From: Escherichia phage vB_EcoM_G53 | Strand: one strand, 5' to 3' | DNA: 64,000 nucleotides | Sequence record: MK327943.1 | Part shown: positions 1 through 64,000 of the stretch, piece after piece | How positions within the stretch are numbered: position 1 is the first letter of the stretch | How the letters are laid out: each line of letters starts with the position of its first letter | Program-made: the position numbers and the translations under genes | The notes under the pieces: generated by a model | The model's input: only the letters and a program-made list of their open reading frames with translations | Database searches by the model: none | What the model was told of the DNA's origin: nothing

Positions 1-1
1 C

Positions 2-25
2 GACCAAGAACAAGAGGATTTTTAA
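2..25 (+). CDS. 20: Portal vertex protein gp20, C-terminal end (partial; continues upstream of window)
   Basis: Frame ending ...DQEQEDF* with stop overlapping the gene 67 ATG (TAATG); T4 gene order 20-67-68-21. Confidence 0.35.
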   Translation, partial: DQEQEDF

Positions 26-261
26 TGGACGATTTAATTCAAGCTATTAAATCAAACGACCTCGTTGCTACTCGAAAGTTTTTTGAAAGTGCAATGGCAG
101 AAAAAACGGTTCGTTTGATTGAAGCACGCAAAGCAGAAATCGCTTCTCAATTTTTAATTGAAGGCGAAGAACCTGAAGAAGAAAAGAAAGCTAAAGCTTC
201 GGAAGACGACGCTGATGAAGGCGATGACGACGAAGACGAAGATGATGAGGACGATGAATAA
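25..261 (+). CDS. 67: Prohead core protein gp67
   Basis: 78-aa ORF, acidic D/E-rich C-terminus, GAGGA RBS; size and position match T4 gp67. Confidence 0.85.
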
Positions 262-686
262 TGTATCTTATCCCTGAATCTTATGAATTGGTACTCGAAA
301 ATGTCGAAGCACTTATTCCTGAAGCACAGGGCCGAATCGATGCATTGTCTTCTGCTCTCGATATTGACGATATAAATACTATTATCGAGAACATGCTTGA
401 AACTGAAACGGATTTAGCTGTTGCAATGGCTTCCATTATTAATGAAGAACAGTTAAATGAGTTTATCGTTAAACATGTTTCTTCTCGTGGTGAAGTCACC
501 CGCACTAAAGACCGTAAAACTCGTGAACGTAACGCGTTCCAAACCACTGGTCTTTCTAAAGCAAAACGTAGACAAATCGCTCGTAAGGTCGTTAAAGCTA
601 AAAAAGCTAACCCTTCAGGCCAAGTTAAAGGCTTGCGTAAGCGTAAAAAGGCTCTTAAACGTCGTAAAGCATTAGGATTAAGCTAA
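261..686 (+). CDS. 68: Prohead core protein gp68
   Basis: 141 aa, basic C-terminus; position between 67 and 21; matches T4 gp68 length. Confidence 0.85.
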
Positions 687-1327
687 TGAATAAACCCGAG
701 TTACTTATTGAAACTTGGGGTCAACCCGGTGAGATTATTGATGGCGTTCCAATGTTGGAATCTCATGATGGAAAAGATTCTGGCTTAAAACCAGGGCTTT
801 ATATAGAAGGTATTTTTCTTCAGGCAGAGGTTGTTAACCGAAATAAACGTTTATATCCTAAACGCGTTTTGGAAAAAGCAGTAAGTGACTATATTAAAGA
901 ACAAGTCGCAACCAAACAAGCCCTTGGAGAATTAAACCATCCACCTCGTGCAAATGTTGACCCTATGCAAGCCGCTATCATTATTGAAGATATGTGGTGG
1001 AAAGGAAACGATGTATATGGACGTGCTAGAATTATTGAAGGCGACCATGGTCCCGGCGATAAATTAGCTGCTAATATACGAGCTGGTTGGATTCCAGGTG
1101 TTTCCTCTCGTGGTCTTGGTTCTTTAACCGACACCAATAAAGGGTACCGTATCGTGAACGAAGGATTTAAATTAACCGTCGGCGTAGATGCCGTATGGGG
1201 ACCTTCTGCTCCAGATGCTTGGGTTACTCCTAAACAAATATCAGAATCAGAAAATTCGGTGGAAACCACCAAAAACAGTGCTGATGAAGCATTTAAAGCT
1301 CTCGCAGAGAGTTTAAAAACATTATAA
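686..1327 (+). CDS. 21: Prohead core scaffold protein and protease gp21
   Basis: 213 aa; recalled T4 gp21 sequence (LLIETWGQPGEIIDGVPMLESHDGKD...) closely matches. Confidence 0.95.
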   Translation: MNKPELLIETWGQPGEIIDGVPMLESHDGKDSGLKPGLYIEGIFLQAEVVNRNKRLYPKRVLEKAVSDYIKEQVATKQALGELNHPPRANVDPMQAAIIIEDMWWKGNDVYGRARIIEGDHGPGDKLAANIRAGWIPGVSSRGLGSLTDTNKGYRIVNEGFKLTVGVDAVWGPSAPDAWVTPKQISESENSVETTKNSADEAFKALAESLKTL

Positions 1328-1330
1328 ATA
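1323..1330 (+). promoter_or_regulatory. T4-type late promoter TATAAATA (gene 22)
   Basis: Exact TATAAATA 30 nt upstream of gene 22 ATG. Confidence 0.6.
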
Positions 1331-1360
1331 ATAATGTAATCTAAACCACAGGACACTAAA

Positions 1361-2173
1361 ATGATCAAAGAACAACTTTTGAAAGAAGCTCAGAACATCG
1401 AGACTTCAGTTGCTCTTAATAGTGTTTTCGAATCAGTAGAACTGTCTCCGGACGTTAAAGCTAATTTCAGCACTGTATTCGAAGCCACCGTTAAGCAGGA
1501 AGCAGTCAAACTGGCTGAATCTCATATCAAAGCCATCGCCGAAAAAGCCGAAGAAGAAGTTGAAAAGGCTAAAGAAGATGCTGAAGAGAAAGCTGATAAA
1601 AAATTGGCTGAACAAGCTTCTAAATTCCTAGACCATCTTGCAAAAGAATGGCTCGCAGAAAACCAAATCGCAGTTGATAAAGGCATTAAAGCTGATTTGT
1701 TCGAATCCATGCTTGGTGGTCTGAAAGAACTGTTTGTTGAACATAACGTTGTTGTTCCAGAAGAATCTGTAGATGTTGTAGCAGAAATGGAAGAAGAGCT
1801 GGCCGAACATAAAGAAGAAACCGCTCGTTTGTTCGAAGAAGTTACCAAACGTGATGCATATATCAATTACGTTCAGCGTGAAACCGCTATTAATGAAAGC
1901 GTAAAAGACCTGACTGAATCTCAGAAAGAAAAAGTTATTGGCCTGGTTGAAGGTATGGATTATTCTGACGCATTTGGTACTAAGTTAACTGCTATTGTAG
2001 AAATGGTTAAAGGTTCTACTAAAGAAGAAGCCGCTATTACCGAAAGTATAAATACAGTTGACAATGACGCTGCCGGTCTTAATTTTGTTGCCGAAGCAGT
2101 TGACACTACCACAACTCAGGTAGAACAGAATTCTAATGTAAGTTTATATGCGAAAGTCGCATCTCGTTTCTAA
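1361..2173 (+). CDS. 22: Prohead core scaffold protein gp22
   Basis: 270 aa, acidic/helical, preceded by TATAAATA late promoter; T4 gp22 is ~269 aa. Confidence 0.9.
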   Translation: MIKEQLLKEAQNIETSVALNSVFESVELSPDVKANFSTVFEATVKQEAVKLAESHIKAIAEKAEEEVEKAKEDAEEKADKKLAEQASKFLDHLAKEWLAENQIAVDKGIKADLFESMLGGLKELFVEHNVVVPEESVDVVAEMEEELAEHKEETARLFEEVTKRDAYINYVQRETAINESVKDLTESQKEKVIGLVEGMDYSDAFGTKLTAIVEMVKGSTKEEAAITESINTVDNDAAGLNFVAEAVDTTTTQVEQNSNVSLYAKVASRF

Positions 2174-2190
2174 TTTAAAGGTTAACACAA

Positions 2191-3759
2191 ATGACTACTA
2201 TCAAAACTAAAGCTCAGCTCGTAGACAAATGGAAAGAACTGCTGGAAGGTGAAGGCCTGCCGGAAATCGCTAATAGCAAGCAGGCTATTATCGCTAAAAT
2301 CTTCGAAAACCAGGAAAAAGATTTCGAAGTATCCCCTGAATATAAAGACGAGAAAATCGCTCAGGCATTTGGTTCTTTCTTGACCGAAGCTGAAATTGGT
2401 GGTGACCATGGTTATAATGCTCAGAACATCGCAGCAGGTCAAACCTCTGGTGCAGTAACCCAAATTGGGCCGGCAGTTATGGGTATGGTTCGTCGTGCTA
2501 TTCCTAATCTGATCGCCTTTGATATTTGTGGTGTTCAGCCTATGAACAGCCCGACCGGTCAGGTATTTGCTCTCCGTGCAGTATATGGTAAAGACCCTAT
2601 CGCTGCTGGCGCTAAAGAAGCTTTCCATCCGATGTATGCCCCAGACGCGATGTTCTCTGGTCAGGGTGCTGCTAAGAAATTCCCAGCTCTGGCTGCTGAC
2701 ACTACTACTGTTGTAGGTGATATCTATACTCACTTCTTCCAAGAAACTGGTACTGTATATCTGCAAGCTTCTGCTATCGTAACACTTGATTCTGGTGCAA
2801 CTGATGCAGCTAAATTAGATGCAGAAGTTAAGAAACAAATGGAAGCTGGTGCACTGGTAGAAATCGCTGAAGGTATGGCTACTTCTATCGCTGAACTCCA
2901 GGAAGGTTTCAACGGTTCTACCGATAACCCATGGAATGAAATGGGCTTCCGTATCGACAAACAAGTTATTGAAGCTAAATCTCGTCAGCTGAAAGCAGCT
3001 TACTCCATAGAATTGGCACAAGACCTCCGTGCAGTACACGGTATGGATGCTGATGCTGAACTGAGCGGTATTCTGGCTACAGAAATTATGCTAGAAATCA
3101 ACCGTGAAGTTGTTGATTGGATTAACTACTCTGCACAGGTTGGTAAATCTGGTATGACCCTGACTCCGGGTTCTAAAGCTGGTGTATTTGACTTCCAGGA
3201 CCCGATTGATATCCGTGGTGCTCGTTGGGCCGGTGAAAGCTTTAAATCTCTGTTGTTCCAGATTGATAAAGAAGCAGTTGAAATTGCTCGTCAAACCGGT
3301 CGTGGTGAAGGTAACTTCATTATCGCTTCCCGTAACGTAGTTAACGTACTGGCTTCAGTTGATACTGGTATTTCTTACGCTGCACAGGGTCTGGCTTCTG
3401 GTTTTAATACCGACACTACTAAGTCTGTATTTGCCGGTGTACTTGGTGGTAAATACCGCGTATACATCGACCAGTATGCTAAACAGGATTACTTCACCGT
3501 TGGTTACAAAGGCGCTAACGAAATGGATGCAGGTATTTACTATGCTCCTTACGTTGCACTTACCCCACTGCGTGGTTCCGATCCTAAGAACTTCCAGCCG
3601 GTAATGGGCTTTAAAACTCGTTATGGTATCGGTGTTAACCCGTTTGCTGAAAGTTCCCTGCAGGCTCCAGGTGCTCGCATCCAGTCCGGTATGCCGTCTA
3701 TCCTGAACAGCCTTGGTAAGAATGCTTACTTCCGCCGTGTATATGTAAAAGGCATCTAA
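2191..3759 (+). CDS. 23: Major capsid protein gp23
   Basis: 522 aa, near-identical to recalled T4 gp23 (521 aa) over its whole length. Confidence 0.98.
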   Translation: MTTIKTKAQLVDKWKELLEGEGLPEIANSKQAIIAKIFENQEKDFEVSPEYKDEKIAQAFGSFLTEAEIGGDHGYNAQNIAAGQTSGAVTQIGPAVMGMVRRAIPNLIAFDICGVQPMNSPTGQVFALRAVYGKDPIAAGAKEAFHPMYAPDAMFSGQGAAKKFPALAADTTTVVGDIYTHFFQETGTVYLQASAIVTLDSGATDAAKLDAEVKKQMEAGALVEIAEGMATSIAELQEGFNGSTDNPWNEMGFRIDKQVIEAKSRQLKAAYSIELAQDLRAVHGMDADAELSGILATEIMLEINREVVDWINYSAQVGKSGMTLTPGSKAGVFDFQDPIDIRGARWAGESFKSLLFQIDKEAVEIARQTGRGEGNFIIASRNVVNVLASVDTGISYAAQGLASGFNTDTTKSVFAGVLGGKYRVYIDQYAKQDYFTVGYKGANEMDAGIYYAPYVALTPLRGSDPKNFQPVMGFKTRYGIGVNPFAESSLQAPGARIQSGMPSILNSLGKNAYFRRVYVKGI

Positions 3760-3783
3760 TCTTAATTGATTAAATCTTATTTT

Positions 3784-3801
3784 GGGAGACTTCGGTCTCC
3801 C
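3784..3801. terminator. Bidirectional intrinsic terminator hairpin GGGAGAC-UUCG-GUCUCCC
   Basis: Perfect 7-bp GC-rich stem with tetraloop, T-runs on both sides, between convergent genes. Confidence 0.65.
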
Positions 3802-3811
3802 ATTTTTGGTT

Positions 3812-4081
3812 TTATTTCTGTGCAATTTCGATGTAAGTTTTCAAAATATTTTGCCAATTAGGCATACCTTCTTGGACATATGCCGGAGAACCGTCTTTGT
3901 TTTTGAATGATGCAAGTTTATCAGTGGCCCAATAACCTTTAGCTCGAGCTTCAGAATCAACTTTCATCCATACTTTGTTGAAGGCATTACCATTAACTTT
4001 TGCACCATATTTTTCTACTAACTTAACTGCTTCAGCTTCCAGAACTTTTAAAGTATCTCGTAAGAAACGTGCTTTAGTCAT
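3812..4081 (-). CDS. Hypothetical 89-aa protein on opposite strand between genes 23 and 24 (position of segD in T4; not a GIY-YIG protein)
   Basis: Clean ORF with GAGGAG RBS and its own upstream early-type promoter; no recognisable domain. Confidence 0.6.
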   Translation of the reverse strand: MTKARFLRDTLKVLEAEAVKLVEKYGAKVNGNAFNKVWMKVDSEARAKGYWATDKLASFKNKDGSPAYVQEGMPNWQNILKTYIEIAQK

Positions 4082-4110
4082 TTTGTTTACTCCTCTGTAG
4101 TTGATAAGTC

Positions 4111-4141
4111 TATAGTATCACATACCAAATACGTTGTAAAC
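4111..4141 (-). promoter_or_regulatory. Early (sigma70-type) promoter, minus strand, for ORF 3812-4081
   Basis: GTTTAC -35 and TACTAT -10-like element with ~17-nt spacing. Confidence 0.45.
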
Positions 4142-4147
4142 AATCTT

Positions 4148-4155
4148 TATAAATA
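4148..4155 (+). promoter_or_regulatory. T4-type late promoter TATAAATA (gene 24)
   Basis: Exact motif upstream of gene 24. Confidence 0.6.
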
Positions 4156-4182
4156 ATCTATATCACATAAGGAAAAAATGCA

Positions 4183-5466
4183 ATGAGTAAAATCCAAAAA
4201 TTATTGCGTGAATCTACAACGTCTACTAGCAACTCAATTGGTCGCCCAAATCTCGTTGCTTTGACTCGCGCTACGACTAAATTAATATATTCTGACATTG
4301 TAGCAACACAAAGAACTAATCAACCTGTTGCTGCTTTTTATGGTATCAAATATCTTAACCCGGATAATGAATTCACATTTAAAACCGGTGCTACTTATGC
4401 TGGCGAAGTTGGATATGTAGACCGAGAAAAAATTACTGAACTCACAGAAGAATCAAAAGTCACACTAAATAAAGGTGATTTTTTCAAATATAATAATATC
4501 GTCTATAAAGTGTTAGAAGATACACCATTTGCAGATATTCAAGAAAGTGATCTAGAATTAGCTCTTCAGATTGCAGTCGTTCATTTAAAGGTACGGTTAT
4601 TTTCAGATGCAGCGGTAACAAGCAAATTTGAAAGCTCTGATAGCGAAATTTCTGATGCAAGATTCCAGATTAATAAATGGCAAACTTCAGTCAAATCTCG
4701 CAAACTTAAAACTGGTCTCACGGTTGAATTAGCGCAAGATTTGGAAGCGAATGGATTTGATGCCCCTAACTTCTTAGAAGATTTGCTTGCTACTGAAATG
4801 GCTGATGAAATTAATAAAGATATTCTTCAGTCTTTAATTACTGTATCGAAACGTTATAAAGTTACTGGAATTACTGACACCGGATTTATTGACTTGAGCT
4901 ATGCATCCGCTCCAGAAGCAGGTCGTTCATTATATCGAATGGTGTGTGAAATGGTATCACACATTCAAAAAGAGACAACTTATACTGCAACGTTTTGTGT
5001 AGCCTCAGCTCGTGCAGCTGCTATTCTTGCTGCTTCTGGTTGGTTAAAACATAAGCCAGAAGATGACAAGTATCTTTCACAAAATGCTTATGGATTCTTG
5101 GCAAATGGATTACCTCTTTACTGCGATACCAACAGTCCGTTAGATTATGTTATTGTGGGTGTTGTAGAAAATATCGGCGAAAAAGAAATTGTAGGGTCCA
5201 TCTTTTATGCTCCATACACTGAAGGAGTAGATTTAGATGACCCGGAACATGTCGGTGCATTTAAAGTTGTAGTTGATCCGGAAAGTTTGCAACCGTCTAT
5301 CGGATTATTGGTTAGATATGCTTTATCAGCAAATCCTTACACAGTAGCAAAAGACGAAAAAGAAGCGAGAATAATTGATGGCGGGGACATGGATAAAATG
5401 GCGGGACGTTCAGATTTGTCTGTTTTATTAGGTGTTAAGCTACCAAAAATTATTGTTGATGAATAA
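4183..5466 (+). CDS. 24: Capsid vertex protein gp24
   Basis: 427 aa, near-identical to recalled T4 gp24; TATAAATA late promoter upstream. Confidence 0.97.
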   Translation: MSKIQKLLRESTTSTSNSIGRPNLVALTRATTKLIYSDIVATQRTNQPVAAFYGIKYLNPDNEFTFKTGATYAGEVGYVDREKITELTEESKVTLNKGDFFKYNNIVYKVLEDTPFADIQESDLELALQIAVVHLKVRLFSDAAVTSKFESSDSEISDARFQINKWQTSVKSRKLKTGLTVELAQDLEANGFDAPNFLEDLLATEMADEINKDILQSLITVSKRYKVTGITDTGFIDLSYASAPEAGRSLYRMVCEMVSHIQKETTYTATFCVASARAAAILAASGWLKHKPEDDKYLSQNAYGFLANGLPLYCDTNSPLDYVIVGVVENIGEKEIVGSIFYAPYTEGVDLDDPEHVGAFKVVVDPESLQPSIGLLVRYALSANPYTVAKDEKEARIIDGGDMDKMAGRSDLSVLLGVKLPKIIVDE

Positions 5467-5472
5467 AACAAA

Positions 5473-5488
5473 GGGACCGTAAGGTCCC
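5473..5488. terminator. Bidirectional terminator hairpin GGGACC-GUAA-GGUCCC
   Basis: Between convergent gene 24 and rnlB. Confidence 0.65.
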
Positions 5489-5495
5489 TTTTTCG

Positions 5496-6494
5496 TTATG
5501 ATACTAATTCAATCCATGCAGGACGCAGAACATCTTGCACCATTCGGACTAATTCTTTCTTAACAAGATTCGGATTATCAGATGATGTTAATACAATACC
5601 TTCGCGAGAAGTTTCTTCCAGAATATCTTGAACAGTCAATCCCATCACTTTGCCAAAATCTTTTGGCGTTACAGCACCAATCTTAGAAATCACATTATTA
5701 ATACGATTTAATGTAACATAACAAGCTAGAACATCAAGCAAGTTTTTGTCAGTTTCGGTTAATGGAACCTGAGTTTTAATAGGCTTATCAGACTTTTTCT
5801 TTTCACTGAATTTAGAGTTCTTGCACTTAATAGCTACACGAGTACCGTTTGGCAACCATTTAGGGAAACAAGGCTTCAGAACATAACCTTCTGCCGTATT
5901 ATCGCCAATAACATTAGCATCAAATACGCAATTATTTGCTTCGACAAGGTCTTCCGATGCCGTGGCGTTATAAGCGGCTAAAACGGAATCAAGGTCATTT
6001 GGAATCATGATAAGAGAATCAAATGTTCCACGACCAAGCATTGGTGCCATTTTAAAACCGAATTCATTACAGAAATCTTGCATTTCGTAATCGGTCAAAT
6101 ACGTATTATCACCACTTTCTGTATTGATAAGGATATCGAACACATAAAAATCTTTTTCACCGTAGTCAACACCTTTCTGGATTCCACCACCAGCGAATTC
6201 ACCAAAGACCTGATATGATACAGCTCGAGAACTACCCATTACTTCTTGAACGTTTTTAATAGCCTTATCATACTTCTTGAGTACAATTTCATAACCATAA
6301 AAATCTTCTGCTGGAAGAATAGGGCCTGTGCGCTTGGCGCATGTGACGTTGTCACGTTCAATTATTAACGAGAAGTTAGTCCCATGGATTTTCTCACGTG
6401 CTACCCAAACACCAGTAGTCAAACCATTAGTGTAGAGTTTTTCAATAAACTTAGAGTTGTAGTGGTTTTCAAGACTGCTGTATTTCTTAAACAT
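5496..6494 (-). CDS. rnlB: RNA ligase 2 (Rnl2)
   Basis: 332 aa; strong match to recalled T4 Rnl2 ([21 protein letters not shown]..., KIHGTNFS ligase motif I). Confidence 0.95.
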
Positions 6495-6585
6495 AAATCA
6501 CCATTATAAATAATAATATCAAAATAATTAGCAGAGACTCTATCTCTGACCGGATGTTTAATTTGAATGGATAGAACCTAGATTC

Positions 6586-6612
6586 ATTATACCATCAAAA
6601 ATTGTAAAGCAT
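6586..6612 (-). promoter_or_regulatory. Middle (MotA-dependent) promoter for rnlB
   Basis: TGCTTTACA MotA box with TATAAT 13 nt downstream on minus strand. Confidence 0.45.
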
Positions 6613-6613
6613 A

Positions 6614-6865
6614 TTAGAACTTGATTTCTATCCAATGACCATCACGCTGGTCGTGATTAATTTTGTACTGAAAGCCATTATCACGAAGCCATTGACCGAC
6701 TTGTTCAGTTATAGTTAAATCGTTCTTTGACGGGTAGTACGTGAATTGTGTCTGGCCTTTATCAGCGGCTTTCTCTGCCATCACAGAGAAGTTAGTAATA
6801 AAATCACTCAACAAATTAGCTTTAGTGGCCAGTGCCCTTTCTCTTAATTCCTGTGCAAAACTCAT
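6614..6865 (-). CDS. Hypothetical protein (24.2-like by position)
   Basis: 83-aa ORF downstream of rnlB cluster, T4 synteny. Confidence 0.6.
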   Translation of the reverse strand: MSFAQELRERALATKANLLSDFITNFSVMAEKAADKGQTQFTYYPSKNDLTITEQVGQWLRDNGFQYKINHDQRDGHWIEIKF

Positions 6866-7062
6866 TTCTTCACCTTTTTGTTAATCAAACGTTTACGGTA
6901 TACAACTTTTTCTTTTGCTTTAAACTTTGACCGAGCTGTCTCGGCTTTAGTCCATAGTAATCCAACTTCTTTAGGTTGTAAACCAATTTTTTGAGCAATT
7001 TCTACGAATGAAAATCCCGCCTCATGTAATGTATAAACTTCAACTTCAGCTCTCATAATCAA
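6862..7062 (-). CDS. Hypothetical small basic protein (24.3-like by position)
   Basis: 66-aa ORF, 4-nt overlap with downstream ORF. Confidence 0.55.
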   Translation of the reverse strand: MIMRAEVEVYTLHEAGFSFVEIAQKIGLQPKEVGLLWTKAETARSKFKAKEKVVYRKRLINKKVKK

Positions 7063-7137
7063 TCCCGTATTATTTGGTTTGTGCCATTATATACATCAAT
7101 CTCAAGTTGTGTTTTGTATGCTTTAAAAACGAAGAAA

Positions 7138-7151
7138 GGGGCCGAAGCCCC
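7138..7151 (-). terminator. Terminator hairpin after hoc
   Basis: GGGGC-CGAA-GCCCC followed by T-rich tract on minus strand. Confidence 0.55.
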
Positions 7152-7157
7152 TTACGA

Positions 7158-8576
7158 TTATGGATATGTATAGATGATACCAGTTTCCAAAGCAGTTTTA
7201 TGGATGATGTATCCATTACGTGATTCTTGAACATCAACTTCCGGATAGTCTTTCATCATCTTCTGAAGAGTGTAACGATGCAGGTAGTATTTACTATCTG
7301 GATCTTCAGTTTTCCAATCTTTACCTTCTTCAGTCATTTTTTGGATTTCATCCATAACCCACCATCCGCACCAGATGTAAGCTGAAGTACGATGTGGAAG
7401 AGGATGAACATAAGGTAATTCACCTTCTGGTTCCGGAGCAACTTTATCAGTTACCTGAACTTGACCTTCTGCTGTAATAGTTTTGCTATCGTAATCAGTT
7501 GCAGTAATAGTTGCAGTAACTTCAATAGTTTGACTTCCAATAGATGAGGTATCAACGGTATATACATTAGTTGACCCTTCTACAGGAGAAGAATCTTTCT
7601 TCCATGAATACTCGATTTGCGCTTCTTCTGGAGCATCAGTGACATTAGCGGTAAATGTAGCCGAAGCATCTTGCTGAACGTTAATAGAAGGAGGAGTCAA
7701 TGTAACCCGTGGATTCATTGTCTTCTTATTAACCGTTAATGATACTTCATTCGAAGTAACTTCCTTTGCATCATAATCTGTCGCGGTTACTTGGGCTACA
7801 CATTTAATTCTTTTTACTCCACTTGTAGTCGGAGTATAGCTAAATGTAGAGTTAGTTTCTCCACCAACCTGTGAATCATCTACATACCACTGATACGTAG
7901 CAGACGCTCCAACCGGTTGAGAAGCTAAGGCAGCAGTAAATTGAACTGGGGTTCCAATTACTCCGGCTGAAGGACTATTGGGAGTTACTGCCAACGTAGT
8001 TGTCTGTGTCTTTTTATTAACAGTCAGTGACACTTCATTAGAAGTAACGCTTAGTGCGTCATAATCTGTTGCGGTTACTTGAGCCACACACTTAATTCTT
8101 TTTACCCCGCTTTCGGCAGGAGTGTAATTGAACGTAGCGTTAGTTGCTTCGCCAACAGGAGAATCGTCTACATACCATTGATAAGTAGCGTTTGCGCCTG
8201 ATGGCTGCGAAGCTAAAGCGGCGGTAAATTCAATAGCTGTTCCTATTACTCCAGCGTCAGGGCTATTAGGAGTTATAGCCAGAGTAGTTGTCTGAGTTTT
8301 ATTTTTAACTGTGATAGTTGCAGTAGCTTCTGCTGTTTCAGCTTCAGCGTCTGGAACTGTATTTGCTGCAACTACTTTAATAGTCTTTTGACCGGCAGGT
8401 CCTTTTAGTACATAACTAAAAGTTGCTTCAGCTCCATCTTGTGGAACATCATCCACAGTCCAAGCATATGTAATAGTTCCACCTTCAGCCTGACCACTAG
8501 GTGTGGCAGTAAACTGCTGGGTCTGTCCTATAACTCCAGTAGGTGTTTTAGGAGTTATATTAACTGTAAAAGCCAT
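7158..8576 (-). CDS. hoc: Hoc, highly immunogenic outer capsid protein with four Ig-like domains
   Basis: 472 aa, Ig-like repeats with YQWYVDD motifs, position hoc-inh; T4 Hoc is 376 aa; contains 96-aa internal tandem repeat. Confidence 0.85.
   Translation of the reverse strand: MAFTVNITPKTPTGVIGQTQQFTATPSGQAEGGTITYAWTVDDVPQDGAEATFSYVLKGPAGQKTIKVVAANTVPDAEAETAEATATITVKNKTQTTTLAITPNSPDAGVIGTAIEFTAALASQPSGANATYQWYVDDSPVGEATNATFNYTPAESGVKRIKCVAQVTATDYDALSVTSNEVSLTVNKKTQTTTLAVTPNSPSAGVIGTPVQFTAALASQPVGASATYQWYVDDSQVGGETNSTFSYTPTTSGVKRIKCVAQVTATDYDAKEVTSNEVSLTVNKKTMNPRVTLTPPSINVQQDASATFTANVTDAPEEAQIEYSWKKDSSPVEGSTNVYTVDTSSIGSQTIEVTATITATDYDSKTITAEGQVQVTDKVAPEPEGELPYVHPLPHRTSAYIWCGWWVMDEIQKMTEEGKDWKTEDPDSKYYLHRYTLQKMMKDYPEVDVQESRNGYIIHKTALETGIIYTYP
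7725..8300. repeat. Tandem ~288-bp repeat (2 copies) encoding duplicated Ig-like domain within hoc
   Basis: Protein residues 93-188 and 189-284 are ~85-90% identical (KTQTTTLA.TPNSP...SLTVNKKT). Confidence 0.85.
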
Positions 8577-8585
8577 AAGCTATCC

Positions 8586-9254
8586 TTATTTTAATGTTAT
8601 GAAAGAAGAATTACGAGTTTCACGAATTAGAACTGATCCATCGCGATTAATATAATAAATTAAGCTAAATAATGTTTGGTGAGCAGAAGCATGTACAAAA
8701 CTAGTTGGGCGAGATTTCCAATCTGGGGTTTCGGCTATCCATTGATAAATCCACCAAGGAACAGTAACATATCCTGGGGCTTTGCCTAATTTAATTAGTG
8801 TAGGACTAAAATTTTCAGGCAGAACAAATTTTACTTCTTTATTTACCTCTGGTTCAGGCTCTTTTTCAGATTCAACAACCTGAGTAATTGCTTCTTCGAA
8901 TTTATCATGGCTGAATTCTTTTTCTTGTTCGACAACTTCTAATACTTCAACTTGTTCTGTTGGAGAATCAAACAACAGAATAGCTTCTTCTTTAACTTCT
9001 TCGTTGGTGAAATTAACACCGTCCACATCATCTGCGGCAGTAATTAAATCAGTGATAGATAATCCATCAGTTTCAGGTAATGGTTCATCAGCCAGTGCGT
9101 TAAGAGCTTCTTCGATATCAACAACAATATTATCGAATGATTTTGTTTTCTTAACACTAATGCCAAATTGTTTCGCATATTCGAACAGTTTAGCTTTGGC
9201 TTCCTTTTTATCGGAAAGAGCACGTAACTCTTCAATATAGTCTTTATCGATCAT
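8586..9254 (-). CDS. inh: Inh, inhibitor of prohead protease
   Basis: 222 aa, position between hoc and uvsW, size matches T4 Inh. Confidence 0.75.
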   Translation of the reverse strand: MIDKDYIEELRALSDKKEAKAKLFEYAKQFGISVKKTKSFDNIVVDIEEALNALADEPLPETDGLSITDLITAADDVDGVNFTNEEVKEEAILLFDSPTEQVEVLEVVEQEKEFSHDKFEEAITQVVESEKEPEPEVNKEVKFVLPENFSPTLIKLGKAPGYVTVPWWIYQWIAETPDWKSRPTSFVHASAHQTLFSLIYYINRDGSVLIRETRNSSFITLK

Positions 9255-9267
9255 AGTATTTCCTCAT

Positions 9268-9275
9268 TATAAATA
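9268..9275 (+). promoter_or_regulatory. T4-type late promoter TATAAATA (uvsW)
   Basis: Exact motif 30 nt upstream of uvsW start. Confidence 0.55.
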
Positions 9276-9304
9276 TAACTATATTTATTACATGGTAATT
9301 TGAC

Positions 9305-10819
9305 ATGACTGACATTAAAGTACATTTTCATGATTTTAGTCACGTTCGCATTGAATGCGACGAAAGTACGTTTTACGAACTTCGTGACTTTTTTAGCTTT
9401 GAAGCTGACGGGTATAAATTTAACCCGCGTTACAAATATGGGAACTGGGATGGTAGAATTCGTCTTTTAGATTACAACCGTTTGTTACCATATGGACTTG
9501 TAGGACAAATAAAAAAGTTCTGTAGCAATATGAGTTATTCTGTATGGATTGACCCTAAAATCTTTGAGACCGAAGACCTTACCAGAGAAGATTTTGACGC
9601 ATGGCTTTCTAAACAAGAAATTTATTCGGGCAACTCCAAAATCGAACCACATTGGTATCAAAAAGATGCAGTATATGAAGGACTAGTTAATCGTCGTCGA
9701 ATTTTAAACCTTCCGACATCAGCAGGTAAATCACTAATCCAAGCACTTTTAGCTCGATATTATCTAGAGAACTATGAAGGTAAAATTCTCATTATCGTCC
9801 CTACAACAGCATTGACAACCCAGATGGCTAATGATTTTGTTGATTATCGCTTGTTTAGTCATTCGATGATTAAGAAAATTGGCGGTGGTGCTGATAAAGC
9901 AGACAAATCTAAAAACGACGCTCCAATTATTGTTGGCACATGGCAAACGGTAGTTAAGCAGCCTAAAGAATGGTTCTCTCAGTTCGGTATGATGATGAAC
10001 GATGAATGCCACTTAGCAACAGGCAAAAGTATTTCTTCAATCATCTCAGGATTAAATAATTGCATGTTTAAATTCGGTTTATCCGGCTCATTAAGAGACG
10101 GAAAAGCCAATGTAATGCAGTATGTAGGCATGTTCGGCGAAATCTTCCGTCCTGTTAGCACGTCTAAATTAATGGAAGATGGACAGGTAACTGAGCTTAA
10201 GATTAATAGTATTTTCCTTCGTTATCCGGACGAATTCACCGTTAAATTAAAAGGTAAAACATACCAAGAAGAAGTTAAAATTATTACCGGACTAAAACGT
10301 CGTACAAAGTGGATTGCTCAACTTTCGGTCAAATTGGCTAAGAAAGACGAGAACGCCTTTGTAATGTTTAAACACGTTACACACGGTAAAGAAATATTTG
10401 AAGCTATTAAAGAGCTTGGATACGAAAAAGTTTATTACGTATCAGGTGAAGTTGATACTGAAACACGTAACGCGCTTAAAGTCATGGCAGAAAATGGTAA
10501 AGGCATTATTATTGTCGCATCATATGGAGTATTCTCTACTGGTATTTCAGTCAAGAATCTTCATCATGTTATTTTTGCCCATGGTGTTAAATCAAAAATT
10601 ATCGTACTTCAAACCGTAGGTCGTGTGCTTCGTAAGCACGGTTCTAAAGCTGTTGCTACAGTTTGGGATCTCATAGATGACGCAGGTGTAAAACCTAAAT
10701 CATTAAATACTAAAAAGAAGTATACTCATCTTAATTACTTGTTAAAACACGGTATTGATCGTATCCAACGTTACGCTGATGAGAAATTTAACTATGTAAT
10801 GAAAACAATTAATTTATAA
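9305..10819 (+). CDS. uvsW: UvsW RNA-DNA and DNA-DNA helicase
   Basis: 504 aa; strong match to recalled T4 UvsW incl. Walker A (LPTSAGKS) and DECH box. Confidence 0.96.
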   Translation: MTDIKVHFHDFSHVRIECDESTFYELRDFFSFEADGYKFNPRYKYGNWDGRIRLLDYNRLLPYGLVGQIKKFCSNMSYSVWIDPKIFETEDLTREDFDAWLSKQEIYSGNSKIEPHWYQKDAVYEGLVNRRRILNLPTSAGKSLIQALLARYYLENYEGKILIIVPTTALTTQMANDFVDYRLFSHSMIKKIGGGADKADKSKNDAPIIVGTWQTVVKQPKEWFSQFGMMMNDECHLATGKSISSIISGLNNCMFKFGLSGSLRDGKANVMQYVGMFGEIFRPVSTSKLMEDGQVTELKINSIFLRYPDEFTVKLKGKTYQEEVKIITGLKRRTKWIAQLSVKLAKKDENAFVMFKHVTHGKEIFEAIKELGYEKVYYVSGEVDTETRNALKVMAENGKGIIIVASYGVFSTGISVKNLHHVIFAHGVKSKIIVLQTVGRVLRKHGSKAVATVWDLIDDAGVKPKSLNTKKKYTHLNYLLKHGIDRIQRYADEKFNYVMKTINL

Positions 10820-10834
10820 GGGCTTCGGCCCTTA
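10819..10834 (+). terminator. Hairpin between uvsW and uvsW.1
   Basis: AAGGGC-UUCG-GCCCUU. Confidence 0.45.
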
Positions 10835-10844
10835 GGAGATAAAA

Positions 10845-11078
10845 ATGGTACTTGAATTTAAACAATTTTTATACGAAGCATCTATTGACGAATTCATGGG
10901 TAAAATTGCTAGTTGTCATACCCTAGAAGGGCTTGAAGAATTGGAAGCTTATTATAAGAAACGTATAAAAGAAACGGAATTAAAAGATACAGATGATATT
11001 TCTGTCAGGGATGCCTTAGCAGGTAAGCGTGCCGAACTTGAAGGCGACGATGATGAGGATGTGGAAGAAGACTTCTAA
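10845..11078 (+). CDS. uvsW.1: UvsW.1 small acidic protein
   Basis: 77 aa immediately after uvsW, RBS AGGAG, T4 synteny. Confidence 0.75.
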   Translation: MVLEFKQFLYEASIDEFMGKIASCHTLEGLEELEAYYKKRIKETELKDTDDISVRDALAGKRAELEGDDDEDVEEDF

Positions 11079-11136
11079 TTAAAAAAAGGCCCGACCTTTT
11101 TGGAAGGGCCAAAAACCATAGGCAAAAAAGGTAACA

Positions 11137-11304
11137 CTATAGTAAAAGTTGGGTTTCGTTCAATTGCTCTTCTGAACTTTCTGAAACCGGTAATTGTTGG
11201 ACATAATTATAACAAGGACCAGGATGTGCTGGACCTTTGTCTGTTTCAACAACCAATGCAGAATCGATTGGAGTTTTACAGACAACACAAATCTTATCTG
11301 ACAT
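11137..11304 (-). CDS. Hypothetical 55-aa protein with Cys-x2-Cys (uvsY.-2 position)
   Basis: ORF MSDKICVVCKTPIDS... not in ORF track (<60 aa); TATAAATA late promoter on minus strand at 11334-11341. Confidence 0.45.
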   Translation of the reverse strand: MSDKICVVCKTPIDSALVVETDKGPAHPGPCYNYVQQLPVSESSEEQLNETQLLL

Positions 11305-11333
11305 GATTGCCTCCTAAGTTGAAATTACATATC

Positions 11334-11341
11334 TATTTATA
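11334..11341 (-). promoter_or_regulatory. Late promoter TATAAATA (minus strand) for 55-aa ORF
   Basis: Exact motif ~30 nt upstream of ATG at 11304. Confidence 0.45.
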
Positions 11342-11561
11342 CAACTCTCATATGCATATCAATGCCCATATCTTTAGAATAAAAATATTCATCAAGATAT
11401 CCGGCAAATTTTCCTTTAATATAAAGGACGTCTTCACCACACGGGTGGTCTGCCAGGATACGAATATCCTGACGACGTAGACGATACTTTTCCATTAAGA
11501 ATTTAATTTCAGTTTCAAATTCTTCGTCATTATTAAAGGCATCTTCAATTGAATAACGCAT
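11337..11561 (-). CDS. Hypothetical protein (uvsY.-1 position)
   Basis: 74-aa ORF whose start overlaps uvsY stop. Confidence 0.65.
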   Translation of the reverse strand: MRYSIEDAFNNDEEFETEIKFLMEKYRLRRQDIRILADHPCGEDVLYIKGKFAGYLDEYFYSKDMGIDMHMRVV

Positions 11562-11974
11562 TATTGCCCCGCTTCAAATTCTCGCATATCCTGGATATGT
11601 TTAAGTGCAAAACTACGAGACTTAACTGCGTCAAGTGCACCACTACAGAACTCAAGTAAAATTCCCCAGTATTGTAAAGTAGTCTCTATTTTAAGCACAT
11701 CTTTATCTGCAGCCAGGACAGTTTTCATTTCAGATTTCTCGTATCGGTCCATACTGAATTCATCACCGTCACCTCGTCCCGAGTAGTAGTCTAATCTTGC
11801 TTTTAGAGCAGTTTTCTTCTGAGTCTCTATACGCAACATTTCTTTACGAATAAATGAGTGCTTACGTAGCCATTTGCTGTATAACTTAACATTATTCGCC
11901 GTCTCATATTGCAACTTTGACATATCAATAGCTAAGTCTGCGTCTAACTCTTCCTGTAAATCTTCCAGCTTCAT
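11561..11974 (-). CDS. uvsY: UvsY recombination mediator
   Basis: 137 aa; close match to recalled T4 UvsY. Confidence 0.95.
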   Translation of the reverse strand: MKLEDLQEELDADLAIDMSKLQYETANNVKLYSKWLRKHSFIRKEMLRIETQKKTALKARLDYYSGRGDGDEFSMDRYEKSEMKTVLAADKDVLKIETTLQYWGILLEFCSGALDAVKSRSFALKHIQDMREFEAGQ

Positions 11975-12028
11975 AATATTCTCTCATTAACTAATAATCT
12001 CCCGGCTGTATCGGAAGGACCTAAAACC

Positions 12029-12054
12029 ATTATACATAGGTCGCCTTGAAGCAT
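12029..12054 (-). promoter_or_regulatory. Middle (MotA-dependent) promoter for uvsY
   Basis: MotA-box-like ATGCTTCA 12 nt upstream of TATAAT on minus strand. Confidence 0.5.
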
Positions 12055-12452
12055 TACACTCTATTGCTTGACGCTAACTGAAGTTTAATTTGTTCAATAT
12101 CGTCAGGGTTGTCTACGACCGAAAATCTAATCTCTACTATAACCGTATAGTCATCATATACTGGCGTTACACTTACAGAAAGTTTGTCGATGCGTGGCTC
12201 ATAGTTACGAACAGCTGCCTGGATATTACGCTCAATCGTATCGGCTGTAAGTGGTGTCATGTTCTCGAAAAGTTCGTCGACCAAATCGCATCCAAATTCA
12301 GGGTCGAAGGGGCGTGAGCCTTTTCTAGTTGTCACTATGCCAAGAAGACTATTTTTAATAGAACGAAGTCCTACAGAACGAGCAACGTCCTTGTTCCAAT
12401 CCATACGCATTTCTGGGTCGATATCTGAATAAAGTTTATTGATATTAGACAT
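12054..12452 (-). CDS. 25: Baseplate wedge subunit gp25
   Basis: 132 aa, near-identical to recalled T4 gp25. Confidence 0.96.
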   Translation of the reverse strand: MSNINKLYSDIDPEMRMDWNKDVARSVGLRSIKNSLLGIVTTRKGSRPFDPEFGCDLVDELFENMTPLTADTIERNIQAAVRNYEPRIDKLSVSVTPVYDDYTVIVEIRFSVVDNPDDIEQIKLQLASSNRV

Positions 12453-13078
12453 TATAATAACTCAAAGAATTCTTTGAGGCCTCGTATTGTGTGAACGTGT
12501 GACGCCCCACATTTGGGACATTTAATAGGGGTTGCCAGATAAATTGATGGCGACACCAAAAGATTTTTAATATTGATCATGTCATCTTCTGTTATAAGGC
12601 CGTAAAGGTCGTTTATTTCTGCTTCAGTTAAATCTTCAACAGGGATGGACTCTCCATTGACAAAAACGGCCTCAATACATGAAGCAATCATTAATGCGAT
12701 ATTTTTATCGTCAAATAATTTAGGTTGACGGAACTTAATTTTAATACCACTAAACGAATACCAGGGATCGGCCTGTTCATCTAATTGAGTGTGCAATAAA
12801 TTCATATAGACTTGAAATGAATGCCCACAGGAACAATTCCAGGTGTGTTCTTGATTCACTTCACCTAACGAATGTGCCCACAGATTTACCAACAATAGCT
12901 CGGCTTCTTGTTTAGTCAAGTTTTTAGCGTTAGAGCAATTAGTGATAATATTGTTCACTGCTGATTCAATAGTACCGGTAGCCCGTGCACCTATGAGTCC
13001 TAAATATTCTTTTAAAGTAAAGGCTCTACAATTCACTTCTTTATCGCCTAAACGTACGGTAAACGTATATTTGTACAT
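12452..13078 (-). CDS. 26: Baseplate hub subunit gp26
   Basis: 208 aa, position and size as T4 gp26. Confidence 0.9.
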   Translation of the reverse strand: MYKYTFTVRLGDKEVNCRAFTLKEYLGLIGARATGTIESAVNNIITNCSNAKNLTKQEAELLLVNLWAHSLGEVNQEHTWNCSCGHSFQVYMNLLHTQLDEQADPWYSFSGIKIKFRQPKLFDDKNIALMIASCIEAVFVNGESIPVEDLTEAEINDLYGLITEDDMINIKNLLVSPSIYLATPIKCPKCGASHVHTIRGLKEFFELL

Positions 13079-13096
13079 GTTAACTCCTTTATTGTG

Positions 13097-13108
13097 TATT
13101 TATAAATA
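13097..13108. promoter_or_regulatory. Overlapping divergent late promoters (TATTTATAAATA) for gene 26 (minus) and gene 51 (plus)
   Basis: TATAAATA present on both strands within a 12-nt palindrome-like element. Confidence 0.55.
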
Positions 13109-13125
13109 ATAGAAAAGGAGTAATT

Positions 13126-13878
13126 ATGGCTAATATAATTCGTTGTAAATTACCGGATGGTGTTCATCGTTTCAAGCCGTTCACCGTAGCGGATTATAGA
13201 GACTTTTTACTAGTTAGAAATGATATCGAACATCGTTCGCCACAAGAACAAAAAGAAATAATTGCTGATCTGATTGATGATTATTTTGGCGAGTACCCTA
13301 AAACATGGCAACCATTTATATTCCTGCAAGTTTTTGCAGGCTCTATAGGCAAAACAAAAGTTCCCGTTATTTTCACTTGCCCTAAATGCTCTAAAGAAAA
13401 AACTGCACCATTTGAGATATATCAAAAAGAACTAGTCGAACCTGAACTTGATGTTGCTGGTATAAAAATACGTTTTTCTTTCCCTGAAAAGTTTTATGAC
13501 AACAAAGCATTAATGATAAGTGAAAACATAAAAGAAATATATTATAATGACGAATGGTACCCATGGAATGATTTGACTGAAGAGAACCAAATCCAAGTAA
13601 TAGAAGCAATAGACATTGACTCGCTCGAGAAGGTTATTGCTTCTATGAATCCTATTAATTTGACCCTTAGATTAGGATGTTGTGAACGACATGTTAAAAC
13701 ATATACTGATATCTTAGAGGTTTTTAAATTGTTAGTTAACCCTGATGAGATTTTTACATTCTATCAGATAAACCATTCACTGGTAAAGAGTCAATACACA
13801 TTGGATTCTATTATGCAAATGATTCCTGTTGAACGTGGTATTGCTTTAACATTAGTAGAAAAGGACCATAAAAAATGA
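13126..13878 (+). CDS. 51: Baseplate hub assembly catalyst gp51
   Basis: 250 aa, divergent from gene 26, T4 synteny. Confidence 0.9.
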
Positions 13879-15047
13879 AAGTATTCCAACGTCCAGGATA
13901 TCCTAACTTAAGCGTTAAATTATACCAAGATTATTCGGCTTGGCAAGAAAATAGATACGTTGAACTCGCAGCAACAATAACAACTTTAACCATGCGAGAT
14001 TCGCTATATGGAAGAAATGAAGGGATTCTTCAATTTTATGACACTAAAAACATTCACACTAAAATGGACGGTAGACAGATAGTTCAAATCTCTGTTTCAA
14101 ATTCAAACACGCCTCTCCAAGTTAGAACTCGAATTTATGGATGTAGACATTATTCTGTGTCTGTGGACTCAAAAGGTGACAATATTATTGCAATTGAGCT
14201 TGGAACAATACATTCTATAGAGAACCTTAAATTTGGGCGACCATTCTTCCCGGACGCAGGCGAATCTATACGTGAAATGTTAGGTGTCATATACAAAGAC
14301 CGTGCGTTAATTACTCCGCCAATAAACACTATTAATGCTTATGTTCCTGATATCCCTTGGACAAGCACATTTGATGATTATTTGGCATATGTCAGAGAAT
14401 TAGGACTTGCTACAGCGAGTGATAAGTTCGTATTCGTATGGCAAGATATTTTAGGCGTAAACATGATTGACTACGATACTCTTATTGGTCAGGAAGGCAT
14501 TAAGATGATTGTAGGTGAGCCAAATACTGTAGGTCAGTATATTCAAGAGCTTGAGTATCCATTAGTATGGGATTTCACCTGGATGACTAAAGCTAACCAA
14601 TTTACAAGAGACCCTATTAAAAACGCCACGATATTCGCTCATTCATTTTTAGATACATCTATTCCGGTTATTGTTACAGGCGATGGCGATAATGCTATTG
14701 TTGTGTCAAGATCCGGTGGATATTCCGAAATGACCTATCGTAATGGATTTGAAGAAGCAAGTCGTCTTCAGACAATGGCTCAATATGACGGATATGCTAA
14801 ATGCACTACTACAGGTAATTTTAACATAACGCCTGCTACTAAAATTATATTTGTTGACCAAAAGAACCAATTCAAATCCGAATTTTACGTAGATGAAGTT
14901 ATTCATGAGTTATCAAATAACAACTCACAAACTCATCTATACATGTTTACCAACTCAATGGTGTTAGAACCTGTTAACCCAGTTAAGGTTAAAAATGAAC
15001 TTAAATCTGATTCTACCTCTAAAGAAAATAATTCTACCACAGTCTAA
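13875..15047 (+). CDS. 27: Baseplate hub subunit gp27
   Basis: 390 aa, T4 gp27 is 391 aa, synteny. Confidence 0.92.
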
Positions 15048-15528
15048 TAAAAAGGTAATGATTCCTAAATTAGGGCTCAAACATTATAATCTTTTAAAGG
15101 ACGTTAAAGGTCCTGATGAAAACATGAAAATCTTAGCTGATTCTATTTGTAAAAATATGAGTCCTGCAGATTTTGATTTTGCATGTCTACATATATTGGA
15201 ATTTAATAACAAACTTAAGTCTGAAGTTGAAAAAGATGGATTCACTTATAAACTAGATGACGTCTATGTATGCCAACGAACAGAATTCCAATTCCAAGGT
15301 AATACTTTTTATTTTAGACCCCCAGGCAAATTTGAACAATTCGCTACAATCAGTGAAATGCTATCAAATTGCTTAATAAAAGTTAATGACGAAGAGAAAG
15401 AAATTTCTTTCCTTGAGATGCCTGCTTTTGTAATCAAATGGGCAGAAGACCTTTCGACAACTATTGCTATTCCAGGCCCTAATGGTCCTATTAAGGGTAT
15501 AGCAGAAATTATTGGATTGCTTGAATGA
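14995..15528 (+). CDS. 28: Baseplate hub distal subunit gp28
   Basis: 177 aa, overlaps gp27 3' end as in T4. Confidence 0.88.
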
Positions 15529-17297
15529 AACCTGAAGAAATGAAATCCATGCGTAGAAATAAGGTCATTGCCGATAATAAACCACAAAAAGTAGCTGCAA
15601 CAGCAGCTACCGATTCATTAGAAGCATTGAATAACATTTCATCAAAACTAGACGATGTCCAAGCCGCGTCTGAACTCACATCACAAAGTGTAGAAGATAA
15701 AGGCAATGGAATTATTGAATCAATTGGAGACTTAAAGAATTCGACAGATAATACTGCTGAAGGCACAGAGCTTATCGCAGAAGTTATTGAAAAACAAACT
15801 GAAGTCACTAAAAGTATAAACGAAGTTTCTAGTGCAATAAGCTCTAAGTTAGACCGATTAGCTACATTATTAGAGCAAAAATTACAAACATCTACCGCTA
15901 TTCAAAATACAGGAGGCACCTCTCTTGAAGTAATTGAGAACGCGATACCTGTTAAAGTGGTTGAGAATGAAACTTCTGATGAGTTGTTTAAAGCATTCCC
16001 TACACCTGAAAAGATTGATAATAAGCCAGACGAAGATTTCTTCCCAGCCACGGTTCAAGAAAGTGCTAATTCTACTTCCGATTCTAAAGGCGGAATTAGC
16101 TTTAAATTGAGCGATAAAATTGCAATGCTCACCAAAACAGTTCAAACCGGGTTTAATAAATCAATATCAATTTCAGACAGAATTGCTGGAATGCTTTTCA
16201 AATACACTATAACGGCTGCTATTGAAGCAGCAAAAATGGCCGCACTTATTCTTGGTATTGTTATCGGTATTGATTTATTGATAGTCCATTTCAAATATTG
16301 GACAGACAAGTTCACTTCTGCCTGGGATTTATTTGACGAAAACTTTACTAAATTCTCCGATGAAGCTAAAGAGTGGGGTAAATTCTTAAGTGATATATTC
16401 ACTTCTATTGACTCGATAAAACAATTGTGGGAAGCTGGAGACTGGGGCGGTTTAACCGTTGCTATTGTCAAAGGTGTAGGAACAGCATTAATGAACTTAG
16501 GTGAACTAATTCAATTAGGAATGGCTAAACTCTCTGCGTCTATATTGCGTGCTATAGGTTTTGGCGATACCGCGGACGAAATAGAAGGACGTGCTTTAGA
16601 AGGATTCCAAGAAACTACTGGGAACAAATTAAAGAAAGAAGACCAAGAGAAAGTCGCTAAATATCAAATGAAACGTGACGATGGGGAATTAGGAACCGTT
16701 TCTAAAGGTCTTGATATGTTACAACGCGGCAAAACATTCGTTACTAACTGGGTTCGTGGTAATGACAATAAAGAAGAGTTTAGTACAAGCGATGAGCGTG
16801 CTGCGGAATCAGCAAAATTAAAAGAGTTGCCTGAAGAGGAGCGTAAAGAGGCGTATATAAAAGCTAATGAAACTCGTGCGGCACTGGTTAGATTTGAGGA
16901 TTATATCGATAAAATCGATATGACTAATCCGGAAAATGCTAAAAACGTCGAGAAGTCTTATGCTGATTTAAGTAAACTTATTAAAGACCCTGAACTTAAT
17001 AAAACTCCTGTTGTTAAAAAGGAAATAGATGCTAGATTTGAAAAGCTAAATAATAAAATGGCTGAAGCCAAAAATGCCCAGACAACAGTTAAGCCTGAAT
17101 CTTCGTCTAAATCTCCAGAAGCAAAACAAGTTCAGTCAATAGAGAAAGGACGTGCTTCTGAATCTAAACAACAGCAACCGGTAGCGGCGATTAGTAACAC
17201 AAATAATGTCGTCAAAAAGAATACCGTAGTCCAGAATATGACCCCTGTAACAAGTACAACGGCTCCTGGAATTTTCCATGCCACCGGTGTTAATTAA
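15525..17297 (+). CDS. 29: Baseplate hub subunit / tail length determinator gp29
   Basis: 590 aa, same size as T4 gp29, synteny. Confidence 0.92.
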   Translation: MKPEEMKSMRRNKVIADNKPQKVAATAATDSLEALNNISSKLDDVQAASELTSQSVEDKGNGIIESIGDLKNSTDNTAEGTELIAEVIEKQTEVTKSINEVSSAISSKLDRLATLLEQKLQTSTAIQNTGGTSLEVIENAIPVKVVENETSDELFKAFPTPEKIDNKPDEDFFPATVQESANSTSDSKGGISFKLSDKIAMLTKTVQTGFNKSISISDRIAGMLFKYTITAAIEAAKMAALILGIVIGIDLLIVHFKYWTDKFTSAWDLFDENFTKFSDEAKEWGKFLSDIFTSIDSIKQLWEAGDWGGLTVAIVKGVGTALMNLGELIQLGMAKLSASILRAIGFGDTADEIEGRALEGFQETTGNKLKKEDQEKVAKYQMKRDDGELGTVSKGLDMLQRGKTFVTNWVRGNDNKEEFSTSDERAAESAKLKELPEEERKEAYIKANETRAALVRFEDYIDKIDMTNPENAKNVEKSYADLSKLIKDPELNKTPVVKKEIDARFEKLNNKMAEAKNAQTTVKPESSSKSPEAKQVQSIEKGRASESKQQQPVAAISNTNNVVKKNTVVQNMTPVTSTTAPGIFHATGVN

Positions 17298-17305
17298 GGA
17301 TTATT

Positions 17306-18415
17306 ATGATTAGTGTAAAAGAAATAGTAGTAGATGCAAAGGATTTAAATAAAGCAATCCCAGTCTCAGAAAGTGCCGGGCAAAGCACTAAAACAGAAAC
17401 AACTACTAAAACTTATGTTGCTCAATTTCCTACAGGAAGAGCAGCCGGAAATGACTCCACAGGAGACTTCCAGGTAACAGACCTTTATAAGAATGGATTA
17501 TTATTTACCGCGTACAATATGTCTGCACGCGATTCAGGATCCCTCAGGAATTTACGTCCGGCGTATGCCGGGACTTCATCTAATGGTATCATATCAGATT
17601 TAACTGATAATGTGAAAGATGCAGTGACTAAATTCTCAAATGGATTGCTTCCTGCCGGAGCTAATAAGTCTACTATAAACAAAACTCCTGTTGCTAATAT
17701 ACTTTTGCCACGTTCCAAATCCGACGTTGATACAACTTCGCATCGTTTTAATGATGTCGGTGATAGCCTTATTACTAAAGGTGGAGGTACTGCTACGGGT
17801 GTTTTAAGTAACATTGCTTCTACCGCAGTTTTTGGTGCATTAGATTCTATTACTCAAGGGCTTATGGCTGATAATAACGAGCAGATTTATACGACTTCTC
17901 GTAGTATGTATGGTGGTGCTGAGAACCGTACTAAAGTCTTTACATGGGATTTAACTCCACGTTCAACTGAAGACCTTATGGCTATTATAAACATTTACCA
18001 GTATTTTAACTATTTCTCATACGGTGAGACCGGTAAATCACAGTACGCCCAAGAGATTAAAAGTTATTTAGACGAGTGGTACCGTTCAACGTTTATTGAG
18101 CCTATGACACCAGACGATGCAGTAAAAAATAAGACATTGTTTGAAAAGATTACTGCGTCATTAACAAATGTATTAGTTGTAAGCAACCCTACAATTTGGA
18201 TGGTTAAAAACTTTGGTTATACATCTAAATTTGATGGATTAACTGACGTATTTGGCCCATGTCAAATTCAAAGCGTACGTTTTGATAAAACTCCAAATGG
18301 ACAATTTAATGGTCTTGCTGTTGCTCCTAACTTACCATCAACATTTACGTTAGAGATAACAATGCGAGAAATTATTACATTAAACCGTTCTTCACTTTAT
18401 GCGGGGACTTTCTAA
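17306..18415 (+). CDS. 48: Baseplate tail tube cap gp48
   Basis: 369 aa, synteny 29-48-54. Confidence 0.9.
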   Translation: MISVKEIVVDAKDLNKAIPVSESAGQSTKTETTTKTYVAQFPTGRAAGNDSTGDFQVTDLYKNGLLFTAYNMSARDSGSLRNLRPAYAGTSSNGIISDLTDNVKDAVTKFSNGLLPAGANKSTINKTPVANILLPRSKSDVDTTSHRFNDVGDSLITKGGGTATGVLSNIASTAVFGALDSITQGLMADNNEQIYTTSRSMYGGAENRTKVFTWDLTPRSTEDLMAIINIYQYFNYFSYGETGKSQYAQEIKSYLDEWYRSTFIEPMTPDDAVKNKTLFEKITASLTNVLVVSNPTIWMVKNFGYTSKFDGLTDVFGPCQIQSVRFDKTPNGQFNGLAVAPNLPSTFTLEITMREIITLNRSSLYAGTF

Positions 18416-19377
18416 TGTACTCTTTAGAAGAATTTAATAACCAAGCTATAAATGCAGATTTCCAACGAAACAATATGTTTAGTTGTGTATTTGCTACTAC
18501 ACCATCAACCAAATCATCTTCACTAATTTCGTCAATTGGTAGTTTTGCTTATAATAACTTAGGGTTGGATTCAGATTGGCTAGGATTGTCTCAAGGTGAT
18601 ATCAATCAGGGCGTAACAACCCTGATTACAGCAGGAACACAGAAATTAATTCGAAAATCAGGTATAAGTAAATATCTGATTGGAGCAATGAGTCAACGTA
18701 CGGTACAAAGCTTGTTAGGTGAGTTCACAGTAGGAGCTTATCTGATAGACTTCTTCAATATGGCATATAATAATACAGGTTTAATGATTTATTCTGTAAA
18801 AATGCCTGAGAACCGATTATCGTATGAAACGGATTTCAACTATAACTCCCCGAACATCCGAATTACCGGTCGTGAAATGGACCCGTTAGTAATAAGCTTT
18901 AGAATGGATTCTGAAGCATCTAACTTTAGAGCAATGCAAGACTGGGTAAACTCAGTCCAAGACCCTGTAACAGGTCTTCGTGCTTTACCACAAGACGTCG
19001 AAGCAGATATTCAGGTTAATTTACATGCACGAAATGGTTTACCACATACCGCTGTCATGTTCACTGGATGTATTCCTGTTAGTGTCTCTTCTCCTGAGTT
19101 AACGTATGATGGTGATAATCAGATAACAGTTTTTGACGTAACATTTGCTTATCGCGTTATGCAATCAGGTGCTGTAAATAGACAGGCTGCTTTAGAATGG
19201 CTGGAATCAGGACTTATTAGTAGTGTTTCAGGAATGTTTGGAAATAATCAGAATGATTCTGGACTAGGAAGTGCAGTATCAAGACTTTCTAGATTAGGTG
19301 GGACTGCTGGTGGTGTGTCTAATATAAACACATTGACAGGTGTTGTGAATTCTGCGTCAAGAGTTTTAGGACTATAA
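18415..19377 (+). CDS. 54: Baseplate tail tube initiator gp54
   Basis: 320 aa, same size as T4 gp54. Confidence 0.92.
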   Translation: MYSLEEFNNQAINADFQRNNMFSCVFATTPSTKSSSLISSIGSFAYNNLGLDSDWLGLSQGDINQGVTTLITAGTQKLIRKSGISKYLIGAMSQRTVQSLLGEFTVGAYLIDFFNMAYNNTGLMIYSVKMPENRLSYETDFNYNSPNIRITGREMDPLVISFRMDSEASNFRAMQDWVNSVQDPVTGLRALPQDVEADIQVNLHARNGLPHTAVMFTGCIPVSVSSPELTYDGDNQITVFDVTFAYRVMQSGAVNRQAALEWLESGLISSVSGMFGNNQNDSGLGSAVSRLSRLGGTAGGVSNINTLTGVVNSASRVLGL

Positions 19378-19383
19378 GAAAAA

Positions 19384-19400
19384 GGGAGACGTTGTCTCCC
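19384..19400. terminator. Bidirectional terminator hairpin after gene 54
   Basis: GGGAGAC-GUU-GUCUCCC flanked by A/T runs. Confidence 0.6.
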
Positions 19401-19409
19401 TTTAGGGGT

Positions 19410-19703
19410 TTATTTACGGAATGAAAGGAATGCTGGTGCTCTGAATGGAGTATCATCTTTAGAGTATTTAACTAATACGACCATTGGTACCTCTGTTTCT
19501 AAATGACCTGTCACTACACCGACAAAAATTTGATCAGTGTGCTCAGGGTCACGAAAGTTTTTAAGAGGTTCCATAGCAATATGGAATGCACCTGGGAATA
19601 CTCGATTCAATTCATCAATCACAGCTTCGTTAAAAACATCATCCGCTGGGATAGCATCTTCAACTACTAGTTCTTGGCCATTAAAGCGAAGCATAGATTT
19701 CAT
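19410..19703 (-). CDS. Hypothetical protein downstream of alt (alt.-1-like); start reassigned to internal ATG with GAGGAAA RBS
   Basis: ORF-track start at 19775 overlaps alt; early promoter 19733-19762 and RBS favour start at 19703. Confidence 0.55.
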   Translation of the reverse strand: MKSMLRFNGQELVVEDAIPADDVFNEAVIDELNRVFPGAFHIAMEPLKNFRDPEHTDQIFVGVVTGHLETEVPMVVLVKYSKDDTPFRAPAFLSFRK

Positions 19704-19732
19704 AACGTTTTCCTCATGTTGTTGATGGGATG

Positions 19733-19762
19733 ATAGTATCACACATCCATGTGTTTGTAAAC
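19733..19762 (-). promoter_or_regulatory. Early promoter (minus) for alt.-1-like ORF
   Basis: GTTTAC...TACTAT. Confidence 0.45.
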
Positions 19763-21849
19763 TATCCTTGGACAAATTTAAACGGAACTGATTCTAAATC
19801 CATTAAAGATGCTAACAATTTCAAACCTTTAGGTGCACTAGTTTTTTCTACAAATGAGGCAAAAGATACCGGCTCATCTGATTCGATTTCACCTGTCATA
19901 GCAACTACCTCGCCTGTTTCCATGAGAACATCACCATCATAAATGACAGCTTCATCTAACTGGTCTGAGGACATGACTTCAGCTTGAATAAATTTAAGGT
20001 TGGATTCTAAACCTGCACCAGTATCAGATGACGCATCTGTAATTTTATTTATCTGCAAGAGAATGCCTCTAGGCAAAATAATTTCTTGCTCATTAGGGTG
20101 ATTACTCAACTGTCCTGGATAAATCACGTTAACTTTATGGGCGCCATCAATAGCCCATCCAACGTTAACACGGATTTGTTCTGGTGCATGCATAGCTGTT
20201 CTTACTTGACTCGGAGAAATAGTAACACCTTCGTCATTATTGTCAATGTTAAGCTCTTTGCGAACTTCTTCAGGAGCAAGTCCAAGGGCAACGTTCTCTT
20301 TAAACCCACCGAAAATAATAGGAGCTAGTGAAGTGGAAACATAGTTTCTGAAGTAGAATACCTTATTTTTAACCATTGCTTCGTAAATAGGCATTCTGAT
20401 AGACTGAGCTCTATATAACGTTAGTCCTTCAGGTAAACGGTCTCCATTTAAAAACGCCGAATCAAGACCATCAATAGCGCGTTTAACTTCATCTTCATCT
20501 GCAACATCGTAAAAATCTGGTTTATAACGACCTAACAACATATTATTGATATCGGTATACGCAGAAGAGGCATATTCACGAATAGCTCGTTTTTCAGCAA
20601 CAGAGTATTGTTTAGGGTCCCGATTCATTGTTATATTAAAGGTGCCTCTAGCCGATTCTCGTGCATAAGTATACATCACATTAGACAAGAACGCTGATTT
20701 ACGTTGTTTCCAAGTTCTTTCAGATACTTCAGCTAAAACGTCGTCAGGCAGTTGGAAATTATCACGTCTAAAATCTTCAAACCATTCGTCTTTAATAGAG
20801 TCTGCAATTTCATTTGCAGCTTCAACAAAAGCAGCTAATGCTTTAACAGATGTTGTTTTTTCAGTTTTAATTTTCTTAGCAAACTTTTCTAAAGATGGCT
20901 TAATAACACTACCATAAGAAACTTCATCAGCAAATTTAAAGGATTCATCAATACGATTATAAATCTTATTTTCGATATCAGCAACTAAAGTGCCTTTTGC
21001 TGTGGACGATGCTTGGGCTAGTACGATTTCATATGCTTCAGGAAGTAATTCGGCTGTAGCTGGGCCACTAACTTCTTTAGCAGAATTTTCGTATTTCTGG
21101 AATAACTCACCTTCTTGTCGGTCAGCTTCTAAAGATTGACTTGCTGCAATAGCACGACGAGAAATTTTAGTACGAGCAATAACAGGCTTATCTTTACGTT
21201 TTTCTTCTACAGCAGCAATAGAACCAGCGATAGCCGTTTCTTTGGTGACCTTTTCGCCAGTCTTTTTACTCACATAAACTTCGCCAACATCAGAATCTAC
21301 TTTCGTGTACAACTCTGTGTTAATGTTAGGGATGCCTTTAATATCTTCAATGTTAGCATTTTTACGAACCATCATCACATAGGTGTGTTTACCTGTGAAT
21401 TGATACATTGCCGTCAATACTTTAAAACGACCACCGGTTTTAGTAGAAACTAAACGAGCAAGAAGAGTTTGAAGTTGTTGTCCACGTCCTTTCAATTTCT
21501 TGGTAGGGAATCGGAACAGAACTGCATCCATACGAAGAGCTTTAACCTGTTCATATACTGTATTGAAAATGGTGTTGATTGCATCAATAGGAGCAGGACC
21601 AAGGCCATTTTTCAATTCAGCGAGATTACCCTTTTCAGACAGACTCATAATAACAACATGGGCGTATTTGTCGCCAAGTTTAACTTGTTTTACAGCGTCG
21701 CCTTCGGAAAGGTAAGAGAATAAACGAACTACGATGTTTGTATCGATATCACCAATTTTCCAGACTTGTGGAACTTTAGCTTTAGGGTTCAAATTGACGA
21801 CAGGAAGACTGCCTTCAGATTCAAACACTTCATTTAATTGTTCAGACAT
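19762..21849 (-). CDS. alt: Alt, packaged ADP-ribosyltransferase
   Basis: 695 aa; C-terminal R...STS...EQE (R-S-ExE) ADP-ribosyltransferase motif; position next to DNA ligase as in T4. Confidence 0.9.
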   Translation of the reverse strand: MSEQLNEVFESEGSLPVVNLNPKAKVPQVWKIGDIDTNIVVRLFSYLSEGDAVKQVKLGDKYAHVVIMSLSEKGNLAELKNGLGPAPIDAINTIFNTVYEQVKALRMDAVLFRFPTKKLKGRGQQLQTLLARLVSTKTGGRFKVLTAMYQFTGKHTYVMMVRKNANIEDIKGIPNINTELYTKVDSDVGEVYVSKKTGEKVTKETAIAGSIAAVEEKRKDKPVIARTKISRRAIAASQSLEADRQEGELFQKYENSAKEVSGPATAELLPEAYEIVLAQASSTAKGTLVADIENKIYNRIDESFKFADEVSYGSVIKPSLEKFAKKIKTEKTTSVKALAAFVEAANEIADSIKDEWFEDFRRDNFQLPDDVLAEVSERTWKQRKSAFLSNVMYTYARESARGTFNITMNRDPKQYSVAEKRAIREYASSAYTDINNMLLGRYKPDFYDVADEDEVKRAIDGLDSAFLNGDRLPEGLTLYRAQSIRMPIYEAMVKNKVFYFRNYVSTSLAPIIFGGFKENVALGLAPEEVRKELNIDNNDEGVTISPSQVRTAMHAPEQIRVNVGWAIDGAHKVNVIYPGQLSNHPNEQEIILPRGILLQINKITDASSDTGAGLESNLKFIQAEVMSSDQLDEAVIYDGDVLMETGEVVAMTGEIESDEPVSFASFVEKTSAPKGLKLLASLMDLESVPFKFVQG

Positions 21850-21888
21850 AGTGTTTTCCTTTTAGTAATAATTTATATTTATGCCAAA

Positions 21889-21906
21889 AAGAGCCCGAAG
21901 GCTCTT
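21889..21906 (-). terminator. Hairpin between ligase-region ORF and alt
   Basis: AAGAGCC-CGAA-GGCUCUU. Confidence 0.5.
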
Positions 21907-22093
21907 AATCCACAATCGGGAGCAAAGTACGATAAACTTCAAAATTAGGGCCTTTTTCGTACTTATCAAAATTGTCCATAAAAATACGATAGGAATCGTT
22001 ATTAGGAAAATCTAATATAATCTGAGAGCAAGAGGTGGAAACATCTCCACCATCCTTCTTAGCTACAATAACTGTTTCTAAATAAGCTTTCAT
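21905..22093 (-). CDS. Hypothetical 62-aa protein between ligase and alt
   Basis: ATG overlaps ligase stop (TAATG); followed by hairpin terminator. Confidence 0.5.
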   Translation of the reverse strand: MKAYLETVIVAKKDGGDVSTSCSQIILDFPNNDSYRIFMDNFDKYEKGPNFEVYRTLLPIVD

Positions 22094-23586
22094 TATAAAC
22101 CTGTCTGGGACCACGGTCCAAATACGTCTTCAAACGAATCCGCTTCTGTTTTATCAAAACGGAACCCTTTAATAATTGGAAGGAAAATACCTACAGTACC
22201 TTCACGGCCTTTAGAATGAACCCATCCATTACATTCACAATCAGCGATACGTCCAATCAATTTACCTTCACGAGCTTCGGTCATTAATCGTTCACGGTCC
22301 AAATCATGACGCTCATCTAAAGGAATAAGAACCTTTACACCATCAACTGTTTTATGAGTTGTATCTTTAAACCCTGAACCACAATCGGTTGTAATACGAC
22401 GACAACGTGATACGAGTTCGACACCACCTAATTTGTTAGGGTCTTTAGAGTGCTCATAGTATCCTACAACTTCTAAAGCGATATCAATAACTTCTTTAAA
22501 TTTAATTAGGTTCTTAGAGCGTTTGTTTTCCCAGTATGAATCACGGTTTTTAAGGATAATACCTTCAAGACCTTGGTCAACATATTTTTTATAAACCACT
22601 TTAGCTTCGTCAAGATTACGAACTAACTGATTTTCAATTGGCTCAATTCGCTTAAAGCCTTCAGCCATATTTTCAAGAGCAGCAAAACGAACATCGTATT
22701 TCTGACCTTTAATTTTGCCATCAGAATAGACTTCATCTAAAGGAACATAGTCCCAGGCTTGAAGAACCATACCTTCCGCTTCTTTAGGAGAAATAGTCCC
22801 TTGAAGAGATTTATTTGCTAAACCATTTGAAGTGCTACGGTCTGCAACTTGTACTTCTTCGGATTCTTCATTATCACCAAATAAGAACGACAGGTCATTT
22901 CCTGAGCTCACAGCCTTTTTAATATCAAATGAATGATAAACTAATTCACCGTCGATTAAAACCCCATTAGGGTGTCTTTCACGAGCTTCTTTAGTCATTT
23001 CCATTAGTTCATCCGCTAATAGAGTAAGACCATGATATTCGTTGCCGGCACGAGAAAAGAATTGAACACCATCATCGCGAACTTCAGCGAAACAACGAGC
23101 ACCATCTGCTTTTAATTGGGCAAATGCGGGCCATTTAATATTTTTAGTAATCAATTTCTCGTCATATGCAGATGCTAACATCTGTGGTTGCAATTGAATA
23201 AGTCCAGGCCACACCTTATTCGCGATAGACACTGAAGCACCTACTTCAAGGTCGCGCATCATTACACGACGAAGGACTTCTACATCATCAGGTTTACCAT
23301 CAGCGATATAACCCATGAGCTCTTTAATTGCAGCATTACCAGTGAGTTTACGAGTGGCTAATGTGAACTCAATAAAATCCAACATGTCATCTAATTCAAG
23401 AAGACCATACGCTTGAGACCTTTCACCTGGTCCTGGCCATTTCTTAATATAATACTGGATACCACGTGCATATGTTAAACGATACACACGTTCAAGTAAT
23501 TTGTTGTCCTTATTTTTCTTAAGGATTTCCTGTTTTGTTTTAGTAGAACCGATCGCAGCTATTTGGTTTAAAATATCTAAAATCAT
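22093..23586 (-). CDS. 30: ATP-dependent DNA ligase gp30
   Basis: 497 aa; strong match to recalled T4 DNA ligase incl. KADGAR adenylation motif. Confidence 0.97.
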   Translation of the reverse strand: MILDILNQIAAIGSTKTKQEILKKNKDNKLLERVYRLTYARGIQYYIKKWPGPGERSQAYGLLELDDMLDFIEFTLATRKLTGNAAIKELMGYIADGKPDDVEVLRRVMMRDLEVGASVSIANKVWPGLIQLQPQMLASAYDEKLITKNIKWPAFAQLKADGARCFAEVRDDGVQFFSRAGNEYHGLTLLADELMEMTKEARERHPNGVLIDGELVYHSFDIKKAVSSGNDLSFLFGDNEESEEVQVADRSTSNGLANKSLQGTISPKEAEGMVLQAWDYVPLDEVYSDGKIKGQKYDVRFAALENMAEGFKRIEPIENQLVRNLDEAKVVYKKYVDQGLEGIILKNRDSYWENKRSKNLIKFKEVIDIALEVVGYYEHSKDPNKLGGVELVSRCRRITTDCGSGFKDTTHKTVDGVKVLIPLDERHDLDRERLMTEAREGKLIGRIADCECNGWVHSKGREGTVGIFLPIIKGFRFDKTEADSFEDVFGPWSQTGL

Positions 23587-23852
23587 TTGATGTCCTCGAT
23601 TTTGGTTACGGTTCTATTATAAGCCACTTCATCTAGAAGCGATTTCAACGTTTTCTGATAAGTTGTAATCCATTTACCGAGTCCTTCAACATAGTATTCT
23701 GAAATGTAGATGAACCCTTGTTCAACACACTCTTTAAATATTTCTGCGTCTTTTACTGAACGAAACGATGGCCAGTCTCGAAAGAACATGTTAACGTGAC
23801 CGTAGTCACGTGTGGTATTTTTGCCATCTGTAATATCATGAACTACAAACAT
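23583..23852 (-). CDS. Hypothetical protein (30.1 position)
   Basis: 89-aa ORF, 4-nt overlap with ligase start. Confidence 0.6.
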   Translation of the reverse strand: MFVVHDITDGKNTTRDYGHVNMFFRDWPSFRSVKDAEIFKECVEQGFIYISEYYVEGLGKWITTYQKTLKSLLDEVAYNRTVTKIEDIK

Positions 23853-23861
23853 AATTAACCC

Positions 23862-24686
23862 TTAACAATTTATAGACCAAGTCCATTTAGACGAATCTAA
23901 AGGAAAGTTTTGAATCGTCCACCACGGCTGCATATCGGTTGGTCCTGGAGTTCGCCAGGTATATGGAGTGCGTGTTGTCGAGGGGCCACCAATTTGATTA
24001 GGCCATGCGCCTGGACTTGTTGCACCAGATTCTTTAAGCAAATCCGCCAATCGTTTTAAAAGGTCTTCACGATCTGAATCTGAATTATGCTCAGGTGGAA
24101 CCAAACGAGATTCAATATCATCCCACGTGTGTACACGTTGTGCAGTACGAGGAATGGCATCACGTTCACCACGAGCCAACCAATAAATCGGTACATTAAG
24201 AATTTCTGCCGCATGGTCACAATGATGAGCTAAATCGTCAACGTAACAAATTACGTTATATTTTGTTTTAGCTAGTTCGAATAATTGTTCCTTTGAAGAA
24301 TCATGACCACACATCATTACTTCAGAGAAAGCGCCTGGGAACAAAGCATTCAAATTAAATTGTCTATTCAATCGAGCATCAATTGAATCACCTAGCGCCG
24401 TCACGGCTACAAAATTATAGTCTTCTTTTAGTTTATTGATAACTCGAAGAGCATCCGAATAAGGCGCTAAGTAACGAATAAAATCAGAGCTATTATATTT
24501 TTCTATTAATTGTTTACCAAGGTTATCGTCGGTATTGAACAGTTTACCAGGAGAAATAAATTTTTCGTCCTGAATCATTTTTAAAATATGTTCTAATGGA
24601 AGGTTATATTTTTGGGCAAAATAAGGAAGTCCAGATTGCCAGCTTAAACATACACCATCAATATCAGTCAAAATAGTAGGCTTCAT
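23862..24686 (-). CDS. HAD-superfamily-like hydrolase (30.2 position) with Trp/Pro-rich C-terminal tail
   Basis: N-terminal DIDGV motif typical of HAD phosphatases; 274 aa. Confidence 0.6.
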   Translation of the reverse strand: MKPTILTDIDGVCLSWQSGLPYFAQKYNLPLEHILKMIQDEKFISPGKLFNTDDNLGKQLIEKYNSSDFIRYLAPYSDALRVINKLKEDYNFVAVTALGDSIDARLNRQFNLNALFPGAFSEVMMCGHDSSKEQLFELAKTKYNVICYVDDLAHHCDHAAEILNVPIYWLARGERDAIPRTAQRVHTWDDIESRLVPPEHNSDSDREDLLKRLADLLKESGATSPGAWPNQIGGPSTTRTPYTWRTPGPTDMQPWWTIQNFPLDSSKWTWSINC

Positions 24687-25150
24687 AAAGAGTCTCTTAA
24701 TAGGTTTAACACGTCAATAAATTCATCTTCAGTTAGTATTGTATCATCTTTTGTTAGGTGGCTGGCCATGCTGTGCTTCAAAATTTTTCCTTTAGAGGCT
24801 TGTAAGGCATCACGAAACCCCTTGTTTTGGATCGCGGCTTCAAAATATGCATTTGTGTATAATTCTTTCCACGCTTCAGAGTATCTTGAAAATGGAACTC
24901 CTAACCAGAAGAGAGTCCCACGGTCCTGAGCTCTTGCATAAGACCTTCCAGCTTGCTGTGCAGCCAATCCAGACAACCCAAATATACGTCTTTGTTGTTC
25001 AACATTTTTCACCTTACATCCTTGGAGAAATCCTTCAAGACCTCCGAATTGAATACCATCCATAACAAAAGGCCATTGAGCAAAGTTACTTAATGCACAT
25101 GACGGCCATTTGAAATTACTTCTTATTTCTAATTCAGACATCTTTAACAC
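24683..25150 (-). CDS. 30.3: NADAR-family (YbiA-like, DUF1768) protein, 30.3-like
   Basis: 155 aa; sequence pattern (WPFVMDGIQFGGLEGFLQGCK...) typical of NADAR domain; T4 30.3 is a NADAR member. Confidence 0.7.
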   Translation of the reverse strand: MLKMSELEIRSNFKWPSCALSNFAQWPFVMDGIQFGGLEGFLQGCKVKNVEQQRRIFGLSGLAAQQAGRSYARAQDRGTLFWLGVPFSRYSEAWKELYTNAYFEAAIQNKGFRDALQASKGKILKHSMASHLTKDDTILTEDEFIDVLNLLRDSL

Positions 25151-25352
25151 TTATAATTTCAACATCAGCCCAATGTCCGTATCCAGGCATACGGTCTTCG
25201 ATAGATAAATTTCTGTCATTTTTAGGCATTTTAATTGACGTAACGTATGGTTCTAAACGGTTTTCCGCGTAATATGGAAAAACGTCAGTTACACGATAAG
25301 TAACTTCAATCATTTCCGTACCAAACAATTTCTGGATTAATTTATTCAACAT
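25134..25352 (-). CDS. Hypothetical protein
   Basis: 72-aa ORF in 30.x block. Confidence 0.5.
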   Translation of the reverse strand: MLNKLIQKLFGTEMIEVTYRVTDVFPYYAENRLEPYVTSIKMPKNDRNLSIEDRMPGYGHWADVEIISVKDV

Positions 25353-25539
25353 GTTTCAACCCTTTAATAGGAGATAACTCTTTACCCATACGTATGTCAG
25401 AAGTCCCATCAACCCATTGAACAGCATACGCTTCATTGATAATTCCAGCGGCAGTTTTAAATTCTTTGAGAACTTTAAAAATCATCCCAGGGATTCCAAC
25501 ACCTTTTAATTGGACTGTTTGTGCTATTAAAAATTTCAT
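25342..25539 (-). CDS. Hypothetical protein
   Basis: 65-aa ORF preceded by early-type promoter 25561-25600. Confidence 0.5.
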   Translation of the reverse strand: MKFLIAQTVQLKGVGIPGMIFKVLKEFKTAAGIINEAYAVQWVDGTSDIRMGKELSPIKGLKHVE

Positions 25540-25593
25540 ATTTTTCCACTTACTAAAGAAATCATTATACTCTAATCCGTCCTTGGATGTACA

Positions 25594-26208
25594 CTACTTA
25601 ATGAAATTAATTTCTACCGGATGAACAACAGGTTGAGCAGTGATATATTGAGTAATTGCTTTCATGACTAGAGCTTCAGAACCAGGATTTTTCTCAACGA
25701 ATTCACGTGCTAGGTTATGAGCTTCGAGTTCACTCAATAAACCGGAACGCTGGCATCCACGGTCTTGAGTACCCTGTTCAGATAAAAGGACTACTACATA
25801 TTTTTCATCGTCGTAGGGCTTAGCCAGTTGAGCAAATGTTCCTTTACTTCCAAAAGGAGAGTTATGTCGCCACATCACGCCGTGAGGAGTTTCAACCTTC
25901 GTATATTCGTGCGGTCCATTTTTCTTAGTTTCTTGATGTGGAACTTCATAGACCTTAGGGTTAGGACATTCAATAAAATGCTCATCTAAATCGGTCGAGA
26001 ATATTAAAGTAAAACAATTACTGAATTTACCAACACCGGCCTGATAAATTTTACCTTCAGAAGTTCTAATTTCACAAACTGAGCCGGCATCAGTAACTTC
26101 TAAAACTTCAAAAGGCTCAATAAGGTCATATGAGAACATGTTTTTAAGGCGTGGAGTAATATCCCCATTTTTAAAATTCATTTTATAAAAAGTATTAACT
26201 TTAAACAT
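25594..26208 (-). CDS. Hypothetical 204-aa protein (start reassigned to ATG after GAGGAAA RBS)
   Basis: ORF-track N-terminus runs through terminator hairpin at 26221-26236. Confidence 0.6.
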   Translation of the reverse strand: MFKVNTFYKMNFKNGDITPRLKNMFSYDLIEPFEVLEVTDAGSVCEIRTSEGKIYQAGVGKFSNCFTLIFSTDLDEHFIECPNPKVYEVPHQETKKNGPHEYTKVETPHGVMWRHNSPFGSKGTFAQLAKPYDDEKYVVVLLSEQGTQDRGCQRSGLLSELEAHNLAREFVEKNPGSEALVMKAITQYITAQPVVHPVEINFIK

Positions 26209-26220
26209 AATTTCCTCAGT

Positions 26221-26236
26221 GGGAGCCGAAGCTCCC
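26221..26236 (-). terminator. Terminator hairpin GGGAGC-CGAA-GCUCCC
   Basis: Perfect stem-tetraloop. Confidence 0.5.
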
Positions 26237-26243
26237 AATTAAT

Positions 26244-26609
26244 TTAGATATCAAATTCGTTAAGAACTACATCAAAGATTGCTTCGAGATGTTCAGGTTT
26301 AGCTCGGTTACTCAGGATATGACGAATCCAAGTTTTAACCAGAAGTTTACGATTAACACCATTCCAGCAAGGATGAGTACCTAAATCACGCTGACGGAAA
26401 TCATCATCTAATGCAATTTTAAAATTTGAACCTTCCATCGTGATTGAAACCGTGATACCATTTTCAAATCGCATATAAACGTAATTAGGAGTCATGCACT
26501 GTTCGATTTCACAAACTGTACCGTTTTCGTGTTTCCATAAGCAAATAACTTCAGAAGAACCAGCAATACCGTTAGAAACATATTTACGTTCGAAGTTGGT
26601 GTAGTTCAT
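26244..26609 (-). CDS. Hypothetical protein
   Basis: 121-aa ORF with upstream early promoter. Confidence 0.6.
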   Translation of the reverse strand: MNYTNFERKYVSNGIAGSSEVICLWKHENGTVCEIEQCMTPNYVYMRFENGITVSITMEGSNFKIALDDDFRQRDLGTHPCWNGVNRKLLVKTWIRHILSNRAKPEHLEAIFDVVLNEFDI

Positions 26610-26649
26610 TTTATTCTCCAGATGTTTAAGTTGTTTGTTGGTACAGGTC

Positions 26650-26679
26650 TATAATAACATAACCTGTACCAAAGTAAAC
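26650..26679 (-). promoter_or_regulatory. Early promoter (minus)
   Basis: GTTTAC N17 TATTAT. Confidence 0.45.
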
Positions 26680-26683
26680 TGTT

Positions 26684-27052
26684 TTATGCAACTTTAATCC
26701 AATTGTCTAAGTTTAAAACACCTTTGGCTTTCATTTTTTCTATCAGGTTATCTGCTGTAATGCGTCCATTTTGATACCATGTAACATCTTCAGAGTAACC
26801 AGTTTCTTCGTCAACATATGTTTCTGAACGAATTTTACCGGTAATAATAGTTTTTAATTCATATGTGTCACCTGTGAAAAAGTTTGCTAACACAATTTTC
26901 CAAGAGAAATCATCTGAAGGACCTTCAGGGGTCATACAACCTACGAACTCAAATTGCTCTTTGTATAACATCCACTGGAATTCTTTAATTTCGATAGCTT
27001 TATAACCATCGTGGTCTTTACATTTGATGTATGAGTTCAGATTGATTTTCAT
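26684..27052 (-). CDS. Hypothetical protein
   Basis: 122-aa ORF with upstream early promoter. Confidence 0.6.
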   Translation of the reverse strand: MKINLNSYIKCKDHDGYKAIEIKEFQWMLYKEQFEFVGCMTPEGPSDDFSWKIVLANFFTGDTYELKTIITGKIRSETYVDEETGYSEDVTWYQNGRITADNLIEKMKAKGVLNLDNWIKVA

Positions 27053-27093
27053 TTTGTTCTCCAGGTTGTTTTATTGATTAGATGGTACAAGTC

Positions 27094-27123
27094 TATAGTA
27101 ACACATCCTACAGGAGAGTAAAC
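27094..27123 (-). promoter_or_regulatory. Early promoter (minus)
   Basis: GTTTAC...TACTAT. Confidence 0.45.
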
Positions 27124-27159
27124 ATCTTTTTAAACTTTTTCTGCCCTAAACGCACAAAA

Positions 27160-27177
27160 GGGAGACCGAAGTCTCCC
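27160..27177 (-). terminator. Terminator hairpin after 59-aa basic ORF
   Basis: GGGAGAC-CGAA-GUCUCCC followed by UUUUGUG on minus strand. Confidence 0.55.
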
Positions 27178-27182
27178 TAAAA

Positions 27183-27362
27183 TTATGCAACAACCTTTCC
27201 AAAACGAGAAGCATCATCTCGAAGAACTGCACGTGCTCTGCGCATGATCTTCTCAACTGTTTGATTAATACGAGAGTTCGACCCACGCTTGTATCCAGCG
27301 CGTTTAGAGGTACCATCAACTTTCTTTTCAACTGCTTTCTTTGCTTTAGCTTGTTTTGCCAT
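27183..27362 (-). CDS. Hypothetical 59-aa highly basic protein (MAKQAKAKKAVEKK...)
   Basis: ATG ORF not in track; K/R-rich; ends just before terminator hairpin 27160-27177. Confidence 0.4.
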   Translation of the reverse strand: MAKQAKAKKAVEKKVDGTSKRAGYKRGSNSRINQTVEKIMRRARAVLRDDASRFGKVVA

Positions 27363-27657
27363 TATAAATTCTCTTTAAATGAAAATGCAGGACTTATTGA
27401 CATTGCCTGCGCAAGCCCTCAAGGGGAACATAGGTTTTGGATATTTAACGACAGGATAACCATAAACCCGTCATCATACCAACCACGACTTAGACAGATA
27501 ACCTTTTTCTGACGCGTGATAGTACAAAATACATTCAAGAGGTACACCGTAAAACTGCCGGGGCCTTAAAACTATAATGATTCGCAAATCATTAATCAGA
27601 CAGTTCGACGGCTCCTCGATTTTCTAGCCGCACTTAAGGTAGCGAATCACCTAAAAC
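27363..27657 (-). other. 295-bp ORF-free region between rIII and the 59-aa basic ORF (candidate noncoding RNA or regulatory region)
   Basis: No ORF >35 codons on either strand in an otherwise tightly packed region; contains 7-bp inverted repeat GATTCGC...GCGAATC and GC-rich palindromes. Confidence 0.3.
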
Positions 27658-27906
27658 TTATTTAAGGGTAATAACAAAATGACGTACTGCTTTACGAGCT
27701 GCAGAAGCCAAAGGCTTAGCATATTTCAGTTCATCTTTTGCTTCCAGTTCAGAGGCCAAAGCTGCCTGTACCGGGTTCAGATGTTTGAAATAATGCAGGA
27801 TTTCCAGTGCTTCGGCTTCAACATCAATCGACGCGCCGTAGTTTTCGTGACCGTTATTCCATGCGTTTCGTTGCAGTTCAAGAGCGTGTTGTAATTGTTT
27901 AATCAT
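27658..27906 (-). CDS. rIII: rIII lysis-inhibition accessory protein
   Basis: 82 aa as in T4; sequence agrees with recalled T4 rIII; position upstream of gene 31. Confidence 0.85.
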   Translation of the reverse strand: MIKQLQHALELQRNAWNNGHENYGASIDVEAEALEILHYFKHLNPVQAALASELEAKDELKYAKPLASAARKAVRHFVITLK

Positions 27907-28022
27907 TTTAAATTCTCAATTCGAGATAATATTTAGTAGCCACGTTCGTCTGAATTTCACCTTCTTTCGACAAGTCTCTCAGTTGTAGGCTACCGCTTAG
28001 AAGAGTGTTCTCTTCATATAGT

Positions 28023-28030
28023 TATTTATA
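28023..28030 (-). promoter_or_regulatory. Late promoter TATAAATA (minus strand) upstream of rIII
   Basis: Exact motif on minus strand. Confidence 0.4.
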
Positions 28031-28363
28031 TCACTTATAAAGACACGGAATAGCTTTATAGTGGCATGTTACGAATTTCTGTTTAATTTCTTTAGGTTGT
28101 TTAAGTCCCAAAGCCACAAATGGATGTGGAACATTTCGAATTTGTCCAACTGGTAGTGGAGTCAAATCACCGACTTCAACAAAACCTTCAGGAACATCAG
28201 GACCTACAGAATGAACTACACATAGTTCAGGAACTTCACCTTGAACACGTTTACCAATCACAAGTCCTGATTCGGTAACTTCTTCATCACCTGCTTGAGC
28301 GGGTTCAGAAACCAGAATGACATATTCACCAACAGCACGAATTGGGAGTTGTACTTCAGACAT
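28031..28363 (-). CDS. 31: Co-chaperonin gp31 (GroES analogue)
   Basis: 110 aa; near-identical to recalled T4 gp31. Confidence 0.95.
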
Positions 28364-28393
28364 CTTATTTCCTTGTTGTTTGACGATAGATTA

Positions 28394-28419
28394 ATAATAC
28401 CATACTATTCGTAAAGCAT
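28394..28419 (-). promoter_or_regulatory. Middle (MotA-dependent) promoter for gene 31
   Basis: ATGCTTTA MotA box with TATTAT 12 nt downstream. Confidence 0.45.
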
Positions 28420-28420
28420 A

Positions 28421-28729
28421 TTACATAAGAAGCAAACGTTCTACCGGAGTACCATCAACCGAAATTACTTTATCAAGGCGGAAAGAACGCCACTGACCTA
28501 ACTTGGTATCGAATGCTCGAACTGATTCACGAGGTTCAGAACGAACTTCTGATGCCGGATTGTTATTTTCATATTTGACTTCAAGTTCATCGCGAGAAGC
28601 AAACATAGCGCGTACCTCACCGTTAGCCTTTTCAAATACAACACAATGAACGCCTACAGACAGAATAGTTTTAATACGTTCACGAAGAACCATAGTTTCT
28701 TGTTCAGTTAAAATCATATTATTCACCAC
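28421..28729 (-). CDS. Hypothetical protein (31.1 position)
   Basis: 102-aa ORF between cd and 31. Confidence 0.6.
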   Translation of the reverse strand: MVNNMILTEQETMVLRERIKTILSVGVHCVVFEKANGEVRAMFASRDELEVKYENNNPASEVRSEPRESVRAFDTKLGQWRSFRLDKVISVDGTPVERLLLM

Positions 28730-29300
28730 AAAAGTTTCGGATTTGTTCCCAATTCAGAGAACGAAGATTATTACGAGAGTACTGAATTACTTCAATACCG
28801 GCTTGTTTTAGAATGTCTGCCCAATTTTCAGGAGATCGGTCGTATAATTCTGCATATACAACCTTTTTAATACCTGACTGTGTAATAGCTTTAGTGCAAT
28901 CAGGACACGGAGAAAGCGTCGTATATAACGTAGCACCTTCAATAGAATTACCTTTACGAGCTGCAAATAAAATTGCATTCAGTTCAGCATGGATTTCATT
29001 ATTAGCAGACCATGCACTATGAGCGGCCCGATGTTCTTTAGCCAAAACAAAATTATCCACCCGTCCAAATGCTGTAGTGCCTTCTTTATGCCCAGCAACG
29101 ATGACCGGGCTTGGTTTATTCTTCAACCAACCGTTTTCGGATGCATGTTCGCAACAGTTTGTACCACCTGAAGGAGAGCCATTATAACCTGTAGAAATAA
29201 TGCGTCCATCTTTTTCAATGACGGCACCAACTTTCCATGAACAACATTTTGATTCTTGAGAAATCAAATAAGCAATTTGAAGATATGTGCTAGCTTTCAT
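28719..29300 (-). CDS. cd: dCMP deaminase
   Basis: 193 aa; matches recalled T4 Cd; HAELNAI and SPCPDC zinc-binding motifs. Confidence 0.95.
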   Translation of the reverse strand: MKASTYLQIAYLISQESKCCSWKVGAVIEKDGRIISTGYNGSPSGGTNCCEHASENGWLKNKPSPVIVAGHKEGTTAFGRVDNFVLAKEHRAAHSAWSANNEIHAELNAILFAARKGNSIEGATLYTTLSPCPDCTKAITQSGIKKVVYAELYDRSPENWADILKQAGIEVIQYSRNNLRSLNWEQIRNFCGE

Positions 29301-30347
29301 TATTGAACCTTATTAATATAAGTTAACAGCTCTTTAGTTTGTTCCCAACTGATGCACGCATCGGTAACGGAAACGCCATAGGACATATTATCAGAAATTT
29401 TTTGATTTCCTTCATGTAGGAATGATTCTATCATAATTCCTTTGACCAAATCATTAGCTGCTAAATTTTTACCAATACCAATTTGATTGCTATAATGCCC
29501 ATCAGCGTTTGCATGGCTACAGTCAACCATTACATAATGATTCAGACCTACTGCACTTGCTTTGTTAGAAGCTTCTTGAATATCAGAAGAATGATAGTTG
29601 ACCTACTGCACTTGCTTTGTTAGAAGCTTCTTGAATATCAGAAGAATGATAGTTCGGGCCGTTGGTCCCGCCACGCAATACGATATGCGTATTCTGATTA
29701 CCTTCAGCTTCAACAATGCCTACAGTACCATCGACGTCCATACCCATATACCGATGAGGCCAGGCGGCACTATACATCGCGTCTGTAGCTACTTTAATAG
29801 AACCATTGGTTGCGTTCTTGAAGCCTACGCACATCGGTAGACCTGAAGCAATTTCACGATGTGTCTGACTTTCAGTCGTACGGGCGCCAATAGCAACCCA
29901 TGAGAAAATACCAGAAAGATACTTAATCGTGAATGGGTCTAATACTTCAGTTGCTAATGGAAGTCCCATACGTAGAAGTTTACGACACAATGTTCGTGCA
30001 ACTATAAGACCGTGGTTCATATCAAAACTTCCGTCAAGATATGGATCATTTACAAGACCTTTCCAACCTACGGTAGTTCGAGGCTTTTCAAAATAAACGC
30101 GCATCACTAACAGAACATTAGGAAGACGAGTTTGAAGTTCAGCCAGACGTTTGCCGTATTCAACAGCAGCAATAGGGTCATGAATTGAACAAGGACCTAC
30201 AACAATAAGTTTGCGTGGGTCTTCACCGTTCATAATCGAATTAACTTGTTCGCGATGAGAAGCCACTTGTGATGCGTAAGCTTCCGACAAAGGAATAATC
30301 TCAGCCAGTTCTTTTGGAGAAATAAGTTTTCTGACGACAGGTAACAT
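29300..30347 (-). pseudogene. AroG-type 3-deoxy-7-phosphoheptulonate (DAHP) synthase, interrupted by a 55-bp tandem duplication
   Basis: N-terminal ORF 29583-30347 carries GPCSIHD, MRVYFEKPRTTVGWKGL, GARTTESQ motifs; C-terminal ORF 29300-29530 carries SHANADG...ESFLHEGNQ...SVTDACI; removing one repeat copy joins them in frame. Confidence 0.8.
29545..29654. repeat. Exact 55-bp tandem duplication (2 copies: 29545-29599 and 29600-29654)
   Basis: Direct reading of sequence; unit gacctactgcacttgctttgttagaagcttcttgaatatcagaagaatgatagtt. Confidence 0.95.
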
Positions 30348-30467
30348 AACAATCCTTAGGAGATATAAACAGATTCTGATTCAACAATACCTTTAACCGG
30401 ATTAGACAGGCTAAGTTGGTAGTGCTCAGATTTATGACCATTCTCGATAGTAATGAGATAGCTCTCA

Positions 30468-30704
30468 TTATAGTGTTCCATATACTCGAGTTGCTTCAAC
30501 AAGACCATCACTGCCTAATTTAAGATTAGTAATTTGGTCACCATCTTTAGGATTAACGATTATGAGAAAAGAACGTGGAGATTCTTGAATAACTCGTAAT
30601 GTTGCATCTTGGAAACGTTCAGACACTTTATTGATGAGTGCTTGAGCAAATTCTTTTACTTTAATCTGAAATTCGTGTACTGTAATTGGGTTTTCACTTA
30701 ACAT
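30468..30704 (-). CDS. Hypothetical protein
   Basis: 78-aa ORF with upstream early promoter. Confidence 0.55.
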   Translation of the reverse strand: MLSENPITVHEFQIKVKEFAQALINKVSERFQDATLRVIQESPRSFLIIVNPKDGDQITNLKLGSDGLVEATRVYGTL

Positions 30705-30731
30705 TTCTATTTCCTCATTTGTTGGTAGAGT

Positions 30732-30762
30732 TATAGTATCACAACTCCACCATGTTGTAAAC
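30732..30762 (-). promoter_or_regulatory. Early promoter (minus)
   Basis: GTTTAC...TACTAT. Confidence 0.45.
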
Positions 30763-30764
30763 CA

Positions 30765-31040
30765 TTAAATTGCTTTGCATTCAATTTTTTGTGTACCGAA
30801 ATTGATATCACATTGGATAACTAAATCGCCGTCAAGATCAAATACCACTATGACGTGTGCAGACCCAGGGAGAAGAGTAATAGCAATAGAATCTACTTGG
30901 TCTGGGAGCAAAGCGTTAAGTACATGAGTTACTTGAGCATGAACTCTGAGTTCGGCCGCATTATCAAGCACTTCAAACATATTATTAGCAATAATCTGGC
31001 TGAAGACTACCTTTACAATTTCAGAATAAGTTGGGAACAT
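30765..31040 (-). CDS. Hypothetical protein
   Basis: 91-aa ORF. Confidence 0.55.
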   Translation of the reverse strand: MFPTYSEIVKVVFSQIIANNMFEVLDNAAELRVHAQVTHVLNALLPDQVDSIAITLLPGSAHVIVVFDLDGDLVIQCDINFGTQKIECKAI

Positions 31041-31047
31041 AATTACC

Positions 31048-31272
31048 TCAGTGCACAGTATTTACTTTAACTCGAACAACAAATCGCTCGGTTGGTTCAC
31101 CTACAGGAACAAACTCTACATGATATTCACCTTTGTAACGAGTATTCAGATCATTACGAATTCCTGCGAGTTTGTTGATTAATGTAGGACTCATATTAAG
31201 TCCCACTAGTTTACGAAGCATTTTGTATGCTTCATCTTCGATTTCATGATGTTTATCGTACATAGTTTTCAT
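31048..31272 (-). CDS. Hypothetical protein
   Basis: 74-aa ORF. Confidence 0.55.
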   Translation of the reverse strand: MKTMYDKHHEIEDEAYKMLRKLVGLNMSPTLINKLAGIRNDLNTRYKGEYHVEFVPVGEPTERFVVRVKVNTVH

Positions 31273-31444
31273 TTAACCATTCAATTGCCTGGTCGACGTT
31301 ATCAAATATACCGCCGTCCAAACGTTCTTCATGCTCATAGTCCAGCACATCAATACCGAACTGTCCATTTACTAAAGGCCAGGCTACAAACAAATATTCT
31401 TTATGATGTTCGATGGCCTCAATCACTTCATATAATCGTTTCAT
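31253..31444 (-). CDS. Hypothetical protein
   Basis: 63-aa ORF, stop overlaps pseT start. Confidence 0.5.
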   Translation of the reverse strand: MKRLYEVIEAIEHHKEYLFVAWPLVNGQFGIDVLDYEHEERLDGGIFDNVDQAIEWLNENYVR

Positions 31445-32531
<1,087 letters not shown>

Positions 32532-32532
<1 letters not shown>

Positions 32533-32831
32533 TATTTGATTCCTAAGAAAGCTTCAAGAATACGAATGTTGAGTTCGCGCCGGTCTTTATTAATTTCAGC
32601 AACGTTTTTATTAATTGACGTACTTCTAACGTTTGAAGAAATAAATTTAATCATATGACTTTTGAGTTGTTGCAAATCCAACCCTTTTTCTTTAGCAGCT
32701 TTACGAAGAGCTTTACCTGCTTCATCTAGTGCCTTTGCTGCATCTTTGTCATAATCTACAAGTGTCATTCCACGGCAGATATCAATATACTCATCAGACC
32801 GTTTGATGTAATTCTCTAGTAATGTTTTCAT
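32532..32831 (-). CDS. Hypothetical protein (pseT.1 region)
   Basis: 99-aa ORF with early promoter/terminator cassette upstream. Confidence 0.55.
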
Positions 32832-32849
32832 TTAGATTTCCTCAATTAT

Positions 32850-32889
32850 CCATAGGAGCATTATACTCTGCTCCCGAGAGTTTGTAAAC
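32850..32889 (-). promoter_or_regulatory. Terminator-promoter cassette: hairpin GGAGCATTATACTCTGCTCC overlapping -10 TATAAT, with GTTTAC -35
   Basis: GTTTAC N18 TATAAT on minus strand; inverted repeat ggagca/tgctcc. Confidence 0.5.
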
Positions 32890-33113
32890 TATTTTACTAA
32901 AGATTCAATATACTCATGAAGAGCTTTAGTCGCTACTGCCCACTTATTCTGATATTCATTTTTCAGATTAGCACGAGACTGAACTAACAAGCGGTCATTA
33001 GTCGGAGGCAAAGATTCTAATCGTTGAATCTGGCGTCCATAAATCATAGCCGCCATTTCAGATTCATAGATAAGCCCTTTAATGTATTCATGCTGTTCTT
33101 TAGTCATTGGCAT
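32889..33113 (-). CDS. Hypothetical protein
   Basis: 74-aa ORF. Confidence 0.55.
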   Translation of the reverse strand: MPMTKEQHEYIKGLIYESEMAAMIYGRQIQRLESLPPTNDRLLVQSRANLKNEYQNKWAVATKALHEYIESLVK

Positions 33114-33394
33114 TTTTCCTCTTTTAAACCACTACGATAATAACATAACATAGTCTTCTGGTCATGTATATATCTTTTTACGTCGTTTAACCAGATACGA
33201 AATTCTTGAGAGTCTTCAAATGGCATTCCAACCCACGGATTACCATCAATAACCTTTACTTGCCATTTCTGGTTGTATTCGGAAATAGGCGTAGGCCATG
33301 AAGGATGTAAAGTTTCTTTAGGGCTTACTGGCACATCCTGAGTACATCCAACTAGGAGACCAATAGATAATACAGCCACAGTTAATTTAATCAT
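33104..33394 (-). CDS. Outer-membrane spanin lipoprotein (o-spanin, pseT.2-like)
   Basis: Signal peptide with lipobox LLVGC; adjacent to i-spanin as in T4 pseT.3/pseT.2. Confidence 0.65.
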   Translation of the reverse strand: MIKLTVAVLSIGLLVGCTQDVPVSPKETLHPSWPTPISEYNQKWQVKVIDGNPWVGMPFEDSQEFRIWLNDVKRYIHDQKTMLCYYRSGLKEEKCQ

Positions 33395-33747
33395 TCTGAG
33401 AGCTTCCTGAGGTCTTCTGCAAAGGAATCGAAGGACCTGTTGATTTGTTTTTCGACCAATCCTGGCTTACTTGCCACCACGTTCTTCTTCTTCGAATCCT
33501 TACGGAGCTTTTCATTTTCAGCCTTAAGTTGGTCAACTAAAACACGGTTCTTATAAGTCATTTCTTCGATTGACTGATATTGAATCTTGAAGTCGTCTAA
33601 TACTTTAGCATTGTTTTTAGCAGTCTCTTTAACAGAAGCCAATTCAGTATTCAGCGAATCGACTTTATGGTTCAGAAATGCTATTGTTACAGTAGCAACA
33701 ACTGCAAAAGCTGCCACTACAATATATGATGCATTTACTTTAAGCAT
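33391..33747 (-). CDS. Inner-membrane spanin (i-spanin, pseT.3-like)
   Basis: N-terminal TM helix followed by coiled-coil region; 4-nt overlap with o-spanin gene. Confidence 0.65.
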   Translation of the reverse strand: MLKVNASYIVVAAFAVVATVTIAFLNHKVDSLNTELASVKETAKNNAKVLDDFKIQYQSIEEMTYKNRVLVDQLKAENEKLRKDSKKKNVVASKPGLVEKQINRSFDSFAEDLRKLSE

Positions 33748-34235
33748 GTTTGAATAATCTCAATGATTTCGTCTCGGGATAATCCATTGATAAGAACTGT
33801 TTTAGGCCCGTCAGTTTGGATTTTGTATGATTCAAACAATACACACAACTCTTCTGCTGTATGATATGGGCTTGAGATTCCGAGACGGTTGAATTTGTCG
33901 GTAAGAGGGTCGCAAATAATATAGAATTTGATACCTGCGATATGTACGTTTGGTTGACTAATATTAATGAACACATTAGCGTCATATTTAGTCAAATTGT
34001 TTTGAAGAAATTCTACCATAGAATTAACTGCTTCTGGCATCGCTTCGCGTTTCTCTTCAGCGTATCGGGTTGAATACTCTTTTTGTTTTACTTTCTTTTT
34101 AAGATTTTTGGCCAGTGTAACACGTAGGTCAGTAAGATAACCAACTGGACGTCCTTTCTTAAAGACCCGGATTCCGTCAGTTGTGTCTCCAAAAGCGTTT
34201 ACGACCATATCGTTAGTAATCAATTGCATATTCAT
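33735..34235 (-). CDS. alc: Probable Alc (transcription termination on dC-DNA); 166 aa from ATG with GAGGAG RBS
   Basis: Position between spanins and rnlA and size (T4 Alc 167 aa); sequence identity not verified. Confidence 0.45.
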   Translation of the reverse strand: MNMQLITNDMVVNAFGDTTDGIRVFKKGRPVGYLTDLRVTLAKNLKKKVKQKEYSTRYAEEKREAMPEAVNSMVEFLQNNLTKYDANVFINISQPNVHIAGIKFYIICDPLTDKFNRLGISSPYHTAEELCVLFESYKIQTDGPKTVLINGLSRDEIIEIIQTCLK

Positions 34236-34263
34236 AATTTTCTCCTCGTGTTGTTGATAAACC

Positions 34264-34292
34264 CATAGTATCACCATCCTTGGTGTTTGTAA
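34264..34292 (-). promoter_or_regulatory. Early promoter (minus) for alc-like gene
   Basis: GTTTAC...TACTAT. Confidence 0.45.
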
Positions 34293-34296
34293 ACCG

Positions 34297-35430
<1,134 letters not shown>

Positions 35431-35449
35431 TCAGTTAGTTTTTTTTAAA

Positions 35450-35478
35450 TTGTACCACAATCCTTGTGGTATGTAAAC
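35450..35478 (-). promoter_or_regulatory. Early promoter (minus) for rnlA
   Basis: GTTTAC N18 TACAAT. Confidence 0.45.
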
Positions 35479-35888
35479 TACTTTTTCTTATGTTGGATAT
35501 TCCAAGGCGGGTTGAACTTTTTGATAAAAAGTGGTTCTTCAAGGTCCATTGTTGCGATGGTCATTGAACCAAGTTCGTTGGTGACTGAAAGGTCAAAACA
35601 TTGGCGGGCCCAGAATTCAACCTTTTTGCCTTGCATTAAGGCATCCAAAATCATAAGTGATTTTCTTGAATCTGAAGTCTGGTCTTTTCGATTTATGGCT
35701 GTTCGATAATAGTTAATGCGTTTCTTTAAATTCTTGGTTTTACCAATATACACGAGTTCGTCATCTATAGCAATAGCATATATGACATTTTTCTTATTAG
35801 GGACATCAACTGTTTTAATTGTTGCATCTTCTAATAGCTCCAATTCTGTATATTTAATAAAGGAATATTCGGCGGCGATATCTTTCAT
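35478..35888 (-). CDS. denA: Endonuclease II (GIY-YIG-like)
   Basis: 136 aa as T4 DenA; YAIAIDDELVYIGKT...R motif; position next to nrdB. Confidence 0.85.
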   Translation of the reverse strand: MKDIAAEYSFIKYTELELLEDATIKTVDVPNKKNVIYAIAIDDELVYIGKTKNLKKRINYYRTAINRKDQTSDSRKSLMILDALMQGKKVEFWARQCFDLSVTNELGSMTIATMDLEEPLFIKKFNPPWNIQHKKK

Positions 35889-35896
35889 AATAAAGT

Positions 35897-35910
35897 GGGA
35901 CCGAAGTCCC
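35897..35910 (-). terminator. Terminator hairpin after nrdB
   Basis: GGGAC-CGAA-GUCCC. Confidence 0.5.
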
Positions 35911-35914
35911 GTCC

Positions 35915-37093
35915 TTAGAAATATTTTTTGTATGAATTGATTACATTTTGGTCTACATCATTATCAATTTGTGCGACAAGATAAGAACTGATTTCAACTT
36001 CCTGAGGAGCTGCTTGAACTAAATCAGAGTTCAGATATTCACGAATCCAAGGATACGGATGCTTGGTCGGAGCATCCGTAATTGGACATGGCAAACCACA
36101 CTGTTTCATACGAGACACGGTCAAGTAATCAACAAAAGCACACATACTCTGCGTATTGATACCTGGACATGTACCATCTTTAAAGAGGTGTGCAGCCCAT
36201 TCCTTCTCTTGACTATTTACTTCCATAAAAATGTCAACTGCTTCTTGTTCACATTCTTTAGCAATTTGAACCCACTCATCACCGTCAGTACCAGATTGAA
36301 GTTGACGGATAATGTACTGAGTACCCTTGAGATGGAGTTGTTCGTCACGAGCAATGAACTTCATAATCTTTGCATTGCCTTCCATAATTTCCATATTTTT
36401 ATGGAAGTTAAAGGTACATGCAAATGATACGTAAAAACGAATAGCTTCCAAGGCGTTAATTACATGAAGGCAAAGATAAAGAGATTTCATTAGCTCACGC
36501 TTCCAATATGTCTCATGCTCAATAGCATCTTCAATAACGTCTTCGTCTGCATTAATTTCTTTTTGGTATTCGATATCGGCTTTAGCGTTTTCCCAATAAC
36601 GAGTTTTAACCAGAACATCATCGTAATATTTACCTATTGATTCAGCTCGTTTCATGATTGCTTCGTCTAATACAATCTCATCAAATACTTTGGATGGATC
36701 GGTATAAAGATTTCGCATAATATGAGTGTACGAACGAGAGTGAATAGTTTCACTGAATGTCCATGTTGCAACCCACGTATCTAATGAAGGGTCGGAAATC
36801 AGTGCCATAAGTACCGCAGATGGGGCCCTGCCTTGGATAGAATCTAATAATGATTGATACTTAAGATTGTTTGTAAAGATGTCCTGTTGGAACTGAGGAA
36901 GCTTATTGAACTGCGCAGAGTCCAACATCAAGTTTACCTCTTCTGGGCGCCAGAAAAATGACAATTGCTTTTCAATAAGTTCTTCAAAAACTTTATGTCG
37001 CTGAATATCATAACGTGCGAGGCCAAGACCAGAACCAAAGAACATTGGTTCATTCAAAACATCGACTTGTTGTGTGTTAAAAACTGTACTCAT
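35915..37093 (-). CDS. nrdB: Ribonucleotide reductase small subunit NrdB (intron-less)
   Basis: 392-aa continuous ORF; T4 NrdB homolog. Confidence 0.95.
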   Translation of the reverse strand: MSTVFNTQQVDVLNEPMFFGSGLGLARYDIQRHKVFEELIEKQLSFFWRPEEVNLMLDSAQFNKLPQFQQDIFTNNLKYQSLLDSIQGRAPSAVLMALISDPSLDTWVATWTFSETIHSRSYTHIMRNLYTDPSKVFDEIVLDEAIMKRAESIGKYYDDVLVKTRYWENAKADIEYQKEINADEDVIEDAIEHETYWKRELMKSLYLCLHVINALEAIRFYVSFACTFNFHKNMEIMEGNAKIMKFIARDEQLHLKGTQYIIRQLQSGTDGDEWVQIAKECEQEAVDIFMEVNSQEKEWAAHLFKDGTCPGINTQSMCAFVDYLTVSRMKQCGLPCPITDAPTKHPYPWIREYLNSDLVQAAPQEVEISSYLVAQIDNDVDQNVINSYKKYF

Positions 37094-37148
37094 TATATTT
37101 TCTCACTTAGTTATTAACTCATCCATGAGTAAATTATAATCAAAAGTC

Positions 37149-39404
37149 TTAAAGCTTACAAGCAGAACAATCTTCAGCTTTAGGTGTTTCTAATTCATAG
37201 TCATCTGTACCTGACCCATCACGAGTGTTATGATAGTAGAGGTTTTTTCCGCCAAAGTACCAGAAGTAAAGCAGATCGTCAAGCATTACCGACATTGGCA
37301 CTTTACCTTTCTCAAATACTGCAGGGTCATAGTAAGTATTAGCAGAAGCAGATTGGCACACCCATTTCAACATGATAGCAACTTGGGTCAAATAAGGTTT
37401 ATTACCTTTCTTAGCAAGTTTCCACGCGTAGTCGTAAAGACTCATGTTATGTTCTATATTAGGAACAACCTGTCGGAAGTTGCCTTCTTTAGATTCTTTA
37501 ATACTTACTGGACCGCGTGGGGGCTCAATCCCGTTTGTAGAGTTCGATACTTGACTGCTTGACTCACAAGGCATGAGTGCAGACAACGTTGAGTTACGAA
37601 TTCCATGTTCTTTGAGTTCAGCTCGAAGTTCTTCCCAATCACATACGTAGTTCGGGGCTGCGATTTGGTCAATCTTTTTATTGTACCAGTCGATAGGTAA
37701 TTCGCCTCTAGACCATTTAGTGTCTGAATAATACTCGCAACATCCTTTTTCTTTGGCGAGTTTGATTGAAGCTTTGATAAGGCCATATTGCAATCTCTCA
37801 AACAATTCATGAGTCAAATCGTTAGCGTCTTCATATGAAGCGAAGTTAGAAGCTAACCATGCAGCATAGTTCGTAACACCAACACCAAGATTACGACGCT
37901 TTTTGGCTTTTAAAGCTTCTGGAACCGGATAATCTTGATAGTCTAACAGGTTATCAAGTGCACGTACTTGTACTTCAGCAAGTTCATTAATTTTATCTTG
38001 GTCTTGCCAATCAAATTTATCTAACACGAATGCAGATAACGTGCATAAACCAATTTCAGCATCAGGACCATTCACATCATTAGTTGGAATAGCGATTTCA
38101 CAACATAAGTTACTCTGACGAATTGGAGCTTTTTCACGAATAAACGGAGTGTAGTTATTCGTGTTATCAACAAACTGTGGATAAATTCGAGCAGTACCAG
38201 AGCGTTCAGTCATGAACAATTCAAAGAGTTCTAGTGCTTTGATTCTTTTCTTTCTGATTGTTGGGTCTTTTTCAGCTTTCTCATAAAGCTCACGGAATTT
38301 ATCTTGATCTTCAAAGAACGAGTAGTATAGTTCGCCTGACATTTCGTGAGGGCTAAATAAAGTAATATAATCATTTTTACCAAGGCGTTCCATCATAAGG
38401 TCATTAATCTGAATTCCGTAGTCCATATGTCGAATACGGTTTTCATCCACGCCTTTGTTATTTTTCAGAACTAATAGGTTCTCTACTTCTAAGTGCCACA
38501 TCGGATAATACGCTGTAGCAGCACCACCACGAATACCACCTTGAGAACAAGATTTTACTGCAGTTTGGAAATGTTTCCAGAATGGAATAACACCCGTATG
38601 TCGAACTTCACCCATACCGATCTTAGAACCTTCTGCACGAAGCATACCAACGTTGATACCAATACCAGCTCGTTTAGAAATATATTCAATAATTGATGCT
38701 GAAGTTTTGTTAATAGATTTTAACGAATCACCGGCTTCAATAACTACACAACTAGAGAATTGGCGAGTTGGAGTACGAGCACCTGCCATAATTGGGGTTG
38801 GCAATGAAACTTGATGAGTAGAAACGGCATCATAAAAACGAATAATATGTTTCAAACGGTCATGAGTTTCGTTTTGGTGTAAGGCCATGCCAATAGCCAT
38901 GATAGCAAACTGGGGAGTTTCATAAATCTTCCCAGTTGTTTTATCTTTAACTAGATATTTTTCTTTAAGCTGCATAGCACCAGCATAAGTCAGGTCAAAG
39001 TCTCGTTCATGTTTAATCTGTGAATCGAGATAAATGATTTCTTCTGCTGAATATTGAGACAACAGCTCAGGGTCATATTTGCCTTCATTAACACAATAAG
39101 AAATATGGTCGATAAAAGCAGGCGGTTCAAACTGCCCATATACATCTTTACGAAGTGCAAACATTAGCCCTTTGGCGGCGACATACTGATAATCAGGTTC
39201 TTCGACAGAAATCGAGTTAGCTGCAACTTTAATACAAATCTTCTGGATATCTTTGGTGCTCATCCCGTCGACAAGATGGGTCTTAATTTCTTCGTACAAT
39301 TCATATGGGTCAATTTGTGTTCCTTCACATTGCCAGGTCAGAACTTGGATAATTTTCTGTGCATCAAAATTTTGGGATACGCCACTGCTCTTAGTTACTT
39401 GCAT
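37149..39404 (-). CDS. nrdA: Ribonucleotide reductase large subunit NrdA
   Basis: 751 aa; class Ia RNR features, T4 synteny. Confidence 0.96.
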   Translation of the reverse strand: MQVTKSSGVSQNFDAQKIIQVLTWQCEGTQIDPYELYEEIKTHLVDGMSTKDIQKICIKVAANSISVEEPDYQYVAAKGLMFALRKDVYGQFEPPAFIDHISYCVNEGKYDPELLSQYSAEEIIYLDSQIKHERDFDLTYAGAMQLKEKYLVKDKTTGKIYETPQFAIMAIGMALHQNETHDRLKHIIRFYDAVSTHQVSLPTPIMAGARTPTRQFSSCVVIEAGDSLKSINKTSASIIEYISKRAGIGINVGMLRAEGSKIGMGEVRHTGVIPFWKHFQTAVKSCSQGGIRGGAATAYYPMWHLEVENLLVLKNNKGVDENRIRHMDYGIQINDLMMERLGKNDYITLFSPHEMSGELYYSFFEDQDKFRELYEKAEKDPTIRKKRIKALELFELFMTERSGTARIYPQFVDNTNNYTPFIREKAPIRQSNLCCEIAIPTNDVNGPDAEIGLCTLSAFVLDKFDWQDQDKINELAEVQVRALDNLLDYQDYPVPEALKAKKRRNLGVGVTNYAAWLASNFASYEDANDLTHELFERLQYGLIKASIKLAKEKGCCEYYSDTKWSRGELPIDWYNKKIDQIAAPNYVCDWEELRAELKEHGIRNSTLSALMPCESSSQVSNSTNGIEPPRGPVSIKESKEGNFRQVVPNIEHNMSLYDYAWKLAKKGNKPYLTQVAIMLKWVCQSASANTYYDPAVFEKGKVPMSVMLDDLLYFWYFGGKNLYYHNTRDGSGTDDYELETPKAEDCSACKL

Positions 39405-39700
39405 ATGTCCTCTATATTAAATTCGTCTTTAAAAAGTTTATTAACCACTAGAGCTATTATATCACCATGACAGGCTTTTGGTTTACATGTGCATCCCAGA
39501 CGCATACCACGTAAAGGTTCTAGATGAGCTTTTGTGATTTCTCCACACTTAATTCTCTTAATAAAATCCTTTTTGAAAAGCTCAATAGCTTCTTCTCGGG
39601 AAGAGGCATCCTTGCCTACATAATTTCCCCAGAATGTGCCACGATGAATATTAACATCAAAATCGGATTTATATTTATTCACAACGCGGCACATTTTCAT
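39395..39700 (-). CDS. Hypothetical Cys/His-containing protein (nrdA.1 position)
   Basis: 101-aa ORF with CTCKPKACHGD motif. Confidence 0.55.
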   Translation of the reverse strand: MKMCRVVNKYKSDFDVNIHRGTFWGNYVGKDASSREEAIELFKKDFIKRIKCGEITKAHLEPLRGMRLGCTCKPKACHGDIIALVVNKLFKDEFNIEDICK

Positions 39701-39954
39701 TACATGTCCTCTGCAATAATTTCTTCGTATTCTTTAGGAGTCAAGACCGTGATATTAAAATAAACCAACGGTTCTTTTTCTATACCGAATCCACCACAGA
39801 ATTCACGATATTCATAAATTCGTTCATGTGAATAACAAATGAATCGTTCACCTTTAACTGTGATTTCACTATTTGGTGAAGGGATATCCAGTTCACTTGG
39901 ATTTTTCATTTCAAAAATTGTGGTGCCATATGAATTAATAAAACGTAAAATCAT
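39700..39954 (-). CDS. Hypothetical protein (nrdA.2 position), start reassigned to avoid 166-nt overlap with td
   Basis: Internal ATG just after td stop. Confidence 0.5.
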   Translation of the reverse strand: MILRFINSYGTTIFEMKNPSELDIPSPNSEITVKGERFICYSHERIYEYREFCGGFGIEKEPLVYFNITVLTPKEYEEIIAEDM

Positions 39955-39955
39955 T

Positions 39956-40816
39956 TTATACCGCCATTTTAGCTTTGATAGCTGGATGAGATTCGTAATT
40001 TTTAAGAACGAAATCAGAATGTGCCATCGTTCCAGTAACCCAGTCCATTTGGATTTTTGTAGGCCAATTCTCAAAATTACTAGGCCAATTAATTTCAAGA
40101 GAACATAACTCTTTAGGTTCACGACGAAGAACTTCTTTGCATTGTTCTATATGATTGCTGTAGATATGCGTGTTGCCGCCTGAGAACACTAAATCACCTG
40201 GGATAAGGTTACACATCTTCGCTACAATATGCGTCAAGGCAGCGTACGAGGCAATGTTGAACGGCAGGCCCAAGAAAACATCTACACTGCGTTGATACCA
40301 TTGTAAATCAAGATGCCCATTACGCACATTAAATTGATAGAACATATGACAAGGAGGAAGAGCCATTTGGTCAATTTCGGCTGGGTTCCATGCAGAAACT
40401 ATTTGACGACGATCATTAGGAAGAGCTTTAATACGGTCGATAGTTTTGTCCAATTGGTCTACACCACCAAAATCACGCCATTGCTTACCATAAATAGGAC
40501 CAAGTTCGCCGCTATGATACCCAAGGTCTTTTGCCTGATTTTCATAGTTGTCGTCCCAAATAGTTTTACCTTGAATAAGACTACCATGAGTACGAATACG
40601 CAAATCATTAACATTGGTAGAACCAGACATGAACCACAGTAACTCGGCAATACAAGCTTTCCACGCTAATTTCTTAGTTGTTACCGCAGGGAATCCTTTA
40701 GTCAGATCCCAACGTAATTTAGTTCCGAACAGGGCAATTGTTCCTGTGCCTGTACGGTCGTCTGTTTCGTAGCCATTTTCTAGGATATCATTAATCAGGT
40801 ATTGGTATTGTTTCAT
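39956..40816 (-). CDS. td: Thymidylate synthase (intron-less)
   Basis: 286 aa continuous ORF; ThyA motifs. Confidence 0.96.
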   Translation of the reverse strand: MKQYQYLINDILENGYETDDRTGTGTIALFGTKLRWDLTKGFPAVTTKKLAWKACIAELLWFMSGSTNVNDLRIRTHGSLIQGKTIWDDNYENQAKDLGYHSGELGPIYGKQWRDFGGVDQLDKTIDRIKALPNDRRQIVSAWNPAEIDQMALPPCHMFYQFNVRNGHLDLQWYQRSVDVFLGLPFNIASYAALTHIVAKMCNLIPGDLVFSGGNTHIYSNHIEQCKEVLRREPKELCSLEINWPSNFENWPTKIQMDWVTGTMAHSDFVLKNYESHPAIKAKMAV

Positions 40817-41400
40817 TTATAAACGCTCTCAGTAATTTCGGTGAGTTCATCGATTCTGTAGTAATGAGATTCTACCATAGAACGTTGAAGCATAATATCT
40901 TGGACGAAATCTTTATCAAGTTGAACATCGGAATTAACACGACATTTCTTAATGATTTTAGTCATCACGATTTCATCGGCATAAGGCAGTGCTTGTTTTA
41001 ATAAAGCAGGACCGCCGATAACAGATACATTAACATGTTCAGTAGAAAGTTTAAACGGTACATCAGTTGCAGGGCTAAACAGGTTAATTTCACCACCTGT
41101 TACCAAGGTAATAAATTCAGATTGGGTGATATAGAACCGTGCAAGTTCATCAGTTTTAGTCCTAGGCAGTTTTCTGGCCATATCAGTGACAACCACATGA
41201 GTACGATCTGGGAGTAGACGAGGTAATGATGCAAAAGTCTTAGCACCCATAACCATTACAGTGTTTTTAGTGCGAGCAACAAAGTTACTCATATCTTGTT
41301 TGATATGCTTCCATGGAAGTCCATCACCTAATCCAAAAGCATATTCCAGTTTATCATCAACTGTTTTAGATGGTGCGCATGCGAATACTAATTTAAGCAT
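40813..41400 (-). CDS. frd: Dihydrofolate reductase
   Basis: 195 aa; matches recalled T4 Frd. Confidence 0.93.
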   Translation of the reverse strand: MLKLVFACAPSKTVDDKLEYAFGLGDGLPWKHIKQDMSNFVARTKNTVMVMGAKTFASLPRLLPDRTHVVVTDMARKLPRTKTDELARFYITQSEFITLVTGGEINLFSPATDVPFKLSTEHVNVSVIGGPALLKQALPYADEIVMTKIIKKCRVNSDVQLDKDFVQDIMLQRSMVESHYYRIDELTEITESVYK

Positions 41401-41641
41401 TTTTAAGTCCTTTAATAACTTTTTGGATTTGTGATTTAGACGAAACTAGTTCTGTCTGAATTTCCAAACCATCGGTTTGGTCAAATGTTGTAACACAAAC
41501 ACGGGGTTTTGTTGTGTATCGCCCAGACAAATCAAATGCGTCACCAATGAATTCGGCTAAATCCGGATGGTCTAAATTAACTGAAGTATAAACTTCATAT
41601 CCTACATCAGTGCCTTGAGAGTATTCAACAACAACATTCAT
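41393..41641 (-). CDS. Hypothetical protein (frd.1 position)
   Basis: 82-aa ORF overlapping frd start. Confidence 0.55.
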   Translation of the reverse strand: MNVVVEYSQGTDVGYEVYTSVNLDHPDLAEFIGDAFDLSGRYTTKPRVCVTTFDQTDGLEIQTELVSSKSQIQKVIKGLKNA

Positions 41642-41643
41642 AA

Positions 41644-41892
41644 TTATTTCCTCAGATTTTTCTTAACAACTTTCCAATCAGCTTTAAACGATTCAACATC
41701 AGAGTGGTGAATCCAGAATCCTGCACTTTCACCATCTTCGTAGAGTGGACATCCATCACATTCTTCGTTCCAACCAATTTCACGTAAAGCTTCTTCAGCT
41801 TGTTCAAGGAGTTCAGCGTCTTTACCGACGATGTTGAAGTACCATTTACCTCTAACTTCAGAATCTTTGATGCTCTGTCGTTGCAATCTCAT
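41644..41892 (-). CDS. Hypothetical protein (start reassigned to ATG after GGAG RBS)
   Basis: Early promoter 41921-41958 lies inside ORF-track N-terminus. Confidence 0.5.
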   Translation of the reverse strand: MRLQRQSIKDSEVRGKWYFNIVGKDAELLEQAEEALREIGWNEECDGCPLYEDGESAGFWIHHSDVESFKADWKVVKKNLRK

Positions 41893-41954
41893 TTTATTCT
41901 CCTTCACTTTTGATTTGATAGGGCTACTATAACATAACCCTATCTGATTGTACA

Positions 41955-42347
41955 CTACTTTTTAAAAGTTTTTTGCAAAAGTTCGATGATTTCGTCGACG
42001 TTGGTTTCATCTACGATACAATGTATTTTTGTTACACCTAAAGTTATACCTTCGTTAGTAGGTTGAGGCTTTACTAAATCTACCTCAGTAAAGTATTTGA
42101 ACTCGTCAGGATAAATCTCAAAATAAGTTTCAATTTCACCACCGCCAGAACATACAGTACCATCTTCCATAGTTACACTTACTACGTTTGACGTATCGCT
42201 ATCATAATCAGGTTCCATTCCGTTTACAACAAAACTAGGCCCGTGGAGTTCAATCAATTTTAACATCTTAGCGTTATTGTGTGGTGCTTCTTGAACAAAG
42301 TCATCTTTAAATAAAGGGTTAATGATATAAGATTTTCCGATTTCCAT
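41955..42347 (-). CDS. Hypothetical protein (frd.2/frd.3 region)
   Basis: 130-aa ORF with upstream early promoter. Confidence 0.6.
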   Translation of the reverse strand: MEIGKSYIINPLFKDDFVQEAPHNNAKMLKLIELHGPSFVVNGMEPDYDSDTSNVVSVTMEDGTVCSGGGEIETYFEIYPDEFKYFTEVDLVKPQPTNEGITLGVTKIHCIVDETNVDEIIELLQKTFKK

Positions 42348-42375
42348 TTTGATTTCCTCATGTTGTTGATAGGTC

Positions 42376-42405
42376 TATACTAACACATCCAGGGAAGAAG
42401 TAAAC
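42376..42405 (-). promoter_or_regulatory. Early promoter (minus)
   Basis: GTTTAC...TAGTAT. Confidence 0.45.
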
Positions 42406-42436
42406 AACTTTTTCGGCAATTTACAGATACTCAAAA

Positions 42437-42454
42437 GGGAGACCGAAGTCTCCC
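42437..42454 (-). terminator. Gene 32 terminator hairpin
   Basis: GGGAGAC-CGAA-GUCUCCC followed by U-run on minus strand. Confidence 0.6.
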
Positions 42455-42460
42455 AATTTA

Positions 42461-43363
42461 TTATAAACCAGCTAACAGGTCATCGAGGTCGCCATCATCA
42501 GAGGATGAGGTAGAGCTCATGAAGTCATCTTCAGTTTTTGCAGAACTAAAGGCTTCCATGTCTTTATCAAAATCGTCAAGGTCAGAAGCAACTTTATCTG
42601 CAACAGAAGCTGCTGCGGCTGCTGCACCACCAAGAGCGGCAGTACCAAGAACCTTAGCGAAAGATTCATTTAATTTTTCAAAGGATTTGAACTGGTCTTT
42701 AGCCGTCAAAGTAGTAAGGTCTACCATCTGGTCATATAGTTCTTTCTGGAATGCTTCATCATTAATACGAGGAATTTCAGATTGACCCAAGAATTTAGAT
42801 TCGTCATAGTTGCTAAAACCGGAAACCTGCTTAGCTTTCAGAACGAAGTTGGCACCTTCAAACGGACAAGTAACATCAACTGGAGTTTCACCCATTTCGG
42901 TATCAACAGCAATCATTGCATTGATTTTGTCCCAAATCTTTTTACCGAAACGATATTTAAATACTTTACCTTCGTTATCTGGAGCTTGAGGGTCTTTAAC
43001 AACCAGAATATTAGCCCAATAAGAAGTTTTACGTTTCAGTTGAGAATATTCATTTTTGTTGGTATTGTACAGGTCATTTTTACTAATGTACTGACATACA
43101 GGACAAGAGTCGTAATCGCCGTGTGTAGAAGAGCAATTTTCAATATACCATTTACCATTTTTCTTGAAACCGTGGTTAACAAGAATTGCAAATGGTAGTG
43201 CATCATCAGTTTTTGCTGGCAAGAAACGAATTACCGCTTGACCATTACCTGATGCATCTAGCTTCAGCTTCCATTCGCCTTTATCTTCTGAAGAGAAACC
43301 TTTGTTACCGTTCAGTTTAGCCATTTGAGCAGCGAGGTCAGCAGTAGATTTACGTTTAAACAT
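42461..43363 (-). CDS. 32: Single-stranded DNA-binding protein gp32
   Basis: 300 aa; near-identical to recalled T4 gp32 N-terminal and core regions. Confidence 0.97.
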
Positions 43364-43440
43364 TATATTTACCTTTATTTAGATTATTTAATTTATTTAC
43401 AGTTGGTTGCTACGACACTTATACCTCGTAGCTGGTATGA
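43364..43440 (-). promoter_or_regulatory. Gene 32 translational operator (hairpin/pseudoknot plus AU-rich UAAA repeats)
   Basis: Leader rc: gcuacgagguauaagugucguagc hairpin followed by uaaauaaauuaaauaaucuaaauaaagguaaauaua AUG, as described for T4 gene 32 autoregulation. Confidence 0.6.
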
Positions 43441-43442
43441 TT

Positions 43443-43450
43443 TATTTATA
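43443..43450 (-). promoter_or_regulatory. Late promoter TATAAATA (minus strand) in gene 32 leader
   Basis: Exact motif on minus strand. Confidence 0.4.
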
Positions 43451-43479
43451 AAGTAATTTTAACACACAAGAAATAAAGC

Positions 43480-44133
43480 TTAATACTTACATGATTTGAT
43501 TGTTTCTATGAACAATTTCTTAGCAGCATTTCCATCGATTTGAAGTATTTTTCGATATGCCTTTAATTTGGTAGAATAATTTTGCCAGACTAAGTTATCG
43601 GTGAGTTCGTCGTGCTTATCTATAATATTCAAAAATGAGTCCAACAATAAGAAAGTTTCAAATGAAATTATATTGCTTTGTAGCAATTTAAATATGTAGC
43701 TCGACTGAACGTTGTTATTATAATCAAATATCTCTTGAAGCGCACTAACTTCAACTTTCTTACTGAAATAGTAGATGTTACGTACGTCTTCAGCAAACGT
43801 CTCCTTGGCTTGTTTGAGACGTCCAATATATTCCCTATAGAAAACTAATGCATCAGCGTCTGATATCTCACCAATCCATGCGTCTTGGTTAGCAACTAAG
43901 TTGCTTATGAATATCAAGGTGAGTTCCTTCAATTTATATTTCTCTGCTAGTTTTTCAAAGAAATATTTATCTCGGCGTTTTTGATACGCATTATCCGAAA
44001 CACGCATGCACCAGTTATATTTGATTACATCATACCGACCACCAAAGTGGTTTTTGCACATCAAGTATAGTTTATATACTGATTTACCGTTAATATAACG
44101 TTCTCCGTCAGGAGGCATGCGTATTTTAATCAT
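43480..44133 (-). CDS. 59: Helicase loader gp59
   Basis: 217 aa; matches recalled T4 gp59. Confidence 0.95.
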   Translation of the reverse strand: MIKIRMPPDGERYINGKSVYKLYLMCKNHFGGRYDVIKYNWCMRVSDNAYQKRRDKYFFEKLAEKYKLKELTLIFISNLVANQDAWIGEISDADALVFYREYIGRLKQAKETFAEDVRNIYYFSKKVEVSALQEIFDYNNNVQSSYIFKLLQSNIISFETFLLLDSFLNIIDKHDELTDNLVWQNYSTKLKAYRKILQIDGNAAKKLFIETIKSCKY

Positions 44134-44468
44134 AATAAGAAATCTAACGTATTAGTTTTTTCACCACGAGCAACTGATGGGCGAAGCATGTTTTCGTCAA
44201 TTGCTTCGCTTGTAATTTTTTCAACAATTCCTGTAGGAATAAATTTAGCAAATTGTGTTTCTGGAATAGAATTTTCTTCCAAGAAAGCAGTTGTTGCTTC
44301 TAAATAAGACATACCAAATTGTTCAACCATGGATTCGATAATGAATCCGTTTTCTTGTCGGTCAAGCAATTTAGCGATATCATCTTTATCGTGTTTTACT
44401 GCTAATTCTTGTTCAGATAAACCGGCCTCATCAACCGGTTTAATATCACTTAGTGAAAACTGTGTCAT
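44130..44468 (-). CDS. 33: Late transcription co-activator gp33
   Basis: 112 aa, T4 size and position. Confidence 0.88.
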   Translation of the reverse strand: MTQFSLSDIKPVDEAGLSEQELAVKHDKDDIAKLLDRQENGFIIESMVEQFGMSYLEATTAFLEENSIPETQFAKFIPTGIVEKITSEAIDENMLRPSVARGEKTNTLDFLL

Positions 44469-44715
44469 AAAGCTCGACTACCTCTTCGTTTTCAGCTTCA
44501 AATTGGTCACGAGCGTCTTTATGATAAAGAGCTAACAAACGATTAAACATTTTTCCATCGACACCAAGCTCTTCTTTAGCACGAGTACGAATGTCTTTAA
44601 TCAGTTCATTATAACCAGAAATTTTAAGTTTGTTATCGGAAGCTTCCTTGACTAGTTTAGCCAGTTCTTCACCATGCACATCTTGATTAAATTCAACTGC
44701 TTCTTTCTTAGCCAT
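44446..44715 (-). CDS. dsbA: dsDNA-binding protein DsbA
   Basis: 89 aa from MAKKEAVEF...; matches recalled T4 DsbA. Confidence 0.88.
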   Translation of the reverse strand: MAKKEAVEFNQDVHGEELAKLVKEASDNKLKISGYNELIKDIRTRAKEELGVDGKMFNRLLALYHKDARDQFEAENEEVVELYDTVFTK

Positions 44716-44722
44716 GTTTACC

Positions 44723-45640
44723 TCAGAATTCATTAATTACACTTGTTAATTTAGAAAGACCAGATTTTACAAAGTATGAATAAATCTTGCCTTTAGGTTG
44801 TTGTTTATATGAGTTATAATACTCTATAATGGTTGAAGCAATATTATCAGGGATATAATCAAAATCAATGAGAACCAAATTTTCTTGATACCGTTTATAT
44901 TCTTCAGCACTTAATAATACTTCAGCTTGAGAACGGTCATTGGCAATTGCTTCAATAATCGATGTTTTCATACTCGGAGTTCGTTCACCATCAACTCTGG
45001 TAAACCAGAAGTCGCCACGAACTCGAACAGATGCAACACCATCCTTACGATCACCTTTAAGAATTTTAGTCATGCAATCAATTTCAGCAGAACCATTCTT
45101 AATTTTAACCCATTTTTTCTGTGGTGGCGACCACTGTTTAACGTTAGGATATTTGTGTAATTGTGTAAAGTCACCATCTGATGCAACAATACATACTTTA
45201 TGTCCAGCTAATGACAAATATTTAGTTAATACACCAATATGGTCATCCGCTTCATACTTGTCAATATCCATTACAATGTATGGCATGTATTTCTTAATCT
45301 CATCAACAACTTGATGGAGCGCAGTAAAATATCCTTCCCAATCCCACTTTGAAGCTTCACGATCGGTTTTACGATTTTTCTTGTAATAATACGCAAAGTC
45401 ACGACGCCAATAACCTGAAGTAGCATTATCCATACACAATACAAATTTTGTATAGCCTTGCTTACGGAACATCACTACGTTTTTACGAATTGAATTCAAG
45501 ATTACATGTCGAACCATTGGAACAGTAATTTTATCACCGTCTTCAAAGTTGTTTAATGCGGCTGCCAACGCAATGTTACTAAAGTCGGCAAGTGCAATAC
45601 CTTCTTTGTAATCTTCATCCAACATCATTTCTAAATCCAT
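44723..45640 (-). CDS. rnh: RNase H (5'-3' exonuclease)
   Basis: 305 aa; strong match to recalled T4 RNase H. Confidence 0.96.
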   Translation of the reverse strand: MDLEMMLDEDYKEGIALADFSNIALAAALNNFEDGDKITVPMVRHVILNSIRKNVVMFRKQGYTKFVLCMDNATSGYWRRDFAYYYKKNRKTDREASKWDWEGYFTALHQVVDEIKKYMPYIVMDIDKYEADDHIGVLTKYLSLAGHKVCIVASDGDFTQLHKYPNVKQWSPPQKKWVKIKNGSAEIDCMTKILKGDRKDGVASVRVRGDFWFTRVDGERTPSMKTSIIEAIANDRSQAEVLLSAEEYKRYQENLVLIDFDYIPDNIASTIIEYYNSYKQQPKGKIYSYFVKSGLSKLTSVINEF

Positions 45641-45670
45641 ATGAACCTCTTGTTCAGTTAGTCAACTTGT

Positions 45671-45702
45671 CTATAGTAACACACTCATTTGAAAGCGTAA
45701 AC
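45671..45702 (-). promoter_or_regulatory. Early promoter (minus) for rnh
   Basis: GTTTAC...TACTAT. Confidence 0.45.
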
Positions 45703-45705
45703 TGG

Positions 45706-45713
45706 TATAAATA
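45706..45713 (+). promoter_or_regulatory. Late promoter TATAAATA (gene 34)
   Basis: Exact motif upstream of gene 34. Confidence 0.55.
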
Positions 45714-45743
45714 AGTATTATTGAAACAATAAAGGAAAAACGA

Positions 45744-48700
45744 ATGGCCGACATCAAACGTAAGTTCAGAGCCGAAGACGGTCTGGACGCCGGTGGCGAC
45801 AAGATTGTTAACGTAGCATTAGCCGACCGTACAGTAGGTACTGATGGCGTAAACGTTGACTTCCTGGTACAAGAAAACACCGTTCAAGTATATGATTCTA
45901 CGCGTGGATATAACAAAGGATTTGTTGTTCTTTATGACAACCGTTTATATCAAGCAATAAATGATATTGTGTCTCCTTCCGGGGCATTTAACCTTTTACA
46001 ATGGCGTGCAGTTCGTACTGATGCACAATGGATAACTGTCGCTTCTGGGACTTATCAACTTTCTTCAGGTGAATCGATTTCGGTTAACACTGGTGCTGGC
46101 AATGATATGGTTTTCACGTTGCCAAATGCGCCGGTTGATGGTGATACTGTTGTTTTGGCTGATATTGGTGGAAGAACCGGGACAGTTAAAGTACAGATTA
46201 ACGCGTCTGTGCAGAGTATTTTAAACTTTAGAGGTGAACAAGTTCGTACAGTTTTAATGACGCGTCCGCGTTCACAACTATTGTTTGTGTTTAGTAATCG
46301 TTTGTGGCAGATGTATATTACCGATTATGGTAAAGAATCAATCACTGTTACACCTGCGTCACCATATCAAGCACAAGCAAATGATTTTATCGTTCGTCGT
46401 TTTACTAGTGCAGCACCAATCAACATTACACTTCCACGTAATGCTAATAATGGTGATATAATCCACATAGTTGATTTAGATAAATTAAACCCACTGTATC
46501 ATACAATTGTTAAAACATTTGATGATACAACGTCTATTGGTGAAGTCGGGACTCATATTGCCGAAGGCAGAAATGACTCTGACGCGTTTTTTGTTTTTGA
46601 TGCTGCAAGTAGTTTATGGCGTATATGGGAAGGCGACCAGAAATCGCGTCTTCGTATTATCCGTGCGGATTCAAATATTCGTCCAAATGAAGAAGTTCTT
46701 ATTTTTGGCACAAATAACGCTACAGCCGGAACTATTAATCTTACGCTGCCTACAGGAATTTTGAGTGGTGACACTGTTAAAATTTCAATGAACTACATGC
46801 GTAAAGGCCAAACAGTAAAAATTAAAGCTGCCGAAGGTGATACAATTGCTTCTTCTGTTGCATTGCTTCAGTTCCCTAAACGTTCTGAATATCCACCTGA
46901 TGCTCAATGGGTCTCTGTTACTGAACTAGAATTCAATGGCACTACTTCATATGTTCCTGTATTAGAATTAGCGTATATCGAAGACACTGTTGCTGGTACA
47001 AGTTATTGGGTTGTTCAACAAAACGTCCCAACTGTAGAACGTGTCGATGCTGGAACTGATACAACTAGAGCTCGTGTAGGTGTTATTGCTCTTGCTACTC
47101 AAGCGCAAGCAAATGTTGATTTAGAGAATACTCCAGCTAAAGAATTGGCTATTACTCCCGAAACGTTGGCAAATCGTACAGCAACTGAAGCTCGACGTGG
47201 TATCGCTAAAATTGCTACAACAGCACAAGTTAACCAGAATTCCACAGCATCATTTTTGGACGATACTATTGTTACGCCTAAAAAACTAAATGAGCGTACA
47301 GCAACTGAAACTCGTCGCGGTCTTGCTGAAATTGCTACTCAGGCCGAAACCGATGCTGGTCTTGATGACACAACGATTATTACACCTAAGAAATTGCAGG
47401 CACGTCAGGGCTCTGAAACACTATCTGGCATAGTTAAATATGTATCAACTACTTCTGCTACTCCTGCTGAAACTCGTGGGGCCGCAGGCACTAACGTTTA
47501 TAATAAAACCGTAAATAATTTAACTATTTCTCCTAAAGCCCTTGACCAATATAAAGCAACTTATGCTCAACAAGGTGCAGTAATTTTAGCTGTTGATAGT
47601 GAAGTAATTGCTGGACAATCTCAAGCAGGTTATTCTCACGCTGTAGTAACTCCTGAAACACTACATAAGAAAACTTCTACTGATGGACGTATTGGTTTAA
47701 TTGAAATTGCTACGCAAGCAGAAACTAATGCTGGGACTGATTATACACGTGCAGTAACGCCTAAGACGTTAAATGATAGGAGAGCGACGGAAGGATTATC
47801 CGGCATAGCCGAACTTGCTACGCAAGTTGAATTTGATACTGGAACTGACGATACTCGTATCTCAACTCCACTGAAAATTAAAACTCATTTTGATTCTTCT
47901 GACCGTACCAGTGTTAATTCTGATTCTGGACTTATTGAAGAAGGAACCTTGTGGAACCATTATACTCTTGATATTTCTAAAGCAAATGAAACACAACGTG
48001 GTACACTTCGCGTAGCGACTCAGGCAGAATCTAATGCAGGAACTTTAGATGATGTTCTTATTACTCCTAAAAAGCTTTTAGGGACTAAGTCCACTGAAAC
48101 GTCTGAAGGCGTAATTAAGGTTGCTACTCAGGCTGAAACTATAACAGGAACTTCTGCTAATACTGCTGTATCTCCTAAGAATTTAAAATGGATTGTCCAG
48201 AATGAACCAACATGGGCTGCTACTACAGCAATTCGTGGATTTGTTAAAACTTCATCTGGTTCAATTACATTCGTTGGTAATGATACAGTTGGTTCAACAC
48301 AACCTTTAGAATCATATGAAAAAAATAGCTATGCTATATCTCCATATGAATTAAACCGTGTATTAGCAAATTATTTGCCATTGAAAGCTAAAGCCGTAGA
48401 TAGTAATTTATTAGATGGACTAGATTCATCTCAGTTCATTCGTAGGGACATTGCACAGACGGTTAATGGTTCACTAACCTTAACCCAACAAACGAATCTG
48501 AGTGCCCCTCTTGTATCATCTAGTACTGCTACGTTTGGTGGTTCAGTTTCGGCAAATAGTACATTAACTATTTCTAACTCTGGAACAGCTACTCGTCTGA
48601 TTTTTGAAAAAGGACCTCAAACTGGAACTAACCAAGCACAGACGATGACTATCAGAGTTTGGGGAAATGAATTTGGCGATGGTTCAGATACAACACGTTC

Positions 48701-49619
48701 TACTGTATTTGAAGTTGGCGATGAAACATCTAATCACTTTTATTCTCAACGTAATAAAGCCGGGAATATAACGTTTAGTATCAATGGTACTGTGATGCCA
48801 ATAAATGTTAACGCTTCAGGCACGTTAAATGCGAATGGCGTTGCAACATTTGGTCGTTCAGTTACAGCCAATGGCGAATTCATTAGCAAGTCTGCAAATG
48901 CTTTCAGAGCAATTAGTGGTGATTACGGATTCTTTATTCGCAATGATGGCGGCAGCACATATTTTATGCTTACTGCATCTGGTGATCAGACCGGTGGATT
49001 TAATGGATTACGTCCATTATCAATTAATAATCAATCCGGTCAAGTTACGATTGGTGAAAGCTTAATCATTGCCAAAGATGTTACTATAAATTCAGGCGGT
49101 TTAACTGTTAACTCGAGAATTCGTTCTCAGGGTAGTAAAACATCTGATTTATATACCCGTGCACCAACATCTGATACCGTAGGATTCTGGTCAATCGATA
49201 TTAACGATTCAGCCACTTATAACCAGTTCCCAGGTTATTTTAAAATGGTTGAAAAAACTAATGAAGTGACTGGGCTTCCATACTTAGAACGTGGCGAAGA
49301 AGTTAAATCTCCTGGTACATTGACTCAGTTTGGTAACACACTTGATTCACTTTACCAAGATTGGATTACTTATCCAACAACTCCAGAAGCACGTACAACC
49401 CGTTGGACTCGTACATGGCAGAAAACTAAAAATTCTTGGTCAAGTTTTGTTCAAGTATTTGATGGGGGTAACCCTCCTCAGCCATCTGATATTGGTGCTT
49501 TACCTTCTGATAATGCAACAATCGGAAACTTGACAATAAGGGATTTCTTAAGGATTGGTAACGTCCGCATTATTCCAGACCCTGTGAATAAATCTGTTAA
49601 ATTCGAGTGGATTGAATAA
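45744..49619 (+). CDS. 34: Long tail fibre proximal subunit gp34
   Basis: 1291 aa (T4 1289); late promoter upstream; synteny 34-35-36-37. Confidence 0.93.
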   Translation: MADIKRKFRAEDGLDAGGDKIVNVALADRTVGTDGVNVDFLVQENTVQVYDSTRGYNKGFVVLYDNRLYQAINDIVSPSGAFNLLQWRAVRTDAQWITVASGTYQLSSGESISVNTGAGNDMVFTLPNAPVDGDTVVLADIGGRTGTVKVQINASVQSILNFRGEQVRTVLMTRPRSQLLFVFSNRLWQMYITDYGKESITVTPASPYQAQANDFIVRRFTSAAPINITLPRNANNGDIIHIVDLDKLNPLYHTIVKTFDDTTSIGEVGTHIAEGRNDSDAFFVFDAASSLWRIWEGDQKSRLRIIRADSNIRPNEEVLIFGTNNATAGTINLTLPTGILSGDTVKISMNYMRKGQTVKIKAAEGDTIASSVALLQFPKRSEYPPDAQWVSVTELEFNGTTSYVPVLELAYIEDTVAGTSYWVVQQNVPTVERVDAGTDTTRARVGVIALATQAQANVDLENTPAKELAITPETLANRTATEARRGIAKIATTAQVNQNSTASFLDDTIVTPKKLNERTATETRRGLAEIATQAETDAGLDDTTIITPKKLQARQGSETLSGIVKYVSTTSATPAETRGAAGTNVYNKTVNNLTISPKALDQYKATYAQQGAVILAVDSEVIAGQSQAGYSHAVVTPETLHKKTSTDGRIGLIEIATQAETNAGTDYTRAVTPKTLNDRRATEGLSGIAELATQVEFDTGTDDTRISTPLKIKTHFDSSDRTSVNSDSGLIEEGTLWNHYTLDISKANETQRGTLRVATQAESNAGTLDDVLITPKKLLGTKSTETSEGVIKVATQAETITGTSANTAVSPKNLKWIVQNEPTWAATTAIRGFVKTSSGSITFVGNDTVGSTQPLESYEKNSYAISPYELNRVLANYLPLKAKAVDSNLLDGLDSSQFIRRDIAQTVNGSLTLTQQTNLSAPLVSSSTATFGGSVSANSTLTISNSGTATRLIFEKGPQTGTNQAQTMTIRVWGNEFGDGSDTTRSTVFEVGDETSNHFYSQRNKAGNITFSINGTVMPINVNASGTLNANGVATFGRSVTANGEFISKSANAFRAISGDYGFFIRNDGGSTYFMLTASGDQTGGFNGLRPLSINNQSGQVTIGESLIIAKDVTINSGGLTVNSRIRSQGSKTSDLYTRAPTSDTVGFWSIDINDSATYNQFPGYFKMVEKTNEVTGLPYLERGEEVKSPGTLTQFGNTLDSLYQDWITYPTTPEARTTRWTRTWQKTKNSWSSFVQVFDGGNPPQPSDIGALPSDNATIGNLTIRDFLRIGNVRIIPDPVNKSVKFEWIE

Positions 49620-49627
49620 GAGGTATT

Positions 49628-50755
49628 ATGGAAAAATTTATGGCTAAGTTTGGACAAGGATACGTCCAAACGCCATTTTTATCGGAAAGCAATTCAGTAC
49701 GATTTAAATTAAGCATAGCGGGCTCTTGTCCGCTATCAACATCTCCTGCTTATATTAAGTTTCAAGATAATCCACTTGGGTCCCAGGTTTTTTCCGTTGG
49801 ATTAAACGTTCGTGTAATAAATCCTACAACAGGTGCAGTAGTTGAATCTAAGACATATAATTTCTCTACTGAAAACGACGCCACGTCAAGTGCATTTGTT
49901 ACTTTCATGGACACATATGCTTCAAATTTTATATTTGCTCTTGTTACTAACGCTAAAACAAACTTTCCACCTGAAGTTCTTGCATGGTTTACTAAAGCTG
50001 GGAGTTCTGCTATTCCATTAGCTCAACAAGTTTTAAATATAGTGGACATTTCTTATTCAGCATTTTATATTTCTGGTAAGAATGCTATAGCACTAGAACA
50101 TATTAAGTATAGTAATAAGAAAACTTCATCCGACTATAGTACACCACTTGATGTTGTGTACGACACTATCGATGATATTGGTGCTACCGGCTTCCCTAGT
50201 CGTACGTATGAATCGTCAGACACATTTTTATCTGCTGTTGGAGGTACTAATAATGAAATTAAAAGGATGCCTACAACATCCCTTATTACACCTCTCGCTG
50301 GGTATAAATTGAAGCCTGGAGATTTCCTTTATATGAAATTCCAACTAATGGCCAATGCTGATTTGTTAGCACAAGGGACGGCACGACTTTCTATTCGTTT
50401 CTTTAAATCTCCTTCTACTTCACCTATTTCATTTAAGGATATAAACTTTGATGGGGGCGCAGGTGAATGGAAGATATATGAAGACTACATAGAAATTCCT
50501 GCTGGTGCTGACGGGTTCACGATTTATTGTTATCGTACAGCTCCAGTCGGGCAAGGTGGATTAAGAAACGTTATATTCACTGAAGTATCATGTAATGGAA
50601 GCGTTTCAAAACCTGCTGAGTTTGGTATAAACGGTATTCGTGTAAATTATGTTTCAGAATCTTTAAGTGCTCCAGACATAATGACATTACCTACTCAATC
50701 TTCAACTGATACTGGTAAGGTATTTGGACAAGAATTTAAAGAAGCATCAGAATAA
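49628..50755 (+). CDS. 35: Long tail fibre hinge connector gp35
   Basis: 375 aa, synteny. Confidence 0.9.
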   Translation: MEKFMAKFGQGYVQTPFLSESNSVRFKLSIAGSCPLSTSPAYIKFQDNPLGSQVFSVGLNVRVINPTTGAVVESKTYNFSTENDATSSAFVTFMDTYASNFIFALVTNAKTNFPPEVLAWFTKAGSSAIPLAQQVLNIVDISYSAFYISGKNAIALEHIKYSNKKTSSDYSTPLDVVYDTIDDIGATGFPSRTYESSDTFLSAVGGTNNEIKRMPTTSLITPLAGYKLKPGDFLYMKFQLMANADLLAQGTARLSIRFFKSPSTSPISFKDINFDGGAGEWKIYEDYIEIPAGADGFTIYCYRTAPVGQGGLRNVIFTEVSCNGSVSKPAEFGINGIRVNYVSESLSAPDIMTLPTQSSTDTGKVFGQEFKEASE

Positions 50756-50760
50756 ATTTA

Positions 50761-50778
50761 GGGAGACTTCGGTCTCCC
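50761..50778 (+). terminator. Terminator hairpin after gene 35
   Basis: GGGAGAC-UUCG-GUCUCCC + AUUUUUG. Confidence 0.6.
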
Positions 50779-50785
50779 ATTTTTG

Positions 50786-50793
50786 TATAAATA
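50786..50793 (+). promoter_or_regulatory. Late promoter TATAAATA (gene 36)
   Basis: Exact motif upstream of gene 36, just after terminator hairpin. Confidence 0.55.
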
Positions 50794-50817
50794 TGGTATA
50801 CATATAAGGAGACAACT

Positions 50818-51483
50818 ATGGCCGATTTAAAAGCTGGTAGTACAACTGGCGGTGCTGTTATATGGCATCAAGGTAATTTCCCTTTAATGCCAGCAGGTGA
50901 TGACGTCCTGTATAAAACGTTTAAACTCTATTCAGAATATAATAAACCACAAGCTGCTGATAACGATTTCGTTTCTAAAGCTAATGGTGGTACTTATGCA
51001 TCAAAGGTAACATTTAACGGTGGCGTTCAAGTTCCGTATGCTGTAAACAACACAAACCCATGCGGTGTTTATCCAGGTAACGGTGATAATGCTACTTTTG
51101 CTGTAGCAAATATCGATATTGTTTCGTGGAATGGTATTGGTTTTAAATCATCACAAGGTTCAGCAGCTCGAACTGTTGTAATTAATGCACGCAATGGTGA
51201 TATTAGTACAAAAGGCGTTGTATCTGCTTCAGGACAAGTAAGAAGCGATATGACTGCTCCGGTTGCAGCAAATGATCTCACAAGAAAAGATTATGTTGAT
51301 GGACGAATAAATATTGTTACGGATAACGCAAATTCCCGTGTATTGCGTAAAGGCGATACCATGACTGGTACTTTAACAGCACCAAACTTTTTCTCACAGA
51401 ATCCGGCGTCTGAGGCTAATCATGTTCCTCGTTTCGACCAGATTGTAATTAAAGATTCTGTTCAAGATTTCGGCTATTATTAA
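50818..51483 (+). CDS. 36: Long tail fibre distal connector gp36
   Basis: 221 aa as in T4, late promoter upstream. Confidence 0.9.
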
Positions 51484-51491
51484 GAGGACTT

Positions 51492-54400
51492 ATGGCTACA
51501 TTAAAACAGATACAATTTAAAAGAAGCAAAGTGGCAGGAGTTAATCCTACTGCAGCACAATTAGCCGAAGGCGAATTAGCGATAAACTTAAAAGACCGAA
51601 CTCTTTTTACTAAAGATGACCTCGGTAATATTATTAGCCTAGGCTTTGCTAAGGGCGGGCAAGTTGACGGCAACGTTACTATTAACGGACTTTTGAGATT
51701 AAATGGCGATTATGTACAAACAGGCGGAATGACTGTAAACGGACCTATTGGTTCTACTGATGGCGTAACTGCAAAAGTTTTCAGATCTACACAGGGTTCA
51801 TTTTATACAAGAGCAACAAACGATACTGCAAATGCCCATCTTTGGTTTGAAAATACAAATGGCTCAGAACGTGGTGTTTTATATTCAAAACCGCAGTCTG
51901 AAAATGAAGGCGTAATTACAATGCGTGTTCGTCAAGGAACCGCTGCGGGAGCTCAAAATTCAGAATTTCATTTCATTTCTACCGATGGCGGTATCTTCCA
52001 GGCACGCAAATTAACTGCTTTAACTTCTATTAGTACACCAACTATTAGTGTTAATTTAATTAATCATGATTCTAAATCATTTGGACAATACGATTCGCAG
52101 TCATTAGTTCAATATGTTTATCCTGGAACCGGTGAAACAAACGGAATCAATTACCTTCGTAAAGTTCGAGCTAAATCAGGCGGAACCATTTACCATGAAA
52201 TCGCTTCTTCGCAAACCGGAAAAAGTGATGAAATTTCTTGGTGGACTGGAAATACAGCCGTTAATAAACAAATGGGTCTTCGTAATGATGGGTCTTTAGT
52301 ATTACGACGCTCGCTCGCAATTGGTACAATTACAACAGATGAAAACATTAATAACTACGGCTCCGCTGGAGCAATGGGCGAATGTTATATAGTTATCGGT
52401 GATGCATCAACAGGTTTATCATACAAAAAAACTGGAGTATATGATTTAGTTGCTAGTGGTCTTTCTTTAGCATCTATTACTCCTGATAGTTTCCGTAGTA
52501 CCCGTAAAGCGATTTTTGGGCGCTCAGAAGACCAAGGTACAACATGGATTATGCCTGGAACGAACGCTGCATTTTTATCGGTTCAAACACAGGCTGATGA
52601 AAACACTGCTGGAGACGGTCAAACCCATATTGGATATAATTCTGGCGGAAAAATGAACCACTATTTCCGTGGTAAAGGCAAAACTAATATTAATACTCAG
52701 GAAGGTATGGAAGTTAATCCGGGTATTTTGAAATTGGTAACTGGCTCTAATAATGTAATGTTTTATGCTGATGGCGGTATTACATCTGTTAAGCAGCTTT
52801 CAATATATAATGGCATATATTTAGCAGCTAATAATTCTACTGCTGGGCTAACATTCGCTCCAACTACTACAATTGATGGCACTAAGCAAATTTTGTGGGA
52901 AGGCGGTACTCGTGCTGGTCAGAATAAAAGCTATGTAACTGTTAAAGCATGGGGTAATTCATTTAACGCATCCGGCGATCGTAATCGTGAAACTGTATTT
53001 GAAGTTAGTGACGGGCAAGGATATTATTTTTATTCACAGCGTGTGGCTCCAAGTGGCTCTGAAACTACTGGGCCTGTTGTAACCCAGTTCAATGGACAAG
53101 TTAATGCTAGAGGAAGTATTATTACTGACGGAAGTCTTAGAGTTAACGGATTAAGTACATTATCCGGACAAGTTACTATGGATAACGGGCTTGTTTTATC
53201 CGGCGGTGGTTCTATTACCGGTCAAGTTAAAATCGGTAATACCGCAGATGCTTTCCGTATTTACAATGCTGAATATGGAGCTATTTTCCGTCGTTCTGAA
53301 GCGTCTTTGCATATTATACCTACACTTAAAGATGCAGGTGAAAGTGGTGGTATTTCTAACCTTCGCCCATTGAGTGTTTCTCTTAACAACGGTATGGTTC
53401 AAATGCGCCATTCTGTTACGTTAGGTGATGATGGTGCTGGCGGTAATATGGTGACCGTTGATAATGATAATAAACTTGTTGTTATAACTAGTCATAGTCG
53501 CATTTCTCCTAATTACCGTATGCAATTAGGACAATCGGCATATATCGACGCTGAATGTACTGATACTGCACGACCTGCTGGAGCCGGTTCTTTTGCTTCA
53601 CAAAATAATGAAAACGTTCGTGCTCCGTTCTATATGAATATTGATAGAACAGATACAAGCACTTATGTTCCTATTGTGAAACAAAGATACGTTCAAAATA
53701 ATAGTTGTTATTCTATTGGTACTTTAATTAATGGTGGTAACTTTAGAGTTCATTATCACGAAGGTGGTGACGGCGTTTCTACTGGTGCTATTATAAAGGA
53801 TCTTGGATGGGAATTTAATAAAAACGGTGATTTTTATTCTCCTGGTAAATTAGGCGCTGGTAATGTTCGTATTGGTACTGATGGTAATATCACCGGTGGT
53901 TCTGGCAACTTTGCTAACTTGAATACCACAATAAATAACCTTAAGACGGATATTGTCTCAAGTTATCCTATTGGTGCTCCGATTCCTTGGCCTACTGATA
54001 CACCTCCTGAAGGTTATGCCATAATGGAAGGTCAAACATTTGATGCTGGCTTGTATCCTAAGTTAGCTGCGGTGTATCCTTCCGGCGCTCTGCCTGATAT
54101 GCGCGGTCAAACTATCAAGGGTAAACCATCTGGGCGTGCTGTATTAAGTACAGAAGCAGATGGTGTTAAGTCACATAGCCATAGTGCAAGTGCATCAAGC
54201 ACAGATTTGGGTACTAAAAACACATCAAGTTTTGATTATGGTAGCAAAACGACTTCAAGCTTTGATTATGGTACTAAGACCAGTAATACCACTGGTAACC
54301 ATAACCATACAGTGAGTGGTAATACTAGTTCCGCAGGAGCTCACCAACACGCGCGTTCAGGTCCTCAGGTCACTGCTGCATGGGCAGACGATTTGTTTAG

Positions 54401-54719
54401 AGACGGGGTTACTACGATAGGTGCAAACTCATATGCTAAAATTAACTCAGGTATCACTGGTTCGACTTTAGCAACTAAGGTCGGTAAAACATCAAATGAC
54501 GGTGCCCACACCCATAGTTGGTCAGGAACTACTAGCTCTACGGGTAACCATGCTCATACGGTAGGTATTGGTGCTCATACCCATTCGGTAGGTATTGGTG
54601 CTCATTCTCATACTGTTGCAATTGGTTCCCATGGACATACAATAACTGTAAATGCCACAGGAAATACAGAAAACACAGTTAAAAACGTTGCTTTTAACTA
54701 TATCGTTCGTTTAGCATAA
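51492..54719 (+). CDS. 37: Long tail fibre distal subunit gp37 (receptor-binding) with His-x-His boxes
   Basis: 1075 aa; C-terminal repeated GxHxH motifs (NHNHT, AHTHS, AHSHT, SHGHT); followed by T4-type gp38. Confidence 0.93.
54180..54640. repeat. Short tandem repeats in gp37 tip-coding region
   Basis: Repeated acttcaagYtttgattatggta units and gtaggtattggtgctcat units. Confidence 0.7.
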
Positions 54720-54724
54720 GGAGA

Positions 54725-54739
54725 AGGGGCTTCGGTCCC
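54725..54739 (+). terminator. Hairpin after gene 37
   Basis: GGGGC-UUCG-GUCCC + UUUUU. Confidence 0.5.
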
Positions 54740-54749
54740 TTTTTATAAT

Positions 54750-55301
54750 ATGAAACTCTATCACTATTATTTTGACACTAAAGAATTTTACAAAGAAGAA
54801 AATTATAAACCATTAAAAGGCGTAGGATTTCCGGCTCATTCGACACCAAAAAAACCTTTAGACCCTAAAGAAGGCTATGCTGTTATATTTGACGAACGCG
54901 AGCAAGAATGGGTATATGTTGAAGACCATCGAGGAAAAACAGTATGGACTTATGATAAGCAAAAAATTGTTATTGACACTCCAGGTGCTCTTCAAAATGT
55001 TACTACAGAAGAACCTGGCGAATTTGACATTTGGACTGACGACGGGTGGAAGGAAGATGAAGCGTATAAGCGGGTAGTTCAACGTGATAAGAAAATTCAT
55101 GAACTCTATAAATTATTCAGTGTTTTAAGTTCTCTTATTGATGCAGAGGTTGCTAATAGAGAAGAAAAACGAAAATTTAAAGAGCTCAAAAAATTCTTTG
55201 CCCTTTTAGAAAAACATGAACATCTTGGCGGCGAATTCCCTAAATTCCCTGACCTTGAAAGCAAATCACTTGTTAAACGAATTATAAATATCTTTAAGTA
55301 A
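54750..55301 (+). CDS. 38: gp38 tail-fibre assembly chaperone (T4 type)
   Basis: 183 aa; close match to recalled T4 gp38 (MK.YHYYFDTKEFYKEENYKP...). Confidence 0.9.
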   Translation: MKLYHYYFDTKEFYKEENYKPLKGVGFPAHSTPKKPLDPKEGYAVIFDEREQEWVYVEDHRGKTVWTYDKQKIVIDTPGALQNVTTEEPGEFDIWTDDGWKEDEAYKRVVQRDKKIHELYKLFSVLSSLIDAEVANREEKRKFKELKKFFALLEKHEHLGGEFPKFPDLESKSLVKRIINIFK

Positions 55302-55310
55302 GGAGGTATT

Positions 55311-55970
55311 ATGGCAACACCAAAAGTGTCATTTTCGCCTAGTGATATTCTATTTGGGTTGCTAGATCGTATTTTCAAAGATAACGCTACTGGAAAGGTT
55401 TTAATGTCCCGAGTAGCGGTAATTATTCTTTTGTTCCTAATGGCACTAATATGGTACAAAGGAAGTATTTTGCTGGATTATTATGTAAGATCTAAGTATG
55501 ATACTTATACTGAAATAATCCAAAAAGAACGAGCTTTACGTTTTGAATCTGCGGCTCTAGAACAACTGCAAATAGTTCATATCTCATCTGGTGCAGATTT
55601 TAGTGCTGTGTATTCTTTCAGACCTAAAAACTTAAATTATTTCGTCGACCTTATAGCTTATGAAGGCAAACTGCCTAGCACAATTTCTGAAAAGTCCCTT
55701 GGCGGATTTCCAGTGGACAAAACGGCCAATGAATATATAATTCATTTAAGTGGCCGTCATTTCTCGTCTAAATCAGAATTTGCATTTTTGCCTACAAAAT
55801 CTAAGACTGCCGAACTTTCTTATATGTATAGTTGTCCATACTTTAATTTGGATAACATCTATGCTGGAACTGTGACGATGTATTGGTATAAGGGGAATAA
55901 TATACTTGAGGAAGATCGCTTAGCGGCTATATGCAACCAAGCGGTCCGAATACTAGGAAGGGCTAAATAA
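55311..55970 (+). CDS. t: Holin T
   Basis: 219 aa; strong match to recalled T4 holin incl. single TM segment. Confidence 0.95.
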   Translation: MATPKVSFSPSDILFGLLDRIFKDNATGKVLMSRVAVIILLFLMALIWYKGSILLDYYVRSKYDTYTEIIQKERALRFESAALEQLQIVHISSGADFSAVYSFRPKNLNYFVDLIAYEGKLPSTISEKSLGGFPVDKTANEYIIHLSGRHFSSKSEFAFLPTKSKTAELSYMYSCPYFNLDNIYAGTVTMYWYKGNNILEEDRLAAICNQAVRILGRAK

Positions 55971-56243
55971 TTAGTTGTTAGAATACATCGCTAAATGACG
56001 ATAAATATTTTCAAAACCTTCATTGAATTCACTAATCAGTGTTTTCTTTTCTTCGGCAGTTAAATTTGTAATTAGTTTTCTGAACGAATTCTGATTTAGC
56101 TGCCGACCATCTTTTTTAATTCCAATCTCATTCAAGAATCCGATGAAACTTGCTCGGTCTTCAACAATATCTTCCCTAGAGAATTTAATCAAAATAGAAG
56201 CAATAGTAATAATTTCGCGTACGATTTCAATGTCTTTATTCAT
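55971..56243 (-). CDS. asiA: Anti-sigma70 factor AsiA
   Basis: 90 aa; close match to recalled T4 AsiA. Confidence 0.93.
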   Translation of the reverse strand: MNKDIEIVREIITIASILIKFSREDIVEDRASFIGFLNEIGIKKDGRQLNQNSFRKLITNLTAEEKKTLISEFNEGFENIYRHLAMYSNN

Positions 56244-56289
56244 AACGTTTTATTCATTCCACTTAATTGATAGGAGTATAGTACCATTA

Positions 56290-56451
56290 TCAGTGTTGAT
56301 TGTAAACGGCTTTTTCTACGCTTTTAACGTAATTGGTATAGTCTTCCTGTTCGTACGAGTTTAAGGCTAAGAACGAGGCTAATAGTTCATTATAGACTAA
56401 AGCCTCACGCTCACGTTCGGCCTCTACTACGTTCTGAAGATTATGACTCAT
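56290..56451 (-). CDS. Hypothetical small acidic protein
   Basis: ORF with internal ATG start downstream of arn-like gene. Confidence 0.4.
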   Translation of the reverse strand: MSHNLQNVVEAEREREALVYNELLASFLALNSYEQEDYTNYVKSVEKAVYNQH

Positions 56452-56740
56452 ATTGTTCCTTATAACTATCAATGTAGTCCTGTATGTCGAAGAATGACAT
56501 TTCATATTCTAGGACATTAAGAGCCCGTTCTTCAGTATAGTCAGAACCAAAGACGATAGTGATTTCACCAGGCTTCATGTGATTGAAATCGACACTAAAA
56601 GGAATACGAGAACATACTTCGTCTTCCATATCTACGATAACACTACGACACACTTCTCGGTTAACCTGATAAAGCTCTGCAAGTTCTTCACAACGAATAA
56701 CAAGTTCAGTGGCAGGATTTTCTTTGATTTTAGTAAGCAT
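56441..56740 (-). CDS. Hypothetical acidic protein, possibly Arn (anti-restriction nuclease) by position
   Basis: 99-aa acidic ORF between asiA and motA; identity to T4 Arn not verified. Confidence 0.45.
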   Translation of the reverse strand: MLTKIKENPATELVIRCEELAELYQVNREVCRSVIVDMEDEVCSRIPFSVDFNHMKPGEITIVFGSDYTEERALNVLEYEMSFFDIQDYIDSYKEQYES

Positions 56741-56814
56741 AGTCTTTACCCTTATGTTTTTGTTTGCGTTTAGATTGAAGTTCTGATTTCTTCTTGTCCT
56801 TATGGACAGAAGCC

Positions 56815-57042
56815 TTATTGAAATCGTGTTTTGCTACAAGATTGTTCATAATGATTTATAACCTCATTTAAACATTTGTCTGTGAAAGAAAACTTTTTAG
56901 CCACAGAACATTCGATAATGTGCTCTTTCAAATCTTTAGAGTCAGTATAACCCATCTCAGTAATAAAGTGGCGAATTAAAGCTTTATTCTTATCATTAAC
57001 AGAATTAAAATAATCTGCTTTAGAATCAATTATTCTCATCAT
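56815..57042 (-). CDS. Hypothetical protein
   Basis: 75-aa ORF. Confidence 0.5.
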   Translation of the reverse strand: MMRIIDSKADYFNSVNDKNKALIRHFITEMGYTDSKDLKEHIIECSVAKKFSFTDKCLNEVINHYEQSCSKTRFQ

Positions 57043-57307
57043 CTAATTTCCTTAATTGATATTGCAACGAGCTAATAATTTCTTCATTCATTTTAATATA
57101 CATGTCGCGCAAGAAAGGTTTTAACCCATCACGAATAATTGCTAACGTATCACCTTTACATAAATTAACCAAATAAGGATGGTCTAAAGCATCCCAACCA
57201 GGCTGATTAGCATACATACCATAATTTTCTTCCATCATAGCATTCAGGCGTTTGATATGATTAATGTGGGCTTCAATAGCATCAATCTGGAGTTGTTTAA
57301 GATTCAT
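57026..57307 (-). CDS. Hypothetical protein
   Basis: 93-aa ORF. Confidence 0.5.
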   Translation of the reverse strand: MNLKQLQIDAIEAHINHIKRLNAMMEENYGMYANQPGWDALDHPYLVNLCKGDTLAIIRDGLKPFLRDMYIKMNEEIISSLQYQLRKLDDENN

Positions 57308-57768
57308 TAGTAAAGGTCCTCAGAGTAAAGTTCTTTTTCATTACCACCACGTTCAATACGTACTTGTCCAGCGTAAGTTGCAATAATCATTGCTTCTTCA
57401 CGTGTCCAATAATTACTATATTGGTCAATAAACCCTTGGTCATCATCACAAACTTGTTGAGTAACTAATTGAGGTTTAACTACATCTAAAACTTCTGCCA
57501 TATCTTTAGAATAATGACGAGCACCTGGAATAATAAGAGTTCGTCCATCTTTTAATTTAAAACGGTTGGCTGCGCAGACAATTCGTCGTTGATACTTTTG
57601 GTTTTCATCCCAATACAGAGTCTGCCAACAGATTTCAGGAACTTCATCTAAAACATTTTGTTCTGTATATTCACCACCGTAAGAAGCTAATTTAGCAGCC
57701 AGACTTTCCGGAGTCTCACGCGACAAAGCTTTATCTAACAGAGCTAAACGTTCTTTAAAAGTTTTCAT
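57307..57768 (-). CDS. Hypothetical protein
   Basis: 153-aa ORF. Confidence 0.55.
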
Positions 57769-58094
57769 TTAAACCATCCTTTAATACGTTGCCAAATAGA
57801 TTTTTGTGCTTGTTTATTAACACCAATTGAACGAATAACCGGTTGTGACTGCTGATATTCTTTATAATCTTCTTTATAGATTTCGTAAGCTGCATCAACA
57901 AATGAACTGATCGCTGCCATAAAGTTTTTACGAAGACCAAATGGCGCGTCATTATTTTCACGAATAACCGTATATTGGCCTGCTTTAATCTTTACAATTG
58001 TCCCTAAATAAGCCCCGTGATACCAAATATCCCATCCTTCCTGAGTAGGTTCTGCACATTTACGAAGTTCGTTAATAATATTCAGCTTATTCAT
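57765..58094 (-). CDS. Hypothetical protein
   Basis: 109-aa ORF, 4-nt overlap with downstream gene. Confidence 0.55.
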
Positions 58095-58104
58095 TATGTA
58101 TTCC

Positions 58105-58737
58105 TCACAGTACGTTAGTTACAAGGGTAATGATTTCTTTGGAAACATTAGGGAAGTCAATGTAAGTATATTTACCACCGATCTTAATCTTAACATCATT
58201 TTCAAGAGAAGTAAACAGCTTTGATTCGGTTTCTGACATGTTGTATGCAAAGATTCTAAGAGCGCCATCTCGTCGAATTTCAATTTGGCGAATACCTAGA
58301 ACTCGTTTAGCGAATCGAACTTCCAAGTTACTACGGTTTTCACCAATTTCTTTAACTTCAACTTTATCTTTAATATTTTCAAAAACAAAGTTTGCTAATT
58401 CATGCATTTCAGGAGTAACTCCACGTGCTTTTCTAGTGTTACGTTTCTGAAGAAGTTCTGGAGCATTTTCTTGGGCAAAGAGGTCTGCAGCTTTTTGGAT
58501 AATATCCATTGCTTCGCCTGTTGCTACAAGTCCATCACCGGATTTTTCGACTAAACCTTTCTTAATCAATACACCAATGTTAGAGTTAACAACCGATGCA
58601 TTGTATTCCGCTTCCAGAGCTTCACGGACATTGGCAGCAGTGGTGAAGTTGTTCTTAATGATATAAACCATTATTGCAGCAGTTTTTTCATTCAGAGCGT
58701 TTTCAGAAGCTTTGATGATGTAAGTAACTTTAGACAT
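58105..58737 (-). CDS. motA: MotA, activator of middle-mode transcription
   Basis: 210 aa; matches recalled T4 MotA. Confidence 0.92.
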   Translation of the reverse strand: MSKVTYIIKASENALNEKTAAIMVYIIKNNFTTAANVREALEAEYNASVVNSNIGVLIKKGLVEKSGDGLVATGEAMDIIQKAADLFAQENAPELLQKRNTRKARGVTPEMHELANFVFENIKDKVEVKEIGENRSNLEVRFAKRVLGIRQIEIRRDGALRIFAYNMSETESKLFTSLENDVKIKIGGKYTYIDFPNVSKEIITLVTNVL

Positions 58738-58806
58738 TTTATTTCTCCAAATTAGTATTTTTTTTTTTGATAGGTCTATAATATCATGTTTGAAGCAAAA
58801 GTAAAC
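58722..58806 (-). repeat. Promoter/RBS/start cassette, copy 1 (upstream of motA)
   Basis: ~90% identical to 59045-59127 incl. tttagacattttatttctccaa and gataggtctataatatcatgtttgaagc. Confidence 0.8.
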
Positions 58807-58843
58807 TTTATTTTGGGCTCTTTTTCAAAAGCCCTGGTAAAAT

Positions 58844-59059
58844 TTACAAACTCATTTCTTTAATAAGGCTAATAAGTTTTGCCTTTTTAGAACGAAGCTT
58901 TTCTAAATGATACCCGTTTGAACCGCGAACAACTAAAGAATTGATTTCAACTTCTAAGAAATTTAATTCTTCAACAAGTGCTTTACGGGGAGCATTCATA
59001 CCAGGTTTAACTTTACCGAAACGAGTAGTTGTGTTTTGGGTTAATTTCATTTTAGACAT
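58844..59059 (-). CDS. Hypothetical 71-aa basic protein with motA-like 5' leader
   Basis: ORF starting MSKMK preceded by duplicated promoter/RBS cassette. Confidence 0.55.
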   Translation of the reverse strand: MSKMKLTQNTTTRFGKVKPGMNAPRKALVEELNFLEVEINSLVVRGSNGYHLEKLRSKKAKLISLIKEMSL

Positions 59060-59127
59060 TTTATTTCTCCAATTTGGTTGTTTTGTTTTGATAGGTCTAT
59101 AATATCATGTTTGAAGCACATGTAAAC
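59045..59127 (-). repeat. Promoter/RBS/start cassette, copy 2
   Basis: Near-identical to 58722-58806. Confidence 0.8.
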
Positions 59128-59153
59128 TGTTTTGTGAGGAAAAATGCACAAAA

Positions 59154-59169
59154 GGGAGCCGAAGCTCCC
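59154..59169 (-). terminator. Terminator hairpin after gene 52
   Basis: GGGAGC-CGAA-GCUCCC followed by U-rich tract. Confidence 0.55.
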
Positions 59170-59245
59170 TAATCATGTTTGTCCAACCAATACAGCCAAA
59201 TCACTAGTGCAGCTATTGCACTGAGAAATCCTAAGGCTAGGGCAC

Positions 59246-60571
59246 TCAAAGTGCCTCCAAGTCTTTAGTGTACTCTGTCACAACATCAGTAGACTTCCAA
59301 TACTCATTTTCTTCTTTCTTAGCTTTAGCTTCTTCTGCTAGTTTACGTGCTTCATCGGAAGTGATATGGAAGATGTTAAGACCTACCAGTTTATCGACAT
59401 GTTCTTTATACATTTCGATTTGTGCTAGCTCTTCGGTCAAAGCTTTACGAGTCTTGCCTTGAATCACAATTTCGCCACTGATAACTTTTTTGATGAAGTG
59501 TGCCTTAGCAAAAGCAAGTTTAAATGCTTTTTCAGATTCAAGGATTTTGTTGTCAATACGTTTCTGAACGTAAGTCTTACGGACTTCAACAAAATCTTTG
59601 ATTAAGTCCACTACGTTATCGTAGACAGCTAATTTACCCTTTTCATTAATCACTGTGATGTTTTGTGAACGACGTTCGATGAGACTAAAATCTTTCATGA
59701 TTTTTTCATGACGTAGCTCTTCATCATCAGGAAGCGAGTACTCTTTACGGAACTTCACCTTAAACCCAAAGCCGTGTTCACCGCAATCATCTTCCCACGA
59801 GATTAGACCTTTGTCTTCCAACGGGTCAAGAACCTTACTCACGTACGTTTCACGGTCGAATTTATATGGGATTTCAGTTATTTGCATTTGAGTGCGAGAT
59901 GTGAACTTGTATGTTCCGTGAATCTCATAACGCCCATCAACTTCATGTACTTCACCACGGAATTCCGGGAATTCAACTTTTGGCTTAGTGACATTTTTAC
60001 CTTGAAGAGCTTGTAATACGGCCTTTTTGACTGATTTAAAACTATGAGGCAGAATATTTGTTGCGTAACCGGTTGCAATACCAGAGACGCCATTCAAAAG
60101 AACTGTCGGAATAATAGGAAGATAGAATTTTGGTGGAATGTGTTCTTTATCTTCATGAGCTGGAGCATATTCAGTATCTTTATATACGTTATAGAAATTT
60201 TTACTTACACGAGCAAAAATATAACGAGATGCTGCAGCTTTTTGGACTGTTCGAGAACCAAAGTTGCCTTGGCCATCTAACAGTGGATAGTTGTTGTTCC
60301 ATGTGTTAGCCATCAATGCACCTGCATCTTGTGCAGAAGATTCACCATGGTGATAACCTAAATCTGCAACACCGCCTGCAATTGACGCAAGTTTATGAAA
60401 TTTTTCTTTATTACCACGAGCCAAATCTAACGCACGATGGACCACAAAACGTTGAACCGGCTTAAATCCATCAATCATGTTCGGGATTGCACGGTTTTCA
60501 ACGGTGTACATCGCATATGCTAAGGCTTCGTTATCAATAATACTTTTTAGATTACGAGAATTCAATTGCAT
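59246..60571 (-). CDS. 52: DNA topoisomerase II medium subunit gp52
   Basis: 441 aa; strong match to recalled T4 gp52. Confidence 0.96.
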   Translation of the reverse strand: MQLNSRNLKSIIDNEALAYAMYTVENRAIPNMIDGFKPVQRFVVHRALDLARGNKEKFHKLASIAGGVADLGYHHGESSAQDAGALMANTWNNNYPLLDGQGNFGSRTVQKAAASRYIFARVSKNFYNVYKDTEYAPAHEDKEHIPPKFYLPIIPTVLLNGVSGIATGYATNILPHSFKSVKKAVLQALQGKNVTKPKVEFPEFRGEVHEVDGRYEIHGTYKFTSRTQMQITEIPYKFDRETYVSKVLDPLEDKGLISWEDDCGEHGFGFKVKFRKEYSLPDDEELRHEKIMKDFSLIERRSQNITVINEKGKLAVYDNVVDLIKDFVEVRKTYVQKRIDNKILESEKAFKLAFAKAHFIKKVISGEIVIQGKTRKALTEELAQIEMYKEHVDKLVGLNIFHITSDEARKLAEEAKAKKEENEYWKSTDVVTEYTKDLEAL

Positions 60572-60575
60572 ATTT

Positions 60576-60716
60576 TCACCATATTAATGAATGAATAACC
60601 ATTATAACATCTGAAATGAAAAGCACTACTTGGATTAACCCAAACATCACACCGTAGTACAGAACCGTAAGCAGCAACAAGAGCCCGAAGGCTCCTGCTA
60701 AGATTTTCTTAATCAT
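60576..60716 (-). CDS. Hypothetical 46-aa hydrophobic membrane peptide
   Basis: ATG ORF MIKKILAGAFGLLLLLTVLYYGVMFG..., not in track; position of ac/stp in T4. Confidence 0.4.
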   Translation of the reverse strand: MIKKILAGAFGLLLLLTVLYYGVMFGLIQVVLFISDVIMVIHSLIW

Positions 60717-60862
60717 TACTCGCCTTTTAACACGTTAAAAAGAGCTAAGACCGCTAAGGTACCTTGTGATATGGCCTGTTGAAATACTGTTGTTTCGCCT
60801 GTAACTAAAGTGTTAACTAATAAAAACGACCAACACAGCAATGCAATAATCCATGCTACCAT
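60716..60862 (-). CDS. Hypothetical 48-aa hydrophobic membrane peptide
   Basis: ATG ORF MVAWIIALLCWSFLLVNTLV...; stop overlaps next start. Confidence 0.4.
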   Translation of the reverse strand: MVAWIIALLCWSFLLVNTLVTGETTVFQQAISQGTLAVLALFNVLKGE

Positions 60863-60914
60863 TTTAATTACCTCAAAAATAAATTAAAGGCCCAACTTAA
60901 TAGGCCCGTATAAA

Positions 60915-61361
60915 TTAGTAACTCTGCAGAATGAATTTGAAATTATCTGCCAGAAGACGGTTCATTTCAGTGAGTGTTTGATATTCTGATGTATGGTTGC
61001 GAGTGAATGCCAGAGCCAATTGACCTTTACCATAACCAGTGGTCAGTGGTTTCATGTTCTTAGCTGCAACAAAGATTACATCATATTCAATATTGTTAGT
61101 GCCCATGGTACGGGCTAGTTGCGAACGGCCTTGACGAATGTGAGAAAGAATTGCATCCAACCCTTGTTTAGAACGTTGACGTCCTACAAAGAATCGTGCT
61201 GCTACTTGTCGCCAATCAGATGAACCTTTAATGAAGAAGTAAAAACCTTCACGAGAACGAAACTCTTTAGAAACTTCAGAACCGTATTCGCCATTACGAA
61301 CTACTGCAACAACTTCACCGCCAACTGCCAGAAGGTCTTTACGAGTTAAATATTTGGTCAT
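60915..61361 (-). CDS. ndd: Ndd nucleoid disruption protein
   Basis: 148 aa; matches recalled T4 Ndd ([12 protein letters not shown]...SHIRQ.RSQLART...[22 protein letters not shown]). Confidence 0.9.
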
Positions 61362-61389
61362 GCTAATTTCCTCAATTGATTAATGTTTT

Positions 61390-61434
61390 TGTAATCCATG
61401 AGAGCATTATACTCTGCTCTCAAGAGTTTGTACA
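61390..61434 (-). promoter_or_regulatory. Second copy of terminator-promoter cassette (upstream of ndd)
   Basis: gagagcattatactctgctctc hairpin with TATAAT and TTGTAC -35. Confidence 0.5.
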
Positions 61435-61437
61435 ATT

Positions 61438-61638
61438 TTATTCGGCCATATCAGAACGTTCAAAAAGCTCTTCAACAGTTAAACATTCAGTGTCATCCTC
61501 GATAAAGAATCGGGTCCAACACGTTGGGGCGATACAGTTATGAGTTTGTCCGGCGATAGAAGCTACACGAATAAGCTGCTGACCATTATTCAGAACAAAT
61601 TTTTCACCAATTTCAACATCTTTAAAAAGCTTAGTCAT
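61438..61638 (-). CDS. Hypothetical protein (ndd.1 region)
   Basis: 66-aa ORF with upstream early promoter. Confidence 0.55.
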   Translation of the reverse strand: MTKLFKDVEIGEKFVLNNGQQLIRVASIAGQTHNCIAPTCWTRFFIEDDTECLTVEELFERSDMAE

Positions 61639-61888
61639 TTTGTGTTCCTCATGTTTCAGTAGGACTACTATACCATAATCCTACCTTGTTGTAAACAATT
61701 AAATTACATTAAAATATGTTAAAGCCAACCATGTTCCAGTGAACGAACATGCGATGTAAAACCACGCATCACAAATTGTTCTTAGTACAATAAGAAGTGC
61801 ATTTTTCATAAGTACCTCAACACAATTGAAAATATTATACAAATCATTGGGATACTAAGCAACCATATTCCGATCCACATTTTAGAGC

Positions 61889-62152
61889 TCATAGCTCAAC
61901 TTCCGCGAGTTCCATATATCCTTTGTTGATAACCTCTTTAAGGTCTTTAGAAAGAATAACACCAAAATGGTCGTTCATATGTCCGTTAACTAAACGAGTT
62001 ATTTCGGCTTCAGATGACATATAAGGCACGTCCGAGTCCCAGTGAGATAGGCCTAAATGGGTATAAATCATCCCTTCGTCATCTGCAGTGTTGTACATTG
62101 AAACAAATTCGCCTGTTACTTTATGTTTTGCGTAGAAAAATTTAAATTTCAT
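61889..62152 (-). CDS. Hypothetical protein
   Basis: 87-aa ORF with upstream early promoter. Confidence 0.55.
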   Translation of the reverse strand: MKFKFFYAKHKVTGEFVSMYNTADDEGMIYTHLGLSHWDSDVPYMSSEAEITRLVNGHMNDHFGVILSKDLKEVINKGYMELAEVEL

Positions 62153-62220
62153 GATGTTATCCTCTTTTAGATAGGACTACTATATCATAGTCCTACTTAG
62201 TTGTAAACACTTTTGTGAAA

Positions 62221-62841
62221 TTAAAGATGAAGATACCACCCGTTGTAGTTGCTCTTGCGGACGATTTTCTTTAGGTCTTCATGGTCTCCCACGAACTTTA
62301 TAGAATAAGAGAAGACGTCAGGTGAGGTTTCTTTGACATCTAATATAATAATGCAATCTGCGACTCGATGGTTCAAGAAGGGCCCTATATTGATTCCATT
62401 ACCACCCGGATAATCACCACTGTATCCTGTGGTAACCGAAATCCATTTCGAATCCATCTGATGGGTCTTTACTTCTACGCGTAGACCACAGTACTTAGGA
62501 TGAGCTAACACGTCCCATGCATACGTGTACGGGTCTTCTACGTCTTCATTACCTTTATTAACATATCCGTCTAGCCAATTTGCTACTACATACTCTGCAA
62601 AGACTGCAACCTTACAACGTCGAACAACGTCTTCTTTTATTTGACCTGGATCTTGTTTCAACGAGTACCGAGCAGTATCAGCGATCTTAACCTTCATTTC
62701 GCTAGTCAAAAACTCATTCGACAGGATAAATGTCGGAAGACTCTTCAGCCTCAACAGCCCCAAGTTCGTCTTTACCATAGATACCTCTGATGTGTAGTTC
62801 GCCAAAATAAATGCGGTCACCTTCTTCAAGATATTCTGCAT
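62221..62841 (-). CDS. Hypothetical protein (denB region); true start may be internal ATG at 62697
   Basis: 206-aa ORF overlapping upstream ORF by 128 nt in a different frame. Confidence 0.5.
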   Translation of the reverse strand: MQNILKKVTAFILANYTSEVSMVKTNLGLLRLKSLPTFILSNEFLTSEMKVKIADTARYSLKQDPGQIKEDVVRRCKVAVFAEYVVANWLDGYVNKGNEDVEDPYTYAWDVLAHPKYCGLRVEVKTHQMDSKWISVTTGYSGDYPGGNGINIGPFLNHRVADCIIILDVKETSPDVFSYSIKFVGDHEDLKKIVRKSNYNGWYLHL

Positions 62842-63040
62842 CTACCGGTGGGATTTCAATAACAACTTCGTCGCATTCTAACCAGCCGTAGTGTGCATCA
62901 CCAGGATGTTTTACCAATTTAGCGCAATAAACTGATTTACACTTATGATGACCACGAAGATTAGCAATTTTGGATTCTGATACGTCAAATGGATGAATCA
63001 TAATTACCCCTAAAGAAAAAAAGGGGACCGAAGTCCCCAA
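62714..63040 (-). CDS. Hypothetical protein directly downstream of rIIB
   Basis: 108-aa ORF (possible start at internal MIHPF). Confidence 0.5.
   Translation of the reverse strand: MGTSVPFFSLGVIMIHPFDVSESKIANLRGHHKCKSVYCAKLVKHPGDAHYGWLECDEVVIEIPPVDAEYLEEGDRIYFGELHIRGIYGKDELGAVEAEESSDIYPVE
63023..63038 (-). terminator. Terminator hairpin after rIIB
   Basis: GGGGAC-CGAA-GUCCCC + UUUUUUU. Confidence 0.6.
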
Positions 63041-63043
63041 TTA

Positions 63044-63991
63044 TTATTCTGCAAATAATTCAGTAACATCTGAAATTACTTCGTAACGACAAGTACGCAT
63101 CTTAGCATCGCCATAGTCAACTGGGATAGATACAACATCACGTGGATGAACTTTAACCTTAACAACTTTATCTGAGCTAGAACCAAAGTGGCGAATATAA
63201 GATTTAGCACAAACGTGGAGACCGCGGGAGCAGGTTTGTGTATCATCGTCGTTAACACGAGTACGAGGCATTGAAACAACTTTACCTGGGGAGTTATCAA
63301 ATGTGCCACTATAGCAGTCTAAATAGTCCTTACGAACTACTTTCCACGCATAGAAATGACCATCTTCAGTGATTTCAATATCATTTGCAACCAAGAAGTC
63401 GAATAAACGTTGTACAGCTTTTTCGCTTGGGTTTTCTAACAGGTTTTCAAGGAATGGCAGATAGAATTTAAAGTCTTCACCTTTTTCCATAGAATCAATA
63501 ATACGGTTAACCAGCCCTGAACGAATCTCTATACCTTGATAAAATAAACTACCACCTTCAATAGTAACATTACCATCAACAAACTTAGTAATAGCTTTCT
63601 TGATGTTAATAAGTTCGACAGCTTTACTAAGGTTTCCTGCGACCAGATTAGCTTTAATTTCTTCAAAATTTGCATGACTTGATGGAGTCGCATTGTATGC
63701 TACGCGTCCTTCAATAATTGAAATAAATTTAGATGACGCGTTCCATACGATTTCAGGACGATGTCCGCCGATAATAGGTTCATCATTTTCTGGAACTTCT
63801 TCGATTACATAAGAGGCATCGTTTGCTTCAGGGACAACGCCTTCTGCTTTAAAATTCTTAACAATCTTACGAAGAGTATCTGTTGAAATGTCGAAGTAAT
63901 CGGCAATTTCTTTACGAGTCCATTTGCCTGATTCAACCAGGCCGTAAGCTTCTAACTGTTCTTCTTGGGACAAGCATTTGATATTGTACAT
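63044..63991 (-). CDS. rIIB: rIIB membrane-associated protein
   Basis: 315 aa; strong match to recalled T4 rIIB. Confidence 0.95.
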   Translation of the reverse strand: MYNIKCLSQEEQLEAYGLVESGKWTRKEIADYFDISTDTLRKIVKNFKAEGVVPEANDASYVIEEVPENDEPIIGGHRPEIVWNASSKFISIIEGRVAYNATPSSHANFEEIKANLVAGNLSKAVELINIKKAITKFVDGNVTIEGGSLFYQGIEIRSGLVNRIIDSMEKGEDFKFYLPFLENLLENPSEKAVQRLFDFLVANDIEITEDGHFYAWKVVRKDYLDCYSGTFDNSPGKVVSMPRTRVNDDDTQTCSRGLHVCAKSYIRHFGSSSDKVVKVKVHPRDVVSIPVDYGDAKMRTCRYEVISDVTELFAE

Positions 63992-64000
63992 AATGTTTCC

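Follow-up and report, generated by a model that had tools for sequence, protein, structure and literature searches.

What is a small ORF doing on the opposite strand between the genes for two capsid proteins, and is it a gene with a function of its own? The question is raised by an ORF of 89 codons in Escherichia phage vB_EcoM_G53 (MK327943.1). We followed it up in a stretch of 64,000 nucleotides from this record, which is the whole of the DNA analyzed and is referred to here as the window. The ORF was compared with its relatives in other phages for coding potential, transcription signals, genomic position, and predicted structure, and the resulting picture was set against other explanations for its presence.

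Setting between genes 23 and 24

The ORF map and the annotation of matching records bear out the position given in an earlier note on this DNA. The ORF lies in a slot whose left flank is gene 23, coding for the major capsid protein (2191..3759, plus strand), and whose right flank is gene 24, coding for the capsid vertex protein (4183..5466, plus strand). Gp24 of the window and gp24 of T4 have 95% protein identity. The region from 3700 to 4250 is 100% identical to Escherichia phage ChristianSchoenbein. In all, 91 phage records match it at 99% identity or more, and the records listed are Mosigvirus (RB69-like).

Two further features of the head region were recorded. Dhakavirus, Gaprivervirus, and some metagenomic relatives have two tandem gp24 paralogs that are ~70% and 55% identical to gp24 of the window. 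Gelderlandvirus STML-198 also has two tandem capsid vertex genes, grouped here by their annotation. The Hoc homolog of the window (7158-8576, minus strand) has 472 aa with repeated Ig-like units. T4 Hoc has 376 aa, and the excess corresponds to roughly one Ig-like domain.

The ORF and its protein family

The 89-aa ORF is present on the minus strand at 3812..4081, starts with MTKARFLRDTLKVLEAEAVKLVEKYGAKVNG, and matches the sequence quoted earlier. The earlier label of "orphan" does not apply, since the ORF has its own PHROG and is found in about 240 phage records (239 by tblastn). The match to the phrog_6003 profile (E = 2.1e-45) covers residues 1–89 against 90 profile positions, and all 20 aligned relatives match the same profile. 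Protein identity exceeds 95% in about 117 Mosigvirus records. The annotation of phage PhAPEC2 describes its copy as similar to RB69ORF188c, and more than 200 genomes already have the gene annotated as hypothetical. We refer to its relatives as the RB69ORF188c/189c family.

Members of the family range from 83 to 93 aa. An exhaustive HMM profile search returned only nine matches among 1.84 billion representative proteins, indicating that the family is small and restricted to phages. Two of the nine, giant proteins of 1347 and 3916 aa with 9–11 matched stretches, were rejected as Ig-like repeat proteins with additive noise; each of their repeats weakly resembles the beta-hairpin region of the family, with an hhalign probability of 0.19%. 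One metagenomic homolog (P0006; 90 aa, from a 173-kb contig) carries the JGI name "NADPH-dependent curcumin reductase CurA," which is evidently a mis-annotation.

Seven positions are invariant in the family alignment (M1, K3, F6, G31, N32, N35, and Q70), and three more are nearly so (N30, A45, and S57). Ratios of dN/dS in unsaturated ortholog pairs range from 0.04 to 0.14, including WG01 and VR5 (dN 0.024, dS 0.44) and ABPH49 and a metagenomic relative (dN 0.015, dS 0.40). Ratios this low are expected of a functional protein, and these substitution patterns show purifying selection on the protein encoded at 3812..4081. This protein diverges much faster than those of the flanking genes (33–62% versus 70–84% identity). 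Orthologs from Dhakavirus and Gaprivervirus are 33–37% identical to the small protein of the window, compared with 84% for gp23 and about 70% for gp24. The window protein has a pI of 9.6 and a net charge of +5.5. Across the family, pI ranges from 8.0 to 9.9 (above 9.1 in 19 of 20 members) and net charge from +0.8 to +7.6. Family members are hydrophilic, and a hydrophobic segment is absent.

These data bear directly on whether the ORF is a chance reading frame or a dead remnant with no function. Spurious ORFs of 60–190 aa on the wrong strand are numerous in the AT-rich window, and the RB69 reference genome has this ORF in two pieces. Neither point withstands a coding sequence that is under purifying selection, conserved at 30% to 100% identity over four phage backgrounds, preceded by a conserved promoter and ribosome-binding site, and predicted to fold with high confidence. 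The reading is refuted by the family alignment, the dN/dS ratios, and the AlphaFold fold, and we give it almost no credence.

Transcription and translation signals

The strong GAGGAG ribosome-binding site described earlier can be read from the sequence at 4095..4090 (minus strand), 8 nt ahead of the ATG. GGAG is kept at the same place in orthologous loci. A scan places a T4-type early (sigma-70) promoter at 4112..4141 on the minus strand, with both of the elements that the earlier note had named, GTTTAC (4141..4136) and TACTAT (4117..4112), and an extended TG (4120..4119). Read as a sigma-70 promoter, the hexamer TTTACA is separated from TACTAT by a 17-nt spacer.

This promoter is one of a set. 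The minus strand of the window has 19 matches to the pattern GTTTAC-N17-19-TAnnnT and the plus strand has none, compared with 3.7 sites on both strands together in base shuffles. Most of the 19 sites, including that of the ORF, share gTGaTACTAT, the leader AGACYTATCAAC, and a GAGGA Shine-Dalgarno sequence before an ATG. By this shared architecture, the ORF's promoter is shown to belong to the phage's own early-promoter family, where an early promoter is a match to the consensus and not a mapped start site. The 19 sites span positions 62208 to 4141. A few (18951, 45854, 58216, and 6983) fall within coding sequences and could have arisen by chance.

The late promoter of gene 24, TATAAATA, can be read at 4148..4155 on the plus strand and is conserved in all relatives. 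A gap of 6 bp separates it from the -35 element of the early promoter, and the two promoters thus stand back to back. Counterparts of both were predicted in RB69 by Nolan et al. 2006, the early one as Pe:109605 (HMM score 29.9) and the late one as Pl:109573 (PMC1524935). The arrangement of the early promoter (GTTTAC, ~18 nt, TG-n-TAYTAT) is conserved in Dhakavirus, Gaprivervirus, and metagenomic relatives, where the protein is only 30–38% identical. Two homologs (loci L015 and L016) have sigma-70-like matches ~50–60 nt upstream that might be promoters; the counts of such matches are not above those in shuffles.

An early promoter is not what would be expected of a head-associated protein, either an internal DNA-bound protein injected with the genome or a helper of capsid assembly. 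Such a role is suggested by the position between genes 23 and 24, by the small size and basic charge that the protein has in common with T4 internal proteins, and by weak matches of 3 of 20 members to phrog_8765, "internal virion protein" (best E = 0.0015). The only trace of a late promoter on the minus strand is an imperfect TATAAAGA, however, and the alignment has no conserved N-terminal capsid-targeting motif or LxE cleavage motif; for these reasons the phrog_8765 matches were not taken to indicate an internal protein. In addition, rnlB, 24.2, and 24.3 are non-structural minus-strand genes in the same head cluster, and homologs of the ORF elsewhere are found among small non-structural genes. 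A role in the head is thus very unlikely. Taken with its signals, the ORF is very probably a real early accessory gene.

The hairpin downstream of gene 23

The gene 23 transcript ends at an intrinsic terminator (3783..3802, plus strand) made of a GGGAGAC-UUCG-GUCUCCC hairpin and a U-run, which the scan called on the plus strand only. The earlier note had taken this element to be bidirectional. That description fails for the window, where the T-run follows the hairpin on the plus strand only and the minus strand reads AAAATAAGATTT. RNA from the minus strand does fold the same hairpin (-13.5 kcal/mol), followed by AAAAUAAGAUUU. The scan of the window found no minus-strand intrinsic terminator after the ORF. 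In RB69, TransTerm likewise called the gene 23 hairpin as "+" only and the terminator between gene 24 and rnlB on both strands (PMC1524935). The Gaprivervirus VR20 ortholog has T-runs on both sides of the hairpin and qualifies as bidirectional.

The GGGAGAC-(UUCG)-GUCUCCC hairpin occurs five times in the window (3784-3801, 19384-19400, 27160-27177, 42437-42454, and 50761-50778), the copy at 19384 being a variant with a 3-nt loop. The orientation of each copy matches the strand that it terminates. Those that end minus-strand units (27160 and 42437) are inverted, with the UUCG loop and the T-run on the minus strand.

Because the early unit has no minus-strand terminator of its own, its transcript would read through into gene 23, and this antisense RNA would probably continue until stopped by Rho or RNases. 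In T4, anti-late RNA is made early in infection. The early promoter might be the functional element, producing an antisense RNA over gene 23 that dampens untimely expression of the capsid gene; the ORF would be a leader that happens to be translated. In addition to the expected read-through, this would account for why, across genera, the promoter has changed less than the protein and why T4 has a similar promoter ahead of segD. It would not account for dN/dS ratios of 0.04–0.14 and a conserved fold, both of which reflect selection on the protein itself. Moreover, homologs in other phages do not face a capsid gene, the VR20 hairpin has a T-run in the direction of the ORF that would stop read-through, and genera with an empty slot lack such a promoter. 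We consider a purely antisense function improbable.

Distribution, mobility, and linkage to segD

Orthologs occupy the same slot and strand in Mosigvirus, Gaprivervirus (VR20), Dhakavirus (WG01 and 04086), and metagenomic T4-like contigs, with identities of 30–38% across genera. The gap between genes 23 and 24 is only 80–95 bp in Tequatrovirus AR1, Moonvirus Merlin, Jiaodavirus 5N, and Gelderlandvirus STML-198. These empty slots hold just the terminator followed by TATAAATA and have no early promoter. Since the terminator adjoins TATAAATA in these genera, the cassette of promoter and ORF was inserted exactly between the two elements. Krischvirus JSE has two small ORFs on the same strand in this slot.

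Homologs were also identified in several unrelated phage backgrounds, where they keep company with small co-oriented genes. Acinetobacter phage ABPH49 (Vequintavirinae, 150 kb) has one within a run of small co-oriented hypothetical genes, and metagenomic contigs similar to ABPH49 also carry homologs. Another homolog is found in a contig where its neighbors are T7 0.6-like and PcfJ-like genes, and another lies next to tail genes in a siphovirus-like contig with a distant relationship to Serratia phages. Beside one homolog is an unannotated stretch of ~80 nt (L015:5657-5737) that is 85–89% identical to unannotated DNA of 84-kb Erwinia phages and may be a tRNA or small RNA.

T4 carries segD at the 23/24 spot, as the earlier note had it, and segD too is on the opposite strand. 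The same note proposed that the ORF is present instead of segD. The slot of the window does lack segD, but the two genes are not alternatives, as they occur in tandem in Dhakavirus 04086 and Mosigvirus AV109. In 04086 (OR842557), an unannotated ORF of 223 aa with a GIY-YIG domain (L004:3271-3942), 57% identical to T4 SegD, is located between the small gene and gene 23 on the same strand as the small gene. The 04086 record annotates the major head protein at 4002..5111, and the ORF there runs 4002..5561.

AV109 (OR352939; L031:1468-2397) has the same tandem of small gene and segD. Identity to the window is 96% at the 3' end of its gene 23 and 98.7% at the 5' end of its gene 24. Its promoter and leader are 98% identical to those of 04086 and only ~75% identical to those of the window, and its small ORF has 96% nucleotide identity with that of 04086. 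A Dhakavirus-type cassette between Mosigvirus flanks indicates that the whole cassette, comprising promoter, ORF, and segD, was exchanged between genera. Homing by seg genes in T4 co-converts flanking markers. Homing-associated co-conversion is probably how the AV109 swap came about, and it would explain the linkage of the ORF with segD.

The same linkage could mean that the ORF serves SegD as a helper, an immunity determinant, or a homing target. SegD is directly downstream on the same strand in 04086 and AV109, an allele of the ORF moved with segD into a Mosigvirus, and segD occupies the same slot in T4. Co-conversion during homing is enough to explain these observations, however, and the two genes are readily found apart: most carriers of the ORF, the window included, have no segD, T4 has segD without the ORF, and homologs in unrelated phages have no GIY-YIG neighbor. 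A function tied to SegD therefore has little to recommend it.

The gene is not always intact. In the RB69 reference (NC_004928 109262-109540; L030:5263-5540), two indels, a +1 among clustered mismatches and a -1, split it into fragments of 41 aa (ORF188c) and 29 aa (ORF189c), representing either a pseudogene or old sequencing errors. Truncated versions are present in phages mogra and 310Ecol104PP. As read from these genomes, the gene is dispensable, at least in culture, with the proviso that the RB69 indels could be sequencing errors, and its loss in some isolates fits an accessory role. Together, the loci compared here show a cassette that is conserved in position in three Tevenvirinae genera, absent from others, and, as judged from AV109, exchanged between genera.

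Predicted fold and homology searches

AlphaFold2 with the 20-sequence alignment predicted a fold with a pLDDT of 94.1 and a pTM of 0.80. This run replaces an earlier one on seven sequences that had a pLDDT of 64.8 and missed the hairpin. The model consists of a helix at residues 3–25, a helix at 31–48, a beta-hairpin at 52–60/66–70, and a helix at 76–88. The independent BFVD model of a relative with 31% identity superposes on it with a TM score of 0.87.

Structure prediction had been suggested as a check on function. It yielded the confident fold but no match to solved structures, as the best hit of Foldseek against the PDB had an E value of 1.0. The BFVD fold search returned only a member of the family. 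By these searches of modeled and solved structures, the predicted fold is without a match among solved or predicted viral structures outside the family. Sequence searches were similar. Pfam gave only DUF4859 (E = 0.003, under its cut-off, in 2 of 20 members), NCBIfam and PADLOC gave no consistent family match, and searches of the PDB with the single sequence and the profile returned nothing. No Pfam GIY-YIG match was present in any of the 20 members, in agreement with the earlier statement that the ORF has no GIY-YIG features. Neither sequence nor fold matched a characterized anti-defense or host-takeover protein.

The basic charge is compatible with binding nucleic acid or an acidic protein surface. 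If the former, the protein could be a small nucleic-acid-binding factor for the phage's own early transcription, RNA stability, or DNA metabolism. A family that is basic throughout, a predicted architecture of two long helices and a beta-hairpin, and strong sequence conservation within genera would suit this role, in which the partner need not vary with the host. The fold matches no known nucleic-acid-binding fold, though. Most Tevenvirinae genera that have the same core machinery lack the gene, some viable isolates have it in broken form, and it also occurs in unrelated phages whose replication and transcription systems differ. We regard this explanation as unlikely, though the most plausible of the other readings considered.

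Proposed role

The reading that we prefer is directed at the host, in line with the host-takeover or anti-defense factor suggested in the earlier note. Host RNA polymerase would transcribe the cassette immediately on infection, and the protein would be made in the first minutes. The early promoter and the strong ribosome-binding site would drive production of a soluble, basic protein of 89 residues (10 kDa). Because it is too small and motif-poor for an enzyme, it presumably acts by stoichiometric binding, and its target may be an acidic host protein, a defense component, or a nucleic acid. The resulting role in host takeover or counter-defense would be of benefit only on some hosts.

Two observations count against parts of this proposal. 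An acute arms race would not be expected to leave identity above 95% within Mosigvirus. DNA-mimic anti-restriction proteins carry the opposite charge, and a protein of this type (Ocr, Arn, or ArdA) was rejected because the family is basic rather than acidic and has no structural match. As a whole, the statement that the locus is a mobile accessory cassette for an early-expressed, dispensable binding protein used in host takeover or counter-defense seems to us about evenly balanced between right and wrong, based on comparative genomics and structure prediction. Its functional component, a binder directed at the host, falls just short of that balance. A bolder version is possible but doubtful, namely that the members of phrog_6003 are a novel group of early effectors whose basic helix-helix-beta-hairpin-helix fold resembles no solved structure. 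They would act by neutralizing one particular host defense or an essential factor of the host, and their alleles would move between T-even genera by hitch-hiking on SegD homing in the 23/24 slot.

Should the protein prove to act in counter-defense or host takeover, the catalog of phage effectors would gain a small fold that has been modeled with confidence. If the proposal is true, the contents of this slot in the capsid cluster (the small gene, segD, both, or nothing) would be shuffled between genera by homing-associated recombination.

Comparison with known systems

The same gene has been recorded under several names, including RB69ORF188c and RB69ORF189c (NP_861878 and NP_861879), PhAPEC2_170, and VR7ORF190c, all of phrog_6003. 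DNA of the RB69 locus is 98% identical to the window, with the frame split in the RB69 reference and intact in the window. We found no study in the literature on RB69ORF188c, phrog_6003, or the protein accessions, and none that gives a Mosigvirus transcriptome; matches to "ORF188c" in PMC1524935 are ORFs of 44RR and RB49, not RB69. A Mosigvirus screen with phage AV110 covered 45 early proteins and chose its candidates by homology to T4 early proteins, so this gene was excluded. The HIDEN-SEQ phages were T4, Bas37 (a Tequatrovirus close to T4), and Bas54, with no Mosigvirus. A motif of the family was absent from the supplements of accessory-gene screens, and the text of the T4 omics paper has no mention of segD or antisense RNA.

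The closest parallel in position is T4 segD. It shares the insertion point of the cassette, in between the terminator of gene 23 and the late promoter of gene 24, and is likewise on the opposite strand. It also has an early-type promoter (TTTACA-17-TG-TATTAT) of the same geometry, back to back with TATAAATA. The products differ, as SegD has 223 aa with a GIY-YIG domain, the window protein has 89 aa without one, and the two are unrelated.

The comparison to morons made in the earlier note is apt in part. Like the morons of temperate lambdoid phages, the cassette adds a small transcription unit, complete with promoter, between genes that are adjacent in relatives, and it is exchanged horizontally; it also brings its own ribosome-binding site and ORF. 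The features missing from this comparison are a terminator of its own and a compositional signature, the GC content of the gene being 35.6% compared with 37.9% for the window. Another difference is that the phage of the window is virulent, so that expression from a prophage does not arise, and the cassette is a stable syntenic resident in three genera.

Small effectors of other T4-like phages provide the nearest functional comparison. NrdC.1 (against Septu), Bas37_0203 (against Druantia III), and Emp/Gp94 (against MreBCD) are of the same size class as the window protein. Other features in common are predicted expression early in infection, the absence of known domains, folds that lack known relatives, and a patchy occurrence among Tevenvirinae. 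They have no sequence or structural similarity to the window protein. The gene is one of hundreds of uncharacterized small early genes of T-even phages, it has already been annotated, and its RB69 promoter was predicted in 2006. For functional screening it is a sensible candidate but not an outstanding one, and its kind is well known, as small accessory genes of the early class are familiar occupants of the variable slots in T-even genomes.

Follow-up and report, generated by a model that had tools for sequence, protein, structure and literature searches.

The hoc gene of Escherichia phage vB_EcoM_G53 carries domain 2 as two diverged tandem modules, a form apparently common and long established among T-even phages

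The window analysed here is a stretch of 64,000 nucleotides from Escherichia phage vB_EcoM_G53 (sequence record MK327943.1), a Mosigvirus of the mar005p1 group that is 98.1-98.3% identical over 25 kb to the phages F31, APCEc01, mar005P1 and JK42. On the minus strand it contains an intact hoc open reading frame, which begins 9 nt downstream of the 222-aa inh frame (Table 1). The order inh-hoc-24.3/24.2-rnlB, beside uvsW, is as annotated in moskry, APCEc01, T4 and RB69, and T4 hoc likewise follows inh and is itself followed by gene 24.2 and rnlB; the window gene therefore lies where a member of the Hoc family is expected, with inh on its upstream side, 24.3/24.2 and rnlB on its downstream side, and uvsW nearby. 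A terminator is annotated in the record of phage fPS-65 at the position that matches the hairpin listed in Table 1. The T4 late promoter sequence TATAAATA has no exact match upstream of inh-hoc on the minus strand, and the sole exact match nearby, at 9268-9275 on the plus strand, points to uvsW.

Table 1. Features of the hoc locus, in window coordinates; hoc and its parts are listed in the direction of transcription.
Feature	Position	Strand	Description and source
uvsW	9305..10819	+	504-aa helicase gene, faced by inh; ORF list
inh	8586..9254	-	Inhibitor of prohead protease gp21, 222 aa; upstream neighbour that fixes the synteny; ORF list and annotation of moskry, APCEc01 and T4
Ribosome-binding site	8583..8587	-	AAGGA, 6 nt before the hoc ATG; shares nucleotides with the inh stop codon; read from the sequence
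hoc CDS	7158..8576	-	472 aa plus stop, intact ORF; head outer capsid (decoration) protein; ORF list and phmmer
Ig-like domain 1 (D1), aa 1-92	8301..8576	-	AlphaFold2 strands E4-E91, pLDDT about 85-94; aligns with T4 Hoc 1-92
Repeat copy A, aa 93-188	8013..8300	-	A-type domain-2 module, extra relative to T4; A clade; AlphaFold2 strands 99-187, pLDDT >90
Repeat copy B, aa 189-284	7725..8012	-	B-type domain-2 module, counterpart of T4 Hoc domain 2; B clade
Ig-like domain 3 (D3), aa 285-376	7449..7724	-	Pfam Ig_3 and I-set at 289-373; AlphaFold2 strands 290-376; aligns with T4 Hoc 189-280
Linker and C-terminal capsid-binding domain, aa 377-472, plus stop	7158..7448	-	Near-identical to T4 Hoc 281-376
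Hairpin	7126..7153	-	GC-rich AAGGGGC-TTCG-GCCCCTT followed by a T-run, terminator-like, 4 nt past the hoc stop; consensus scan
Small ORFs	6614-7062	-	ORF list

The predicted protein is exactly that deposited in GenBank for Escherichia phage vB_EcoM_G53 as a 'PKD domain protein' (QBO65327.1). A phmmer search of the PDB sequences matched it to T4 Hoc (5vf3_Z, 376 aa) with E=3e-219. In Pfam, the PKD family scored 43.1 bits against a cut-off of 23.5, its best stretch (PF00801) being residues 195-253 within copy B, and the Ig_2, PKD_3 and PKD_4 families likewise scored over their cut-offs. An AlphaFold2 model built on 30 two-module homologues (mean pLDDT 82.7) consists of four all-beta domains at approximately 1-91, 93-187, 189-283 and 285-376, most 10-residue blocks of this Ig-like region having a pLDDT of about 90 or higher, followed by a C-terminal domain that contains a helix and is modelled at low confidence (pLDDT 36-64). 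The top Foldseek matches in the PDB were rods of four Ig-like domains with E values of about 1e-13, namely region II of MpAFP (4p99), Dscam1 Ig1-4 and ICAM-5 D1-D4. The best of these, MpAFP region II, is a rod of four tandem beta-sandwich domains from a bacterial tandem-Ig adhesin; it is 11% identical to the window Hoc without a detectable sequence relationship, and as the biology differs the likeness is a structural analogy only. The model, the Pfam and Foldseek matches and the alignment to T4 Hoc agree on four Ig-like domains instead of three, as had been proposed when the DNA was read without database searches.

The residues through which Hoc binds the capsid are conserved among homologues: Tyr293, His295, Arg300, Trp309, Trp310, Asp313 and the Glu355-Ser-Arg-Asn-Gly359 loop in T4 (Fokine 2023, PMC10385173). 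All have their equivalents in the window protein at an offset of +96 (Y389, H391, R396, W405, W406, D409 and E451-S452-R453-N454-G455), and across 30 two-module Hoc sequences they vary little or not at all. With four predicted Ig-like domains and a predicted T4-type capsid-binding domain, the protein combines both characteristics of its family and the gene is assigned to hoc. Hoc of T4 is a monomer found at the centre of gp23 hexamers, with 155 copies per T4 head. Judging from the near-identity of its C-terminal domain to those of T4 and RB69, the window Hoc should bind through this domain at one per gp23 hexamer.

The single array that Tandem Repeats Finder reported in this region (score 681) spans 7719-8309; its period is 288 nt, repeated 2.1 times with 76% matches. 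A gapless repeat search gave two 288-nt copies offset by exactly 288 nt. The interval 7725-8300 is exactly copies A and B, a repeat that keeps the reading frame and greatly exceeds what chance would produce. The sequence-only reading had recognised here a 288-bp tandem repeat of residues 93-188 and 189-284, with coordinates that proved exact, and had set a Hoc of 472 aa against the 376 aa of T4, lengths that are borne out by the ORF list and the phmmer alignment. This alignment falls into two blocks, T4 residues 1-112 with query residues 1-112 and T4 residues 93-376 with query residues 189-472, and hence the window protein has one extra 96-aa module inserted in register. The D1, B-type domain 2, D3 and capsid-binding domain of T4 Hoc (376 aa; PDB 5VF3 and 8T1X; PMC10385173) are collinear with those of the window protein; lacking the A module, T4 Hoc has three Ig-like domains against the four of the window. 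Copy B is 92% identical at the nucleotide level to the T4 module and 96% identical to that of APCEc01. The evidence supports an architecture of D1-A-B-D3 plus the capsid-binding domain, in which the extra module is a tandem paralogue of domain 2.

The copies had also been described as near-identical, which the sequences do not bear out. Copies A and B share 80 of 96 residues (83%) but only 217 of 288 nucleotides (75%), leaving 71 differences; just 49 of the 96 third codon positions match (51%) and the longest identical run is 14 nt. By Nei-Gojobori estimates, used throughout for dS and dN/dS, the two copies are separated by a dS of 1.55 with a dN/dS of 0.08, and their synonymous divergence is near saturation; in eight other two-copy genes the same comparison gave dS 0.72-1.26 and dN/dS 0.09-0.19. 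Orthologous copies compared with those of the window differ less, with dS of at most 0.70 for A and 0.37 for B, and for the D1, D3 and C-terminal parts at most 0.62, mostly 0.2-0.4 and about 0.3 against T4. As the A-to-B divergence in the window exceeds every orthologous comparison, the two modules evidently separated before the T4-type hoc alleles in the sample last shared an ancestor. The event therefore cannot be called recent, as it had been; besides the dS of 1.55, the arrangement is common to two genera and not private to one lineage. The 16 residue differences between A and B (at 101, 107, 114-116, 126, 129, 140, 143-144, 147, 150, 154-155 and 175-176) fall mostly in loops or at strand edges according to DSSP of the AlphaFold2 model, and both modules appear to be preserved under purifying selection as folded Ig-like domains. 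Since the longest run shared by A and B is only 14 nt, recombination between the window's own two copies should be rare. Gene conversion was considered from the module edges, which are 83% and 79% identical compared with 74% in the middle of the module, a weak effect on which no conclusion is based.

A megablast search with hoc gave 656 matching phage records. The 40 best comprised 34 with two modules (1419-1420 bp), 6 with one module (1131 bp) and no partial matches, and 60 evenly spaced records comprised 20 with two modules, 27 with one and 13 that were partial; by this sample of 60, the long form is present in roughly one third of the matching records, or on the order of 200 genomes. Two-module hoc genes were found in Tequatrovirus (RB27, PP01, teqskov, SP1 and OES_C-2) and in Mosigvirus (moskry and F31). 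At the protein level, the 90% cluster of the window protein has 167 members, including RB30 Hoc (AAM52483.1, 472 aa), Sf23, slur02 and IME340, and the 120 best protein clusters were distributed by length as 79 of 376 aa, 29 of 472 aa, 9 of 567-570 aa and 3 of other lengths. The Hoc proteins of RB30, RB27, PP01, teqskov, moskry and F31 are likewise of 472 aa and D1-A-B-D3-C architecture, with modules in the same register as in the window; their genes are 88-97% identical to the window hoc, the proteins fall in one 90% cluster, and they differ from the window protein solely by allele-level substitutions. The window Hoc is thus recognised, on sequence comparison, as a common, long-established and already public allele, the long Hoc of T4-type phages. 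One outcome that had been named as fatal to a recent duplication, a four-domain Hoc as the ancestral common form, is largely what was found, with A plus B present in many Tequatrovirus and Mosigvirus, in the 167-member cluster, and in a comparable 471-aa form in RB69. Given the divergence and spread of the A-plus-B form, the sequence-only reading was right about an extra Ig-like domain and wrong about its recency and rarity.

For a comparison of modules, hoc DNA was taken from 20 phages. One module, in a protein of 376 aa, is present in T4, APCEc01, moha, LF82-41, RB18, slur07, fPS-65 and two IMG/VR contigs; nine genes have two modules (472 aa), UGKSEcP1 has three (568 aa) and slur14 has four (664 aa). 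The Hoc proteins of UGKSEcP1 and slur14 share the 96-aa module and register of the window, with an A-type module first, and differ in having one or two extra modules. A neighbour-joining tree of the 288-nt modules separated an A clade from a B clade, with a third, divergent module type inside the B clade (fPS-65, copy 3 of UGKSEcP1 and copy 4 of slur14), and the first module was of A type in all 11 multi-copy genes examined. Eighteen nucleotide sites, between module nt 62 and 287, tell the A and B modules apart in 8 or more of the 9 two-copy genes. The window has the A state at 18 of 18 in copy 1 and the B state at 18 of 18 in copy 2, and at 472 aa with 96-aa modules in register, A then B, its protein belongs to the two-module allele class of the RB30/RB27/PP01 type.

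The same diagnostic sites mark the single-copy genes of T4, APCEc01, moha, LF82-41 and L003 as pure B and that of L005 (IMG/VR) as pure A; towards its 3' end the T4 module has a small A-like patch (ALS). Two single-copy genes are A-to-B chimeras: slur07 changes type between nt 162 and 170, RB18 close to the 3' end. Chimeras of A 5' and B 3' parts are the expected product of an in-register unequal crossover between A and B; they are explicable too by ordinary recombination of A-type and B-type single-copy alleles, and collapse of the array is hence treated here as a presumed mechanism. Among the phages compared, no near-identical genome pair was found that differs solely by a clean 288-nt contraction. 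LF82-41 was considered as a clean contraction of a window-like gene and rejected; it has the A state at the first three sites at which the window copies differ and the B state thereafter, and these sites are non-diagnostic elsewhere. The 2-kb hoc span of KNP5, considered as a longer array, is actually a run of 990 N. In the literature searched, we found no description of a two-module Hoc, of module copy-number variation or of a 1-to-4 series; the series of one to four modules, with its apparent A and B lineages and chimeric single-copy forms, may therefore be one mildly new point.

Parts of hoc appear to have been exchanged between phages. APCEc01 and moha belong to the same species as the window phage, yet have a one-module, B-type hoc. 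Over 25 kb, APCEc01 and the window are 98.2% identical, against only 85% in D1 of hoc; for APCEc01 and moha the dS to the window is 0.36-0.39 in D1 and 0.04-0.11 in D3 and the C-terminus. A diverged D1 next to a close D3 and C-terminus suggests that the 5' part of hoc was replaced, not merely shortened. At the protein level the A module of the window hardly differs from its counterpart in the Tequatrovirus teqskov (dN 0.005). Identity to RB69, counted in 60-nt windows, is 98-100% across the final 240 nt of hoc, which encode the capsid-binding domain, and 42-72% further upstream; BLAST against RB69 hoc gave 98.9% over query nt 1147-1419. By these similarities, the part of the window hoc that has to fit the capsid matches the Mosigvirus background, and the Ig string is of T4-like type.

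RB69, the type phage of Mosigvirus, has a Hoc of 471 aa with four Ig-like modules and a C-terminal domain, like the window, and the two proteins are collinear over their full length with 58% identity and 3 gaps. The Ig domains of RB69 are nevertheless only about 40-59% identical to those of the window, and the identity between its two middle modules is 41%. The first of these is at an equal distance from the window's A module (51% identity) and its B module (54%), which would make the A/B split younger than the separation from the RB69 type, unless the copies were homogenised later. Hoc homologues in general carry strings of one to ten Ig-like domains, and Hoc of the Serratia phage Muldoon (1174 aa) likewise joins a variable Ig string to the conserved capsid-binding domain, though its modules and phage group differ from those of the window (PMC10385173). 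In another Tevenvirinae Hoc lineage from IMG/VR the lengths are 282, about 377 and 471-472 aa; one member (L007) has a doubled D3-type module whose adjacent copies are 79-80% identical, and the 282-aa Hoc of another (L012) has two Ig domains only.

Taken as a whole, the observations are probably best explained by a widespread and old hoc allele in which domain 2 exists as two diverged tandem paralogues, A then B. An in-frame duplication of 288 nt, preceding the last common ancestor of the T4-type hoc alleles sampled, would have produced the paralogues, and both copies would then have been retained by purifying selection as folded Ig-like domains. From the mosaic patterns, module number (1 to 4) has probably been altered via in-register unequal homologous recombination, and whole hoc segments have probably been swapped among co-infecting T-even phages, including between Tequatrovirus and Mosigvirus. 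The tree topology alone fits both an ancient duplication with losses and two old allelic classes joined in tandem. The latter history, which we consider unlikely, would derive the tandem from out-of-register recombination between diverged A-type and B-type single-copy alleles, the 75% identity then measuring how far the alleles had diverged rather than how old the tandem is. It draws on the existence of both pure A-type (L005 of IMG/VR) and pure B-type (T4, APCEc01) single-copy genes, on the 79 single-copy protein clusters, 46 of them A-like and 28 B-like at three diagnostic residues, and on the clear mobility of hoc segments between phages; a short TV(K/N)(N/K)KT motif common to the D1/D2 and D2/D3 linkers could also guide such a join. 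However, D1, D3 and the C-terminus are far less diverged (dS of at most 0.62, mostly 0.2-0.4) than A is from B, and the allelic classes would be needed at domain 2 alone. Paralogues co-inherited in one gene give a simpler account, A is always first in the 11 multi-copy genes examined, and the tandem would be old even under a fusion of alleles, because orthologous A copies are up to dS 0.70 from that of the window.

Two further explanations were considered. A recent in-situ duplication in the lineage of the window phage, with near-identical copies, is suggested by a repeat perfectly in register and in frame and by the 83% protein identity, which looks high by eye, but it is refuted by the DNA identity of 75%, the 51% of matching third positions and the dS of 1.55, and numerous phages from two genera have orthologous A and B copies, RB30 Hoc even falling in the same 90% cluster; we regard it as very improbable. 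An expansion of the repeat by the assembler is more improbable still. Repeats are prone to mis-assembly, and the KNP5 record has its 990-N gap exactly in the matching part of hoc, but copies that differ at 71 of 288 positions cannot stem from the same reads; the reading frame is unbroken, well over 50 independent genome records share the structure, and GenBank has an identical protein.

With the old tandem of paralogues as the preferred explanation, the consequences for the fibre may be considered from the literature on Hoc. The T4 Hoc fibre is 180 Å long, with one bound per hexamer (PMC10385173). In the BAM model (PMC9271167, PMC11150434, PMC11853027), the Ig-like domains of Hoc bind fucosylated mucin glycans, and a single change in domain 3 alters binding (PMC9271167). 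In phage PNJ-6 the binding site of Hoc is in domain 1, not domain 2 (PMC11150434), and in phage PNJ-9 residues S183-L184-T185 of domain 2 are required for binding (PMC11853027). An S-L-T motif is present in both modules of the window protein, at S183-L184-T185 and S279-L280-T281; this motif falls within the last beta-strand, where its role may be structural. On the T4 literature only, the window fibre would extend about one Ig domain beyond the 180 Å of T4 and would carry one more module of the kind implicated in binding to fucosylated mucin. The extra module thus plausibly lengthens the fibre by about one Ig domain and gives it a further potential binding unit, and a longer reach or altered binding is a reasonable suggestion. 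A wider proposal, which we advance tentatively and hold to be unlikely, is that the domain-2 array may be a locus for fibre length and avidity, with one to four modules changed by in-register recombination and traded among T-even phages, their number and A, B or C type being selected by surface or mucus, in the way that tandem Ig repeats adjust how far bacterial adhesins reach.

The long form of Hoc has a few hundred public examples, among which the window protein, with its exact GenBank match, matters little alone; the feature is real but ordinary. The three-Ig Hoc of T4 is not the default among T-even phages, and 376 aa is consequently a poor yardstick for anomalies. Natural versions of the fibre with 1, 2, 3 and 4 modules are available to work on mucus adherence or on Hoc as a display scaffold.

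The public annotation of hoc is inconsistent and sometimes wrong. Names in the databases vary among 'PKD domain protein', 'Hoc-like head decoration' and 'large head outer capsid protein', and long Hoc proteins have been wrongly named 'capsid vertex protein', 'baseplate wedge subunit' and 'endonuclease'. In the GenBank record of moskry, a repeat_region is already annotated across both modules.

T4-type Hoc proteins with three and four domain-2 modules (the 96-aa Ig-like unit) are encoded by UGKSEcP1 (568 aa) and slur14 (664 aa), respectively, thus extending the window and T4 forms into a 1-2-3-4 copy-number series of one unit. The closest genomes to window positions 1-25000, namely those of APCEc01, mar005P1, JK42 and FL18, are 98.1-98.2% identical to it; each aligns in two pieces and spans approximately 287-295 nt less in the record than in the query. 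For APCEc01 the shorter span is explained by a hoc with one module, and module number in Hoc is therefore polymorphic inside a single species, Mosigvirus mar005p1.

The RefSeq record of Shigella phage KNP5 (NC_055713.1) carries a run of 990 N within hoc. This run begins where domain 1 ends, and a CDS is annotated for the 3' 588 nt of the gene only; the assembly seems to have been broken by the module array.

Comparison with RB69 and T4 indicates that the window hoc is a mosaic of an RB69-like 3' end and a T4-like Ig-coding part. The RB69 gene is 98-100% identical to it across the final 240 nt, which encode the capsid-binding domain, but merely 42-72% identical in the Ig-coding part, where T4 hoc reaches 87%. 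From the comparison with RB69, the breakpoint lies close to the linker between D3 and the C-terminal domain.

A second Tevenvirinae Hoc lineage, with an N-terminus beginning MAYTV or MAYSV, was found in four IMG/VR contigs (L006, L007, L008 and L012) and has a length polymorphism of its own (282, 377 and 471-472 aa). The Hoc of L007 contains two neighbouring D3-type modules that are 79-80% identical to each other; here a domain other than the one doubled in the window has been duplicated independently.

Coordinates of the features discussed
Feature	Sequence	Position	Compared with
Capsid-binding-domain part of hoc	window	7158-7448	L039 (RB69) 458-1873
Ig-coding part of hoc	window	7449-8576	L039 (RB69) 458-1873
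12-nt tandem repeat, 2.3 copies	window	7491-7519	
Gap between inh and uvsW	window	9255-9304	
Late-promoter motif	window	9268-9275 (+)	
Four-module Hoc	L038 (slur14)	358-2352	
Three-module Hoc	L025 (UGKSEcP1)	1449-3155	
N run	L037 (KNP5)	833-1822	
Hoc with two D3-type modules	L007	1501-2916	

Within domain 3 of the window hoc there is also a short tandem repeat that codes for a portion of the ...TATITATDYDS... strand and has no apparent significance; the moskry and moha records annotate a 28-nt repeat_region similarly placed within hoc. In matched public records the 472-aa Hoc bears many different names, some of them clearly wrong: FP43 labels it 'baseplate wedge subunit', SP1 'capsid vertex protein', KarlGJung 'capsid whiskers protein' and one Shigella sonnei assembly 'endonuclease'. 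Upstream of hoc, inh and uvsW adjoin each other divergently, whereas in T4 the homing endonuclease gene segE, absent from the window, sits between them; the gap holds an exact match to the T4 late-promoter motif TATAAATA pointing toward uvsW.

Follow-up and report, generated by a model that had tools for sequence, protein, structure and literature searches.

The segment of Escherichia phage vB_EcoM_G53 described here (record MK327943.1; the window is the whole stretch analysed, 64,000 nucleotides) is very probably the conserved alt/30/30.x segment of an RB69/T4-like T-even phage, with two independent and already characterised ADP-ribose enzymes, the ADP-ribosyltransferase Alt and the NADAR hydrolase gp30.3 (AdfN). 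The evidence from the region itself consists of homology, intact catalytic residues, fold, an intact frame and purifying selection. The adfN gene is intact here, unlike in the close relative RB69, and therefore the phage would be expected to form plaques on E. coli carrying DarTG1; the main value of this observation lies in public annotation.

Organization of the Locus

The gene order on the minus strand is 30.3, 30.2, 30.1, DNA ligase (30), alt.1, and alt, the same as in T4 and RB69 (Table 1). The named features are not products of chance, because the homology matches have vanishing E-values and the region is 98.8% identical to several sequenced phages. The earlier note described Alt and the 30.3 protein as flanking DNA ligase, and the ligase, identified by its Pfam match, indeed lies between the two genes; the description is accurate, but 30.2 and 30.1 separate 30.3 from the ligase, and alt.1 separates the ligase from alt. 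The boundary of 30.3 set at position 25150 had to be corrected: the GTG there merely opens a mechanical ORF, whereas the real start is an ATG that overlaps the stop codon of 30.4 (ATGTCTGA) and matches the T4 start. The ATG of 30.2 in turn overlaps the stop codon of 30.3, and the synteny 30.4-30.3-30.2 is conserved.

The gp30.2 protein has the sequence DIDGV at residues 9-13 and matches HAD_2 (E=0.014) and the 5'(3')-deoxyribonucleotidase 2jao (E=0.12) weakly; nothing on gp30.2 was found in the literature. NCBIfam gave no families for five proteins of the region, including gp30.3, and in public records gp30.3 is nearly always called 'hypothetical protein'. By tblastn, the window contains no further ART or NADAR gene; the Alt ART query retrieved Alt alone. 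There is no DarT toxin gene next to 30.3, all neighbours of which are T4 30.x genes.

Table 1. Features of the alt/30/30.x segment (positions in the window)
Feature	Coordinates	Strand	Product and supporting match
Terminator-like site	19403-19381		10-bp stem, after alt.-3; terminator scan
alt.-3 (DUF5498)	19410..19703	-	97 aa from internal ATG; PF17602, E=1.7e-24; 52% identity to T4 alt.-3
alt	19762..21849	-	695 aa; Alt-type arginine mono-ADP-ribosyltransferase, RB69-type allele; PF03496
alt.1-alt intergenic region	21852..21904	-	Hairpin, late-promoter-like box, Shine-Dalgarno-like AAGGAAA
alt.1	21905..22093	-	62 aa; PF24647, E=1.1e-29; 65% identity to T4 alt.1
30, ATP-dependent DNA ligase	22093..23586	-	497 aa; PF01068, E=1.9e-26; 64% identity to T4 gp30
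30.1 (DUF3045)	23583..23852	-	89 aa; PF11243, E=6e-27
30.2, HAD-like hydrolase	23862..24686	-	274 aa; PHROG 420, E=1.5e-77; 69% identity to T4 gp30.2
30.3 (adfN)	24683..25141	-	152 aa; PF08010 Phage_30_3, E=2e-69, 232 bits (cutoff 36)

Gene 30.3 Encodes a Protein of the NADAR Superfamily

The gp30.3 protein is 96% identical to T4 gp30.3 over all 152 residues, with six substitutions relative to T4 AdfN (K11R, E89P, I120V, M125I, H128G, and D139A). It has no match to the Pfam NADAR family PF08719 even at E<=10, and as a single sequence it retrieves only a chance lectin match (E=2.4) among the solved structures, so that the family profile is needed. A search against PF08719, proposed in the earlier note as the check, would thus mislead, gp30.3 being a member of the separate Pfam family PF08010. 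The miss is not a refutation, because PF08010 is a sister family tied to NADAR by profile, transitive, and fold evidence. Within this family, PF08719 is matched by 23 of 60 relatives (best E=1.5e-7), and the link of gp30.3 itself to PF08719 is thus a transitive one. In addition, the family profile matches YbiA from E. coli (2b3w, E=0.0088), placing E36 and K43 of gp30.3 on E48 and K55 of YbiA.

An AlphaFold2 (AF2) model of gp30.3, built from the family alignment without the T4 row (pLDDT 92.8, pTM 0.88), has the YbiA/NADAR fold, an alpha-helical core with small flanking beta-sheets. The best three matches in a Foldseek search against the PDB were YbiA 2b3w (E=6.9e-5, TM 0.68), Phytophthora NADAR 8bau, and G. 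lovleyi NADAR 8bat, the only entries with a probability of at least 0.97. These profile and fold matches bear out the proposal that the protein at the 30.3 position belongs to the NADAR superfamily. The catalytic residues, whose absence on alignment was to have counted against it, are all present: E36 (codon 25034-25036), K43 (codon 25013-25015), and the phage-clade residue H123 (codon 24773-24775) are invariant in the 61-sequence gp30.3 family alignment. The spacing of seven residues between E36 and K43 is that of E43/K50 in PnNADAR and E88/K95 in E. coli C7. In the AF2 model, the last strand (E120-123) ends with H123, and this residue would assign gp30.3 to the phage NADAR clade rather than the YbiA or DarG1 families (PMC11125620, PMC11543638).

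Recent horizontal transfer was considered as the source of the high identity of gp30.3 to its T4 counterpart, the neighbouring proteins being only 42-69% identical, and was rejected. The 30.3 gene and its T4 ortholog are 95% and 97% identical at the first and second codon positions, but only 74% identical at the third, and this pattern indicates purifying selection, which is the better explanation.

Predicted Function and Integrity of AdfN

The T4 gp30.3 protein was recently renamed AdfN, for anti-DarT factor NADAR (PMC11825919, PMC11125620, 10.1101/2025.11.20.689424), and was found to be both necessary and sufficient against DarTG1, stripping guanine-linked ADP-ribose from DNA (Nat Commun 2025; Toxins 2024; HIDEN-SEQ preprint 2025). 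Deletion of adfN makes T4 or T2 sensitive to DarTG1, ectopic AdfN rescues RB69, the substitutions E36A and K43A impair AdfN, and the purified protein takes ADP-ribose off DNA in vitro (PMC11825919); on DarTG1 hosts, adfN insertions are lost (10.1101/2025.11.20.689424). T4 gp30.3 hydrolyses guanosine-ADPr and not thymidine-ADPr (PMC11125620), and in every published assay the T4 NADAR was active on guanosine-ADPr only (PMC11125620, PMC12945103). The suggestion of the earlier note that this NADAR opposes DarT is therefore right, as judged from an ortholog 96% identical in sequence; its statement that such a function is untested is out of date, since the T4 ortholog has been shown to be AdfN and the proposed experiments were done on it. 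The anti-DarTG1 role predicted for gp30.3 is thus already known, having been established experimentally in 2024-2025 for the T4 and T2 orthologs.

The enzymatic activities and phenotypes of both proteins of the segment are predicted from published work on the T4 orthologs. Host DarT1 would attach ADP-ribose to guanine N2 of the phage DNA, and AdfN, a predicted minimal single-domain NADAR hydrolase, would cut the bond between base and ribose, restoring unmodified DNA and permitting replication in DarTG1-carrying hosts. With the Phytophthora NADAR as a guide, in which the corresponding residues are E43, E125, and K50, the distal ribose would be held in place by E36 and H123 and the diphosphate by K43; the roles of the three Phytophthora residues, and the presence of His at the E125 position in phage NADARs, have been described (PMC11543638).

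T4 AdfN gives uninfected cells no protection from DarT1 toxicity (PMC11825919, PMC11125620). Most non-T-even phages are not rescued by it either, and published work suggests that full AdfN activity needs a T-even-specific factor, so that the scheme outlined above may lack a component. The adjoining gp30.2 is an improbable candidate for such a helper. T-even, RB43-like, and Acinetobacter phages retain the order 30.3, 30.2, 30, which is missing from most other AdfN-family loci; the argument for gp30.2 is adjacency and nothing else, and T4 early genes with no relation to each other often adjoin as well.

It is very unlikely that the chief role of gp30.3 is that of a housekeeping N-glycosidase, as in E. 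coli YbiA, which detoxifies riboflavin intermediates, or that it works on some other ADP-ribosylated substrate, such as RNA guanosine or the product of another defence toxin, with the anti-DarT1 action being secondary. YbiA is its nearest fold match, NADARs also remove G-ADPr from RNA in vitro (PMC12945103), and AdfN may, according to the authors who described it, also counter undiscovered DNA ADP-ribosylating defences (PMC11825919). However, the last-strand Glu that defines the YbiA subfamily is replaced by H123 in gp30.3 (PMC11125620), and genetics tie the T4 ortholog specifically to DarTG1 (PMC11825919; HIDEN-SEQ preprint).

A still smaller chance is left to the possibility that this copy of 30.3 has lost its activity or is decaying, as in RB69, which would make the phage sensitive to DarTG1. 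The region is RB69-like: the lengths of Alt, alt.-3, and ligase are those of RB69, the alt DNA is 99% identical to RB69 over the stretch compared, and 30.3 of RB69 is frameshifted (PMC11825919). In contrast, 30.3 of the window lacks the T insertion found in RB69, its frame ends at the same stop codon as in T4, and the protein retains all catalytic residues; divergence at third codon positions combined with a near-identical protein argues for purifying selection. The C-terminal helix, predicted at residues 138-151 with pLDDT >90, is intact as well.

Alt and Its Relation to AdfN

The R-S-ExE motif reported for Alt in the earlier note holds in full, with the quoted strings YRAQS (aa 479-483, 20401-20415), STSL (aa 505-508, 20326-20337), and EQEIILPRG (aa 587-595, 20065-20091) all present. 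Alt matches ADPrib_exo_Tox (PF03496, E=6.5e-28, aa 413-610) and PHROG 802, 'Alt-like RNA polymerase ADP-ribosyltransferase' (E=3e-261, residues 1-694); a search of its sequence against solved structures gave nothing at E<=0.01. The catalytic triad R480 / S505-T-S507 / E587-Q-E589 is intact, residues R480, S505, S507, E587, and E589 being invariant in 25 Alt homologs of 33-73% identity, and the N-terminal residues E7, F9, N19, P27, and Q28 are also conserved.

Alt is 42% identical to T4 Alt and 92% identical to the RB69 record, the difference from the latter being an out-of-frame stretch. About 148 phage records share its allele class at an identity of at least 95%; the class is a discrete one, the next falling below 60%. 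T4 Alt is packaged in the virion, and its targets are RNA polymerase alpha Arg265, MazF, and others. Since the allele is divergent, these targets cannot simply be assumed here, and the host targets of this Alt may differ from those in T4. Alt variants were reported to differ functionally and not to be interchangeable against Mokosh type I (10.1101/2025.11.20.689424, preprint). The Alt of the window would likewise be a virion-packaged arginine mono-ADP-ribosyltransferase of the R-S-ExE type; it would be expressed late from a transcription unit of its own, enter the host together with the phage DNA, and use NAD+ to modify host proteins (in T4, RNA polymerase alpha and others).

The intergenic region between alt.1 and alt contains a hairpin, AGAGCC-TTCG-GGCTCT, with five T residues after it, followed by CATAAATA, which agrees at 7/8 positions with the T4 late-promoter box TATAAATA. 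The same arrangement is seen upstream of T4 alt, where GGCC-TTCG-GGCC precedes TATAAATA. The hairpin was not listed in the terminator scan and was read directly and folded; taken alone, the fold (-10.7 kcal/mol, z=-1.5) is weak.

An 'ADP-ribosylation toolkit', as the two genes were called in the earlier note, finds no support as a functional unit. In such a linked pair of writer and eraser, the NADAR would reverse or tune the Alt modifications, or both genes would be co-regulated as one module, and it could be argued that both proteins handle ADP-ribose chemistry, that the genes lie on the same strand 2.8 kb apart, and that T4/RB69-like loci keep them adjacent, with an Alt-type gene within 10 kb at 14 of the 63 AdfN-family loci. 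We give this almost no credence: alt has a hairpin and a late-promoter-like box of its own that set it apart from the upstream genes, as in T4; the other 49 of the 63 loci lack an Alt-type gene over that distance; RB43 keeps 30.3, 30.2, and 30 with no alt nearby; Acinetobacter phage 133 has its alt on the other strand, next to the baseplate genes; relatives of gp30.3 occur in 1510 phage records and those of Alt in 1221; and the linkages differ, Alt forming arginine-ADPr in protein whereas AdfN acts on guanine N2 in DNA and, in assays, on guanosine-ADPr only (PMC11125620, PMC12945103). The neighbourhood of alt and adfN is very probably due to T-even genome synteny and not to a pairing of writer and eraser.

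Comparison with Known Systems

The protein described here resembles T4 gp30.3/AdfN in residues E36, K43, and H123, in its C-terminal helix, and in the place of its gene, which is flanked by 30.4 and 30.2 and overlaps each of them at the start and stop codons. Unlike in T4, the DNA is that of the RB69-type allele, and the internal ORF 30.3' annotated in T4 is not conserved. Compared with 30.3 of RB69, the DNA is nearly identical and the genomic context is shared; however, the T insertion at nt 411 that costs the RB69 protein its last 15 residues and renders that phage DarTG1-sensitive (PMC11825919) is absent here. The C-terminal helix, lost in RB69, is needed for full AdfN activity.

The NADAR antitoxins associated with DarG1/DarT1 (the BC4488 family, for example, Geobacter lovleyi NADAR 8bat) and YbiA 2b3w share with gp30.3 the YbiA/NADAR fold and the Glu/Lys spacing, and the DarG1-type enzymes catalyse the same reaction as the T4 ortholog, removal of guanine-linked ADP-ribose (PMC11543638, PMC11125620). 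In contrast, the identity in Foldseek matches is only 15-19%, gp30.3 has no N-terminal extension, and the last-strand catalytic residue is His in gp30.3, Asp in DarG1, and Glu in YbiA. Unlike in DarTG, 30.3 is an orphan antitoxin-like gene with no DarT beside it, in agreement with published work, and Alt is unrelated to DarT, being an R-S-E enzyme directed at proteins.

The window contains a single copy of alt, whereas related phages have two or three tandem paralogs, and the alt.-1 and alt.-2 remnants of T4 are absent. T4 Alt, like the R-S-ExE ARTs of C3/Vip2 type, falls under PF03496. The Alt of the window is colinear with T4 Alt over the full length, has the R/S-T-S/E-x-E triad and a similar conserved N-terminus, and is encoded at the position that alt occupies in T4, downstream of a hairpin and a late-promoter-like box as in that phage.

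Identity and Published Function of gp30.3

The earlier note's reading of gp30.3 as a NADAR enzyme that opposes DarT-type toxins is correct in both identity and function, because the T4 orthologue has been characterised directly. Resistance to DarTG1, a bacterial defence whose DarT1 toxin puts ADP-ribose on guanine in phage DNA, was mapped by phage crosses to gene 30.3, renamed adfN (Johannesman et al., PMC11257639 preprint; PMC11825919, Nat Commun 2025). Deletion of adfN made T4 and T2 about 4 logs more sensitive to DarTG1, RB69 was rescued by ectopic adfN expression, AdfN was impaired by E36A and by K43A, and the purified protein stripped ADP-ribose from DarT1-modified DNA (PMC11825919). In vitro, T4 gp30.3 hydrolysed guanosine-ADPr but not thymidine-ADPr (PMC11125620, Toxins 2024); a later paper names NADAR and YbiA-type enzymes, but not the phage NADAR, as able to reverse cytidine-ADPr (PMC12945103, Toxins 2026). 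In addition, adfN is conditionally essential on DarTG1 hosts (HIDEN-SEQ preprint, 10.1101/2025.11.20.689424). The relation of gp30.3 to DarT is thus already known, and its description as untested is out of date, the proposed experiments having been done on the T4 orthologue.

The 30.3 ORF is present in the window, with a match to its own Pfam family at E=2e-69. Its end had been placed at 25150, a GTG that opens the mechanical ORF only; the gene itself begins with the ATG at 25141, equivalent to the T4 start and overlapping the stop codon of 30.4 (ATGTCTGA). The suggested HMM search against the NADAR family PF08719 gave no match to the window gp30.3 even at E<=10. This miss reflects Pfam family boundaries, not biology, since four other comparisons lead to NADAR. 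A profile of 61 gp30.3-family members matches E. coli YbiA (2b3w) with E=0.0088, the alignment running over SNFA..F..DG......E.F.Q..K and placing E36 on YbiA E48 and K43 on YbiA K55, and 23 of 60 family members match PF08719 individually (best E=1.5e-7). From the family alignment AlphaFold2 gave a high-confidence model (pLDDT 92.8, pTM 0.88), whose best three Foldseek matches in the PDB are YbiA, 8bau (Phytophthora NADAR in complex with ADP-ribose) and 8bat (a DarT1-associated NADAR from Geobacter lovleyi); only these three reach a probability of at least 0.97, lower matches being noise. E36, K43 and H123 are among the residues invariant across the family, H123 lying at the end of the last beta-strand of the model. 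At the last strand, YbiA-type NADARs have Glu, DarG1-type Asp and phage gp30.3 proteins His (PMC11125620, PMC11543638), in agreement with H123.

The Window Copy of adfN and Its Neighbours

The window gp30.3 is identical to T4 AdfN at 146 of 152 positions (96%), and the substitutions (positions 11, 89, 120, 125, 128 and 139) leave the catalytic positions unaffected. The DarTG1 sensitivity of RB69 comes from a T inserted at nt 411, which cuts off the final 15 residues (PMC11825919); the adfN DNA of the window is the RB69-type allele without this T, and therefore its C-terminal helix is intact. From homology, this copy is predicted to be active. An identical protein (100%) occurs in phage FL18, and relatives were found in 1510 phage records.

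Protein identity to T4 is much lower for Alt (42%), ligase (64%), 30.1 (58%), 30.2 (69%), 30.4 (53%) and 30.5 (64%). Recent transfer or exchange as the source of the likeness of gp30.3 to T4 is rejected, as codon positions 1, 2 and 3 of the gene are 95%, 97% and 74% identical; the third-position value makes the likeness one of constraint. Judged from these comparisons, gp30.3 is under strong purifying selection. gp30.7 is also close to T4 (93%), the surrounding genes at 19762-25539 being far more diverged. T4 annotates a gene 30.3' inside 30.3 in another frame; in the window phage a stop after 34 codons breaks this frame, and this argues against 30.3' as a conserved gene.

Published work suggests that AdfN needs a T-even factor for full activity, and by adjacency alone gp30.2 is a candidate for this role. 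The ATG of 30.2 overlaps the adfN stop codon, and the linkage of 30.3, 30.2 and 30 is conserved in RB43 and Acinetobacter phage 133. gp30.2, on which no literature was found, looks like a HAD-superfamily hydrolase, with weak matches to HAD_2 (E=0.014) and to the 5'(3')-deoxyribonucleotidase 2jao (E=0.12). It carries DIDGV at residues 9-13 and an unusual Trp/Pro-rich C-terminal tail.

The genes of the earlier note all lie on the minus strand in the order of T4, and gene order and lengths match phage RB69 exactly. Over positions 19400-25400 the window shares 98.8% identity with several sequenced T-even coliphages, among them vB_EcoM-172859UKE1, JK45, NBG1 and mogra; the nearest records are classed in Tevenvirinae, with JK45 listed in Tequatrovirus and RB69 in Mosigvirus. 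The alt.1 product matches a recent Pfam family, 'Phage blade protein' (E=1.1e-29). The position of T4 gene 30.6 is occupied by a 214-aa ORF, named 'gp30.6A' in JK45, with no homologue in the compared T4 alt-cd region and no Pfam match; the slot looks like a variable position within the early-gene cluster. The whole window contains 14 copies of the T4 late-promoter octamer TATAAATA versus 7.4 expected (14 was reached in only 1 of 100 shuffles), mostly on the plus strand in structural-gene parts.

Genes and reading frames of the alt-adfN region in the window
Feature	Position	Strand	Remark
214-aa ORF	25594-26238	-	
30.4	25134-25352	-	
30.3 (adfN)	24683-25141	-	Pfam Phage_30_3 PF08010
30.3' counterpart	24778-25005	-	
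30.2	23862-24686	-	HAD-like hydrolase
30.1	23583-23852	-	
30 (ligase)	22093-23586	-	
alt.1	21905-22093	-	62 aa; PF24647
alt	19762-21849	-	Pfam ADPrib_exo_Tox
alt.-3	19410-19703	-	strong terminator-like hairpin downstream

The ADP-Ribosyltransferase Alt

The strings quoted for Alt were all recovered (YRAQS at residues 479-483, STSL at 505-508, EQEIILPRG at 587-595). The protein matches its Pfam domain with E=6.5e-28 and covers the whole Alt PHROG (E=3e-261), and none of R480, S505, S507, E587 and E589 varies among 25 Alt homologues from related loci (33-73% identity). As read from sequence, the enzyme is intact. It differs strongly from T4 Alt (only 42% identity) and belongs to a discrete allele class of about 148 records at >=95% identity, the closest other class falling below 60%. 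According to the HIDEN-SEQ preprint (10.1101/2025.11.20.689424), one Alt variant cannot stand in for another against Mokosh type I, and therefore the T4 target specificity should not be copied to the window Alt.

Whereas the window has one alt, two or three tandem full-length paralogues lie downstream of adfN in the related T-even contigs L007, L008, L012, L013, L015, L016 and L064. The short T4 ORFs alt.-1 and alt.-2 resemble the window Alt at its N-terminus, consistent with their being remnants of an alt duplication. In the RB69 record NC_004928 (L086), alt has at 5778-5998 (window 20230-20450) a 1-nt deletion and, 172 nt on, a 1-nt insertion relative to the window, which puts about 57 codons, those for the catalytic Arg and S-T-S included, out of frame between flanks about 99% identical to the window. 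Either laboratory RB69, whose adfN is also broken, has a genuinely inactivated Alt, or the 2003 reference contains a sequence error.

Alt and AdfN as Probably Separate Systems

The view of Alt and AdfN, flanking the ligase, as one functional ADP-ribosylation "toolkit" finds no support in the promoter region, gene neighbourhoods or linkage chemistry. The alt.1-alt interval contains the hairpin AGAGCC-TTCG-GGCTCT, then a T5 run, then CATAAATA; the same place in T4 has GGCC-TTCG-GGCC and, after it, the canonical late box TATAAATA. This would fit alt as a separate late unit with a packaged product and the 30.x genes as part of the early cluster. Alt attaches ADP-ribose to arginine in proteins; AdfN acts on another linkage, cleaving ADP-ribose from guanine N2 in DNA. 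An ART-domain HMM detected an Alt-type transferase within 10 kb in only 14 of the 63 viral AdfN-family loci that had 5 kb or more on either side. RB43 retains 30.3, 30.2 and 30 without alt, Acinetobacter phage 133 has alt on the opposite strand among baseplate genes, and Ralstonia phage RSP15 carries a solitary gp30.3 amid tRNA genes.

What the first reader, a model, noticed from the sequence alone, without database searches (positions are those of the whole stretch)
27183..27362. Unannotated 59-aa lysine/arginine-rich protein next to the ORF-free island
An ATG ORF absent from the supplied track (<60 aa) encodes MAKQAKAKKAVEKKVDGTSKRAGYKRGSNSRINQTVEKIMRRARAVLRDDASRFGKVVA, which is very basic like small nucleic-acid-binding proteins. 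It is followed immediately by a strong terminator hairpin. The overlapping track ORF (27146-27331) uses a TTG start and reads through the terminator, so it is less plausible.
Basis: seen in the sequence. Interest (0 to 1): 0.4.

Follow-up and report, generated by a model that had tools for sequence, protein, structure and literature searches.

The report
T4 gene 30.9 ortholog, small basic protein
The 59-codon reading frame is a real gene, the counterpart of phage T4's already catalogued but functionally unknown early gene 30.9, so it is a known gene that a 60-codon cut-off hid, not a new discovery.

Summary
Window 27183-27362 on the minus strand encodes exactly the 59-aa peptide quoted (pI 11.35, net charge +13). 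An AGGGAGAC-UUCG-GUCUCCCU hairpin with a U-run starts 4 nt after the stop codon.

The gene is not unannotated in public records. The window is a T4-like phage (99.8% identical to vB_EcoM_WFK), and the ORF is the ortholog of T4 gene 30.9 (PHROG 1427, E=2e-31). It keeps the conserved position rIII - gap - 30.9 - terminator - 30.8.

Coding is well supported:
- The frame is open in about 40 loci.
- All nucleotide indels are multiples of three.
- Variability runs 3rd > 1st > 2nd codon position.
- dN/dS is 0.09-0.71.

The rival TTG ORF has stops in other genera.

Published T4 data give an early transcript, no protein detected by proteomics, and a non-essential gene in two genome-wide screens.

The product has no Pfam, NCBIfam, PADLOC or PDB relative. 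AlphaFold2 gives a disordered basic N-terminal arm and one amphipathic helix. The invariant residues are mostly basic (SKRAGYKR...N.R).

Binding of nucleic acid or another polyanion is the best guess, but it is untested.

Novelty: already known. Interest: low.

Side observation: the neighbouring ORF-free island is a mosaic of conserved cassettes, and one of them is a hairpin with covariation.

The parts
27183..27362 (-). CDS, 59 aa; ortholog of T4 gene 30.9 (PHROG 1427). Stop TAA at 27183-27185, ATG at 27360-27362.
   Evidence: ORF list and translation. PHROG 1427 E=2.4e-31. T4 30.9 annotation and synteny. dN/dS 0.09-0.71. Indels are multiples of 3 and variability is 3rd>1st>2nd codon position.
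27371..27375 (-). Shine-Dalgarno-like AAGAG, 8 nt upstream of the ATG.
   Evidence: Read from the sequence. A purine-rich element at the same distance is present in all orthologous loci.
27375..27377 (-). In-frame TAA 15 nt upstream of the ATG. It excludes the N-terminally extended (97-aa, '11.1 kDa') model given for T4 in UniProt P17310.
   Evidence: Sequence. The 97-aa T4 model is P0005. All other genera start at MAK/MSK.
27148..27178 (-). Intrinsic terminator: AGGGAGAC-UUCG-GUCUCCCU (27159-27178) followed by UUUGUGCGU.
   Evidence: Fold. A hairpin plus U-run follows the stop in every Tevenvirinae locus, with different stem sequences: GGGAGAC/GTCTCCC, GAGGACTCC/GGAGTCCTC, GGGAACC/GGTTCCC, GGGGCTCC/GGAGCCCC.
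27095..27122 (-). Early-promoter-like TTTACT-N16-TACTAT serving gene 30.8. Together with the hairpin it forms a PeSL-type terminator/promoter cassette.
   Evidence: Sequence. It fits the PeSL consensus TTTACW...TAYWAT reported for the PST/T4 pair in PMC4122927. GTTTAC follows the hairpin in most orthologous loci.
27363..27657 (-). 295-nt ORF-free spacer between rIII and 30.9, presumably the 30.9 leader / rIII 3' region. It is a mosaic of cassettes: E 27619-27651, D 27528-27618, D2 27480-27527, B 27432-27479, C 27363-27431.
   Evidence: Cassette mapping over 40 loci. Covariation of the B hairpin. No Rfam match. Overall folding energy is not unusual, z=-0.55.
27658..27906 (-). Upstream neighbour rIII (lysis-inhibition accessory protein), 82 aa.
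   Evidence: PHROG 1457 E=8e-43; annotations.
26684..27052 (-). Downstream neighbour, gene 30.8 homolog, 122 aa.
   Evidence: Pfam PF06019 Phage_30_8 E=7e-44.

Best explanation
SHOWN. The ORF is a genuine protein-coding gene, the ortholog of bacteriophage T4 gene 30.9. It lies at the end of the rIII-30.9 stretch. It has its own SD-like site and ATG, and it is closed 4 nt after its stop by an intrinsic terminator. That terminator, with the following TTTACT-N16-TACTAT promoter of gene 30.8, forms a PeSL-type cassette.

FROM PUBLISHED T4 DATA. The transcript is early. The protein escaped shotgun proteomics. The gene is dispensable in laboratory infection.

INFERRED. The product (6.6 kDa, +13, pI 11.35) has no globular fold. 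It has a Lys/Ala-rich disordered N-terminal arm, an invariant basic core S-K-R-A-G-Y-K-R-x-S-N-x-R, and one strongly amphipathic C-terminal helix (about residues 31-54).

The most likely mechanism is that the basic arm and core bind a polyanion, RNA or DNA, and fold on binding. The helix would provide self-association or docking. This would make it an accessory early modulator of nucleic-acid transactions, not an enzyme or structural protein.

Identity as the 30.9 gene: about 0.97. Nucleic-acid binding as the mechanism: about 0.4.
For: Identity and coding:
- PHROG 1427 E=2.4e-31.
- tblastn finds the frame in 1006 phage records.
- T4 30.9 has the same position between rIII and 30.8.
- The ORF is open and 53-64 aa long in all Tevenvirinae loci.
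- Nucleotide alignment of 33 distinct CDS gives gap runs of 3, 6, 9, 15 and 21 only. Variable columns are 40/32/54 of 60 at codon positions 1/2/3.
- dN/dS is 0.09-0.71 in all 28 pairs.
- The alternative frame is closed in other genera.

Terminator. PeSL consensus.

Expression and dispensability in T4:
- Class_Tx early, Class_P NA (PMC9697503 Table S2).
- CRISPRi-ART 'Not Fit' (PMC11879866 supplement).
- HIDEN-SEQ 6 of 6 sites hit, 'Non-essential' (bioRxiv 10.1101/2025.11.20.689424 supplement).

Mechanism:
- All 70 aligned family members have net charge +10 to +24 and pI 10.5-12.0.
- The invariant or near-invariant residues after M1/A2 are K3, S19, K20, R21, G23, Y24, K25, R26, N29, R31 and R44. 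Specific basic, Tyr and Asn positions are conserved, not just composition.
- AF2 with 26 and with 70 sequences gives one confident helix and a low-confidence N-terminus.
- Helix hydrophobic moment is 0.77, permutation p=0.005.
Against: - No similarity to any known DNA- or RNA-binding family in Pfam, NCBIfam or the PDB.
- No binding experiment was found in the searchable literature.
- High positive charge is also typical of peptides that bind acidic proteins, membranes or ribosomes.
- Gene neighbourhoods outside the T4 group are heterogeneous and give no functional hint.
- Translation has not been confirmed by mass spectrometry in T4. A Lys/Arg-rich 58-aa protein yields almost no usable tryptic peptides, so this is weak negative evidence.
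Confidence: 0.5

Rival explanations
1. gp30.9 acts on a host or phage protein, not on nucleic acid. The amphipathic helix docks into a hydrophobic groove and the basic arm contacts an acidic surface. Examples would be inhibiting a host factor or defence protein, or modulating the ribosomal protein S1 / RegB axis in which its neighbour RIII works.
For: - The only confidently predicted element is an amphipathic helix with an a/d-like hydrophobic stripe.
- It is an early, non-essential accessory gene, as are many T4 host-takeover and anti-defence genes.
- Adjacency to rIII is constant throughout Tevenvirinae, and RIII binds ribosomal protein S1 (PMC9409239).
Against: - No partner is known.
- No PADLOC hit, though that library covers defence systems, not anti-defence proteins.
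- In distant relatives the gene occurs without rIII: PspYZU05, L052, phage 7-11 and metagenomic contigs.
- The invariant residues are mostly basic and lie outside the helix.
Confidence: 0.25
2. gp30.9 is a ribosome-associated peptide: a small basic protein that folds onto rRNA, like the short bacterial ribosomal proteins, and tunes translation early in infection.
For: - Size, pI, and disorder until bound resemble small ribosomal proteins.
- Its neighbour gene product RIII targets ribosomal protein S1 (PMC9409239).
- In phage 7-11 the homolog sits in a tRNA region.
Against: - No match to any ribosomal-protein family in Pfam or NCBIfam, nor to any ribosomal chain in the PDB.
- No tRNA genes lie near the gene in the other contexts.
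- The idea rests on analogy only.
Confidence: 0.12
3. The ORF is not translated. The conserved sequence is an RNA element or a chance ORF, or the overlapping 61-aa TTG ORF (27146-27331) is the real gene.
For: - ORFs of this size and basicity occur by chance in this AT-rich window: 6 of 50 ORFs of 50-70 aa have pI >= 11.3.
- The protein was not detected in T4 proteomics.
- The stretch TCTAAACGCGCTGG.TACAAGCGTG is unusually invariant even at synonymous sites.
Against: - Indels are only multiples of three, third-position variability is in excess, and dN/dS is below 1 in every pair.
- The ATG and SD-like site are conserved.
- Protein-level homologs down to about 30% identity exist in unrelated phages.
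- The TTG frame carries stops in six other genera and runs through the terminator.
Confidence: 0.03

Closest known systems
Bacteriophage T4 gp30.9 (NP_049823, gene T4p212; PHROG 1427; UniProt P17310 'Uncharacterized 11.1 kDa protein in Gp30-rIII intergenic region')
   Same: Same gene. About 93-96% identical over 58-59 aa, with the same position between rIII and 30.8, the same SD/ATG context and the same terminator arrangement.
   Different: One extra residue (D16/G17 region) and a different C-terminal tail (KVVA vs KQKA). The window has a 295-nt spacer with cassette D2, while T4 has 244 nt without it.
PeSL cassettes (promoter-early stem-loop) of T4-type phages (Arbiol et al. 2010, PMC2839356; Comeau et al. 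2014, PMC4122927)
   Same: The hairpin after 30.9, followed within about 35 nt by TTTACT-N16-TACTAT, fits the described composite terminator/early-promoter motif (TTTACW...TAYWAT).
   Different: This concerns the gene's boundary, not the protein. Spacing is 16 rather than 17 if the hexamer is taken as TTTACT. No transcript mapping was done here.
Basic-region plus amphipathic-helix DNA binders (bZIP-like architecture) and Lys/Ala-rich histone-like tails
   Same: The architecture is alike: a disordered, highly basic segment directly N-terminal to an amphipathic helix with an a/d-like hydrophobic stripe, plus an N-terminal AKxAKAKK tract.
   Different: No sequence relationship was detected. The hydrophobic stripe covers only about two heptads. 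The bZIP signature (N-x7-R/K in a long continuous helix) is absent. This is a resemblance of architecture recalled from general knowledge, not membership.
Small basic ribosomal proteins (e.g. bS21, bL34-bL36) and phage-encoded bS21
   Same: Size, charge, and lack of an independent fold.
   Different: No profile match in Pfam, NCBIfam or the PDB.

Membership tests
T4 gp30.9 family (PHROG 1427) | Significant profile match over the full length | tested here: met
   phrog_1427 E=2.4e-31, residues 1-57 on profile positions 11-66 of 75. phmmer hits to named gp30.9 proteins.
T4 gp30.9 family (PHROG 1427) | Genomic position between rIII and 30.8 on the same strand in Tevenvirinae | tested here: met
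   The window order is 31 - rIII - 30.9 - 30.8. The same order holds in T4, IME08, LilPanda, PM2, Proteus, AS6, Moon, Cronus and CHI14, and rIII is immediately upstream in 38 of 40 further loci.
T4 gp30.9 family (PHROG 1427) | Conserved core S-K-R-A-G-Y-K-R-x-S-N-x-R-[IV]-[ND] followed by a helix with R-A-R | tested here: met
   Window residues 19-33 are SKRAGYKRGSNSRIN, and R42-A43-R44 are present.
T4 gp30.9 family (PHROG 1427) | Early transcription; dispensable in laboratory infection | not testable with these tools
   Known only for T4 itself: early transcript (PMC9697503) and non-essential.
Rho-independent terminator / PeSL cassette | GC-rich hairpin followed by a U-run directly after the stop codon | tested here: met
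   8-bp stem with UUCG loop, then UUUGUG. Conserved in all Tevenvirinae loci with different stem sequences.
Rho-independent terminator / PeSL cassette | Early promoter TTTACW-N17-TAYWAT just downstream of the stem-loop | tested here: met
   TTTACT-N16-TACTAT at 27122-27095, against the consensus quoted from PMC4122927. Function was not tested.
Known DNA/RNA-binding protein families (HU/IHF, H-NS, HTH, RHH, Hfq/CsrA/ProQ-like, cold-shock, ribosomal proteins) | Profile match to a curated family | tested here: not met
   Pfam best E=0.14 for the window protein. No family is matched by more than 2 of 25 members. NCBIfam shows nothing consistent.
SlmA / TetR C-terminal domain | Significant similarity beyond one helix; N-terminal HTH domain | tested here: not met
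   Only a 25-26-residue helix aligns, with E=0.1-0.2 in a PDB-sized database. There is no HTH. SlmA-like proteins are absent from the 18 hits of the 1.84-billion-protein search.
Anti-phage defence components (PADLOC) | Profile match | tested here: not met
   0 of 25 members match.

The most novel reading that the evidence does not exclude
gp30.9 could be the protein half of a small phage RNA-protein module. In this reading the basic arm recognises one of the conserved, covarying hairpins of the adjacent ORF-free leader, for example the GGUUAUC-loop hairpin at 27432-27479. Binding would autoregulate its own translation or control processing of the rIII-30.9 early transcript, in the manner of ribosomal-protein leaders or T4 gp32/RegA. 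This would give a function to a gene conserved in more than 1000 T4-like genomes and would define a new RNA element.
Probability: 0.1. Interest if true: 0.55.

Novelty: already known. Interest (0 to 1): 0.2.

Why it matters
As a discovery it matters little. The gene has been catalogued since the T4 genome annotation and appears in hundreds of records as 'hypothetical protein' or '30.9'.

There are three practical lessons:
- A 60-aa ORF cut-off hides real, conserved phage genes.
- The 58/59-aa model, not the 97-aa UniProt model or the TTG ORF, is the one supported by comparative data.
- Some records carry a wrong automatic name, '1,4-alpha-glucan branching enzyme'.

Biologically, gp30.9 belongs to the large set of conserved, early, non-essential T4 genes of unknown function. 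Its family extends to unrelated large virulent phages, such as Salmonella phage 7-11 and metagenomic contigs. A function would therefore be of general interest to phage biologists, but nothing here makes it directly testable beyond standard binding assays.

Tried and rejected
- **Rfam.** Searches at a permissive threshold, on the window region and on nine related loci, gave nothing for the ORF or the island. The BSR0709 and PhrS hits at 27149-27275 are terminator-type chance matches far below gathering score.
- **Protein family libraries.** Pfam, NCBIfam and PADLOC gave no family.
- **PDB sequence and profile search.** The only hit is one helix of E. coli SlmA (RINQLFERIEAQLRQVLRE vs RINQTVEKIMRRARAVLRD; E=0.1-0.2). 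I treat it as a chance match between amphipathic Arg-rich helices. It is not significant and does not appear in the 1.84-billion-protein search.
- **AlphaFold2.** Two runs, with 26 and 70 sequences, gave a single helix. I did not run a fold search because a lone helix gives meaningless matches.
- **Bacterial homologs.** Several distant homologs sit beside ferritin, PagP, HMG-CoA reductase or shufflon-like genes, which first suggested bacterial chromosomes. A pattern scan of 185,579 species genomes found no confirmed relative, and the other neighbours are phage-like. The family therefore looks phage-restricted, though only one peptide pattern was tested.
- **Constant link between 30.9 and an upstream non-coding region.** This is not general. 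PspYZU05 and L052 have gaps of 89 and 22 nt after gene 31.
- **tRNA or tmRNA in the window island.** None was found.
- **Promoter inside the island.** Only a weak GTGTAC-N17-TACTAT candidate at the D/D2 junction. It is absent from T4 (which lacks D2) and from L014 (which lacks D), so it is not conserved.
- **Island folding.** Whole-island folding energy is not unusual, z=-0.55. The leader next to the SD is also not unusually stable.
- **Literature.** No functional study of gp30.9 is in the held library. Driukas & Nivinskas 2003 (Biologija), on in vivo expression of rIII and 30.9, is cited in PMC9409239 but is not held. Miller et al. 2003 (PMC150520) is not held.

Full report
**1. What is in the sequence**

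The window carries an ATG ORF of 59 codons at 27183-27362 on the minus strand. Its translation is exactly the one quoted. The product is 6.56 kDa, has pI 11.35, and contains 18 K+R against 5 D+E.

An SD-like AAGAG lies 8 nt upstream of the ATG. An in-frame TAA lies 15 nt upstream.

Four nucleotides after the TAA stop, the mRNA forms AGGGAGAC-UUCG-GUCUCCCU followed by UUUGUGCG. The consensus scanner missed this terminator.

The 61-aa TTG ORF at 27146-27331 is on the same strand in another frame and runs through the hairpin.

An ORF of this size and charge is not improbable in itself. The window has 50 ATG ORFs of 50-70 aa in six frames, and 6 of them have pI >= 11.3. The case rests on comparison with other genomes.

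**2. Where the window comes from, and which gene this is**

The 1.8 kb around the ORF is 99.8% identical to Escherichia phage vB_EcoM_WFK and 99.6% identical to Shigella phage JK45. In all, 861 T4-like records match.

In those records the same 180-nt CDS is annotated as WFK_00206 and JK45_00216, 'hypothetical protein'. WFK also annotates the terminator.

In T4 itself the gene is 30.9, at NC_000866 130364-130540, 'gp30.9 conserved hypothetical protein'. It lies between rIII and 30.8. IME08 names it 30.9 as well.

The flanking genes in the window are 30.8 (Pfam PF06019, E=7e-44), rIII (PHROG 1457, E=8e-43) and gene 31. The ORF matches PHROG 1427 at E=2.4e-31 and matches no Pfam family.

tblastn finds the frame in 1006 phage records. 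Some of these carry an evidently wrong automatic name, '1,4-alpha-glucan branching enzyme'.

**3. Is it coding?**

- In about 40 further loci from IMG/VR and GenBank the frame is open. It starts with MAK/MSK and is 53-64 aa long in Tevenvirinae.
- A nucleotide alignment of 33 distinct CDS has internal gap runs of 3, 6, 9, 15 and 21 nt only.
- Variable columns are 40/32/54 of 60 at codon positions 1/2/3, and 25/18/37 of 40 in the core.
- Pairwise dN/dS is 0.09-0.71 in all 28 comparisons.
- The frame of the TTG ORF contains stops in IME08, LilPanda, PM2, the Proteus phage, AS6 and Moon.
- The 97-aa N-terminally extended model used by UniProt for T4 (P0005) is closed in the window by the upstream TAA and is not shared by other genera.

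The 59-aa ATG model is therefore the supported one.

**4. Boundaries**

A GC-rich hairpin with a U-run follows the stop codon in every Tevenvirinae locus. The stems differ in sequence: GGGAGAC/GTCTCCC, GAGGACTCC/GGAGTCCTC, GGGAACC/GGTTCCC and GGGGCTCC/GGAGCCCC.

In the window the hairpin is followed by TTTACT-N16-TACTAT (27122-27095). This fits the early-promoter part of the PeSL motif, TTTACW...TAYWAT, described for T4-type phages (PMC4122927).

The 'strong terminator' is thus the stem-loop of a terminator/promoter cassette that ends the 30.9 transcript and starts 30.8.

**5. What is known experimentally (T4)**

- Table S2 of PMC9697503 lists 30.9 with an early transcript class and 'NA' for the protein class, meaning not detected. 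That is unsurprising for a Lys/Arg-rich 58-mer in tryptic proteomics.
- CRISPRi-ART knock-down guides for 30.9 are 'Not Fit' (PMC11879866 supplement).
- HIDEN-SEQ recovered insertions in 6 of 6 sites and calls the gene non-essential (bioRxiv 10.1101/2025.11.20.689424 supplement).
- I found no functional study.

**6. The protein**

A profile search of 1.84 billion representative proteins returns only 18 clusters, all small basic proteins apart from one spurious repeat protein. A word-seeded profile search returns 156 clusters.

The family reaches beyond T4-like phages:
- Pseudomonas phage PspYZU05.
- An Aeromonas-type phage, L052.
- Salmonella phage 7-11 of the Grimontviridae, whose annotators already noted the similarity to gp30.9.
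- Metagenomic contigs whose neighbours are phage-like or auxiliary genes.

One peptide-pattern scan of 185,579 bacterial and archaeal species genomes confirmed no relative.

All 70 aligned members carry net charge +10 to +24. Apart from M1 and A2, the invariant or near-invariant positions are K3, S19, K20, R21, G23, Y24, K25, R26, N29, R31 and R44.

AlphaFold2 gives one confident helix (about 30/34-54, pLDDT 84-91) and a low-confidence N-terminal half, with either 26 or 70 sequences. The helix is strongly amphipathic, with muH 0.77 and p=0.005 by permutation.

No Pfam, NCBIfam, PADLOC or PDB family matches. The single recurring PDB hit, one helix of SlmA at E about 0.1, is treated as chance.

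**7. Mechanism**

Shown: a real, conserved gene with its own translation signals and terminator.

Taken from T4 data: early and dispensable.

Inferred: a peptide that is disordered alone, with position-specific conservation of basic, Tyr, Asn and Gly residues and one amphipathic helix. It most plausibly folds on a polyanionic partner. RNA or DNA is the simplest candidate, at about 0.4.

Alternatives:
- Docking on a host or phage protein, about 0.25. One version is a role in the S1/RegB circuit of its constant neighbour RIII (PMC9409239).
- Ribosome association, about 0.12.
- A non-coding or chance ORF is essentially excluded.

**8. Context noticed on the way**

The 295-nt ORF-free spacer between rIII and 30.9 is not random filler. 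Across 40 loci it is 120-416 nt long. It is built from cassettes (E, D, D2, B, C in the window) that occur in different combinations and orders. Other phages add or substitute a cassette of about 145 nt, 'A'.

Cassette B is a hairpin, AUGAUGACGGG[UUUAUGGUUAU]CCUGUCGUU. Two of its base pairs switch cleanly with no mispairs: UA:9/AU:8/GC:1 and CG:13/GC:5. Its covariation score is 0.313 against 0.088 in shuffles and at most 0.086 in slid controls.

The frequent U-G pair favours the sense-strand RNA. The loop motif GGUUAUC recurs in cassette D2.

The leader hairpin that precedes 30.9 in Moon-type phages occurs in the window upstream of rIII instead, at 27919-27996. These leaders therefore shuffle between genes.

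Nothing in Rfam matches. Whether gp30.9 has anything to do with these RNA elements is pure speculation, and the gene occurs without them in distant phages.

**9. Verdict**

The choice of the ATG ORF over the TTG ORF is right. 'Unannotated' is an artefact of the 60-aa threshold. 'Nucleic-acid-binding' is plausible but unproven.

The feature is an already known gene of unknown function, and its interest is low. The adjacent island is the more unusual object.

Noticed in passing
window 27363-27657 (- strand sense); cassettes E 27619-27651, D 27528-27618, D2 27480-27527, B 27432-27479, C 27363-27431: The ORF-free island between rIII and 30.9 is a mosaic of conserved cassettes. Across about 40 T4-like loci they occur in different combinations and orders, and island length ranges from 120 to 416 nt. 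No Rfam family matches, and whole-island folding energy is ordinary.
   Followed up: partly
window 27432-27479 (-): Cassette B is a conserved hairpin with a conserved loop, (U)GGUUAUC. Two stem pairs show clean compensatory changes (UA/AU/GC and CG/GC, no mispairs in 18 distinct sequences). The covariation score is 0.313 against 0.088 in shuffles. A second GGUUAUC hairpin lies in cassette D2. Function is unknown.
   Followed up: partly
window 27919-27996 (-), upstream of rIII; compare L048/L009 (phage Moon) just upstream of its 30.9: A structured leader of about 78 nt (closing stem GUAGCC/GGCUAC around UACAACUGAGAGACUUGUCGAAAGAAGGUGAAAUUCAGACGAACGU) precedes rIII here. In Moon-, LilPanda- and AS6-type phages it precedes 30.9 instead, with a different closing stem (GGGAGC/GCUCCC). 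Leader cassettes move between genes.
   Followed up: partly
L048:1-152 of its island (phage Moon); also L019-L021, L027-L031, L041, L043, L045, L047, L049, L051; absent from the window: A non-coding cassette 'A' of about 145 nt is 83-99% conserved across genera that are otherwise much more divergent. It has at least one compensatory hairpin change (UAUACA/UGUAUA vs UACACA/UGUGUA in Cronus). In some Tequatroviruses it lies on the other side of rIII. No Rfam match.
   Followed up: partly
window 27612-27615 (-): The island has a single GGAG (in CGAGGAGCC), conserved in the window, T4 and IME08. GGAG is the core of RegB endoribonuclease sites, so this could be a processing site between the rIII and 30.9 messages.
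   Followed up: no
window 29545-29654: An exact 55-bp tandem duplication (two identical copies) lies inside the phage DAHP synthase gene. Relatives WFK and JK45 have one copy and an intact 993-nt CDS. Here the gene is split into ORFs of 254 aa (29583-30347) and 76 aa (29300-29530). This is a frameshifted pseudogene, a recent mutation or an assembly artefact.
   Followed up: yes
window 29300-30347 (-): This T4-like phage carries an AroG-like 3-deoxy-7-phosphoheptulonate (DAHP) synthase gene next to cd (dCMP deaminase). It is annotated as phospho-2-dehydro-3-deoxyheptonate aldolase in JK45 and is an auxiliary metabolic gene absent from T4 at this position.
   Followed up: no
L011:1233-1943 (Salmonella phage 7-11, NC_015938): The gp30.9 homolog of this unrelated phage follows a 711-nt ORF-free stretch. 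The stretch contains two tRNA-like T-arm/acceptor ends (GGTTCGAATCC..., GGTTCGACTCC...CCGCTCCA) that ARAGORN does not call, and a weak sub-threshold match to permuted tmRNA (RF04321, 29.6 bits, E=0.006). A tRNA-Cys lies 250 nt downstream.
   Followed up: partly
window 27258-27305 (-), codons 17-32 of 30.9: The stretch GGTACCTCTAAACGCGCTGGnTACAAGCGTGG is almost invariant at the nucleotide level, including synonymous sites, across genera whose flanking codons have diverged. This could reflect codon preference, recombination or an overlapping RNA or DNA signal.
   Followed up: no
public records (e.g. OR352946, OL964745, LR597660; UniRef entry for Klebsiella phage PMBT63): Several database records name this 58-68-aa protein '1,4-alpha-glucan (glycogen) branching enzyme, GH-13-type'. 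This is an evident annotation-pipeline error that is propagating.
   Followed up: no
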